64,000 nucleotides of DNA. Source: Eledone cirrhosa (taxonomy: Eukaryota). The stretch lies in the NCBI GenBank assembly GCA_964016885.1, contig OZ024766.1:16306001-16370000 (forward strand), given 5' to 3'. Positions within the stretch are counted from its first letter, which is position 1; every line of letters starts with the position of its first letter. The translations under genes and the position numbers were made by a program. Shown here piece by piece: positions 1 through 64,000 of this stretch. The notes below the pieces were generated by a model. The model saw only the letters and a list, made by a program, of their open reading frames with translations. It ran no database searches and was not told the origin of the DNA.

Positions 1-760
1 TCCCTTCTTCCAATGTCAGTTGTCATACAGGTGTCCATGTCTGTCTTATTTAACTGGCTACTCCAGTGACTGTTCCTTCTAGTCCCTTCTTCCAATGTCA
101 GTTGTCATATAGGTGTCCATGGCTGTCTTATTTAACTGGCTACTCCAGTGACTGCTCCTTCTAGTCCCTTCTTCCAATGTCAGTTCTCATACAGGAGTCC
201 ATGGCTGTCTTATTTAACTGGCCACTCCAGTGACTGCTCCTTCTAGTCCCTTCTTCCAATGTCAGTTGTCATACAGGTGTCCATGGCTGTCTTATTTAAC
301 TGGCTACTCCAGTGACTAATACTTCTAGTCCCTTCTTCCAATGTCAGTTGTCATACAGGAGTCCATGGCTGTCTTATTTAACTGGCTACTCCAGTGACTG
401 CTCCTTCTAGTCCCTTCTTCCAATCTCAGTTGTCATATAGAAGTTCATGGCTGTCTTATTTAACTGGCTACTCCTGTGACTGCTCCCTCTAGTCCCTTCT
501 TCCGATGTCAGTTGTCATACAGGTGTCCATGGCTGTCTTATTTAACTGGCCACTCCAGTGACTGCTCCTTCTAGTCTCTTCTTCCAATGTCAGTTGTCAT
601 ACAGGCGTCCATGGCTGTCTTATTTAACTGGCTACTGCAGTGACTGCTCCTTCTAGTCTCTTCTTCCAATGTCAGTTGTCATACAGGAGTCCATAGCTGT
701 CTTATTTAACTGGCTACTCCAGTGACTGCCCCTTCTTGTCTCTTCTTCCAATGTCGATTG
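1..760. repeat. 82-bp satellite array A (>=9 monomers, cut by window start)
   Basis: Monomer TCCCTTCTTCCAATGTCAGTTGTCATACAGGWGTCCATGGCTGTCTTATTTAACTGGCTACTCCAGTGACTGCTCCTTCTAG; TCCC at positions 1 and 83 gives the period. Confidence 0.97.
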
Positions 761-1165
761 CCATGCAGGAGTTGATGTTCTTTAGATGCTTCTCGGTATG
801 TGCTGCACTCTTCCACCAAATCACCTGAGATCCTCAATTGACGTTGGTCCTTGAACAATATGCAGAAGTGGCTGTAAATAAAAACTCTCTCTGTTGTTGG
901 GGTGGTCATTGTAAACATGCCCAATAGCATCACTTGCCTTGACTTCATCACCTTGCACTAAATGACCCTGCTTCCTTTGATTCCAAGTCTTACAATTGGT
1001 CCAGGTGTAGTATTTTGGGATGTCAGCATATAGGAGGGATCGAACAAATTCTTTAGTCTGGCAGTGTTTCAAAAAAGCAGTTAGAGTAGTGTCAGGTGGT
1101 GCTGGTGTCAACTGATGAGCAGTGGTTTCAGGGAAGTACACACTCTGTCCATTTTCTATATGTAT
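761..1165 (-). mobile_element. Decayed Helitron RepHel internal fragment (region between Rep and PIF1 helicase), upstream half
   Basis: Translation HIENGQSVYF...PPDTTLTAF...LLYADIPKYYTW...IGHVYNDHPNNRESFYLQPLLHIVQGPTSIEDLR, then frameshift to CSTYREA..LLHGNRHW; resembles recalled Helitron consensus HLENGQRVYF/TTLTAFF/GRVYTVHP/FYLRLLL..V.GPTSF.DLR/TYREAC. Confidence 0.88.
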
Positions 1166-1173
1166 AGAGATAA

Positions 1174-1455
1174 GGATGAAAAGCAAAGTTAATCCCTCAG
1201 AGGTTAGCTTTGCCTTTCATCCCTACGGGTTTGATAAAATAAAGTACCAGTAATGTACTGGGGTATTGCTGGCCTTGTGCCTAATGTAGAAACAATTATT
1301 ACGTGGTCGATAAAATAAAGTACCAGTAATTCACTGCCGTATTTACTGGCCTTGTGCCTAAAGTAGAAACAATTATTACGGGGTCGATAAAATAAAGTAC
1401 CAGTAATACACTAGGGTAATTGCTGGCCTTGTGCCAAAAGTAGAAACAATTATCA
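1174..1455 (+). mobile_element. 5'-truncated SINE with three tandem ~77-bp 3' tails and a fold-back head
   Basis: GAGGTTAGCTTTGCCTTTCATCC..GATAAAATAAAGTACCAG matches the full SINE at 2817; tail repeats start at ~1225, 1301 and 1378. Confidence 0.75.
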
Positions 1456-2191
1456 CATTTCTTTTTAATAAATCACATCACTATAGAATTAAATACGACT
1501 GGAAATGTGTGTGAAGGTACTAAATTATGTCAGGGACTTGTCACGTTTGACACCGTACGAGAGTTGAAACATTCGCTAAGACACCGAGTACCTGCTGTCT
1601 TCGTTATAACTTTAATTAATCTAATTATATCTTGTGTAACAATTATATATATATACACACACACAATTTTAATTCCCCGACATCAGTCTTACACTGTCAT
1701 ATCTATTCTTACTTTACAATTGTGTCTACTAAGAATTCCATTACAATCTAGTAAAACTACTATTTCACCAGAACATCTGCTATCAGTCATTTATAGACAA
1801 TATATATATTTTAGACCACATATCAACCTAATATATATATTTCCTATCAAATCTGTAGCTAAAGACATAAAGTCAGCCTCACTACTTCATTCTGACAAGA
1901 TATCAATTTATGACTAAAGATGAAGAAGATACACCAACGTTAATGTCGTGAAATAAAGCTGATAACATTGAAACTTCTAATTTGATAACAAAGAGATTAT
2001 TTCTTTGGTTGTTTAGTAACAACTAACAACACAATACATTGATTATATGTGAAGGAGGTAAGTTGACAAAGATTTACTTAATGTCTATATTAATGTGTGT
2101 AAATAATATAATTACTTGAACCTTACAACGATCTAGTAATTAACCAGATTCCACTGTTACATGTGATATAAAATATATTGTTATGACTGTC

Positions 2192-2500
2192 TTTATTATT
2201 TAAATTACCTCCGTCTATTTAATTATGTGGTTCACTACCTTACATTATAAAATATAGTTTATATTTAGCTGTACCTTGTTATTGCTTTAAGTAAATTAAA
2301 GATATATTTATTATTTATATTACCCCCGTCAATTTAATTATCTTGTTCACTACCATACATTATAAAATATAGTTTATATTTAGCTGTACCTTGTTATTGC
2401 TTTAAGTAAATTAAAGATATATTTATTATTTAAATTACCCCCGTCAATTTAATTATCTTGTTCACTACCTTACATTATAAAGTATATTTTATATTCAGTT
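2192..2500. repeat. 115-bp AT-rich minisatellite, ~2.7 copies
   Basis: TACC(T/C)CCGTC recurs at 2206, 2321 and 2436. Confidence 0.9.
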
Positions 2501-2756
2501 TTAGTCTAAATCTCTTACAATTTAATTAACTTCATCTACTTATGGTTGAACATTACTTTATTGTGGGTTTCATTTCATTATAATTATGTCTGATTAGCCA
2601 GCCAAGTAGGGGTTGAGTATCTGTATTTCAGGGAACTGCTTTGATGGTGAAGGGACATCTGTTGGTGTGGGATCTCGGTGGCTGTACATAATAAGGTTCT
2701 AATACTCTAAAGAGCTAGCTGAATAACCGTCTGATACATGTCTTGTATAGAGGATC

Positions 2757-3126
2757 ATAAAGCCACGTATAGAAGAGCAGTCAGCAATGTCAGGATTAAC
2801 ATTCATTATAGTGAAGTGGCAGTATCGGTAGAGAGTCGGACACCATGGTTTGAGGCACAGAGTTACGTCCCTTTATGATCTGAGTTCAAATCCCGCCGAG
2901 GTTAACTTTGCCTTACATCCATACGGGGTTGATAAAATAAAGTACCAGTAATGTACTGGGTAATTGCTGGCCTTGTGTTTAAAATAGAAACAATTATAGT
3001 GAAGAATTTGGAGTGTAGTCTGGTGTCCACCAGGGCTCTGTTCTTAGCCCTCACTTAGTTATTATCGTCCTGCAGCCTATAACAGAGATGTTTAAGACTG
3101 GCTGCCCATGGGAACTCCTGTATGCT
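2757..3126 (+). mobile_element. RTE-like LINE reverse transcriptase fragment, interrupted by a SINE
   Basis: Removing the SINE gives KATYRRAVSNVRINIHYSEEFGV*SGVHQGSVLSPHLVIIVLQPITEMFKTGCPWELLYA (QG motif up to YA[DD]). Confidence 0.85.
2817..2992 (+). mobile_element. Near full-length tRNA-derived SINE with 12-bp target-site duplication
   Basis: A-box-like TGGCAGTATCGG, B-box GAGTTCAAATCC; TSD ATTATAGTGAAG at 2805-2816 and 2993-3004. Confidence 0.85.
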
Positions 3127-3690
3127 CAGCAGGTCCTGAAGAATGCGATCATGTGCATTTTCAAGGTCTATAAAACGATAATATATACCTCTTAGCAATA
3201 CTCCCACGATTTCTCAAAGACCTGCCACAGTGTGAATATTTGGTGGGTTATGTTGCACCCAGGGAGAAAACAGCACTGTCCATCAGCTAGCTTGGACTCG
3301 CTACATCACTTTGCCAGAAACTTTGCATATACTTTACCAGGGAGTCTTAACAAGGTGATCCCTCTCTATTTGGAACAATCTCTCGTGTGTCCCTTTTTAT
3401 AAATTGGGATTATCACTCCCGATTGCCTTTGCTTGAGTGCCATTTCAGAGACCCAGGCCATCTGACACACATGAGTCGGTCACATTTGAGCTCTTTAATT
3501 GCTCTTGTGACCTCAGCCTCCGAGAGATTAGTCACCGCTATCAGATTCACATCATGTACATCCAAAGATGCTGTTGTGATCAGGTTTGGGAGATCAGCAA
3601 AGAATTCTCTCCACCTCATGAGGATCCATCTCTCTGAAGAGAAAAGAACCCCAGATGCACTCATGGTTGCAGGTGTGGAGGAAGATTTCT
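3127..3690 (-). mobile_element. RTE-like LINE fragment, N-terminal part of RT
   Basis: Minus-strand peptides ILMRWREFF, LSEAEVTRAIKELK, IYKKG..RDCSK*RGITLL.LPGKVYA and FIDLENA.DRI. Confidence 0.85.
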
Positions 3691-4214
3691 TGTAACTAAT
3701 TTAACTAATTAAAAACTAAAATAATTTGATTTTTCAATAAAAAGTTTCCAGGGTTTATAGATGTAAAATTTCCACTGTTAAATCTATCTCTGCTTCTTAA
3801 GTATTCTCTATTATTTCATACTGTTTCTTTTTCATTTCAGAATATCAGATGACATTAGGATAAATTATTATTTTCAATCTTGGATACATCACCTCTATTT
3901 ATCATCATTTGAAGATTAAAACTTTTTAAACAGAACTTATATAACACTGTTTATATAAATCTATCAGAATTACTGTGATATATTTCCTCAGAACTGAGTT
4001 TAAAGACAAAATTCCTTTTCTTCACTGTGTGGTATATATATATGAGAGATATATTTTGTATTTTAACTCAGCTTCAATGACAAAGAAGTTTGCATCATCT
4101 TCAGGTATTAACTGAGATCATAATTGAGGGAAATATAACAGAAATAATATTTTTTAGGAAAAAAAATATTAAAGAATAACATCTGTAAATTCTGCCAAGG
4201 GTAGAAGAATTATT

Positions 4215-5828
4215 ATGGAAAATAAATTGAGTGAAAAGAAGATTAAATGTGAAACAATGTCTAAAGATATGGCTATTCCAGAAGAGATGTTAAAGGATAG
4301 AGGAGAGAAGCCATATCACTGTGATGTTTGTGGTAAATCATTCTCTGAAAGTAGTACCTTAACTAGCCACAAACGTACACATACAGGAGAGAAGCCATAT
4401 CACTGTGATATCTGTGGTAAATCATTCTTTGTTAATGGTGAATTAACTAGACACAAACGTACACATACAGGTGAGAAGCCATATCACTGTGATATCTGTG
4501 GTGAATCATTCTCTCAAAGTAGTACCTTAACTAGCCACAAACGTACACATACAGGAGAGAAGCCATATCACTGTGATATCTGTGGTAAATCATTTTCTGG
4601 AAGTGGTCATTTAAATAGCCACATGCGTATACATACAGGTGAGAAGCCATATCACTGTGATATCTGTAGTAAATCATTCTCTTTTAGGAGTAATTTAACT
4701 AGCCACGTGCGTATACATATAGGTGACAAACCATATCACTGTGATATCTGTGGTAAATCATTCTCTCGAAGTAGTATATTAACTTGTCACATCCGTACCC
4801 ATACAGGTGATAAGCCATATCACTGTGATGTCTGTGGTAAATCATTCTCTCACAGTGATACCTTAACTAGCCACGTACGTACCCATACAGGAGACAAACC
4901 ATATAACTGTGATATCTGTGGTAAATCATTCTCTAAAAGTAGTATATTAACTAACCACATGCTTATACATATAGGTGAGAAACCATATTGCTGTGATATC
5001 TGTGGTAAATCATTCTTTGTTAATAGTGAATTAACTAGACACAAACGTACACATACAGGTGAGAAGCCATATCACTGTGATATTTGTGGTAAATCATTCT
5101 CTGAAAGTGGTAGCTTAACTAGACACAAACGTATACATACAGGAGAGAAACCATATCACTGTGATATCTGTGGTAAATCATTCTCTCGAAGTAGTCATTT
5201 AACTACACACAAACATATACATACAGGAGAGAAGCCATATCACTGTGATATCTGTGGTAAATCATTCTCTTTTAGTAGTAATTTAACTTCTCACATACGT
5301 ACTCATACAGGAGACAAGCCTTATCACTGTGATATCTGTGGTAAATCATTCTTTGTTAATAGTAATTTAACTAGTCACAAAAGTATACATACAGGAGAGA
5401 AACCATATCGCTGTGATATCTGTGGTCAATCATTCTCTCTAAGTAGTATATTAACTTATCACATCCGTACCCATACAGGTGACAAGCCATATCACTGTGA
5501 TATCTGTGGTAAATCATTCTCTAGAAGTGGTAACTTAACTACACACAAACGTATACATACAGTAGAGAAGCCAAATCACTGTGATATCTGTGGTAAATCA
5601 TTCTCTGAAAGTAGTAATTTAACTAGCCACATGCGTACCCATACAGGTGACAAACCATATCACTGTCATATCTGTGGTAAATCATTCTCTCGAAGAAGTT
5701 ACTTAACTCAACACTTACGTATCCATACAGGTGAGAAGCCACATCGCTGTGATATCTGTGGTAAATCATTCTCTCAATTAAGTAGTTTAACTAGACACAA
5801 ACATAACCATACAGGTAAGAAACCATAA
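4215..5828 (+). CDS. C2H2 zinc-finger protein, 537 aa, 18 fingers, short N-terminal leader
   Basis: Uninterrupted ORF with 18 CxxC-x12-HxxxH repeats and TGEKPY linkers. Confidence 0.95.
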
Positions 5829-6353
<525 letters not shown>

Positions 6354-6449
6354 AACACAAGGTTACTTAATGTAACACAAACACAATCAGACAAGATAAA
6401 AACCATGTCACTCAGCCAAAATAGTGCCACCAATGTTGTTAATGTTTTG

Positions 6450-6455
6450 AATAAA
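6450..6455 (+). promoter_or_regulatory. Candidate polyadenylation signal (paralogs at 16651, 30841, 38817)
   Basis: AATAAA followed by GT-rich CTTGTTTGTTCTG, conserved in all four modules. Confidence 0.5.
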
Positions 6456-6551
6456 TCTTGTTTGTTCTGAAATTATTCTCCTTTCATTTTATTTGTAGAA
6501 GTTGTAACCAAGACTTATGCTGACAAATCTGTATGGTACAGAATTTACAAA

Positions 6552-6596
<45 letters not shown>

Positions 6597-6802
6597 CCAA
6601 AACATCTATGATCTCGGTTTACAGCTGATGAAGGGTTTCTTCTCTCCTTTCATCCATATTACCATCTTAAACTTTGTTTACAGTAACCACACAGCTCCTT
6701 TCGTTTCTTATATATATATATATAACAAAGGAGGTGTGGTAAAGAACCAGATGGACCATATACGCACCAGAGTACTCGATACTTAGGGTAGTAGAGCGGG
6801 TA

Positions 6803-6925
6803 ATAGGAAAATGTTTAACCCCGACGGCAGAGCTCAATCTGTTTCGACGGCTATTTCTGGAAACAGTCCAGACATAACCGTCGAAATGGCTTCAGCTCTG
6901 CCGTCGGGGTTAAACATTTTCCTAT
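6803..6925. repeat. Palindrome IR1 (~59-bp arms, 5-nt loop)
   Basis: ATAGGAAAATGTTTAACCCCGACGGCAGAGCT ... AGCTCTGCCGTCGGGGTTAAACATTTTCCTAT. Confidence 0.93.
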
Positions 6926-7084
6926 ATATATATATACATATGTATGAGTGTATATGTCAGTGTGTAGAAGTTTCTGTCCATGAAAATGATTATCTTTATT
7001 TGTGTATATATGTGTGTGTGTATGTTTATGTGTTCTTATATACGTGTGTGCACATCTTGATGTATTTTCAGTGTCTGTTCTAGT

Positions 7085-7170
7085 TCTCAGAGTACAAATC
7101 CCACTGAGGTAAAGTTGCTTCGTTATTTTGAGGTCAATAAATGAAATACCAGTGAAATACTGGGGGTGTG
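7085..7170 (+). mobile_element. Older degraded copy of the same SINE family (paralogs at ~17281, 31471, 39460)
   Basis: GAGTACAAATCCCACTGAGGT...GGTCAATAAATGAAATACCAGTGAAATACTGGGG. Confidence 0.6.
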
Positions 7171-7240
7171 GGGTTAATTCCTCTTCTTTGTCATTGTCTG
7201 TTTGTCTACTCTTCTCTTTCTCTGTATATATATATATATA

Positions 7241-7430
7241 TCCAAAATTAAGATAAATAAAATTAATCTATATCAAATTATGGGTGTCATGCCAGAAAGA
7301 CAGGCGCCATATCACTCGTAAAATAAGGTCCATGGAGCTTATTTCATGAGCGATATGGCGCCTGTCTTATTGGCATGACACCCATGATACGATTCAGATT
7401 AATTTCATTTTAATTTATCTTAATTTTGGA
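7241..7430. repeat. Palindrome IR2 (~95-bp arms centred on TCCATGGA) within a (TA)n tract; foldback/MITE-like
   Basis: TCCAAAATTAAGATAAA..ATGGGTGTCATGCCA..GACAGGCGCCATATC / GATATGGCGCCTGTC..TGGCATGACACCCAT..TTTATCTTAATTTTGGA. Confidence 0.92.
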
Positions 7431-8126
7431 TATATATATATATAAATAGGGCCTCTTAATTGTAGAGCTAACTCTGTTGAAAGGACCTGACTGCTGTTTC
7501 TAGTTGTCAATAACCCTATTCACGCAACTGGGACGAAGCTGGTATGATCTGTGTATTTTTAGTAGATAGAGCACGTGTTACTGGTCAGTCGCTGATTTGA
7601 ACTTGATGCGTAAACACAGATGGTTGGACTTCTTCCTTGTTGAGAATCCAAGATCTGGCTACTGTCGTTTACCAATCGATTAATTGGTGAAATATATTTC
7701 TTTAATGGAATATATACAAGGAAGATTAATCATTTTCTAAGGTATCTATTTTTGAAGTTCTAGTTAAACTTTATTTAGTTACCTACCTAGCTATGTGTGC
7801 TTACACACTTTTACAAATTATCCCCTGTGATTGTTTCATATGTTTATTTATATGTCAATTTCTAGTTGATATATATATAAAAATATATATATATATATAT
7901 ATATATATACGTGGAAAAGTAAAATATAGCAGAACAGACCGTTAAAAGATGTTTATTTAAAATAACACCTATGTAATGAAGACATGATAAATTGTCCTCG
8001 CGCTCTCTCTATATATAGAGAAAAGGTGAAGTTGGAAATAGCACGGAAAATATATTTTAGGGTCTGTTTTTCTGTTATTTATCTTTTGGTTCGTCAAAGT
8101 GACATTATTGAAAATATGGGAGGGAC

Positions 8127-8260
8127 ATCATCATTCATCATCATTTCATTTCACGTCCGCTTTCTCCCTGCTTGCAAGGGTGGGACGGGAACTGATTCTG
8201 GCTTGATTTCTACAGATGGATGCCCGTCTTAACGCCAACCTCACTTACAGTGAGTGCTGG
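8127..8260 (-). mobile_element. Second SINE-like fragment with (ATG)n-type tail (paralogs at ~18285-18420 and ~32497-32632)
   Basis: CATCATC..CACGTCCGCTTT..GGGTGGGACGG..GGATGCCC.TC.TAACGCCAACC resembles an abundant octopus interspersed repeat, from recall only. Confidence 0.55.
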
Positions 8261-8261
8261 G

Positions 8262-8623
8262 TACTGTCATGTTGAATGTTTTTCATGATGTTGTGGTCGG
8301 CATATTTCTGGTCATCCACCAGTCAAGATTTATTTTCATCAACAAACTTACGCAACACTTCAATATCATGGTTTGTCTCCTGAAAAACTGATTGTATTAC
8401 CTCAATTTCTTCTGGCTCTGGCATCCCGCGTTGCTATTCATTGCTGGAATTCAATGGGACAGGTTGCACAGAGATTGATTGTAAATCCTGGAGGTAGATT
8501 CCACATAAATATTGCTATAACATCTTTGGGCTAGGTGTAGATAGTCGTCTGACATATTGTTTTTGTACTCCTGCCAGGGTAGATGAGATTTATTCCAGAT
8601 GCTGTGAGTATAGTAGCAAACAA
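8262..8623 (-). mobile_element. Helitron RepHel fragment, downstream half
   Basis: LFATILTA..., WQEYKNNMSDDYLH..IYNQSL, GMPEPEE..ETNHDIEVLRKFVDEN..LVDDQKYA.HNIMKNI, the region leading into the PIF1 helicase. Confidence 0.8.
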
Positions 8624-9933
8624 CTGTCTTATTTAACTGGCTACTCCAGTGACTGCTCCTTCTAGTCCCTTCTTCCAATGTTAGTTGTCATACAGGTGCC
8701 CATGGCTGTCTTATTTAACTGGCCACTCCAGTGACTGCTCCTTCTAGTCTCTTCTTCCAATGTCAGTTGTCATACAGGTGTCCATGGCTGTCTTATTTAA
8801 CTGGCTACTCCAGTGACTGCTCCTTCTAGTCTCTTCTTCCAATGTCAGTTGTCATACAGGTGTCCATGGCTGTCTTATTTAACTGGCTACTCCAGTGACT
8901 GCTCCTTCTAGTCTCTTCTTCCAATGTCAGTTGTCATACAGGTGTCCATGGCTGTCTTATTTAACTGGCCACTTCAGTGACTGCTCCCTCTAGTCCCTTC
9001 TTCCAATGTCAGTTGTCATACAGGAGTCCATGGCTGTCTTATTTAACTGGCTACTCCAGTGACTGCTCCTTCTAGTCCCTTCTTCCAATGTCAGTTGTCA
9101 TACAGGAGTCCATGGATGTCTTACTTAACTGGCTACTCCAGTGACTGCTCCTTCTAGTCTCTTCTTCCAATGTCAGTTGTCATACAGGAGTCCATGGCTG
9201 TCTTATTTAACAGGCTACTCCAGTGACTGCTCCTTCTAGTCCCTTCTTCCAATGTCAGTTGTCATACAGGTGTCCATGGCTGTCTTATTTAACTGGCTAC
9301 TCCAGTGTCTGCTCCTTCTAGTCCCTTCTTCCAATGTCAGTTGTCATACAGGTGTCCATGGCTGTCTTATTTAACTGGCTACTCCAGTGACTGCTCCTTC
9401 TAGTCCCTTCTTCCAATGTCAGTTGTCATACAGGTGTCCATGGCTGTCTTATTTAACTGTCCACTCCAGTGACTGCTCCTTCTAGTCTCTCTTTCCAATG
9501 TCAGTTGTCATACAGGAGTCCATGGCTGTCTTATTTAACTGGCTACTCCAGTGACTGCTCCTTCTCGTCTCTTCTTCCAATGTCAGTTGTCATACAGGTG
9601 TCCATGGCTGTCTTATTTAACTGGCTATTCCAGTGACTGCTCCTTCTAGTCCATTCTTCCAATGTCAGTTGTCATACAGGAGTCCATGGCTGTCTTATTT
9701 AACTGGCTACTCCAGTGACTGCTCCTTCTAGTCTCTTCTTCCAATGTCAGTTGTCATACAGGTGTCCATGGCTGTCTTATTTAACTGGCTACTCCAGTGT
9801 CTGCTCCTTCTAGTCCCTTCTTCCAATGTCAGTTGTCATACAGGTGTCCATGGCTGTCTTATTTAACTGGCTACTCCAGTGACTGCTCCTTCTTGTCTCT
9901 TCTTCCAATGTCAGTTGTCATACAGGTGTCCAT
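8624..9933. repeat. 82-bp satellite array B (~16 monomers)
   Basis: Same monomer, flanked on both sides by collinear Helitron sequence. Confidence 0.97.
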
Positions 9934-10315
9934 AGTATGCTTCTTGGGATGTGCTGCTCTCTGCCACCAAATCACCTGAGATCCTCAAATGACGTTGGTC
10001 CTTGAACAATATGCAGAAGTGACTGTAAATAAAAACTCTCTCTGTTGTTGGGGTGGTCATTGTAAACATGCCCAATAGCATCACTTGCCTTGACTTCATC
10101 ACCTTCCACTAAATGACCCTGCTTCCTTTGATTCCAAGTCTTACAATTGGTCCAGGTGTAGTATTTTGGGATGTCAGCATATAGAAGGGATCGAACAAAT
10201 TCTTTATTCTGGCAGTGTTTCAAAAAAGCAGTTAGAGTAGTGTCAGGTGGTGCTGGTGTCAACTGATGAGCAGTGGTTTCAGTGAAGTACACACTCTGTC
10301 CATTTTCTATATGTA
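9934..10315 (-). mobile_element. Helitron RepHel fragment, upstream half (module 2)
   Basis: ORF 9972-10337 ending VQGPTSFEDLR; paralog of 761-1165. Confidence 0.88.
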
Positions 10316-10324
10316 TAGAGATAA

Positions 10325-10530
10325 GGATGAAAAGCAAAGTTAATCCCTCAGAGGTTAGCTTTGCCTTTCATCCATACGGGGTCGATAAAATGAAGTACCA
10401 GTAATGTACTGAGGTATTTACTGGCCTTGTGCCTAAAGTAGAAACAATTATTACGGGGTCAATAAAATAAAGTACCAGTAATACACTAGGGTAATTGCTG
10501 GCCTTGTGCAAAAAGTAGAAACAATTATCA
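10325..10530 (+). mobile_element. Truncated SINE with two tandem tails
   Basis: Paralog of 1174-1455. Confidence 0.75.
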
Positions 10531-11274
10531 CATTTCTTTTTAATAAATCACATCACTATAGAATTAAATACGACTGGAAATGTGAGTGAAGTACAAAATT
10601 ATGTCAGGGACTTTTCACGTTTGACACCGTACGAGAGTTGAAACATTCGCTAAGACACCGAGTACCTGCCGTCTTCGTGATAACTTTAATTTATCTAATT
10701 ATATCTTGTGTAACAATTATATATATATATACACACACACAATTTTAATTCCCCGACATCAGTCTTACACTGTCATATCTATTCTTACTTTACAATTGTG
10801 TCTACTAAGAGTTCCATTACAATCTGTAGTAGTAAAACTACTATTTCACCAGAATATCTGCTATCAGTCATTTATAGACAATATATATATTTTAGACCAC
10901 ATATCCACCTAATATATATATATTTCCTATCAAATCTGTAGCTAAAGACATAAAGTCAGCCTCACTACTTCATTCTGACAAGATATCAATTTATGACTAA
11001 AGATGAAGAAGATACACCAACGTTAATGTCGTGAAATAAAGCTGATCACATTGAAACTTCTAATTTGATAACAAAGAGATTATTTCTTTGGTTGTTTAGT
11101 AACAACTAACAACACAATACATTAATTATATGCGAAGGAGGTAAGTTGACAAAGATTTACTTAATGTCTATATTAATGTGTGTAAATAAAATAATTATGT
11201 GACCCCTACAACGCACCAGTAATTAACCAGATTCCACTGTTACATGTGATATAAAATATATTGTTATGACTGTC

Positions 11275-11825
11275 TTTATTATTTAAATTACCTCCGTCTA
11301 TTTAATTATCTTGTTCACTACCTTACATAATAAAATATAGTTTATATTTAGCTGTACCTTGTTGTTGCTTTAAGTAAGTTAAAGATATATTTATTATTTA
11401 AATTACCTCCGTCTATTTAATTATGCGGTTCACTACCTGACATTATAAAATATAGTTTATATTTAGCTGTACCTTGTCATTGCTTTAAGTCAATTAAAGA
11501 TATATTTATTATTTAAATTACCTCCGTCTATTTAATTATGTGGTTCACTACCTTACATTATAAAATATAGTTTATATTTAGCTGTACCTTGTTATTGCGT
11601 TAAGTAAATTAAAGATATATTTATTATTTAATTATGTGGTTCACTACCTTACATTATAAAATATAGTTTATATTTAGCTGTACCTTGTCATTGCTTTTAG
11701 TAAATTAAAGATATATTTATTATTTAAATTACCTCCGTCTATTTAATTAACTTGTTCACTACCTTACATTATAAAATATATTTTATATTTAGCTGTACCT
11801 TGTTATTGCTTTAAGTAAATTAATA
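11275..11825. repeat. 115-bp AT-rich minisatellite, ~5 copies (one internally deleted)
   Basis: Same unit as 2192-2500. Confidence 0.9.
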
Positions 11826-12094
11826 TTTTGTCTATTTTAGTCTAAATCTCTTACAACTTAATTAACTTCATCTACTTATGGTTTAACATTACTTTATTGT
11901 GGGTTTCATTTCATTATAATTATGTCTGATTAGCCAGCCAAGTAGGGGTTGAGTATCTGTATTTCAGGGAACTGGTTTGATGGTGAAGGGACATCTGTTG
12001 TTGTGGGATCTCGGTGGCTGTACATAATAAGGTTCTAATACTCTAAAGAGCTAGCTGAATAACCGTCTGATACATGTCTTGTATAGAGGATCAT

Positions 12095-13024
12095 AAAGCC
12101 ATGTATAGAAGAGCAGTCAGCAATGTCAGGATTAACATTCATTATAGTGAAGTGGCAGTATCGGTAGAGAGTCGGACACCATGCTTTGAGGCACAGAGTT
12201 ATGTCCCTTTATGATCTGAGTTCAAATCCCGCCGAGGTTAACTTTGCCTTACATCCATATGGGGTTGATAAAATAAAGTACCAGTAATGTACTGGGTAAT
12301 TGCTGGCCTTGTGTTTAAAATAGAAACAATTATAGTGAATAATTTGGAGTGTAGTCTGGTGTCCACCAGGGCTCTGTTGTTAGCCCTCACTTAGTTATTA
12401 TCGTCCTGCAGCCTATAACAGATGTTTAAGACTGGCTGCCCAGGGGAACTCCTGTATGCACAGCAGGACCTGAAGAATGCGATCATATGCATTTTCAAGG
12501 TCTATAAAACGATAATATATACCTCTTAGCAATACTCCCACGATTTCTCAAAGACCTGCCACAGTGTGAATATTTGGTGGGTTATGTTGCACCCAGGGAG
12601 CAAACAGCACTGTCCATCAGCTAGCTTGGACTCGCTACATCACTTTGCCAGAAACTTTGCATATACTTTACCAGGGAGTCTTAACAAGGTGATCCCTCTC
12701 TATTTGGAACAATCTCTCGTGTGTCCCTTTTTATAAATTGGGATTATCACTCCCGATTGCCTTTGCTTGAGTGCCATTTCAGAGACCCAGGCCATCTGAC
12801 ACACATGAGTCGGTCACATTTGAGCTCTTTAATTGCTCTTGTGACCTCAGCCTCCGAGAGATTAGTTACTGCTATCAGATTCACCTCATGTACATCCAAA
12901 GATGCTGTTGTGATCGGGTTTGGGAGATCAGCAAAGAATTCTCTCCACCTCATGAGGATCCATCTCTCTGAAGAGAAAAGAACCCCAGATGCACTCATGG
13001 TTGCAGGTGTGGAGGAAGATTTCT
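12095..13024. mobile_element. RTE-like LINE fragments (+ to 12460, - from 12461) with SINE at 12153-12328
   Basis: Paralog of 2757-3690. Confidence 0.85.
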
Positions 13025-13195
13025 TGTAACTAATTTAACTAATTAAAAACTAAAATAATTTGATTTTTCAATAAAAAGTTTCCAGGGTTTATAGATGTAA
13101 AATTTCCACTGTTAAATCTATCTTTGCTTCTTAAGTATTCTCTATTATTTCATACTGTTTCTTTTTCATTTCAGAATATCAGATGACATTGGGAT

Positions 13196-13429
13196 AAATT
13201 ATTATTTTCAATCTTGGATACATCACCTCTATTTATCATCATTTGAAGATTAAAACTTTTTAAACAGAACTTATATAACACTGTTTATATAAATCTATCA
13301 GAATTACTGTGAAAATTATTATTTTCAATCTTGGATACATCACCTCTATTTATCATCATTTGAAGATTAAAACTTTTTAAACAGAACTTATATAACACTG
13401 TTTATATAAATCAATCAGAATTACTGTGA
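13196..13429. repeat. 117-bp tandem duplication in the 5'UTR, unique to module 2
   Basis: AAATTATTATTTTCAATCTTGG starts at 13196 and 13313. Confidence 0.92.
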
Positions 13430-13673
13430 TATATTTCCTCAGAACTGAGTTTAAAGACAAAATTCCTTTTCTTCACTGTGTGGTATATATATATGAGAGA
13501 TATATTTTGTATTTTAACTCAGCTTCAATGACAAAGAAGTTTGCATCATCTTCAGATATTAACTGAGATCATAATTGAGGGAAATATAACAGAAGAAATA
13601 TTTTTTAGGAATATAATATAAAAAATATTAAAGAATAACATCTGTAAATTCTGCCAAGGGAAGAAGAATTATT

Positions 13674-15791
13674 ATGGAAAATATATTGAGTGAAAAGAAG
13701 ATTAAATGTGAAACAATGTCTAAAGATATGGCTATTACAGAAGAGATGTCAAAGGATAGAGGAGAGAAGCCATATCACTGTGATGTCTGTGGTAAATCAT
13801 TCTCTGTTAGGAGTAAATTAACTAGTCACAAACGTACTCATACAGGAGAAAAGCAATACCACTGTGATATCTGTGGTAAATCATTCTTTGTTAATGGTAA
13901 TTTAACAAGCCACAAACGTACACATACAGGAGAGAAGCCATACCACTGTGATATCTGTCGTAAATCATTCTCTCAAAGTAGTAATTTAACTAGCCACATG
14001 CGTATACATACAGGTGACAAACCATATCACTGTGATATCTGTGGTAAATCATTCTCTCTAAGTAGTATATTAACTTGTCACATACGTACCCATACAGGAG
14101 ACAAATCATATCACTGTGATATCTGTGGTAAATCATTCTCTGAAAGTAGTATATTAACTAACCACATGCATATACATATAGGTGAGAAGCCATATCGCTG
14201 TAATATCTGTGGTCAATCATTCTCACTAAGTGGTCACTTAACTAGCCACATACGTACCCATACAGGAGACAAGCCTTATAACTGTGATATCTGTGGTAAA
14301 TCATTCTCTAAAAGTACTATATTAACTAACCACATGCATATCCATACAGGAGAGAAGCCATATCACTGTGATATCTGTGGTAAATCATTCTTTGTTAATA
14401 GTAATTTAACTAGACACAAAAGTATACATACAGGTGAGAAGCCATATCACTGTGATATCTGTGGTAAATCATTCTCTCAAAGTGGTCACTTAAGTAGCCA
14501 CAAACGTACCCATACAGGAGAGAAGCCATATAACTGTGATATCTGTGGTAAATCATTCTCTACAAGTACTATATTAACTAACCACATGCATATCCATACA
14601 GGAGAGAAGCCATATCACTGTGATATCTGTGGTAAATCATTCTCTGAAAGTGGTACCTTAACTAGCCACAAATGTACCCATACAGGAGACAAGCCATATC
14701 ACTGTGATATCTGTGGTAAATCATTCTCTCGAAGAAGTTACTTAACTGAGCACTTACGTATCCATACAGGTGAGAAGCCATATCGCTGTGATATCTGTGG
14801 TAAATCATTCTCTCAAAGTAGTCCCTTAACTAGACACAAACGTATACATACAGTAGAGAAGCCAAATCACTGTGATATCTGTGGTAAATCATTCTCTCAA
14901 AGTAGTAATTTAACTAGCCACATGCGTATACATACAGGTGACAAACCATATCACTGTGATATCTGTGGTAAATCATTCTCTCTAAGTAGTATATTAACTT
15001 GTCACATACGTACCCATACAGGAGACAAACCATATCGCTGTGATATCTGTGGTCAAACATTCTCTCTAAGTGGTCACTTAACTAGCCACGTACGTACCCA
15101 TACAGGAGACAAGCCTTATAACTGTGATATCTGTGGTCAATCATTCTCTCTAAGTGGTCACTTAACTAGCCACGTACGTACCCATACAGGAGACAAGCCT
15201 TATAACTGTGATATCTGTGGTAAATCATTCTTTAATAATATTAGTTTAACTAGACATGAACGTACCCATTCAGGAGAGAAGCCATATCACTGTGATATCT
15301 GTGGTAAATCATTCTTTGTTAATAGTAATTTAACTAGACACAAAAGTATACATACAGGTGAGAAGCCATATCACTGTGATATCTGTGGTAAATCATTCTC
15401 TCAAAGTGGTCACTTAACTAGCCACAAACGTACCCATACAGGAGAGAAGCCATATAACTGTGATATCTGTGGTAAATCATTCTCTAAAAGTAGTATATTA
15501 ACTAACCACATGCATATCCATACAGGAGAGAAGCCATATCACTGTGATATCTGTGGTAAATCATTCTCTGAAAGTGGTACCTTAACTAGCCACAAACGTA
15601 CCCATACAGGAGACAAGCCATATCACTGTGATATCTGTGGTAAATCATTCTCTCGAAGAAGTTACTTAACTGAGCACTTACGTATCCATACAGGTGAGAA
15701 GCCATATCGCTGTGATATCTGTGGTAAATCATTCTCTCAATTTAGTAGTTTAACTAGACACAAATATACCCATACAGGTAAGAAACTATAA
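13674..15791 (+). CDS. C2H2 zinc-finger protein, 705 aa, 24 fingers
   Basis: Uninterrupted ORF with 24 fingers. Confidence 0.95.
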
Positions 15792-16555
15792 CAAAGTCAT
15801 ATCTCATTGTCTCAAAATTGTAAATTAATTAGACACAAATACATTCATATGAGTGAGAAGCCATACCACTGTGATATTGTGGAGAAATTATTCTCTTGTA
15901 TTGCTACATTAACTACATACAAACATAAATATATACTGGAGAAAAGCCATATTACTGTGATATCTGTGAGAAATTGTTATCTATAAAAGCTAGCTTAACT
16001 AGACACAAAGATATATATACAGGAGAGAAACCATATCACTGTGATATCTGTGGGAAATCATTCTCTGAAATAAGTCACTTCACTCAGCACTAACATTTAA
16101 AGAAAAGGAACCATATCATTGTGATATCTGCAGTAAATCATTCTCTAAATGTGGCTTCACTACACACTAACATATACAGGAGAGGAACCATATCACTGTG
16201 ATGTCTGTGGTAAATCCTTTTCAAAATGTTTTGTTTTCTCTAGAAACTAACATACAGGAGAGGAACCATATCACTGTGATGTCTGTCGTAAATCATTCTC
16301 TAAATGTTGTGGCTTCACTAGACACTAACTTACACAGGAGAGGAACCATATCACTGTGATGTCTGTGATAAATCCTTCTCTAAATGTTGTGACTTCACTA
16401 GACACAAACATATACAGGAGAGGAAGCATATCACTGTGATGTCTGTCGTAAATCATTCTCTAAATGTTGTGACTTCACTAGAAACTAACATATAAAGGAG
16501 AGGAACCATATCACTGTTGTCTGTGGCAAATCATTTTCTAAATGTTGTGGTACCA
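15792..16555 (+). pseudogene. About 10 decayed zinc-finger units in the 3'UTR
   Basis: Frameshifted finger units; distal 77-80 bp units expanded. Confidence 0.9.
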
Positions 16556-16997
16556 ACATAAGGTTACTTAATGCTACACAAACACAATCAGACAAGATAA
16601 AAACCATGTCACTCACCCAAAATAGTGCCACCAATGTTGTTAATGTTTCGAATAAAACTTGTTTGTTCTGAAATTATTCTCCGTTCATTTTATTTGTAGA
16701 AGTTTTAACCAAGACTTGTGCTGACAAATCTGTATGGTACAGAATTTACAAACACTATATATATATATATATATATATGTGCCAAAACATCTATGATCTC
16801 GGTTTACAGCTGATGAAGGGTTTATTTTCTCCTTTCATCCATATTACCATCTTAAACTTTGTTTACAGTAACCACACAGCTCCTTTCGTTTCTTATAATT
16901 TTATATATATATATATATAACAAAGGAGGTGTGGTAAAGAACCAGATGGACCATATACGCACCAGAGTACTCAATACTTTGGGTAGTAGAGCGGGTA

Positions 16998-17120
16998 ATA
17001 GGAAAATGTTGAACCCCGACGGCAGAGCTCAATCCGTTTCAACGGCTATTTCTGGAAACAGTCCAGACATAACCGTCGAAATGGCTTGAGCTCTGCCGTC
17101 GGGGTTAAACATTTTCCTAT
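16998..17120. repeat. Palindrome IR1 (module 2)
   Basis: Paralog of 6803-6925. Confidence 0.93.
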
Positions 17121-17430
17121 ATATATATATACATATGTATGAGTGTATATGTCAGTGTGTAGAAATTTCTGTCCATGAAAATGATTATCTTTATTTGTGT
17201 ATATATATGTATGTGTATGTTTATATGTGTTCTTATATACATGTGTGCACATCTTGATATATTTTCAGTGTCTGTTCTAGTTCTCAGAGTACAAATCCCA
17301 CAGGTAAAGTTGCTTCGATATTTTGAGGTCATTAAATGAAATACCAGTGAAATACTGGGGTGGTTAATTCCTCTTCTTTGTCATTGTCTGTTTGTCTACT
17401 CTTCTCTTTCTCTGTATTTATATATATATA

Positions 17431-17626
17431 TCCAAAATTAAGATATATTAAAATAAAATTAATCTAAATCAAATTATGGGAGTCATGCCAGAAAGACATG
17501 CGCCATATCACCCGTAAAATAAGGTCCATGGAGCTTATTTTATGGGTGATATGGCGCATGTCTTTCTGGTATGACACCCATAATTTGATATAGATTAATT
17601 TTGTTTTAATTTATCTTAATTTTTGA
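17431..17626. repeat. Palindrome IR2 (module 2)
   Basis: Paralog of 7241-7430. Confidence 0.92.
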
Positions 17627-18420
17627 TATATATAAATACGGCCTCTTAATTGTAGAGCTAACTCTGTTGAAAGGACCTGACTGCTGTTTCTAGTTGTCAA
17701 TATCCCTATTCACGCAACTGGGATGAAGCTGGTATGATGTGTTACTGGTCAGTCGCTGATTTGAACTTGATGCGTAAACACAGATGGTTGGACTTTTTCC
17801 TGGTTGAGAATCCAAGATCTGGCTACTGTCGTTTACCAATCGATTATTTGGTGAAATATATTTCTTTAATGGAATATATACAAGGAAGATTACTCATTTT
17901 CTAAGGTATCTATTTTTGAAATTCTAGTTAAATTTATTTAGTTACCTACCTAGCTATGTGTGCTTACACACATTTACAAATTATCCCCTGTGATTGTTTC
18001 ATATGTTTATTTATATGTCAATTTCTAGTTGATATATATATATAAATATAAATATATATATATATACGTGGAAAAGTAAAATATAGCAGAACAGACCGTT
18101 AAAAGATGTTTATTTAAAATAGCACCTATGTAATGAAGACATGACAAATTGTCCTCGCGCCCTCTCTATTTATAGAGAAAAGGTGAAGTTGGAAATAGCA
18201 CGGAAAATATATTTTAGGGGTCTGTTTTTCTGTTATTTATCTTTTGATTCGTCAAAGTGACATTATTGAAAATATGGGAGGGACATCATCATTCATCATC
18301 ATTTCATTTCACGTCCGCTTTCTCCCTGCTTGCAAGGGTGGGACGGGAACTGATTCTGGCTTGATTTCTACAGATGGAAGCCCTTCCTAACGCCAACCTC
18401 ATTTACAGTGAGTGCTGGGT

Positions 18421-18781
18421 GTTGTCATGTTGAATGTTTTTCAAGATGTTATGGTCGGCATATTTCTGGTCATCCACCAGTCAAGGTTTATTTTCATACA
18501 CAAACTTACGCAACACTTCAATATCATGGTTTGTCTCCTGAAAAACTGATTGTATTACCTCAATTTCTTCTGGCTCTGGCATCCTGGATTGCTATTCATT
18601 GCTGGAATTCAATGGGACAGGTTGCACAGAGGTTGATTGTAAATCCTGGAGGTAGATTCCACATAAATATTGCTATAACATCTTTGGGCTGGGTGTAGAT
18701 AGTCGTCTGACATATTGTTTTTGTACTCCTGCCAGGGTAGATGAGATTTATTCCACATGCTGTGAGTATAGTAGCAAACAA
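18421..18781 (-). mobile_element. Helitron RepHel fragment, downstream half
   Basis: ORFs with FATILTACGIN and WQEYKNNMSDDYLH. Confidence 0.8.
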
Positions 18782-21700
18782 CTGTCTTATTTAACTGGCT
18801 ACTCCAGTGTCTGCTCCTTCTAGTCTCTTCTTCCAATGTCAGTTGTCATACAGGAGTCCATGGCTGACTTATTTAACTGGCTACTCCAGTGACTGCTCCT
18901 TCTAGTCCCTTCTTCCAATGTCAGTTGTCATACAGGTGTCAATGGCTGTTATTTTACTGGCTACTCCAGTGACTGCTCCTTCTGGTCCCTTCTTCCAATG
19001 ATAGTTGTCATACAGGTGTCAATGGCTGTTATTTAACTGGCTACTGCAGTGACTGCTCCTTCTGGTCCCTTCTTCCAATGTCAGTTGTCATACAGGTGTC
19101 AATGGCTGTTATTTAACTGACTGCTCCTTCTAGTCCCTTTTTCCAATGTCAGTTGTCATACAGGTGTCCATGGCTGTCTTATTTAACTGGCTACTCCAGT
19201 GACTGCCCCTTCTAGTCCCTTCTTCCAATGTCAGTTGTCATACAGGTGTCCATGGCTGTCTTATTTAACTGGCTACTCCAGTGACTGCCCCTTCTAGTCC
19301 CTTCTTCCAATGTCAGTTGTCATACAGGTGTCCATGGCTGTCTTATTTAACTGGCTACTCCAGTGACTGCCCCTTCTAGTCCCTTCTTCCAATGTCAGTT
19401 GTCATACAGGAGTCCATGGCTGTCTTATTTAACTGGCTACTCCAGTGACTGCCCCTTCTAGTCCCTTCTTCCAATGTCAGTTGTCATACAGGTGTCCATG
19501 GCTGTCTTATTTAACTGGCTACTCCAGTGACTGCTCCTTCTCGTCTCTCTTTCCAATATCAGTTGTCTTACAGGAGTCCATGGCTGTCTTATTTAACTGG
19601 CTACTCCAGTGACTGCTCCTGCTAGTCTCTTCTTCCAATGTCAGCTGTCATACAGGAGTCCATGGCTGTCTTATTTAACTGGCTACTCCAGTGACTGCTC
19701 CTTCTAGTCCCTTCTTCCAATGTCAGTTGTCATACAGGTGTCCATGACTGTCTTATTTAACTGGATACTCCAGTGATTGCCCCATCTAGTCTCTTCTTCC
19801 AATGTCAGTTGACATACAGGTGTCCATGGCTGTCTTATTTAACTGGCTACTCCAGTGACTGCTCCCTCTAGTCCCTTCTTCCAATGTCAGTTGTCATACA
19901 GGAGTCCATGACTGTCTTATTTAACTGGCTACTCCAGTGACTGCTCCTTCTAGTCCCTTCTTCCAATATCAGTTGTCATACAGAAGTCCATGGCTGTCTT
20001 ATTTAACTGGCTACTCCAGTGACTGCTCCTTCTAGTCCCTTCTTCCAATGTCAGTTGTCATACAGGTGTCCATGGCTGTCTTATTTAACTGGCTACTCCA
20101 GTGACTGCTACTTCTAGTCTCTTCTTCCAATATCAGTTGTCATACAGGAGTCCATGGCTGTCTTATTTAACTGGCTACTCAAGTGACTGCTCCTTCTAGT
20201 CCATTCTTCCAATGTCAGTTGTCATACAGGAGTCCATGGTTGTCTTATTTAACTGGCTACTCAAGTGACTGCTCCTTCTAGTCCATTCTTCCAATGTCAG
20301 TTGTCATACAGGAGTCCATGGTTGTCTTATTTAACTGGCTACTCAAGTGACTGCTCCTTCCAGTCCATTCTTCCAACGTCAGTTGTCATACAGGAGTCGA
20401 TGGCTGTCTTATTTAACTGGCTACTCAAGTGACTGCTCCTTCTAGTCCATTCTTCCAATGTCAGTTGTCATACAGGAGTCCATGGTTGTCTTATTTAACT
20501 GACTACTCCAGTGACTGCTCCTTTTAGTCCCTTCTTCCAATGTCAGTTGTCATACAGGTGTCCATGGCTGTCTTATTTAACTGGCTACTCCAGTGACTGC
20601 TCCTTCTAGTCTCTTCTTCTAATGTCAGTTGTCATACAGGTGTCCATGGCTGTCTTATTTAACTGGCTACTCCAGTGACTGCTCCTTCTAGTCCCTTCTT
20701 CCAATGTCAGTTGTCATACAGGTGTCCATGGCTGACTTATTTAACTGGCTACTCCAGTGACTGCTCCTTCTAGTCCCTTCTTCCAATGTCAGTTGTCATA
20801 CAGGTGTCCATGGCTGTCTTATTGAAATGGCTACTCCAGTGACTGCTCCTTCTAGTCCCTTCTTCCAATGTCAATTGTCATACAGGTGTCCATGGCTGTC
20901 TTATTTAACTGGCTACTCCAGTGACTGCTCCTTCTAGTCCCTTCTTCCAATGTCAGTTGTCATACAGGTGTCCATGGCTGTCTTATTTAACTGGCTACTC
21001 CAGTGACTGCTCCTTCTAGTCCCTTCTTCCAATGTCAGTTGTCATACAGGTGTACATGGCTGACTTATTTAACTGGCTACTCCAGTGATTGCCCCTTCTA
21101 GTCTCTTCTTCCAATGTCAGTTATACAGGTGTCCATGGCTGTCTTATTTAACTGGCTACTCCTGTGACTGCTCCTTCTAGTCTCTTCTTCCAATGTCAGT
21201 TGTCATACAGGAGTCCATGGCTGTCTTATTTAACTGGCTACTCCAGTGATTTCCCCTTCTAGTCCCTTCTTCCAATGTCAGTTGTCATACAGGAGTCCAT
21301 GGCTGTCTTATTTAACTGGCTACTTCAGTGACTGCTCCTTCTAGTCCCTTCTTCCAATGTCAGTTGTCATACAGGAGTCCATGTCTGTCTTATTTAACTG
21401 GCTACTCCAGTGACTGCTCCTTCTAGTCCCTTCTTCCAATGTTAGTTGTCATACAGGTGTCCATGGCTGTCTTATTTAACTGGCTACTCCAGTGACTGCT
21501 CCTTTTAGTCCCTTCTTCCAATGTCAGTTGTCATACAGGTGTCCATGGCTGTCTTATTTAACTGGTTACTCCAGTGGCTGCTCCTTCTAGTCCCTTCTTC
21601 CAATGTCAGTTGTCATACAGGAGTCCATGTCTGTCTTATTTAACTGGCTACTCCAGTGACTGCTCCTTCTAGTCCCTTCTTCCAATGTTAGTTGTCATAC

Positions 21701-24700
21701 AGGTGTCCATGGCTGTCTTATTTAACTGGCTACTCCAGTGACTGCTCCTTTTAGTCCCTTCTTCCAATGTCAGTTGTCATACAGGTGTCCATGGCTGTCT
21801 TATTTAACTGGCTACTCCAGTGACTGCCCCTTCTAGTCTCTTCTTCCAACGTCAGTTGTCATACAGGTGTCCATGTCTGTCTTATTTAACTGGCTACTCC
21901 TGTGACTGCTCCTTCTAGTCTCTTCTTCCAATGTCAGTTATCATACAGGAGTCCATGGCTGTCTTATTTAACTGGCCACTCCAGTGACTGCTCCTTCTAG
22001 TCTCTTCTTCCAATGTCAGTTGTCATACAGGTGTCCATGGCTGTCTTACTTAACTGGCTACTCCAGTGATTTCCCCTTCTAGTCCCTTCTTCCAATGTCA
22101 GTTGTCATACAGGAGTCCATGGCTGTCTTATTTAACTGGCTACTGCAGTGACTGCTCCTTCTAGTCTCTTCTTCCAATATCAGTTGTCATACAGGAGTCC
22201 ATGGCTGTCTTATTTAACTGGCTACTCCATTGATTTCCCCTTCTAGTCCCTTCTTCCAATGTCAGTTGTTATACAGGTGTCCATGGCTGTCTTATTTAAC
22301 TGGCTACTCCAGTGATTTCCCCTTCTAGTCCCTTCTTCCAATGTCAGTTGTCATACAGGAGTCCATGGCTGTCTTATTTAACTGGCTACTCCAGTGATTT
22401 CCCCTTCTAGTCACTTCTTCCAATGTCAGTTCTCATACAGGTGTCCATGGCTGTCTTATTTAACTGGCTACTCCAGTGACTGCTCCTTCTAGTCCCTTCT
22501 TCCAATGTCAGTTGTCATACAGGTGTCCATGGCTGTCTTATTTAACTGGCTACTCCAGTGACTGCTCCTTCTAGTCTCTTCTTCTAATGTCAGTTGTCAT
22601 ACAGGTGTCCATGGCTGTCTTATTTAACTGACTGTTCCTTCTAGTCCCTTCTTCCAATGTCAGTTGTCATACAGGTGTCCATGGCTGACTTATTTAACTG
22701 GCTACTCCAGTGACTGCTCCTTCTAGTCCCTTCTTCCAATGTTAGTTGTCATACCGGTGTCCATGGCTGTCTTATTTAACTGGCTACTCCAGTGACTGCT
22801 CCTTCTAGTCTCTTCTTCCAATGTCAGTTGTCATACAGGTGTACATGGCTGACTTATTTAACTGGCTACTCCAGTGATTGCCCCTTCTAGTCTCTTCTTC
22901 CAATGTCAGTTATCATACAGGAGTCCATGGCTGTCTTATTTAACTGGCTACTCAAGTGACTGCTCCTTCTAGTCCATTCTTCCAATGTCAGTTGTCATAC
23001 AGGTGTCCATGGCTGTCTTATTTAACTGGCTACTCCAATGACTGCTCCTTCTAGTCCCTTCTTCCAATGTCAGTTGTCATACAGGTGTCCATGGCTGTCT
23101 TATTTAACTGGCTACTGCAGTGAGTGCTCCTTCTACTCTCTTCTTCCAATGTCAGTTGTCATACAGGAGTCCATGGCTGTCTTATTTAACTGGCTACTCC
23201 ATTGATTTCCCCTTCTAGTCTCTTCTTCCAATGTCAGTTGTCATACAGGTGTGCATGGCTGACTTATTTAACTGGCTACTCCAGTGATTGCCCCTTCTAG
23301 TCTCTTCTTCCAATGTCAGTTGTCATACAGGAGTCCATGGCTGTCTTATTTAACTGGCTACTGCAGTGACTGCTCCTTCTAGTCTCTTCTTCCAATATCA
23401 GTTGTCATACAGGTGTCCATGGCTGTCTTATTTAACTGGCTACTCCAGTGACTGCTCCTTCTAGTCCCTTCTTCCAATGTCAGTTGTTATACAGGTGTCC
23501 ATGGCTGTCTTATTTAACTGGCTACTCAAGTGATTTCCACTTCTAGTCCCTTCTTCCAATGTCAGTTGTCATACTGGAGTCCATGGCTGTCTTATTTAAC
23601 TGGCTACTGCAGTGACTGCTCCTTCTAGTCTCTTCTTCCAATATCAGTTGTCATACAGGTGTCCATGGCTGTCTTATTTAACTGGCTACTCCAATGACTG
23701 CTCCTTCTAGTCCCTTCTTCCAATGTCAGTTGTCATACAGGTGTCCATGGCTGTCTTATTTAACTGGCTACTGCAGTGACTGCTCCTTCTTCTCTCTTCT
23801 TCCAATGTCAGTTGTCATACAGGAGTCCATGGCTGTCTTATTTAACTGGCTACTCCATTGATTTCCCCTTCTAGTCCCTTCTTCCAATGTCAGTTGTTAT
23901 ACAGGTGTCCATGGCTGTCGTATTTAACTGGCTACTCCAGTGATTTCCCCTTCTAGTCCCTTCTTCCAATGTCAGTTGTCATACAGGAGTCCATGGCTGT
24001 CTTATTTAACTGGCTACTCCAGTGATTTCCCCTTCTAGTCACTTCTTCCAATGTCAGTTCTCATACAGGTGTCCATGGCTGTCTTATTTAACTGGCTACT
24101 CCAGTGACTGCTCCTTCTAGTCCCTTCTTCCAATGTCAGTTGTCATACAGGTGTCCATGGCTGTCTTATTTAACTGGCTACTCCAGTGACTGCTCCTTCT
24201 AGTCTCTTCTTCTAATGTCAGTTGTCATACAGGTGTCCATGGCTGTCTTATTTAACTGACTGCTCCTTCTAGTCCCTTCTTCCAATGTCAGTTGTCATAC
24301 AGGTGTCCATGGCTGACTTATTTAACTGGCTAATCCAGTGAATGCTCCTTCTAGTCCCTTCTTCCAATGTTAGTTGTCATACCGGTGTCCATGGCTGTCT
24401 TATTTAACTGGCTACTCCAGTGACTGCTCCTTCTAGTCTCTTCTTCCAATGTCAGTTGTCATACAGGTGTACATGGCTGACTTATTTAACTGGCTACTCC
24501 AGTGATTGCCCCTTCTAGTCTCTTCTTCCAATGTCAGTTATCATACAGGAGTCCATGGCTGTCTTATTTAACTGGCTACTCAAGTGACTGCTCCTTCTAG
24601 TCCATTCTTCCAATGTCAGTTGTCATACAGGTGTCCATGGCTGTCTTATTTAACTGGCTACTCCAATGACTGCTCCTTCTAGTCCCTTCTTCCAATGTCA

Positions 24701-25125
24701 GTTGTCATACAGGTGTCCATGGCTGTCTTATTTAACTGGCTACTGCAGTGACTGCTCCTTCTACTCTCTTCTTCCAATGTCAGTTGTCATACAGGAGTCC
24801 ATGGCTGTCTTATTTAACTGGCTACTCCATTGATTTCCCCTTCTAGTCCCTTCTTCCAATGTCAGTTGTCATACAGGTGTCCATGGCTGTCTTATTTAAC
24901 TGGCTACTCCAGTGATTTCCACTTCTAGTCCCTTCTTCCAATGTCAGTTGTCATACAGGAGTCCATGGCTGTCTTATTTAACTGGCTACTCCAGTGATTT
25001 CCCCTTCTAGTCACTTCTTCCAATGTCAGTTGTCATACAGGTGTCCATGGCTGTCTTATTTAACTGGCTACTCCAGTGACTTCCCCTTCTAGTCTCTTCT
25101 TCCAATGTCAATTGCCCCATGCATG
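18782..25125. repeat. 82-bp satellite array C (~77 monomers)
   Basis: Same monomer; contains a 1628-bp higher-order duplication. Confidence 0.97.
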
Positions 25126-25520
25126 AGTTGTTGTTCTTTAGATGCTTCTTGGTATGTGCTGCACTCTTCCACCAAATCACCTGAGATCCTCAAATAACGT
25201 TGGTCCTTGAACAATATGCAGAAGTGACTGTAAATAAAAACTCTCTCTGTTGTTGGGGTGGTCATTGTAAACATGCCCAATAGCATCACTTGCCTTGACT
25301 TCATCACCTTCCACTAAATGACCCTGCTTCCTTTGATTCCAAGTCTTACAATTGGTCCAGGTGTAGTATTTTGGGATGTCAGCATATAGGAGGGATCGAA
25401 CAAATTCTTTATTCTGGCAGAGTTTCAAAAAAGCAGTTAGAGTAGTGTCAGGTGGTACTGGTGTCAACTAATGAGCAGTGGTTTCAGTGAAGTACACACT
25501 CTGTCCATTTTCTATATGTA
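25126..25520 (-). mobile_element. Helitron RepHel fragment, upstream half (module 3)
   Basis: ORF 25177-25467 with TTLTAFLKLCQ; in-frame stop upstream. Confidence 0.88.
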
Positions 25521-25529
25521 TAGAGATAA

Positions 25530-25735
25530 GGATGAAAAGCAAAGTTAATCTCTCAGAGGTTAGCTTTGCCTTTCATCCTTACGGGGTCGGTAAAATAAAG
25601 TACCAGTAATGTACTAGGGTAATTGCTGACCTTGTGCCTAATGTAGAAACAATTATTACGAGGTCGATAAAATAAAGTACCAGTAATTCACTGGGGTATT
25701 TACTGGCCTTGTGCCAAAAGTAGAAACAATTATCA
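25530..25735 (+). mobile_element. Truncated SINE with two tandem tails
   Basis: Paralog of 1174-1455. Confidence 0.75.
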
Positions 25736-26481
25736 CATTTCTTTTTTATAAATCACATCACTATATAATTAAGTACGACTGGAACTGTGTCTGAAGGTAT
25801 TAAATTATGTCAGGGACTTTTAACGTTTGACACCGTACGAGAGTTTAAACATTCGCCAAGACACCGAGTACCTGCTGTCTTCGTGATAACTTTAATTAAT
25901 CTAATTATATCTTGTGTAACAATTATATATATATACACACACACAATTTTAATACCCCGACACCAGTCTTACACTGTCATATCTATTCTTACTTTACAAT
26001 TGTGTCTACTAAGAGTTCCATTACAATCTGTAGTAGTAAAACTACTATTTCACCAGAACATCTGCTCTCAGTCATTTATAGACAATATATATATTTTAGA
26101 CCACATATCAACCTAATATATATATATTTCCTATCAAATCTGTAGCTAAAGACATAAAGTCAGCCTCACTACTTCATTCTAACAAGATATCAATTTATGA
26201 CTAAAGATGAAGAAGATACACCAACGTTAATGTCGTGAAATAAAGCTGATAACATTGAAACTTCTAATTTGATAACAAAGAGATTATTTCTTTGGTTGTT
26301 TAGTAACAACTAACAACACAACACATTGATTATATTTGAAGGAGGTAAGTTGACAAAGATTTACTTAATGTCTATATTAATGTGTGTAAATAATATAATT
26401 ATGTGACCCCTACAACGATCTAGTAATTAACCAGATTCCACTGTTACATGTGATATAAAATATATTGTTATCATGACTGTC

Positions 26482-26820
26482 TTTATTATTTAAATTACCT
26501 CCGTCTATTTAATTATCTTGTTCACTACCTTACATTATAAAATATAGTTTATATTTAGCTGTACCTTGTTATTGCTTTAAATAAATTAAAGATATATTTA
26601 TTATTTAAATTACCTCCGTCTATTTAATTATCTTGTTCACTACCTTACATTATAAAATATAGTTTATATTTAGCTATACCTTGTTATTGCTTTAAGTAAA
26701 TTAAAGATATCTTTATTATTTAAATTACCTCCGTCTATTTAATTATGTGGTTCACTACCTTACATTATAAAATATATTTTATATTTAGCTGTACCGTGTT
26801 GTTGCTTTAAGTAAATTAAT
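26482..26820. repeat. 115-bp AT-rich minisatellite, ~3 copies
   Basis: Same unit as 2192-2500. Confidence 0.9.
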
Positions 26821-27089
26821 ATTTTGTCTATTTTAGTCTAAATCTCTTACAATTTAATTAACTTCATCTACTTATGGTTGAACATTACTTTATTGTGGGT
26901 TTCATTTCATTAAAATTATGTCTGAGTTAGCCAGCCAAGTAGTGGTTGAGTATCTGTATTTCAGGGCACTGCTTTGATGGTGAAGGGACATCTGTTGGTG
27001 TGGGATCTCGGTGGCTGTACATAATAAGGTTCTAATACTCTAAAGAGCTAGCTGAATAACCGTCTGATACATGTCTTGTATAGAGGATC

Positions 27090-28006
27090 ATAAAGCCATG
27101 TATAGAAGAGTAGTCAGCAATGTCAGGATTAACATTCATAGTGAAGTGGCAGTATCGGTAGAGAGTCGGACACCATGCTTTGAGGCACAGAGTTACGTCC
27201 CTTTATGATCTGAGTTCAAATCCCGCCGAGGTTAACTTTGCCTTACATCCATGTGGGGTCTATAAAATAAAGTACCAGTAATGTACTGGGTAATTGCTGG
27301 CCTTATGTTTAAAATAGAAACGATTATAGTGAAGAATTTGGAGTGTAATCTGGTGTCCACCAGGGCTCTGTTCTTAGCCCTCACTTAGTTATTATCGTCC
27401 TGCAGCCTATAACAGAGATGTTTAAGACTGGCTGCCCATGGGCACTCCTGTATGCTCAGCAGGTCCTGAAGAATGCGATCATATGCATTTTCAAGGTCTA
27501 TAAAACGATAATATATACCTCTTAGCAATACTCCCACGATTTCACAAAGACCTGCCACATAGTGAATAATTGGTGGGTTATGTTGCACCCAGGGAGAAAA
27601 CAGCACTATCCATCAGCTAGCTTGGACTCGATACATCACTTTGCCAGAAACTTAGCATATACTTTACCAGGGAGGCTTAACAAGGTGATCCCTCTCTATT
27701 TGGAACAATCTCTCGTGTCTCCCTTTTTATAAATTGCGATTATTACTCCCGAGTGCCATTTCAGAGACCCAGGCCATCTGACACACATGAGTTGGTCACA
27801 TTTGAGCTCTTTAATTGCTCTTGTGACCTCAGCCTCCGAGAGATTAGTCACCGCTGTCAGATTCACCTCATGTACATCCGAAGATGCTGTTGTGATCGGG
27901 TTTGGGAGATCAGCAAAGTATTCTCTCCACCTCATGAGGATCCATCTCTCTGAAGAGAAGAGAACCCCAGATACACTCATGGTTGCAGGTGTGGAGGAAG
28001 ATTTCT
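27090..28006. mobile_element. RTE-like LINE fragments (+ to 27456, - from 27457) with SINE at 27147-27322
   Basis: ORFs contain WHSGVIIAIYKKGDTRDCSK and FIDLENAYDRI. Confidence 0.87.
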
Positions 28007-28525
28007 TGTAACTAATTAAAAATTAAAATAATTTGATTTTTCAATAAAAAGTTTCTAGGGTTTATAGATGTAAAGTTTCCACTGTTAAATCTATCTCTGC
28101 TTCTTAAGTATTCTCTATTATCTCATACTGTTTCTTTTTCATTTCAGAATATCAGATGACATTGGGATAAATTATTATTTTCAATCTTGGATACATCACC
28201 TCTATTTATCATCATTTGAAGATTAAAACTTTTTAAACAGAACTTATATAACACTGTTTATATAAATCTATCAGAATTACTGTGATATATTTCCTCAGAA
28301 CTGAGTTTAAAGACAAAATTCCTTTTCTTCACAGTGTGGTATATATATGGGAGATATATTTTGTATTTTAACTCAGCTTCAATGACAAAGAAGTTTGATC
28401 ATTTCAGATATTAACTGAGATCATAATTGAGGGAAATATAACAGAAGTAATATTTTTTAGGAATATAATATAAAAAATATTAAAGAATAACATCTGTAAA
28501 TTCTGCCAAGGGAAGAAGAATTATT

Positions 28526-30139
28526 ATGGAAAATATATTGAGTGAAAAGAAGATTAAATGTGAAACAATGTCTAAAGATATGGCTATTACAGAAGAGATG
28601 TCAAAGGATAGAGGAGAGAAGCCATATCACTGTGATGTCTGTGGTAAATCATTCTCTGTTAGGAGTAAATTAACTAGTCACAAACGTACCCATACAGGAG
28701 AGAAGCCATATAACTGTGATATCTGTGATAAATCATTCTCTGAAAGTGGTACCTTAACTATACACAAACGTATACATACAGTAGAGAAGTCATATCACTG
28801 TGATATCTGTGGTAAATCATTCTTTGTTAATGGTAATTTAACAAGACACAAACGTACACATACAGGAGAGAAGCCATACCACTGTGATATCTGTGGTAAA
28901 TCATTCTCTCGAAGTAGTCACTTAACTGGCCACAAACGGACACATACGGGTGAGAAGCCATATCGCTGTTTTATCTGTGGTAAATCATTCTCTCTAAGTA
29001 GTATATTAACTTTTCACGTACGTACCCATACAGGTGACAAACCATATCACTGTGATATCTGTGGTAAATCATTCTCTCGAAATAATATATTAACTTGTCA
29101 CATACGTACCCATACAGGAGACAAGCCATATCACTGTGATATCTGTGGTAAATCATTCTCTCGAAGTAGTAAATTAACTAACCACATGCATATACATATA
29201 GGTGAGAAACCATATCGCTGTGATATTTGTGGTAAATCATTCTCTCGAAATAATACATTAACTTGTCACATACGTACCCATACAGGAGACAAGCCATATC
29301 ACTGTGATATCTGTGGTAAATCATTCTCTCTAAGTAGTATATTAACTTTTCACGTATGTACCCATACAGGTGACAAACCATATCACTGTGATATCTGTGG
29401 TAAATCATTCTCTCGAAATAATATATTAACTTGTCACATACGTACCCATACAGGAGACAAGCCATATCACTGTGATATCTGTGGTAAATCATTCTCTCAA
29501 AGTGGTCACTTAACTAGCCACAAACGTACCCATACAGTAGAGAAACCATATCGCTGTGATATCTGTGGTAAATCATTCTTTGTTAATAGTAAATTAACTA
29601 GACACAAACGTGTACATACAGTAGACAAGCCATATCACTATGATATCTGTGGTAAATCATTCTCTGATAGTGGTAGCTTAACTAGCCACAAACGTATACA
29701 TATAAGAGAGAAGCCATATCACTGTGATATCTGTGGTAAATCATTCTCTCAAAGTCCTGGCTTAACTAGGCACAAACGTATACATACAGGAGACAAGCCA
29801 TATCACTGTGATATCTGTGGTAAATCATTCTCTCAAAGTCCTGGCTTAACTAGGCACAAACGTATACATACAGGAGAGAAGCCATATCACTGTGATATCT
29901 GTGGTAAATCATTCTCTGAAAGTGGTAACTTAACTAGCCACAAACGTATACATACAGGAGAGAAGCCATATCACTGTGATATCTGTGGTAAATCATTCTC
30001 TGAAAGTGGTAACTTAACTAGCCACAAACGTATACATACAGGTGAGAAGCCACATCACTGTGATATCTGTGGTAAATCATTCTCTCAATTAAGTAGTTTA
30101 ACTAGACACAGATATACCCATACAGGTAAGAAACCATAA
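28526..30139 (+). CDS. C2H2 zinc-finger protein, 537 aa, 18 fingers (finger 13 has lost its first Cys)
   Basis: Uninterrupted ORF; YHYDIC in finger 13. Confidence 0.95.
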
Positions 30140-30745
30140 CAAAGTCATATCTCATTGTCTCAAAATTGTAAATAAATTATACACAAATACATTCATATGA
30201 GTGAGAAGCCATACCACTGTGATATTGTGGAGAAATTATTCTCTTGTATTGCTACATTAACTACATACAAACATAAATATATACTGGAGAAAAGCCATTT
30301 TACTGTGATATCTGGGGGAAATTGTTATCTATAAAAGCTAGCTTAACTAGACAGAAACATATACATACAGGAGAGAAACCATATCACTGTGATATCTGTG
30401 GGAAATCATTCTCTGAAATAAGTCACTTCACTCAGCATTAACAATTACAGAAAAGGGACCATATCACTGTGATATCTGCAGTAAATCATTCTCTAAATAT
30501 TGTGGCTTCACTACACACTAACATATACAGGAGAGGAACCATATCACTGATATCTGCAGTAAATCATTCTCTAAATGTGGCTTCACTAGACACTAACATA
30601 TACAGGAGAGGAACTATATCACTGTGATGTCTGTGGTAAATCCTTCTCTAAATTTTGAGGCTTCCCTACACACTAACATATACAGGAGAGGAACCATATC
30701 ACTGTGTTGTCTGTGGTAAATCATTTTCTAAATGTTGTGGTACCA
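30140..30745 (+). pseudogene. About 8 decayed zinc-finger units in the 3'UTR
   Basis: Frameshifted finger units. Confidence 0.9.
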
Positions 30746-31169
30746 ACATAAGGTTACTTAATGTAACAGAAACACAATCAGACAAGATAAAAACGATATC
30801 ACTCACCCAAAATAGTGCCACCAATGTTGTTAATGTTTTGAATAAAACTTGTTTGTTCTGAAATTATTCTCCTTTCATTTTATTAGTAGAAGTTGTAACC
30901 AAGACTTATGCTGACAAATCTGTATGGTACAGAATTTACAAACACTGTATATTTTTGTGCCAAAACATCTATGATCTCGGTTTACAGCTGATGAAGGGTT
31001 TATTTTCTCCTTTTATCCATATTACCATCTTAAACTTTGTTTACAGTAACCACACAGATCCTTTCGTTTCTTATAATTTTATATATATATGACAAAGGAA
31101 GGGTGGTAAAGAACCAGATGGACCATATACGCACCAGAGTACTCAATACTTAGGGTAGTAGAGCGGGTA

Positions 31170-31292
31170 ATAGGAAAATGTTTAACCCCGACGGCAGAAC
31201 TCAATCCGTTTCGACGGCTATTTCTGGAAACAGTCCAGAAATAACCGTCGAAATGGCTTGAGCTCTGCCGTCGGTGTTAAACATTTTCCTAT
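31170..31292. repeat. Palindrome IR1 (module 3)
   Basis: Paralog of 6803-6925. Confidence 0.93.
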
Positions 31293-31624
31293 ATATATAT
31301 ATATATATATATATGTATGAGTGTATATGTCAGTGTGTAGAAGTTTCTGTCCATGAAAATGATTATCTTTATTTGTGTATATGTGTGTGTGTGTATATGT
31401 ATGTGTATGTTTATATGTGTTCTTATATACATGTGTGCACATCTTGATATATTTTCAGTGTCTGTTCTAGTTCTCAGAGTACAAATCCTACTGAGGTAAA
31501 GTTGCTTCGATATTTTGAGGCCAATAAATGAAATACCAGTGAAATACTGGGGTGGTTAATTCCTCTTCTTTGTCATTGTCTGTTTGTCTACTCTTCTCTT
31601 TCTCTGTATATATATATATATATA

Positions 31625-31814
31625 TCCAAAATTTAGATAAATAAAATTAATCTATATCAAATTATGGGTGTCATGCCAGAAAGACATGCGCCATATCACT
31701 CGTAAAATAAGCCCCATGGAGCTTATTTTATTAGTGATATGGCGCCTGTCTTATTGGCATGACACCCATGATTCGATTCAGATTAATTTTATTTTAATTT
31801 ATCTTAATTTTGGA
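31625..31814. repeat. Palindrome IR2 (module 3)
   Basis: Paralog of 7241-7430. Confidence 0.92.
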
Positions 31815-32632
31815 AATATATATATAAATACGGCCTCTTAATTGTAGAGCTAACTCTGTTGAAAGAACCTGACTGCTGTTTCTAGTTGTCAATAACCCTA
31901 TTCACGCCACTGGGACGAAGCTGGTATGATGTGTTTATTTTTAGTAAATACAGCACGTGTTACTGGTCAGTCGCTGATTTGAACTTGATGCGTAAACACA
32001 GATGGTTGGACTTCTTCCTGGTTGAGAATCCAAGATCTGGCTACTGTCGTTTACCAATCGATTAATTGGTGAAATATATTTCTTTAATGGAATATATACA
32101 AGGAAGATTAATCATTTTCTAAGGTATCTATTTTTGAAGTTCTAGTTAAACTTTATTTAGTTACCTACCTAGCTATGTGTGCTTACACACTTTTACAAAT
32201 TATCCCCTGTGATTGTTTCATATGTTTATTTATATGTCAATCAATTTCTAGCTGATATATATATATATATATATATATACGTGGAAAAGTAAAATATAGC
32301 AGAACAGACCGTTAAAAGATGTTTATTTAAAATAGCACCTATGTAATGAAGACATGACAAATTGTCCTCGCGCTCTCTCTATATTTATAGAAAAGGTGAA
32401 GTTGGAAATAGCACGGAAAATATATTTTAAGGGTCTGTTTTTCTGTTATTTATCTTTTGATTCGTCAAAGTGACATTATTGAAAAAATGGGAGGGACATC
32501 ATCATTCATCATCATTTCATTTCACGTCCGCATTTTCCCTGCTTGCAAGGGTGGGACAGGAACTGATTGTTGCTTGATTTCTACAGATGGATGCCCTTCC
32601 TAACGCCAACCTCATTTACAGAGAGTGCTGGG

Positions 32633-32984
32633 TGTTGTCATGTTGAATATTTTTCATGATGTTGTGGTAGGCATATTTCTGGTCATCCACCAGTCAAGGT
32701 TTATTTTCATCCACAAACTTACGCAACACTTCAATATCATGGTTTGTCTCCTGAAAAACTGATTGTATTACCTCAATTTCTTCTGGCTCTGGCATCCTGC
32801 ATTGCTGTAATTCAATGGGACAGGTTGCACAGAGCTTGATTGTAAATCTTGGAGGTAGATTCCACATAAATATTGCTATAACGTCTTTGGGCTACGTGTA
32901 GATAGTCGTCTGACATATTGTTTTTGTGCTCCTGCCAGGGACGATGAGATTTATTCCACATGCTGTGAGTATAGTAGCAAACAA
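32633..32984 (-). mobile_element. Helitron RepHel fragment, downstream half
   Basis: WQEHKNNMSDDYLH..IYNQAL. Confidence 0.8.
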
Positions 32985-33385
32985 CTGTCTTAGTTAACTG
33001 GCTACTCCAGTGACTGCTCCTTCTAGTCCCTTCTTCCAATGTCAGTTGTCATACAGGTGTCCATGGCTGTCTTATTTAACTGGCTACTCCAGTGACTGCT
33101 CCTTTTAGTCCCTTCTTCCAATGTCAGTTGCAATACAGGAGTCCATGGCTGTCTTATTTAACTGGCTACTCCAGTGACTGCTCCTTCTAGTCTCTTCTTC
33201 CAATGTCAATTGTCATACAGGAGTCCATGGCTGTCTTATTTAACTGGCTACTCCAGTGACTGCTCCTTCTAGTCTCTTCTTCCAATCTCAGTTGTCATAC
33301 AGAAGTCCATGGCTGTCTTATTTAACTGGCTACTCCAGTGACTGCTCCTTCTAGTCTCTTCTTCCAATATCAATTGCCATGCAGA
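32985..33385. repeat. 82-bp satellite array D (~5 monomers)
   Basis: Same monomer. Confidence 0.97.
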
Positions 33386-33780
33386 ATTTGATGTTCTTTA
33401 GATGCTTCTTGTTATTTGCTGCACTCTGCCACCAAATCACCTGAGATCCTCAAATGATGTTGGTCCTTGAACAATATGCAGAAGTGGCTGTAAATAAAAA
33501 CTCTCTCTGTTGTTGGGGTGGTCATTGTAAACATGCCCAATAGCATCACTTGTCTTGACTTCATCACCTTCCACTAAATGACCCTGCTTCCTTTGATTCC
33601 AAGTCTTACAATTGGTCCAGGTGTAGTATTTTGGGATGTCAGCATATAGGAGGGATCGAACAAATTCTTTATTCTGGCAGTGTTTCAAAAAAGCAGTTAG
33701 AGTAGTGTCAGGTGGTGCTGGTGTCAACTGATGAGCAGTGGTTTCAGTGAAGTACACACTCTGTCCATTTTCTATATGTA
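33386..33780 (-). mobile_element. Helitron RepHel fragment, upstream half (module 4)
   Basis: ORF 33437-33802. Confidence 0.88.
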
Positions 33781-33789
33781 TAGAGATAA

Positions 33790-34070
33790 GGATGAAAAGC
33801 AAAGTTAATCCCTCAGAGGTTAGCTTTGCCTTTCATCCCTACGGGGTCGGTAAAATAAAGTACCAGTAATGTACTGGGGTATTGCTGGCCTTGTGCCTAA
33901 TGTAGAAACAATTATTACAGGGTCGATAAAATATAGTACCAGTAATGCACTGGCGTATTTACTGGCCTTGTGCCTAAAGTAGAAACAATTATTACGGGGT
34001 CGATAAAATAATGTACCAGTAATACACTAGGGTAATTGCTGGCCTTGTGCCAAAAGTAGAAACAATTATC
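33790..34070 (+). mobile_element. Truncated SINE with three tandem tails
   Basis: Paralog of 1174-1455. Confidence 0.75.
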
Positions 34071-34815
34071 ACATTTCTTTTTAATAAATCACATCACTAT
34101 AGAATTAAATACGACTGGAACTGTGTGTCAAGGTATTAAATTATGTCAGGGACTTTTAACGTTTGACACCGGTACGAGAGTTGAAACATTCGCTAAGACA
34201 CCGAGTACTTGCTGTCTTCATTATAACTTTAATTAATCTAATTATATCTTGTGTAACAATTATATATATATACACACACACAATTTTAATTCCTCGACAT
34301 CAGTCTTACACTGTCATATATATTCTTACTTTACAATTGTGTCTACTAAGAGTTCCATTACAATCTGTAGTAGTAAAACTACTATTTCACCAGAATATCT
34401 GCTATCAGTCATTTATAGACAATATATATATTTTAGACCACATATCCACCTAATATATATATATTTCCTATCAAATCTGTAGCTAAAGACATAAAGTCAG
34501 CCTCACTACTTCATTCTGACAAGATATCAATTTATGACTAAAGATGAAGAAGATACACCAACGTTAATGTCGTGAAATAAAGCTGATCACATTGAAACTT
34601 CTAATTTGATAACAAAGAGATTATTTCTTTGGTTGTTTAGTAACAACTAACAACACAATACATTAATTATATGCGAAGGAGGTAAGTTGACAAAGATTTA
34701 CTTAATGTCTATATTAATGTGTGTAAATAATATAATTATGTGACCCCTACAACGCACCAGTAATTAACCAGATTCCACTGTTCCATGTGATATAAAATAT
34801 ATTGTTATGACTGTC

Positions 34816-35270
34816 TTTATTATTTAAATTACCTCCGTCTATTTAATTATCTAGTTCACTACCTTACATTATAAAATATAGTTTATATTTAGCTGTACCT
34901 TGTTATTGTTTTAAGTAAATTAAATTTATATTTATTATTTAAATTACCCCGTCAATTTAATTATCTTGTTCACTACCTTACATTATAAAATATAGTTTAT
35001 ATTTAGCTGTACCTTGTTATTGTTTTAAGTAAATTAAAGCTATATTTATTATTTAAATTACCCCCGTCAATTTAATTATATGGTTCACTACCTTACATTA
35101 TAAAATATAGTTTATATTTAGCTGTACCTTGTCATTGCTTTAAGTAAATTAAAGATATATTTATTATTTAAATTACCTCCGTCTATTTAATTATGTGGTT
35201 CACTACCTTACATTATAAAATATAGTTTATATTTAGCTGTACCTTGTTATTGCTTTAAGTAAATTAATAT
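34816..35270. repeat. 115-bp AT-rich minisatellite, ~4 copies
   Basis: Same unit as 2192-2500. Confidence 0.9.
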
Positions 35271-35536
35271 TTTGTCTGTTTTAGTCTAAATCTCTTACAA
35301 TTTAATTAACTTCATCTACTTATGGTTGAACATTACTTTATTGTGGGTTTCATTTTATTATAATTATGTCTGATTAGCCAGCCAAGTAGGGGTTGAGTAT
35401 CTGTATTTCAGGGAACTGCTTTGATGGTGAAGGGACATCTGTTGGTGTGGGATCTCGGTGGCTGTACATAATAAGGTTCTAATACTCTAAAGAGCTAGCT
35501 GAATAACCGTCTGATACATGTCTTGTATAGAGGATC

Positions 35537-36470
35537 ATAAAGCCATGTATAGAAGAGCAGTCAGCAATGTCAGGATTAACATTCATTATAGTGAAGTGGC
35601 AGTATCGGTAGAGAGTCGGACACCATGCTTTGAGGCACAGAGTTACGTCCCTTTATGATCTGAGTTCAAATCCCGCCGAGGTTAACTTTGCCTTACATCC
35701 ATACGGGGTCGATAAAATAAAGTACCAGTAATGTACTGGGTAATTGCTGGCCTTGTGTTTAAAATAGAAACAATTATAGTGAATAATTTGGAGTGTAGTC
35801 TGGTGTCCACCAGGGCTCTGTTCTTAGCCCTCACTTAGTTATTATCGTCCTGCAGCCTATAACAGAGATGTTTAAGACTGGCTGCCCATGGGAACTCCTG
35901 TATGCTCAGCAGGTCCTGAAGAATGCGGTCATGTGCATTTTCCAGTTCTATAAAACGATAATATATACCTCTTAGCAATACTCCCACGATTTCTCAAAGA
36001 CCTGCCACAGTGTGAATATTTGGTGGGTTATGTTGCACCCAGGGAGCAAACAGCACTGTCCATCAGCTAGCTTGGACTCGCTACATCACTTTGCCAGAAA
36101 CTTTGCATATACTTTACCAGGGAGTCATAACAAGGTGATCCCTCTCTATTTGGAACAATCTCTCATGTGTCCCTTTTTATAAATTGGGATTATCACTCCC
36201 GATTGCCATTGCTTGAGTGCCATTTCAGAGACCCAGGCCATCTGACACACATGAGCCGGTCACATTTGAGCTCTTTAATTGCTCTTGTGACCTCAGCCTC
36301 CGAGAGATTAGTCACCGCTATCAGATTCACCTCATGTACATCCAAAGATGCTGTTGTGATCGGGTTTGGGAGATCAGCAAAGTATTCTCTCCACCTCATG
36401 AGGATCCATCTCTCTGAAGAGAAAAGAACCCCAGATACACTCATGGTTGCAGGTGTGGAGAAAGATATCT
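35537..36470. mobile_element. RTE-like LINE fragments (+ to 35906, - from 35907) with SINE at 35597-35772
   Basis: Paralog of 2757-3690. Confidence 0.85.
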
Positions 36471-36993
36471 TGTAACTAATTAAAAACTAAAATAATTTGA
36501 TTTTTCAATAAAAAGTTTCCAGGGTTTATAGATGTAAAATTTCCACTGTTAAATCTATCTCTGCTTCTTAAGTATACTCTATTATTTCATACTGTTTCTT
36601 TTTCATTTCAGAATATCAGATGACATTGGGATAAATTATTTTTTTCAATCTTGGATACATCACCTCTATTTATCATCATTTGAAGATTAAAACTTTTTAA
36701 ACAGAACTTATATAACACTGTTTATATAAATCAATCAGAATTACTGTGATATATTTCCTCAGAACTGAGTTTAAAGACAAAATTCCTTTTCTTCACTGTG
36801 TGGTATATATATATGAGAGATATATTTTGTATTTTAACTCAGCTTCAATGACAAAGAAGTTTGCATCATCTTCAGGTATTAACTGAGATCATAATTGAGG
36901 GAAATATAACAAAAATAATATTTTTTAGGAATATAATATAAAAAATATTAAAGAATAACATCTGTAAATTCTGCCAAAGGAAGAAGAATTATT

Positions 36994-38271
36994 ATGGAAA
37001 ATAAATTGAGGGAAAAGAAGATTAAATGTGAAACAATGTCTAAAGATATGGCTATTACAGAAGAGATGTCAAAGGATAGAGGAGAGAAGCCATATCACTG
37101 TGATGTTTGTGGTAAATCATTCTCTGAAAGTGGTAACTTAACTAGACACAAACGTATACATACAGAAGAGAAGCCATATCACTGTGATATCTGTGGTAAA
37201 TCATTCTTTGTTAATGGTAATTTAACAAGCCACAAACGTACACATACAGGAGAGAAGCCATATCACTGTGATATCTGTGGTAAATCATTCTCTCAAAGTA
37301 GTAATTTAACTAGCCACATGCGTATACATACAGGTGAGAAGCCATATCACTGTGATATCTGTGGTAAATTATTCTTTGTTAATAGTAAATTAACTAGACA
37401 CAAACGTACACATACAGGAGAGAAGCCATATCACTGTGATATCTGTGGTAAATCATTCTCTCTAAGTAGTATATTAACTTGTCACATCCGTACCCATACA
37501 GGTGACAAGCAATATCACTGTGATATCTGTGGCAAATCATTCTCTGAAAGTGGTACCTTAACTAGACACAAGCGTATACATACAGGAGAGAAGCCATATC
37601 ACTGTGATATCTGTGGTAAATCATTCTCTTTTAGTATTAATATAAATTCTCACATACGTACTCATACAGGAGAGAAGCCATATCACTGTGATATCTGTGG
37701 TAAATCATTCTTTAATAATATTAGTTTAACTAGACACGAACGTACCCATTCAGGAGAGAAGCCATATCACTGTGATATCTGTGGTAAATCATTCTCTGAA
37801 AGTGGTACCTTAACTAGCCACAAACGTATACATACAGGAGACAAGCCATATCACTGTGATATCTGTGGTAAATCATTCTCTCGAAGAAGTTGCTTAACTG
37901 AGCACTTACGTATCCATACAGGTGAGAAGCCATATCACTGTGATATCTGTAGTAAATCATTCTCTGATAGTGGTACCTTAACTAGCCACATACGTATACA
38001 TACAGGAGAGAAGCCATATCACTGTGATATCTGTAGTAAATCATTCTCTGAAAGTGGTACCTTAACTAGACACAAACGTATCCATACAGGAGAGAAGCCA
38101 TATCACTGTGATATCTGTGGTAAATCATTCTCTGAAAGTGGTACCTTAACTAGACACAAACGTATCCATACAGGAGAGAAGCCATATCACTGTGATATCT
38201 GTGGTATATCATTCTCTCAATTAAGTAGTTTAACTAAACACAAATATACCCATACAGGTAAGAAACCATAA
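36994..38271 (+). CDS. C2H2 zinc-finger protein, 425 aa, 14 fingers
   Basis: Uninterrupted ORF with 14 fingers. Confidence 0.95.
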   Translation: MENKLREKKIKCETMSKDMAITEEMSKDRGEKPYHCDVCGKSFSESGNLTRHKRIHTEEKPYHCDICGKSFFVNGNLTSHKRTHTGEKPYHCDICGKSFSQSSNLTSHMRIHTGEKPYHCDICGKLFFVNSKLTRHKRTHTGEKPYHCDICGKSFSLSSILTCHIRTHTGDKQYHCDICGKSFSESGTLTRHKRIHTGEKPYHCDICGKSFSFSININSHIRTHTGEKPYHCDICGKSFFNNISLTRHERTHSGEKPYHCDICGKSFSESGTLTSHKRIHTGDKPYHCDICGKSFSRRSCLTEHLRIHTGEKPYHCDICSKSFSDSGTLTSHIRIHTGEKPYHCDICSKSFSESGTLTRHKRIHTGEKPYHCDICGKSFSESGTLTRHKRIHTGEKPYHCDICGISFSQLSSLTKHKYTHTGKKP

Positions 38272-38720
38272 CAAAGTCATATCTCATTGTCTCAAAATTG
38301 TAAATTAATTAGACACAAATACATTCATATGAGTGAGAAGCCATACCACTGTGGTATTGTGGAGAAATAATTCTCTTGTATTGCTACATTAACTACATAC
38401 AAACATAAATATATACTGGAGAAAAGCCATATTACTGTGATATCTGTGGAAATTGTTATCTATAAAAGCTAGCTTAACTAGACACAAACATATATATACA
38501 GGAGAGGAACTATATCACTGTGATATCTGTGGGAAATCATTCTCTGAAATAAGTCACTTCACTCAGCACTAACATTTACAGAAAAGGAACCATATCACTG
38601 TGATATCTGCAGTAAATCATTCTCTAAATGTTGTGACTTCACTAGACACTAACATATACAGGAGAGGAACTGTATCACTGTGATGTCTGTGGTAAATCAT
38701 TTTCTAAATGTTCTGGTACC
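38272..38720 (+). pseudogene. About 6 decayed zinc-finger units in the 3'UTR
   Basis: Frameshifted finger units. Confidence 0.9.
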
Positions 38721-39149
38721 AACATAAGGTTACTTAATGTAACACAAACACAATCAGACAAGATAAAAACCATGTCACTCACCCAAAATAGTGCCACCAA
38801 TGTTGTTAATGTCTTGAATAAAACTTGTTTGTTCTGAAATTATTCTCCTTTCATTTTATTTGTAGAAGTTGTAACCAAGACTTGTGCTGACAAATCTATA
38901 TGGTACAGAATTTACAAACACTGTATATATATATATGTGCCAAAACATCTATGATCTCGGTTTACAGCTGATGAAGGGTTTCTTCTCTCCTTTCATCCAT
39001 ATTACCATCTTAAACTTTGTTTACAGTAACCACACAGCTCCTTTCGTTTCTTATAATTTTATATATATATGACAAAGGAGGTGTGGTAAAGAACCAGATG
39101 GACCATATACGCACCAGAGTACTCGATACTTAGGGTAGTAGAGCGGGTA

Positions 39150-39267
39150 ATAGGAAAATGTTTAACCCCGACGGCAGAGCTTAATCCATTTCGACGGCTA
39201 TTTCTGGAAACAGTCCAGAAATAACCGTCAAAATGGCTTGAGCTCTGCCGTCGGGGTTAAACATTTT

Positions 39268-39272
<5 letters not shown>
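39150..39272. repeat. Palindrome IR1 (module 4)
   Basis: Paralog of 6803-6925. Confidence 0.93.
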
Positions 39273-39307
<35 letters not shown>

Positions 39308-39610
39308 AGTGTATATGTCAGTGTGTAGAAGTTTCTGTCCATGAAAATGATTATCTGTATTTGTGTATATGTGTGTGTGTATATATGTATGTGTATGTTT
39401 ATATGTGTTCTTATATACATGTGTGCACATCTTGATATATTTTCAGTGTCTGTTCTAGTTCTCAGAGTACAAATCCTACTGAGGTAAATTTGCTTCGATA
39501 TTTTGAGGCCAATAAATGAAATACCAGTGAAATACTGGGGTAGTTAATTCCTCTTCTTTGTCATTGTCTGTTTGTCTACTCTTCTCTTTCTCTGTATTTA
39601 TATATATATA

Positions 39611-39806
39611 TCCAAAATTAAGATAAATTAAAATAAAATTAATGTAAATCAAATTATGGGAGTCATGCCAGAAAGACATGTGACATATCACCCATAAAAT
39701 AAGCTCCATGGAGCTTATTTTACGGGTGATATGGCGCATGTCTTTCTGGCATGCCACCCATAATTTGATATAGATTAATTTTATTTTAATTTATCTTAAT
39801 TTTGGA
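39611..39806. repeat. Palindrome IR2 (module 4)
   Basis: Perfect core AAAATAAGCTCCATGGAGCTTATTTT. Confidence 0.92.
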
Positions 39807-40262
39807 TATATATATATATAAATAGGGCCTCTTAATTGTAGAGCTAACTCTGTTGAAAGAACCTGACTGCTGTTTCTAGTTGTCAATAACCCAATTCACG
39901 CCACTGGGACGAAGCTGGTATGCTGTGTGTATATTTAGTAGATACAGCACGTGTTACTGGTCAGTCGCTGATTTGAACTTGATGCGTAAACACAGATGGT
40001 TGGACTTCTTCCTTGTTGAGAATCCAAGATCTGGCTACTGTCGTTTAGCAATCGATTAGTTGGTGAAATATATTTCTTTAATGGAATATATACAAGGAAG
40101 ATTAATCGTTTTCTAAGGTATCTATTTTTGAAGTTCTAGTTAAACTTTATTTAGTTACCTACCTAGCTATGTGTGCTTACACACATTTACAAATTATCCC
40201 CTGTGATTGTTTCATATGTTTATTTATATGTCAATCAATTTCTAGTTGATATATATATATAT

Positions 40263-43200
40263 CCATGGCTGTCTTATTTAACTGACTACTCCAGTGACTG
40301 CTCCTTCTAGTCTCTTCTTCCAATGTCAGTTGTCATACAGGTGTCCATGGCTGTCTTATTTAACTGGCTACTCCAGTGACTGCCCCTTCTAATCCCTTCT
40401 TCCAATGTCATTTGTCATACAGGAGTCCATGGCTGTCTTATTTAACTGGCTACTCCAGTGACTGCCCCTTCTAGTCTCTTCTTCCAATGTCAGTTGTCAT
40501 ACAGGTGTCCATGGCTGTCTTATTTAACTGACTACTCCAGTGACTGCCCCTTCTAGTCTCTTCTTCCAATGTCAGTTGTCATACAGGAGTCCATGGCTGT
40601 CTTATTTAACTAGCTACTCCAGTGACTGCTCCTTCTAGTCCCTTCTTCCAATGTCAATTGTCATACAGGTGTCCATGGCTGTCTTATTTAACTAGCTACT
40701 CCAGTGACTGCTCCTTCTAGTCTCTTCTTCCAATGTCAGTTGTCATACAGGTGTCCATGGCTGTCTTATTTATCTGGCTACTCCAGTGACTGCCCCTTCT
40801 AGTCCCTTCTTCCAATGTCAGTTGTCATACAGGTGTCCATGGCTGACTTATTTAACTGGCTACTCCAGTGATTTCCCCTTCTAGTCACTTCTTCCAATGT
40901 CAGTTCTCATACAGGAGTCCATGACTGTCTTATTTAACTGGCTACTCCAGTGACTGCTCCTTCTAGTCTCTTTATCCAACGTCAGTTGTCATACAGGAGT
41001 CCATGGCTGTCTTATTTAACTGGCTGCTCCATTGACTGCTCCTTCTAGTCCCTTCTTCCAATGTCAGTTGTCATACAGGTGTCCATGGCTGTCTTATTTA
41101 ATTGGCTACTCCAGTGACTGCTCCTTCTAATCCCTTCTTCCAATGTCAGTTCTCATACAGGTGTCAATGGCTGTTATTTAACTGACTACTCCAGTGACTG
41201 CTCCTTCTAATCCCTTCTTCCAATGTCAGTTGTCATACAGGTGTCCAAAGCTGTCTTATTTAACTGGCTACTCCAGTGACTGCCCCTTCTAGTCCCTTCT
41301 TCCAATGTCAGTTGTCATACAGGTGTCCACGGCTGTCTTATTTAACTGGCTACTCCAGTGACTGCCCCTTCTAGTCCCTTCTTCCAATGTCAGTTGTCAT
41401 ACAGCAGTCCATGGCTGTCTTATTTAACTGGCTACTCCAGTGACTGCCCCTTCTAGTCCCTTCTTCCAATGTCAGTTGTCATACAGGAGTCCATGGCTGT
41501 CTTATTTAACTGGCTACTCCAGTGACTGCCCCTTCTAGTCCCTTCTTCCAATGTCAGTTGTCATACAGGAGTCCATGGCTGTCTTATTTAACTGGCTACT
41601 CCAGTGACTGCTCCTTCTAGTCTCTTCTTCCAAAATCAGTTGTTATACACGAGTCCACGGCTCTCTTATTTAACTGGCTACTCCAGTGACTGCTCCTTCT
41701 CGTCTCTCTTTCCAATATCAGTTGTCTTACAGGTGTCCATGGCTGTCTTATTTAACTGGCTACTCCAGTGACTGCTCCTGCTAGTCTCTTCTTCCAATGT
41801 CAGCTGACATACAGGTGTCCATGGCTGTCTTGTTTAACTGGCTACTCCAGTGACTGCCCCTTCTAGTCCCTTCTTCCAATGTCAGTTGTCATACAGGTGT
41901 CCATGGCTGTCTTGTTTAACTGGCTACTCCAGTGACTGCTCCTTCTAGTCCCTTCTTCCAATGTCAGTTGTCATACAGGTGTCCATGGCTGTCTTGTTTA
42001 ACTGGCTACTCCAGTTACTGCTCCTTCTAGTCCCTTCTTCCAATGTCAGTTGTCATACAGGTGTCCATGGCTGTCTTGTTTAACTGGCTACTCCAGTGAC
42101 TGCTCCTTCTAGTCCCTTCTTCCAATGTCAGTTGTCATACAGGTGTCCATGGCTGTCTTGTTTAACTGGCTACTCCAGTGACTGCTCCTTCTAGTCCCTT
42201 CTTCCAATGTCAGTTGTCATACAGGTGTCCATGGCTGTCTTATTTAACTGGCTACTCCAGTGACTGCCCCTTCTAGTCCCTTCTTCCAATGTCAGTTGTC
42301 ATACAGGTGTCCATGGCTGTCTTGTTTAACTGGCTACTCCAGTGACTGCTCCTTCTAGTCCCTTCTTCCAATGTCAGTTGTCATACAGGTGTCCATGGCT
42401 GTCTTGTTTAACTGACTGCTCCTTCTAGTCCCTTCTTCCAATGTCAGTTGTCATACAGGTGTCCATGGCTGTCTTATTTAACTGGCTACTCCAGTGACTG
42501 CCCCTTCTAGTCCCTTCTTCCAATGTCAGTTGTCATACAGGTGTCCATGGCTGTCTTGTTTAACTGGCTACTCCAGTGACTGCTCCTTCTAGTCCCTTCT
42601 TCCAATGTCAGTTGTCATACAGGTGTCCATGGCTGTCTTGTTTAACTGGCTACTCCAGTGACTGCTCCTTCTAGTCCCTTCTTCCAATGTCAGTTGTCAT
42701 ACAGGTGTCCATGGCTGTCTTGTTTAACTGGCTACTCCAGTGACTGCTCCTTCTAGTCCCTTCTTCCAATGTCAGTTGTCATACAGGTGTCCATGGCTGT
42801 CTTATTTAACTGGCTACTCCAGTGACTGCCCCTTCTAGTCCCTTCTTCCAATGTCAGTTGTCATACAGGTGTCCATGGCTGTCTTGTTTAACTGGCTACT
42901 CCAGTGACTGCTCCTTCTAGTCCCTTCTTCCAATGTCAGTTGTCATACAGGTGTCCATGGCTGTCTTGTTTAACTGGCTACTCCAGTGACTGCTCCTTCT
43001 AGTCCCTTCTTCCAATGTCAGTTGTCATACAGGTGTCCATGGCTGTCTTATTTAACTGGCTAGTCCAGTGACTGCCCCTTCTAGTCCCTTCTTCCAATGT
43101 CAGTTGTCATACAGGTGTCCATGGCTGTCTTGTTTAACTGGCTACTCCAGTGACTGCTCCTTCTAGTCCCTTCTTCCAATGTCAGTTGTCATACAGGTGT

Positions 43201-46200
43201 CCATGGCTGTCTTGTTTAACTGGCTACTCCAGTGACTGCTCCTTCTAGTCCCTTCTTCCAATGTCAGTTGTCATACAGGTGTCCATGGCTGTCTTGTTTA
43301 ACTGGCTACTCCAGTGACTGCTCCTTCTAGTCCCTTCTTCCAATGTCAGTTGTCATACAGGAGTCCAAGACTGTCTTATTTAACTGGCTACTCCAGTGAC
43401 TGCCCCTTCTAGTCCCTTCTTCCAATGTCAGTTGTCATACAGGTGTCCATGGCTGTCTTGTTTAACTGGATACTCCAGTGACTGCTCCTTCTAGTCTCTT
43501 CTTCCAATGTCAGTTGTCATACAGGTGTCCATGGCTGTCTTATTTAACTGGCTACTCCAGTGACTGCTCCTTCTAGTCTCTTCTTCCAATGTCAGTTGTC
43601 ATACAGGTGTCCATGGCTGTCTTATTTAACTGGCTACTCCAGTGACTGCTCCTTCTAGTCCCTTCTTCCAATGTCAGTTGTCATACAGGTGTCCATGGCT
43701 GTCTTGTTTAACTGGATACTCCAGTGACTGCTCCTTCTAGTCTCTTCTTCCAATGTCAGTTGTCATACAGGTGTCCATGGCTGTCTTATTTAACTGGCTA
43801 CTCCAGTGACTGCTCCTTCTAGTCTCTTCTTCCAATGTCAGTTGTCATACAGGTGTCCATGGCTGTCTTATTTAACTGGCTACTCCAGTGACTGCTCCTT
43901 CTAGTCTCTTCTTCCAATGTCAGTTGTCATACAGGAGTCCATGGCTGTCTTATTTAACTGGCTACTCCAGTGACTGCTCCTTCTAGTCTCTTCTTCCAAT
44001 GTCAGCTGTCATACAGGTTTCCATGGCTGTCTTATTTAACTGGCTACTCCAGTGACTGCTCCTTCTAGTCTCTTCTTCCAATGTCAGTTGTCATACAGGT
44101 GTCCATGGCTGTCTTATTTAACTGGCTACTCCAGTGACTGCTCCTTCTAGTCCCTTCTTCCAATGTCAGTTGTCATACAGGTGTCCATGGCTGTCTTGTT
44201 TAACTGGCTACTCCAGTGACTGCTCCTTCTAGTCCCTTCTTCCAATGTCAGTTGTCATACAGGTGTCCATGGCTGTCTTGTTTAACTGGCTACTCCAGTG
44301 ACTGCTCCTTCTAGTCCCTTCTTCCAATGTCAGTTGTCATACAGGTGTCCATGGCTGTCTTGTTTAACTGGCTACTCCAGTGACTGCTCCTTCTAGTCCC
44401 TTCTTCCAATGTCATTTGTCATACAGGTGTCCATGGCTGTCTTATTTAACTGGCTACTCCAGTGACTGCCCCTTCTAGTCCCTTCTTCCAATGTCAGTTG
44501 TCATACAGGTGTCCATGGCTGTCTTGTTTAACTGGCTACTCCATTGACTGCTCCTTCTAGTCCCTTCTTCCAATGTCAGTTGTCATACAGGTGTCCATGG
44601 CTGTCTTGTTTAACTGACTGCTCCTTCTAGTCCCTTCTTCCAATGTCAGTTGTCATACAGGTGTCCATGGCTGTCTTATTTAACTGGCTACTCCAGTGAC
44701 TGCCCCTTCTAGTCCCTTCTTCCAATGTCAGTTGTCATACAGGTGTCCATGGCTGTCTTGTTTAACTGGCTACTCCAGTGACTGCTCCTTCTAGTCCCTT
44801 CTTCCAATGTCAGTTGTCATACAGGTGTCCATGGCTGTCTTGTTTAACTGGCTACTCCAGTGACTGCTCCTTCTAGTCCCTTCTTCCAATGTCAGTTGTC
44901 ATACAGGTGTCCATGGCTGTCTTATTTAACTGGCTACTCCAGTGACTGCCCCTTCTAGTCCCTTCTTCCAATGTCAGTTGTCATACAGGTGTCCATGGCT
45001 GTCTTGTTTAACTGGCTACTCCAGTGACTGCTCCTTCTAGTCCCTTCTTCCAATGTCAGTTGTCATACAGGTGTCCATGGCTGTCTTGTTTAACTGGCTA
45101 CTCCAGTGACTGCTCCTTCTAGTCCCTTCTTCCAATGTCAGTTGTCATACAGGTGTCCATGGCTGTCTTGTTTAACTGGCTACTCCAGTGACTGCTCCTT
45201 CTAGTCCCTTCTTCCAATGTCAGTTGTCATACAGGAGTCCAAGACTGTCTTATTTAACTGGCTACTCCAGTGACTGCTCCTTCTAGTCCCTTCTTCCAAT
45301 GTCAGTTGTCATACAGGTGTCCATGGCTGTCTTGTTTAACTGGATACTCCAGTGACTGCTCCTTCTAGTCTCTTCTTCCAATGTCAGTTGTCATACAGGT
45401 GTCCATGGCTGTCTTATTTAACTGGCTACTCCAGTGACTGCTCCTTCTAGTCTCTTCTTCCAATGTCAGTTGTCATACAGGTGTCCATGGCTGTCTTATT
45501 TAACTGGCTACTCCAGTGACTGCTCCTTCTAGTCCCTTCTTCCAATGTCAGTTGTCATACAGGTGTCCATGGCTGTCTTGTTTAACTGGATACTCCAGTG
45601 ACTGCTCCTTCTAGTCTCTTCTTCCAATGTCAGTTGTCATACAGGTGTCCATGGCTGTCTTATTTAACTGGCTACTCCAGTGACTGCTCCTTCTAGTCTC
45701 TTCTTCCAATGTCAGTTGTCATACAGGTGTCCATGGCTGTCTTATTTAACTGGCTACTCCAGTGACTGCTCCTTCTAGTCTCTTCTTCCAATGTCAGTTG
45801 TCATACAGGAGTCCATGGCTGTCTTATTTAACTGGCTACTCCAGTGACTGCTCCTTCTAGTCTCTTCTTCCAATGTCAGCTGTCATACAGGTTTCCATGG
45901 CTGTCTTATTTAACTGGCTACTCCAGTGACTGCTCCTTCTAGTCTCTTCTTCCAATGTCAGTTGTCATACAGGTGTCCATGGCTGTCTTATTTAACTGGC
46001 TACTCCAGTGACTGCTCCTTCTAGTCTCTTCTTCCAATGTCAGTTGTCATACAGGTGTCCATGCCTGACTTATTTAACTGGCTACTCCAGTGACTGCTCC
46101 TTCTAATCTCTTCTTCCAATGTCAGTTGTCATACAGGAGTCCATGGCTGTCTTATTTAACTGACTACTCCAGGGACTGCTCCTTCTAGTCCCTTCTTCCA

Positions 46201-49200
46201 ATGTCAGTTGTCATACAGGTGTCCATGGCTGTCTTGTTTAACTGGCTACTCCAGTGACTGCTCCTTCTAGTCCCTTCTTCCAATGTCAGTTGTCATACAG
46301 GTGTCCATGGCTGTCTTATTTAACTGGCTACTCCAGTGACTGCCCCTTCTAGTCCCTTCTTCCAATGTCAGTTGTCATACAGGTTTCCATGGCTCACTTA
46401 TTTAACTGGCTACTCCAGTGATTTCCCCCTCTAGTCTCTTCTTCCAATGTCAGTTGTCATACAGGAGTCCATGACTGTCTTATTTAAGTGGCTACTCCAG
46501 TGACTGCTCCTTCTAGTCCCTTCTTCCAATGTCAGTTGTCATACAGGAGTCCATGGCTGTCTTATTTAAGTGGCTACTCCAGTGACTGCTCCTTCTAGTC
46601 TCTTCATCCAACGTCAGTTGTCATACAGGAGTCCATGGCTGTCTTATTTAACTGGCTGCTCCATTGACTGCTCCTTCTAGTCTCTTCTTCCAATGTCAGT
46701 TGTCATACAGGTGTCCATGGCTGACTTATTTAACTGGCTACTCCAGTGATTTCCCCCTCTAGTCTCTTCTTCCAATGTCAGTTGTCATACAGGAGTCCAT
46801 GACTGTCTTATTTAAGTGGCTACTCCAGTGACTGCTCCTTCTAGTCTCTTCATCCAACGTCAGTTGTCATACAGGAGTCCATGGCTGTCTTATTTAACTG
46901 GCTGCTCCATTGACTGCTCCTTCTAGTCCCTTCTTCCAATGTCAGTTGTCATACAGGTGTCAATGGCTGTTATTTAACTGGCTACTCCAGTGACTGCTCC
47001 TTCTAGTCCCTTCTTCCAATGTCAGTTGTCATACAGGTGTCCAAAGCTGTCTTATTTAACTGGCTACTCCAGTGACTGCCCCTTCTAGTCCCTTCTTCCA
47101 ATGTCAGTTGTCATACAGGAGTCCATGGCTGTCTTATTTAACTGGCTACTCCAGTGACTGCCCCTTCTAGTCTCTTCTTCCAATGTCAGTTGTCATACAG
47201 GTGTCCATGGCTGTCTTATTTAACTGACTACTCCAGTGACTGCCCCTTCTAGTCCCTTCTTCCAATGTCAGTTGTCATACAGGAGTCCATGGCTGTCTTA
47301 TTTAACTAGCTACTCCAGTGACTGCTCCTTCTAGTCCCTTCTTCCAATGTCAATTGTCATACAGGTGTCCATGGCTGTCTTATTTAACTAGCTACTCCAG
47401 TGACTGCTCCTTCTAGTCTCTTCTTCCAATGTCAGTTGTCATACAGGTGTCCATGGCTGTCTTATTTATCTGGCTACTCCAGTGACTGCCCCTTCTAGTC
47501 CCTTCTTCCAATGTCAGTTGTCATACAGGTGTCCATGGCTGACTTATTTAACTGGCTACTCCAGTGATTTCCCCTTCTAGTCACTTCTTCCAATGTCAGT
47601 TGTCATACAGGAGTCCATGACTGTCTTATTTAACTGGCTGCTCCATTGACTGCTCCTTCTAGTCCCTTCTTCCAATGTCAGTTGTCATACAGGTGTCCAT
47701 GGCTGTCTTATTTAATTGGCTACTCCAGTGACTGCTCCTTCTAATCCCTTCTTCCAATGTCAGTTCTCATACAGGTGTCAATGGCTGTTATTTAACTGGC
47801 TACTCCAGTGACTGCTCCTTCTAGTCCCTTCTTCCAATGTCAGTTGTCATACAGGTGTCCAAAGCTGTCTTATTTAACTGGCTACTCCAGTGACTGTCCC
47901 TTCTAGTCCCTTCTTCCAATGTCAGTTGTCATACAGGTGTCCATGGCTGTCTTATTTAACTGGCTACTCCAGTGACTGCCACTTCTAGTCCCTTCTTCCA
48001 ATGTCAGTTGTCATACAGGAGTCCATGGCTGTCTTATTTAACTGGCTACTCCAGTGACTGCCCCTTTTAGTCCCTTCTTCCAATGTCAGTTGTCATACAG
48101 GAGTCCATGGCTGTCTTATTTAACTGGCTACTCCAGTGACTGCTCCTTCTAGTCTCTTCTTCCAAAATCAGTTGTCATACAGGTGTCCATGGCTGTCTTA
48201 TTTAACTGGCTACTCCAGTGACTGCTCCTTCTCGTCTCTCTTTCCAATATCAGTTGTCTTACAGGTGTCCATGGCTGTCTTATTTAACTGGCTACTCCAG
48301 TGACTGCTCCTGCTAGTCTCTTCTTCCAATGTCAGCTGACATACAGGTGTCCATGGCTGTCTTATTTAACTGGCTACTCCAGTGACTGCTCCCTCTAGTC
48401 CCTTCTTCCAATGTCAGTTGTCATACAGGAGTCCAAGACTGTCTTATTTAACTGGCTACTCCAGTGACTGCTCCTTCTAGTCCATTCTTCCAATGTCAGT
48501 TGTCATACAGGTGTCCATGACTGTCTTGTTTAACTGGCTACTCCAGTGACTGCTCCTTCTAGTCCCTTCTTCCAATGTCAGTTGTCATACAGGTGTCCAT
48601 GGCTGTCTTGTTTAACTGGCTACTCCAGTGACTGCTCCTTCTAGTCCCTTCTTCCAATGTCAGTTGTCATACAGGTGTCCATGGCTGTCTTGTTTAACTG
48701 GCTACTCCAGTGACTGCTCCTTCTAGTCCCTTCTTCCAATGTCAGTTGTCATACAGGAGTCCAAGACTGTCTTATTTAACTGGCTACTCCAGTGACTGCT
48801 CCTTCTAGTCCCTTCTTCCAATGTCAGTTGTCATACAGGTGTCCATGGCTGTCTTGTTTAACTGGATACTCCAGTGACTGCTCCTTCTAGTCTCTTCTTC
48901 CAATGTCAGTTGTCATACAGGTGTCCATGGCTGTCTTATTTAACTGGCTACTCCAGTGACTGCTCCTTCTAGTCCCTTCTTCCAATGTCAGTTGTCATAC
49001 AGGTGTCCATGGCTGTCTTATTTAACTGGCTACTCCAAGACTGCTCCTTCTAGTCTCTTCTTCCAATGTCAGTTGTCATACAGGTGTCCATGGCTGTCTT
49101 ATTTAACTGGCTACTCCAGTGACTGCTCCTTCTAGTCCCTTCTTCCAATGTCAGTTGTCATACAGGTGTCCATGGCTGTCTTGTTTAACTGGATACTCCA

Positions 49201-52200
49201 GTGACTGCTCCTTCTAGTCTCTTCTTCCAATGTCAGTTGTCATACAGGAGTCCATGGCTGTCTTATTTAACTGGCTACTCCAGTGACTGCTCCTTCTAGT
49301 CTCTTCTTCCAATGTCAGCTGTCATACAGGTGTCCATGGCTGTCTTATTTAACTGGCTACTCCAGTGACTGCTCCTTCTAGTCTCTTCTTCCCATGTCAG
49401 TTGTCATACAGGTGTCCATGGCTGTCTTATTTAACTGGCTACTCCAGTGACTGCTCCTTCTAGTCTCTTCTTCCAATGTCAGTTGTCATACAGGTGTCCA
49501 TGGCTGACTTATTTAACTGGCTACTCCAGTGACTGCTCCTTCTAATCTCTTCTTCCAATGTCAGTTGTCATACAGGAGTCCATGGCTGTCTTATTTAACT
49601 GACTACTCCAGTGACTGCTCCTTCTAGTCCCTTCTTCCAATGTCAGTTGTCATACAGGTGTCCATGGCTGTCTTGTTTAACTGGCTACTCCAGTGACTGC
49701 TCCTTCTAGTCCCTTCTTCCAATGTCAGTCGTTATACAGGTGTCCATGGCTGTCTTATTTAACTGGCTACTCCAGTGACTGCCCCTTCTAGTCCCTTCTT
49801 CCAATGTCAGTTGTCATACAGGTGTCCATGGCTGACTTATTTAACTGGCTACTCCAGTGACTGCTCCTTCTAGTCTCTTCATCCAACGTCAGTTGTCATA
49901 CAGGAGTCCATGGCTGTCTTATTTAACTGGCTGCTCCATTGACTGCTCCTTCTAGTCCCTTCTTCCAATGTCAGTTGTCATACAGGTGTCAATGGCTGTT
50001 ATTTAACTGGCTACTCCAGTGACTGCTCCTTCTAGTCCCTTCTTCCAATGTCAGTTGTCATACAGGTGTCCAAAGCTGTCTTATTTAACTGGCTACTCCA
50101 GTGACTGCCCCTTCTAGTCCCTTCTTCCAATGTCAGTTGTCATACAGGAGTCCATGGCTGTCTTATTTAACTGGCTACTCCAGTGACTGCCCCTTCTAGT
50201 CCCTTCTTCCAATGTCAGTTGTCATACAGGAGTCCATGGCTGTCTTATTTAACTGGCTACTCCAGTTACTGCCCCTTCTAGTCTCTTCTTCCAATGTCAG
50301 TTGTCATACAGGTGTCCATGGCTGTCTTATTTAACTGGCTACTCCAGTGACTGCTCCTTCTAGTCTCTTCTTCCAATGTCAGTTGTCATACAGGTGTCCA
50401 TGGCTGTCTTATTTAACTGGCTACTCCAGTGACTGCTCCTTCTAGTCCCTTCTTCCAATGTCAGTTGTCATACAGGTGTCCATGGCTGACTTATTTAACT
50501 GGCTACTCCAGTGACTGCTCCTTATAGTCTCTCTTTCCAATATCGGTTGTCTTACAGGAGTCCATGGCTGTCTTATTTAACTGGCTACTCCAGTGACTGC
50601 TCCTGCTAGTCTCTTCTTCCAATGTCAGCTGACATACAGGTGTCCATGGCTGTCTTATTTAACTGGCTACTCCAGTGACTGCCCCTTCTAGTCCCTTCTT
50701 CCAATGTCAGTTGTCATACAGGAGTCCATGGCTGTCTTATTTAACTGGCTACTCCAGTGACTGCCCCTTCTAGTCTCTTCTTCCAATGTCAGTTGTCATA
50801 CTGGTGTCCATGGCTGTCTTATTTAACTGGCTACTCCAGTGACTGCCCCTTCTAGTCTCTTCTTCCAATGTCAGTTGTCATACAGGAGTCCATGGCTGTC
50901 TTATTTAACTGGCTACTCCAGTGACTGCCCCTTCTAGTCTCTTCTTCCAATGTCAGTTGTCATACAGGTGTCCATGGCTGTCTTATTTAACTGGCTACTC
51001 CAGTGACTGCTCCTTCTAGTCTCTTCTTCCAATGTCAGTTGTCATACAGGTGTCCATGGCTGTCTTATTTAACTGGCTACTCCAGTGACTGCTCCTTCTA
51101 GTCCCTTCTTCCAATGTCAGTTGTCATACAGGTGTCCATGGCTGACTTATTTAACTGGCTACTCCAGTGACTGCTCCTTCTCGTCTCTCTTTCCAATATC
51201 GGTTGTCTTACAGGAGTCCATGGCTGTCTTATTTAACTGGCTACTCCAGTGACTGCTCCTGCTAGTCTCTTCTTCCAATGTCAGCTGACATACAGGTGTC
51301 CATGGCTGTCTTATTTAACTGGCTACTCCAGTGACTGCTCCCTCTAGTCCCTTCTTCCAATGTCAGTTGTCATACAGGTGTCCAAGACTGTCTTATTTAA
51401 CTGGCTACTCCAGTGACTGCTCCTTCTAGTCCATTCTACCAATGTCAGTTGTCATACAGGTGTCCATGGCTGTCTTATTTAACTGGCTACTCCAGTGACT
51501 GCTCCTTCTAGTCTCTTCTTCCAATATCAGTTGTCATACTGGAGTCCATGGCTGTCTTATTTAACTGGCCTACTCCAGTGACTGCTCCTTCTAGTCCCTT
51601 CTTCCAATGTTAGTTGTCATACAGGAGTCCATGGCCGTCTTATTTAACTGGCTACTTCAGTGACTGCTCCTTCTAGTCCCTTCTTCCAATGTTAGTTGTC
51701 ATACAGGAGTCCATGGCTGTCTTATTTAACTGGCTACTCCAGTGACTGCTCCTTCTAGTCCCTTCTTCCAATGTTAGTTGTCATACAGGTGTCCATGGCT
51801 GTCTTATTTAACTGGCTACTCCAGTGACTGCTCCTTCTCGTCCCTCTTTCCAATATCAGTTGTCTTACAGGTGTCCATGGCTGTCTTATTTAACTGGCTA
51901 CTCCAGTGACTGCTCCTGCTAGTCTCTTCTTCCAATGTCAGCTGACATACAGGTGTCCATGGCTGTCTTATTTAACTGGCTACTCCAGTGACTGCTCCCT
52001 CTAGTCCCTTCTTCCAATGTCAGTTGTCATACAGGAGTCCAAGACTGTCTTATTTAACTGGCTACTCCAGTGACTGCTCCTTCTAGTCCATTCTTCCAAT
52101 GTCAGTTGTCATACAGGTGTCCATGGCTGTCTTGTTTAACTGGCTACTCCAGTGACTGCTCCTTCTAGTCCCTTCTTCTAATGTCAGTTGTCATACAGGT

Positions 52201-55200
52201 GTCCATGGCTGTCTTGTTTAACTGGCTACTCCAGTGACTGCTCCTTCTAGTCCCTTCTTCCAATGTCAGTTGTCATACAGGTGTCCATGGCTGTCTTGTT
52301 TAACTGGCTACTCCAGTGACTGCTCCTTCTAGTCCCTTCTTCCAATGTCAGTTGTCATACAGGAGTCCAAGACTGTCTTATTTAACTGGCTACTCCAGTG
52401 ACTGCTCCTTCTAGTCCCTTCTTCCAATGTCAGTTGTCATACAGGTGTCCATGGCTGTCTTGTTTAACTGGATACTCCAGTGACTGCTCCTTCTAGTCTC
52501 TTCTTCCAATGTCAGTTGTCATACAGGTGTCCATGGCTGTCTTATTTAACTGGCTACTCCAGTGACTGCTCCTTCTAGTCCCTTCTTCCAATGTCAGTTG
52601 TCATACAGGTGTCCATGGCTGTCTTATTTAACTGGCTACTCCAAGACTGCTCCTTCTAGTCTCTTCTTCCAATGTCAGTTGTCATACAGGTGTCCATGGC
52701 TGTCTTATTTAACTGGCTACTCCAGTGACTGCTCCTTCTAGTCCCTTCTTCCAATGTCAGTTGTCATACAGGTGTCCATGGCTGTCTTATTTAACTGGCT
52801 ACTCCAGTGACTGCCCCTTCTAGTCCCTTCTTCCAATGTCAGTTGTCATACAGGTGTCCATGGCTGACTTATTTAACTGGCTACTCCAGTGATTTCCCCC
52901 TCTAGTCTCTTCTTCCAATGTCAGTTGTCATACAGGAGTCCATGACTGTCTTATTTAAGTGGCTACCCCAGTGACTGCTCCTTCTAGTCTCTTCATCCAA
53001 TGTCAGTTGTCATACAGGAGTCCATGGCTGTCTTATTTAACTGGCTGCTCCATTGACTGCTCCTTCTAGTCCCTTCTTCCAATGTCAGTTGTCATACAGG
53101 TGTCAATGGCTGTTATTTAACTGGCTACTCCAGTGACTGCTCCTTCTAGTCCCTTCTTCCAATGTCAGTTGTCATACAGGTGTCCAAAGCTGTCTTATTT
53201 AACTGGCTACTCCAGTGACTGCCCCTTCTAGTCCCTTCTTCCAATGTCAGTTGTCATACAGGAGTCCATGGCTGTCTTATTTAACTGGCTACTCCAGTGA
53301 CTGCCCCTTCTAGTCCCTTCTTCCAATGTCAGTTGTCATACAGGAGTCCATGGCTGTCTTATTTAACTGGCTACTCCAGTTACTGCCCCTTCTAGTCTCT
53401 TCTTCCAATGTCAGTTGTCATACAGGTGTCCATGGCTGTCTTATTTAACTGGCTACTCCAGTGACTGCTCCTTCTAGTCTCTTCTTCCAATGTCAGTTGT
53501 CATACAGGTGTCCATGGCTGTCTTATTTAACTGGCTACTCCAGTGACTGCTCCTTCTAGTCCCTTCTTCCAATGTCAGTTGTCATACAGGTGTCCATGGC
53601 TGACTTATTTAACTGGCTACTCCAGTGACTGCTCCTTCTCGTCTCTCTTTCCAATATCGGTTGTCTTACAGGAGTCCATGGCTGTCTTATTTAACTGGCT
53701 ACTCCAGTGACTGCTCCTGCTAGTCTCTTCTTCCAATGTCAGCTGACATACAGGTGTCCATGGCTGTCTTATTTAACTGGCTACTCCAGTGATTTCCCCC
53801 TCTAGTCTCTTCTTCCAATGTCAGTTGTCATACAGGAGTCCATGGCTGTCTTATTTAAGTGGCTACTCCAGTGACTGCTCCTTCTAGTCTCTTCATCCAA
53901 CGTCAGTTGTCATACAGGAGTCCATGGCTGTCTTATTTAACTGGCTGCTCCATTGACTGCTCCTTCTAGTCCCTTCTTCCAATGTCAGTTGTCATACAGG
54001 TGTCAATGGCTGTTATTTAACTGGCTACTCCAGTGACTGCTCCTTCTAGTCCCTTCTTCCAATGTCAGTTGTCATACAGGTGTCCAAAGCTGTCTTATTT
54101 AACTGGCTACTCCAGTGACTGCCCCTTCTAGTCCCTTCTTCCAATGTCAGTTGTCATACAGGAGTCCATGGCTGTCTTATTTAACTGGCAACTCCAGTGA
54201 CTGCCCCTTCTAGTCCCTTCTTCCAATGTCAGTTGTCATACAGGAGTCCATGGCTGTCTTATTTAACTGGCTACTCCAGTGACTGCCCCTTCTAGTCTCA
54301 TCTTCCAATGTCAGTTGTCATACAGGTGTCCATGGCTGTCTTATTTAACTGGCTACTCCAGTGACTGCTCCTTCTAGTCTCTTCTTCCAATGTCAGTTGT
54401 CATACAGGTGTCCATGGCTGTCTTATTTAACTGGCTACTCCAGTGACTGCTCCTTCTAGTCCCTTCTTCCAATGTCAGTTGTCATACAGGTGTCCATGGC
54501 TGACTTATTTAACTGGCTACTCCAGTGACTGCTCCTTCTCGTCTCTCTTTCCAATATCGGTTGTCTTACAGGAGTCCATGGCTGTCTTATTTAACTGGCT
54601 ACTCCAGTGACTGCTCCTTCTAGTCTCTTCTTCCAATATCAGTTGTCATACTGGAGTCCATGGCTGTCTTATTTAACTGGCCTACTCCAGTGACTGCTCC
54701 TTCTAGTCCCTTCTTCCAATGTTAGTTGTCATACAGGAGTCCATGGCCGTCTTATTTAACTGGCTACTTCAGTGACTGCTCCTTCTAGTCCCTTCTTCCA
54801 ATGTTAGTTGTCATACAGGAGTCCATGGCTGTCTTATTTAACTGGCTACTCCAGTGACTACTCCTTCTAGTCCCTTCTTCCAATGTTAGTTGTCATACAG
54901 GTGTCCATGGCTGTCTTATTTAGCTGGCTACTCCAGTGACTGCTGCTTCTAGTCTCTTCTTCCAATGTCAGTTGTCATACAGGTGTCCATGACTGTCTTA
55001 TTTAACTGGCTACTCCAGTGACTGCTCCTTCTAGTCTCTTCTTCCAATGTCAGTTATCATACAGGTGTCCATGGCTGACTTATTTAACTGGCTACTCCAG
55101 TGATTGCCCCTTCTAGTCTCTTCTTCCAATGTCAGTTGTCATACAGGTGTCCATGGCTGCCTTATTTAACTGGCTACTCAAGTGACTGCTCCTTCTAGTC

Positions 55201-58200
55201 CATTCTTCCAATGTCAGTTGTCATACAGGAGTCCATGGTTGTCTTATTTAACTGGCTACTCAAGTGACTGCTCCTTCTAGTCCATTCTTCCAATGTCAGT
55301 TGTCATACAGGTGTCCATGGCTGTCTTATTTAACTGGCTACTCCAGTGACTGCTCCTTCTAGTCTCTTCTTCCAATGTCAGTTATCATACAGGTGTCCAT
55401 GGCTGACTTATTTAACTGGCTACTCCAGTGATTGCCCCTTCTAGTCTCTTCTTCCAATGTCAGTTGTCATACAGGTGTCCATGGCTGTCTTATTTAACTG
55501 GCTACTCAAGTGACTGCTTCTTCTAGTCCATTCTTCCAATGACAGTTGTCATACAGGAGTCCATGGTTGTCTTATTTAACTGGCTACTCAAGTGAGTGCT
55601 CCTTCTAGTCCATTCTTCCAATGTCAGTTGTCATACAGGTGTCCATGGCTGTCTTATTTAAGTGGCTACTCCAGTGACTGCTCCTTCTAGTCTCTTCTAC
55701 CAATGTCAATTGTCATACAGGAGTCCATAACTGTCTTATTTAACTGGCTACTCCAGTGACTGCTCCTTCTAGTCTCTTCTTCCAATGTCAGTTGTCATAC
55801 AGGTGTCCATGGCTGTCTTGTTTAACTGGCTACTCCAGTGACTGCTCCTTCTAGTCTCTTCTTCCAATGTCAGTTGTCATACAGGTGTCCATGGCTGTCT
55901 TATTTAACTGGCTACTCAAGTGACTGCTCCTTCTAGTCCATTCTTCCAATGTCAGTTGTCATACAGGAGTCCATGGTTGTCTTATTTAACTGGCTACTCA
56001 AGTGAGTGCTCCTTCTAGTCCATTCTTCCAATGTCAGTTGTCATACAGGTGTCCATGGCTGTCTTATTTAAGTGGCTACTCCAGTGACTGCTCCTTCTAG
56101 TCTCTTCTACCAATGTCAATTGTCATACAGGAGTCCATAACTGTCTTATTTAACTGGCTACTCCAGTGACTGCTCCTTCTAGTCTCTTCTTCCGATGTCA
56201 GCTGACATACAGGTGTCCATGGCTGTCTTATTTAACTGGCTACTCCAGTGACTGCTCCTGCTAGTCTCTTCTTCCAATGTCAGCTGACATACAGGTGTCC
56301 ATGGCTGTCTTATTTAACTGGCTACTCCAGTGACTGCTCCCTCTAGTCCCTTCTTCCAATGTCAGTTGTCATACAGGAGTCCAAGACTGTCTTATTTAAC
56401 TGGCTACTCCAGTGACTGCTCCTTCTAGTCCATTCTTCCAATGTCAGTTGTCATACAGGTGTCCATGGCTGTCTTGTTTAACTGGCTACTCCAGTGACTG
56501 CTCCTTCTAGTCCCTTCTTCCAATGTCAGTTGTCATACAGGTGTCCATGGCTGTCTTGTTTAACTGGCTACTCCAGTGACTGCTCCTTCTAGTCCATTCT
56601 TCCAATGTCAGTTGTCATACAGGTGTCCATGGCTGTCTTGTTTAACTGGCTACTCCAGTGACTGCTCCTTCTAGTCCCTTCTTCTAATGTCAGTTGTCAT
56701 ACAGGTGTCCATGGCTGTCTTGTTTAACTGGCTACTCCAGTGACTGCTCCTTCTAGTCCCTTCTTCCAATGTCAGTTGTCATACAGGTGTCCATGGCTGT
56801 CTTGTTTAACTGGCTACTCCAGTGACTGCTCCTTCTAGTCTCTTCTTCCAATGTCAGTTGTCATACAGGAGTCCAAGACTGTCTTATTTAACTGGCTACT
56901 CCAGTGACTGCTCCTTCTAGTCCCTTCTTCCAATGTCAGTTGTCATACAGGTGTCCATGGCTGTCTTGTTTAACTGGATACTCCAGTGACTGCTCCTTCT
57001 AGTCTCTTCTTCCAATGTCAGTTGTCATACAGGTGTCCATGGCTGTCTTATTTAACTGGCTACTCCAGTGACTGCTCCTTCTAGTCCCTTCTTCCAATGT
57101 CAGTTGTCATACAGGTGTCCATGGCTGTCTTATTTAACTGGCTACTCCAAGACTGCTCCTTCTAGTCTCTTCTTCCAATGTCAGTTGTCATACAGGTGTC
57201 CATGGCTGTCTTATTTAACTGGCTACTCCAGTGACTGCTCCTTCTAGTCCCTTCTTCCAATGTCAGTTGTCATACAGGTGTCCATGGCTGTCTTATTTAA
57301 CTGGCTACTCCAGTGACTGCCCCTTCTAGTCCCTTCTTCCAATGTCAGTTGTCATACAGGTGTCCATGGCTGACTTATTTAACTGGCTACTCCAGTGATT
57401 TCCCCCTCTAGTCTCTTCTTCCAATGTCAGTTGTCATACAGGAGTCCATGACTGTCTTATTTAAGTGGCTACTCCAGTGACTGCTCCTTCTAGTCTCTTC
57501 ATCCAATGTCAGTTGTCATACAGGAGTCCATGGCTGTCTTATTTAACTGGCTGCTCCATTGACTGCTCCTTCTAGTCCCTTCTTCCAATGTCAGTTGTCA
57601 TACAGGTGTCAATGGCTGTTATTTAACTGGCTACTCCAGTGACTGCTCCTTCTAGTCCCTTCTTCCAATGTCAGTTGTCATACAGGTGTCCAAAGCTGTC
57701 TTATTTAACTGGCTACTCCAGTGACTGCCCCTTCTAGTCCCTTCTTCCAATGTCAGTTGTCATACAGGAGTCCATGGCTGTCTTATTTAACTGGCTACTC
57801 CAGTGACTGCCCCTTCTAGTCCCTTCTTCCAATGTCAGTTGTCATACAGGAGTCCATGGCTGTCTTATTTAACTGGCTACTCCAGTTACTGCCCCTTCTA
57901 GTCTCTTCTTCCAATGTCAGTTGTCATACAGGTGTCCATGGCTGTCTTATTTAACTGGCTACTCCAGTGACTGCTCCTTCTAGTCTCTTCTTCCAATGTC
58001 AGTTGTCATACAGGTGTCCATGGCTGTCTTATTTAACTGGCTACTCCAGTGACTGCTCCTTCTAGTCCCTTCTTCCAATGTCAGTTGTCATACAGGTGTC
58101 CATGGCTGACTTATTTAACTGGCTACTCCAGTGACTGCTCCTTCTCGTCTCTCTTTCCAATATCGGTTGTCTTACAGGAGTCCATGGCTGTCTTATTTAA

Positions 58201-61200
58201 CTGGCTACTCCAGTGACTGCTCCTGCTAGTCTCTTCTTCCAATGTCAGCTGACATACAGGTGTCCATGGCTGTCTTATTTAACTGGCTACTCCAGTGATT
58301 TCCCCCTCTAGTCTCTTCTTCCAATGTCAGTTGTCATACAGGAGTCCATGGCTGTCTTATTTAAGTGGCTACTCCAGTGACTGCTCCTTCTAGTCTCTTC
58401 ATCCAACGTCAGTTGTCATACAGGAGTCCATGGCTGTCTTATTTAACTGGCTGCTCCATTGACTGCTCCTTCTAGTCCCTTCTTCCAATGTCAGTTGTCA
58501 TACAGGTGTCAATGGCTGTTATTTAACTGGCTACTCCAGTGACTGCTCCTTCTAGTCCCTTCTTCCAATGTCAGTTGTCATACAGGTGTCCAAAGCTGTC
58601 TTATTTAACTGGCTACTCCAGTGACTGCCCCTTCTAGTCCCTTCTTCCAATGTCAGTTGTCATACAGGAGTCCATGGCTGTCTTATTTAACTGGCAACTC
58701 CAGTGACTGCCCCTTCTAGTCCCTTCTTCCAATGTCAGTTGTCATACAGGAGACCATGGCTGTCTTATTTAACTGGCTACTCCAGTGACTGCCCCTTCTA
58801 GTCTCATCTTCCAATGTCAGTTGTCATACAGGTGTCCATGGCTGTCTTATTTAACTGGCTACTCCAGTGACTGCTGCTTCTAGTCTCTTCTTCCAATGTC
58901 AGTTGTCATACAGGTGTCCATGACTGTCTTATTTAACTGGCTACTCCAGTGACTGCTCCTTCTAGTCTCTTCTTCCAATGTCAGTTATCATACAGGTGTC
59001 CATGGCTGACTTATTTAACTGGCTACTCCAGTGATTGCCCCTTCTAGTCTCTTCTTCCAATGTCAGTTGTCATACAGGTGTCCATGGCTGTCTTATTTAA
59101 CTGGCTACTCAAGTGAGTGCTCCTTCTAGTCCATTCTTCCAATGTCAGTTGTCATACAGGTGTCCATGGCTGTCTTATTTAAGTGGCTACTCCAGTGACT
59201 GCTCCTTCTAGTCTCTTCTACCAATGTCAATTGTCATACAGGAGTCCATAACTGTCTTATTTAACTGGCTACTCCAGTGACTGCTCCTTCTAGTCTCTTC
59301 TTCCAATGTCAGTTGTCATACAGGTGTCCATGGCTGTCTTGTTTAACTGGCTACTCCAGTGACTGCTCCTTCTAGTCTCTTCTTCCAATGTCAGTTGTCA
59401 TACAGGTGTCCATGGCTGTCTTATTTAACTGGCTACTCAAGTGACTGCTCCTTCTAGTCCATTCTTCCAATGTCAGTTGTCATACAGGAGTCCATGGTTG
59501 TCTTATTTAACTGGCTACTCAAGTGAGTGCTCCTTCTAGTCCATTCTTCCAATGTCAGTTGTCATACAGGTGTCCATGGCTGTCTTATTTAAGTGGCTAC
59601 TCCAGTGACTGCTCCTTCTAGTCTCTTCTACCAATGTCAATTGTCATACAGGAGTCCATAACTGTCTTATTTAACTGGCTACTCCAGTGACTGCTCCTTC
59701 TAGTCTCTTCTTCCGATGTCAGCTGACATACAGGTGTCCATGGCTGTCTTATTTAACTGGCTACTCCAGTGACTGCTCCTGCTAGTCTCTTCTTCCAATG
59801 TCAGCTGACATACAGGTGTCCATGGCTGTCTTATTTAACTGGCTACTCCAGTGACTGCTCCCTCTAGTCCCTTCTTCCAATGTCAGTTGTCATACAGGAG
59901 TCCAAGACTGTCTTATTTAACTGGCTACTCCAGTGACTGCTCCTTCTAGTCCATTCTTCCAATGTCAGTTGTCATACAGGTGTCCATGGCTGTCTTGTTT
60001 AACTGGCTACTCCAGTGACTGCTCCTTCTAGTCCCTTCTTCCAATGTCAGTTGTCATACAGGTGTCCATGGCTGTCTTGTTTAACTGGCTACTCCAGTGA
60101 CTGCTTCTTCTAGTCCCTTCTTCCAATGTCAGTTGTCATACGGGAGTCCAAGACTGTCTTATTTAACTGGCTACTCCAGTGACTGCTCCTTCTAGTCCCT
60201 TCTTCCAATGTCAGTTGTCATACAGGTGTCCATGGCTGTCTTGTTTAACTGGATACTCCAGTGACTGCTCCTTCTAGTCTCTTCTTCCAATGTCAGTTGT
60301 CAGACAGGTGTCCATGGCTGTCTTATTTAACTGGCTACTCCAGTGACTGCTCCTTCTAGTCCCTTCTTCCAATGTCAGTTGTCATACAGGTGTCCATGGC
60401 TGTCTTATTTAACTGGCTACTCCAAGACTGCTCCTTCTAGTCTCTTCTTCCATTGTCAGTTGTCATACAGGTGTCCATGGCTGTCTTATTTAACTGGCTA
60501 CTCCAGTGACTGCTCCTTCTAGTCCCTTCTTCCAATGTCAGTTGTCATACAGGTGTCCATGGCTGTCTTGTTTAACTGGATACTCCAGTGACTGCTCCTT
60601 CTAGTCTCTTCTTCCAATGTCAGTTGTCATACAGGAGTCCATGGCTGTCTTATTTAACTGGCTACTCCAGTGACTGCTCCTTCTAGTCTCTTCTTCCAAT
60701 GTCAGCTGTCATACAGGTGTCCATGGCTGTCTTATTTAGCTGGCTACTCCAGTGACTGCTCCTTCTAGTCTCTTCTTCCAATGTCAGTTGTCATACAGGT
60801 GTCCATGGCTGTCTTATTTAACTGGCTACTCAAGTGACTGCTCCTTCTAGTCTCTTCTTCCAATGTCAGTTGTCATACAGGTGTCCATGGCTGACTTATT
60901 TAACTGGCTACTCCAGTGACTGCTCCTTCTAATCTCTTCTTCCAATGTCAGTTGTCATACAGGAGTCCATGGCTGTCTTATTTAACTGACTACTCCAGTG
61001 ACTGCACCTTCTAGTCCCTTCTTCCAATGTCAGTTGTCATACAGGTGTCCATGGCTGTCTTGTTTAACTGGCTACTCCAGTGACTGCTCCTTCTAGTCCC
61101 TTCTTCCAATGTCGGTTGTCATACAGGTGTCCATGGCTGTCTTATTTAACTGGCTACTCCAGTGACTGCCCCTTCTAGTCCCTTCTTCCAATGTCAGTTG

Positions 61201-64000
61201 TCATACAGGTGTCCATGGCTGACTTATTTAACTGGCTACTCCAGTGATTTCCCCCTCTAGTCTCTTCTTCCAATGTCAGTTGTCATACAGGAGTCCATGA
61301 CTGTCTTATTTAAGTGGCTACTCCAGTGACTGCTCCTTCTAGTCTCTTCATCCAACGTCAGTTGTCATACAGGAGTCCATGGCTGTCTTATTTAACTGGC
61401 TGCTCCATTGACTGCTCCTTCTAGTCCCTTCTTCCAATGTCAGTTGTCATACAGGTGTCAATGGCTGTTATTTAACTGGCTACTCCAGTGACTGCTCTTT
61501 CTAGTCCCTTCTTCCAATGTCAGTTGTCATACAGGTGTCCAAAGCTGTCTTATTTAACTGGCTACTCCAGTGACTGCCCCTTCTAGTCCCTTCTTCCAAT
61601 GTCAGTTGTCATACAGGAGTCCATGGCTGTCTTATTTAACTGGCTACTCCAGTGACTGCCCCTTCTAGTCCCTTCTTCCAATGTCAGTTGTCATACAGGA
61701 GTCCATGGCTGTCTTATTTAACTGGCTACTCCAGTTACTGCCCCTTCTAGTCTCTTCTTCCAATGTCAGTTGTCATACAGGTGTCCATGGCTGTCTTATT
61801 TAACTGGCTACTCCAGTGACTGCTCCTTCTAGTCTCTTCTTCCAATGTCAGTTGTCATACAGGTGTCCATGGCTGTCTTATTTAACTGGCTACTCCAGTG
61901 ACTGCTCCTTCTAGTCCCTTCTTCCAATGTCAGTTGTCATACAGGTGTCCATGGCTGACTTATTTAACTGGCTACTCCAGTGACTGCTCCTTCTAGTCCC
62001 TTCTTCCAATGTCAGTTGTCATACAGGTGTCCATGGCTGTCTTATTTAACTGGCTACTCCAGTGACTGCTCCTTCTAGTCTCTTCTTCCAATGTCAGTTG
62101 TCATACAGGTGTCCATGGCTGTCTTATTTAACTGGCTACTCCAGTGACTGCTCCTTCTAGTCCCTTCTTCCAATGTCAGTTGTCATACAGGTGTCCATGG
62201 CTGACTTATTTAACTGGCTACTCCAGTGACTGCTCCTTCTCGTCTCTCTTTCCAATATCGGTTGTCTTACAGGAGTCCATGGCTGTCTTATTTAACTGGC
62301 TACTCCAGTGACTGCTCCTGCTAGTCTCTTCTTCCAATGTCAGCTGACATACAGGTGTCCATGGCTGTCTTATTTAACTGGCTACTCCAGTGATTTCCCC
62401 CTCTAGTCTCTTCTTCCAATGTCAGTTGTCATACAGGAGTCCATGGCTGTCTTATTTAAGTGGCTACTCCAGTGACTGCTCCTTCTAGTCTCTTCATCCA
62501 ACGTCAGTTGTCATACAGGAGTCCATGGCTGTCTTATTTAACTGGCTGCTCCATTGACTGCTCCTTCTAGTCCCTTCTTCCAATGTCAGTTGTCATACAG
62601 GTGTCAATGGCTGTTATTTAACTGGCTACTCCAGTGACTGCTCCTTCTAGTCCCTTCTTCCAATGTCAGTTGTCATACAGGTGTCCAAAGCTGTCTTATT
62701 TAACTGGCTACTCCAGTGACTGCCCCTTCTAGTCCCTTCTTCCAATGTCAGTTGTCATACAGGAGTCCATGGCTGTCTTATTTAACTGGCAACTCCAGTG
62801 ACTGCCCCTTCTAGTCCCTTCTTCCAATGTCAGTTGTCATACAGGAGTCCATGGCTGTCTTATTTAACTGGCTACTCCAGTGACTGCCCCTTCTAGTCTC
62901 ATCTTCCAATGTCAGTTGTCATACAGGTGTCCATGGCTGTCTTATTTAACTGGCTACTCCAGTGACTGCTCCTTCTAGTCTCTTCTTCCAATGTCAGTTG
63001 TCATACAGGTGTCCATGGCTGTCTTATTTAACTGGCTACTCCAGTGACTGCTCCTTCTAGTCCCTTCTTCCAATGTCAGTTGTCATACAGGTGTCCATGG
63101 CTGACTTATTTAACTGGCTACTCCAGTGACTGCTCCTTCTCGTCTCTCTTTCCAATATCGGTTGTCTTACAGGAGTCCATGGCTGTCTTATTTAACTGGC
63201 TACTCCTGTGACTGCTCCTGCTAGTCTCTTCTTCCAATGTCAGCTGACATACAGGTGTCCATGGCTGTCTTATTTAACTGGCTACTCCAGTGACTGCTCC
63301 CTCTAGTCCTTTCTTCCAATGTCAGTTGTCATACAGGAGTCCAAGACTGTCTTATTTAACTGGCTACTCCAGTGACTGCTCCTTCTAGTCCATTCTACCA
63401 ATGTCAGTTGTCATACAGGTGTCCATGGCTGTCTTATTTAACTGGCTACTCCAGTGACTGCTCCTTCTAGTCTCTTCTTCCAATATCAGTTGTCATACTG
63501 GAGTCCATGGCTGTCTTATTTAACTGGCCTACTCCAGTGACTGCTCCTTCTAGTCCCTTCTTCCAATGTTAGTTGTCATACAGGAGTCCATGGCCGTCTT
63601 ATTTAACTGGCTACTTCAGTGACTGCTCCTTCTAGTCCCTTCTTCCAATGTTAGTTGTCATACAGGAGTCCATGGCTGTCTTATTTAACTGGCTACTCCA
63701 GTGACTACTCCTTCTAGTCCCTTCTTCCAATGTTAGTTGTCATACAGGTGTCCATGGCTGTCTTATTTAGCTGGCTACTCCAGTGACTGCTGCTTCTAGT
63801 CTCTTCTTCCAATGTCAGTTGTCATACAGGTGTCCATGACTGTCTTATTTAACTGGCTACTCCAGTGACTGCTCCTTCTAGTCTCTTCTTCCAATGTCAG
63901 TTATCATACAGGTGTCCATGGCTGACTTATTTAACTGGCTACTCCAGTGATTGCCCCTTCTAGTCTCTTCTTCCAATGTCAGTTGTCATACAGGTGTCCA
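40263..64000. repeat. 82-bp satellite array E (>=~290 monomers, runs off window end)
   Basis: Continuous monomers with multi-kb internal duplications. Confidence 0.98.

Follow-up and report, generated by a model that had tools for sequence, protein, structure and literature searches.

Organisation of the locus

The window, which is the whole stretch of DNA that was analysed, comprises 64,000 nucleotides (G000:C27:16306001-16370000) of a 3.0-Gb genome. It is made up of 7-9 kb cassettes in series that are 87-98% alike. Each cassette has the same order: an array of 82-bp monomers, a piece of Helitron, 77-bp and 115-bp repeats, a C2H2 zinc-finger frame, another Helitron piece and then the next array. 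Positions in the window are as follows.

1-772, minus strand: array A, 20 copies in the genome, clipped by the window edge
786-1162, minus strand: upstream Helitron flank of array A
4173-5828, plus strand: C2H2 zinc-finger frame, 551 aa, 18 fingers
8264-8623, minus strand: downstream Helitron RepHel fragment of array B, from LFATILT onward, stopping just short of the PIF1 Walker A region; 76-83% against dispersed Helitron copies, abutting the monomer match
8624-9933, minus strand: array B, 16 copies of the 82-bp monomer; monomer 76-85% against the single parent segment
9937-10313, minus strand: upstream Helitron RepHel fragment of array B, ENGQ..YF to GPTSFEDLR; DNA 84-88% against dispersed copies, with protein matches
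13632-15791, plus strand: C2H2 zinc-finger frame, 719 aa, 24 fingers
18423-18781, minus strand: downstream Helitron flank of array C
18782-25114, minus strand: array C, about 78 copies
25142-25518, minus strand: upstream Helitron flank of array C
28484-30139, plus strand: C2H2 zinc-finger frame, 551 aa, 17 fingers by motif count
32636-32984, minus strand: downstream Helitron flank of array D
32985-33384, minus strand: array D, 5 copies (the first in register, and 4 more)
33402-33778, minus strand: upstream Helitron flank of array D
36952-38271, plus strand: C2H2 zinc-finger frame, 439 aa, 14 fingers by motif count
40262-64000, minus strand: array E, 290 copies within the window and about 463 copies (38 kb) in the genome; downstream Helitron flank deleted
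1224-1453, 10375-10528, 25579-25733 and 33840-34069: 77-bp tandem repeat, the tail of a dispersed repeat, not Helitron-derived

The Helitron piece is an internal fragment of about 820 bp rather than a complete element with ends. Helitron coding DNA, from eight parent loci and the C28 locus described below, matches the window cassette at the two flanks of the array only. The dispersed repeat whose tail forms the 77-bp tandem is presumably a SINE. Decayed finger repeats of 80-86 bp run on beyond the stop codon of every finger frame (5895-6349, 15858-16549, 30365-30740 and 38411-38710). The 115-bp AT-rich repeat is found in all cassettes and varies in copy number (11275-11868 and its paralogues). 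One cassette has a 117-bp duplication (13196-13429).

Origin of the 82-bp monomer

On the minus strand, the monomer translates LLYDN*HWKKGLEGAVTGVAS*IRQ, HLYDN being the commoner variant. The initial annotation had read this translation, with the left flank continuing in frame into LFATILTA, and we found both. It had also proposed that the monomer is the Helitron coding stretch between Rep and helicase, in register with both flanks. This was borne out, and the limits given at array B (8262-10315) agree almost exactly with those measured for the Helitron fragment (8264-10313). The junction CSTYREA.KEHQLLHGNRHW is present at array A, but 6 further bases are missing there at array B.

A protein search with the 112-residue right-flank frame returned 1079 relatives at E<=0.001. 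Among the 11 relatives scanned, Helitron_like_N was present in 8 and PIF1 in 6. A profile built from 42 database proteins was then compared with an internal dimer of array E. The dimer scored 12.6 bits at profile positions 126-157, the place expected, and the maximum in 300 shuffles was 4.2. Hence, the likeness of flank and monomer to Helitron is not due to chance. A word-index protein search for longer relatives, which is a weak search, had found none before the later search gave the 1079. A Pfam scan of both flank frames returned no family, the linker having no Pfam model.

The spacing of conserved motifs was determined in 70 proteins, comprising database proteins and Helitrons from the same genome. 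From GPTS to xRxLF the distance is 50 residues in 46 of the 47 proteins where both motifs were found. The same interval in array D is 145 + 4 x 82 nt. Hence, one copy fills the gap, minus 5 nt. Array D cut to its first copy aligned collinearly, over 215-221 residues, with all four database proteins tried. A gap over the monomer, which would have counted against a Helitron origin, was looked for in the alignment and did not appear. Collapsing the arrays to one monomer was expected to restore a collinear reading frame. Collinearity is indeed restored, but the frame is not open: a 2-nt loss, a 3-nt loss and the stops persist.

The monomer equates to 84 nt of the Rep-PIF1 linker (28 codons, H to Q), with one base gained at the junction and 3 nt lost. 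The exact breakpoints are ambiguous, being consistent with 84+1 nt and a 2-nt overlap or with an 85-nt unit and one substitution. We conclude that the 82-bp satellite almost certainly derives from a Helitron RepHel reading frame.

Parent Helitrons in the same genome

Searching the genome at the protein level with the flank gave 83 matches in the cluster around the window and 67 dispersed matches at 71-83%. Forty of the 67 dispersed loci, picked by the flank alone, were retrieved for comparison with the monomer. The initial annotation had predicted Helitrons with a single monomer, and 39 of the 40 loci contain it once. The match is near full length in 35 loci (identity 76-85%), and in 37 it directly adjoins the flank matches on both sides. 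No array of the monomer was found in any of the 40. In a count over 79 loci, 78 have one monomer match and none has two. One parent locus, L087, reads GPTSFEDLR..KQHGLLHDNGHWKKCLEEAAITQVASQIRQLFAIML and then continues into PIF1, with Rep upstream. Its frames match Helitron_like_N (Rep/HUH, PF14214) at 1e-36 and 4e-10, and the frame containing the monomer segment matches PIF1 (PF05970) at 7e-60.

An older subfamily (L098, L242-L244, L248 and L249) is closer still, at up to 87%. In two comparisons of diagnostic sites, the cassette agrees with the older subfamily at 18-19 of 24 and at 11 of 15. In the upstream flank, the main family is 2.5% from its own consensus and the cassettes are 1.5-2% from theirs. 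Cassettes and older subfamily differ by 6-7% in the upstream flank and 11-12% in the downstream flank. These divergences point to an old insertion and to recent amplification or homogenisation of the cassette, in relative terms.

At least 12 copies of the parent family lie within 0.4 Mb at G000:C1:217.33-217.72 Mb (L266-L268, L270, L274, L275, L300 and L301), with neighbours about 8 kb apart. Those retrieved carry a single monomer. This stretch is a second tandem duplication bearing the parent Helitron family without the satellite. Another Helitron family occurs as near-identical copies about 100 kb apart (L031-L058; G000:C20:3.5-5.2 Mb, C27:13.0-15.5 Mb and C19:35-40 Mb), most of which share one 362-residue open frame. 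Their spacing suggests large segmental repeats. At L061 (G000:C2:315525000-315533500) a Helitron frame is open over 1718 residues; this is possibly an intact element.

Extent of the cluster

We examined 1.26 Mb around the locus. The cluster spans 1.09 Mb and comprises 95 arrays and 99 zinc-finger frames of 3-24 fingers. Arrays total about 272 kb (25% of the cluster), with a median of 19 copies and a range of 2-463. All are head-to-tail and the longest, of 463 copies, is about 38 kb. The 82-bp monomer is present in about 3300 copies; some long duplications in the cluster may be assembly or haplotype artefacts, which would reduce such counts and leave the origin unaffected. No cassette with a single monomer copy was found in the cluster, the smallest array having two copies, one partly deleted.

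The junction between monomers was used to search the genome. All 2193 exact matches lie inside the cluster. With 2 mismatches there were 3134 matches, comprising 3127 in the cluster and 7 on contig C28, and a pattern with 0-3 junction bases gave 1855, all within the cluster and the C28 locus; such searches could overlook arrays that are more diverged or have two copies. The 82-base joint was present in all three sequencing runs, and the 85-base joint of the C28 array in one of the three (one contig, run X2), the runs being from one sample that is possibly the assembly's own.

Several features of cluster architecture were also noted. The two halves are inverted, with finger genes facing the centre near G000:C27:16.39-16.40 Mb (L184, L185), and the 463-copy array adjoins this turning point. 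A direct duplication of about 315 kb (G000:C27:16001007 and 16315935; 100% identity across the flank tested) could be real or a haplotype artefact. Between the duplicates, long arrays differ in length and short ones do not. In three cassettes (G000:C27:16470029-16476271, 16530807-16536308 and 16721008-16727505), which stem from one rearrangement, a short finger frame separates the array from its upstream Helitron flank.

A second array on another contig

The second locus (C28:110108824-110109502) contains 8 copies of 85 bp inside a 4.2-kb Helitron relic. Its junction is identical to that of the cluster, without the 3-nt loss. This array is an earlier state of the satellite. Downstream of the array the Helitron match extends for about 2.4 kb, and upstream of it for about 1.2 kb; a 95%-identical sibling of the element ends before the array. 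No zinc-finger frame was found within 30 kb. The C28 locus overturns the idea that the tandem was born solely in the decayed cassette copy. The initial annotation described the satellite as still in situ. Helitron flanks do still surround the arrays, but the identical junction also occurs in a second Helitron copy, on contig C28, and the satellite may thus have been born elsewhere. We also considered whether 85-bp units in the cluster hold the ancestral 3 nt; this was rejected, as they carry a new GAA insertion instead.

Monomers from C28 and the cluster group together against single copies (support 91/86). Both arrays have T22 and A39, and neither base occurs in any of 65 single-copy loci. 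Hence, one origin is likely. Independent duplications at identical breakpoints could be invoked, given that the two backbones are not sisters and that the short breakpoint overlap could favour recurrence. However, the two arrays also have the extra junction base in common. None of the 65 single-copy loci has this base, T22 or A39, or a tandem of the segment. We regard recurrence as most improbable and a single origin of the C27 and C28 arrays as highly probable. Two other markers were dropped. The supposed shared 2-nt deletion upstream proved to be losses of 4 and 2 nt, and the base that immediately precedes the unit is also present among single copies (7 of 65).

The flanks of the C28 array and the cassette share 2 exclusive sites in about 760 nt, against a background of 0-3, and there are 3 such sites in the unit (p ~0.009, rough binomial test). 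At the 24 diagnostic sites, main-family states number 7 in C28 and 1 in the cassette. Together, these observations suggest that the array moved as a patch between Helitron copies. The flank tree is a star and does not reject a clade of C28 and cassette (AU p 0.33), which keeps transposition of an element with its array as a rival. At 6 exclusive flank sites the cassette agrees with L098, an element with a single monomer copy, and no simple account of this works without recombination.

Under transposition, the duplication would have taken place in a lineage of Helitrons that could still move, and elements carrying the array would have inserted in trans at C27 and C28. Both arrays do occupy the homologous place in Helitron copies of one older subfamily, and the cassette has nothing in common with the surroundings of the C28 copy beyond dispersed repeats. 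Helitrons are also known to carry internal arrays, according to the available part of PMC12628747. Against this stand the backbones, which the exclusive flank sites and the diagnostic states do not make sisters. Moreover, only two loci were found, and a burst of substitution would be required at the duplication itself. Insertion in trans is thus possible but the less probable course, and we lean slightly towards patch transfer between Helitron copies.

Homogenisation and change in array length

Monomers differ by 5.8% within arrays, 6.0% between arrays and 17% from the parent family. Hence, exchange acts cluster-wide. Monomers are 3.7% from their own consensus, and a length of 82 bp was measured in 2922 of 3110 units. 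The in-register first copy departs from inner copies over the first 20-odd bases, as expected from its position at the array edge. Three sister cassettes with a common flank stop codon have 102, 83 and 77 copies.

A beta-satellite block is reported to be co-duplicated with each zinc-finger gene in the human 19p12 cluster (Eichler 1998), and hot spots of unequal crossing-over have been proposed there. Arrays could likewise drive growth of the present cluster. There is one array per cassette, and 24 array ends lack the Helitron flank, stemming from about 5 or 6 distinct junctions. However, loss of linkage across arrays (rho 0.08, 26/136 discordant pairs) is no greater than across array-free upstream intervals (rho -0.06 to 0.15; nearest 26/133 discordant), in a test made blunt by exchange that is near saturation everywhere. 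Higher linkage (0.22-0.42) is limited to markers just downstream of the finger gene. Arrays occupy a quarter of the cluster, and there are also several deletions and duplications in its array-free part. Linkage and breakpoint comparison within the cluster thus gave no sign that crossovers concentrate in arrays, and we consider an array-driven expansion unlikely. The human beta-satellite is unrelated in sequence; here the origin is traced to a transposase gene and there is no hot-spot signal.

Relation to the 70-90 bp repeat class

A 70-90 bp tandem repeat associated with C2H2 clusters is reportedly described in the octopus genome paper of 2015. The initial annotation suggested that this class was born from a transposase ORF. 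The period of 82 bp and the place beside C2H2 genes fit. However, the 82-bp repeat is not beside C2H2 genes genome-wide, as 3127 of the 3134 junction matches fall in one cluster and the other 7 at C28. Other repeats fit the size too. The same cassette contains repeats of 77, 80, 84 and 86 bp, namely the 77-bp repeat, the zinc-finger coding repeats (84 bp) and their decayed tails (80 and 86 bp). The 77-bp junction is matched 1250 times across the genome, including 101 times in the cluster, and 25 contigs are represented among the first 100 matches listed. Hence, the Helitron repeat is a local case and not the class. It is very unlikely that the 82-bp satellite gave rise to the genome-wide class, which it leaves unexplained; the 77-bp repeat is the better candidate. 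Arrays of at least 10 copies of the 77-bp repeat occur on C21. The available parts of PMC9795677, PMC9068888, PMC12513265, PMC10547256 and PMC9115989 do not restate the octopus report.

A model for the satellite

The interpretation that we favour is that the satellite is a tandem-amplified 84-nt piece of RepHel. This probably had one birth, was probably passed between two Helitron copies and was probably carried as a passenger of the duplicating cassette. Briefly, the extra junction base brings the 28-codon unit to 85 bp and disrupts the frame. This state is kept in the 8 copies of the Helitron relic at G000:C28:110.109 Mb. The array may have entered the two Helitron backbones as a patch, in either direction, by gene conversion or template switching between copies; we prefer this to transposition of a whole array-bearing element. 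The C27 copy would then have lost 3 nt per unit, giving 82 bp, and all but about 820 bp of the element. Both losses are visible today, and their order is our proposal. Finally, unequal crossing-over and conversion could have produced about 95 cassettes, with arrays of 2 to 463 copies, and kept the monomers alike.

Judged from sequence, it is quite likely that the arrays are passengers of cassette duplication and that no function is needed; they probably have none. We give very little credence to another proposal, namely that zinc-finger proteins of the cluster bind this Helitron family. Each gene would then carry its own amplified target, and array length might tune silencing. If true, a transposase-derived satellite would have been recruited as a feedback element in a gene cluster directed against transposons.

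Comparison with known satellites

Statements on published systems refer to the available parts of the sources cited. Satellites from transposon reading frames are on record in chicken (HinfI, CR1 ORF2), Phodopus (PROsat, LINE-1 ORF2) and rye (E900, gag-like) (PMC9659126). These resemble the 82-bp satellite in being tandem repeats with sequence from a transposon coding region. However, they derive from retroelements and are mostly partial matches in a longer monomer (PMC9659126). Here, a single coding segment of a rolling-circle transposon makes up the entire monomer and is accompanied by its flanks, parent family and earlier 85-bp state.

Satellites linked to Helitrons originate from central repeats or from truncated elements in tandem (PMC12628747, PMC12001565, PMC13404089, PMC7754599). 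Drosophila DINE-TR1 and oyster Helentron arrays are similar in that an array within a Helitron can outgrow the element, but they stem from central regions of non-autonomous elements at many sites (PMC12628747, PMC9659126, PMC7492417). In contrast to the non-coding central repeats of the DINE-TR1 type, the 82-bp monomer is RepHel coding sequence; it occupies two loci, and its bulk comes from duplication of a host cassette. Plant and Xenopus (Heli1Xen1/Heli2Xen) rolling-circle arrays are likewise tandem Helitron copies. In those arrays, the repeated sequence is an element end, a truncated element or a terminal minisatellite, with 121-1996 nt and 2-7 copies in Xenopus (PMC12001565, PMC12628747), whereas an internal 84-nt coding piece without termini is repeated here up to 463 times.

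As in locus-specific satellites, the arrays are long and head-to-tail and the monomers homogenised. No satellite from RepHel coding sequence was found in the open literature, with supplements, subscription papers, Repbase and Dfam outside the scope of the search. A satellite from a transposon reading frame is of a known kind, and the RepHel case is new in the literature searched.

Satellite origins are seldom traceable. Here, a full series exists within one genome: a single 84-nt segment, 8 x 85 bp and about 3300 x 82 bp. The case yields breakpoints at base level and an array common to two different transposon backbones. A link between transposons and C2H2 expansion in this lineage has been called an open question (PMC12513265), and the satellite marks one young zinc-finger cluster. 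Its 95 arrays are replicates that can be used to measure length change.
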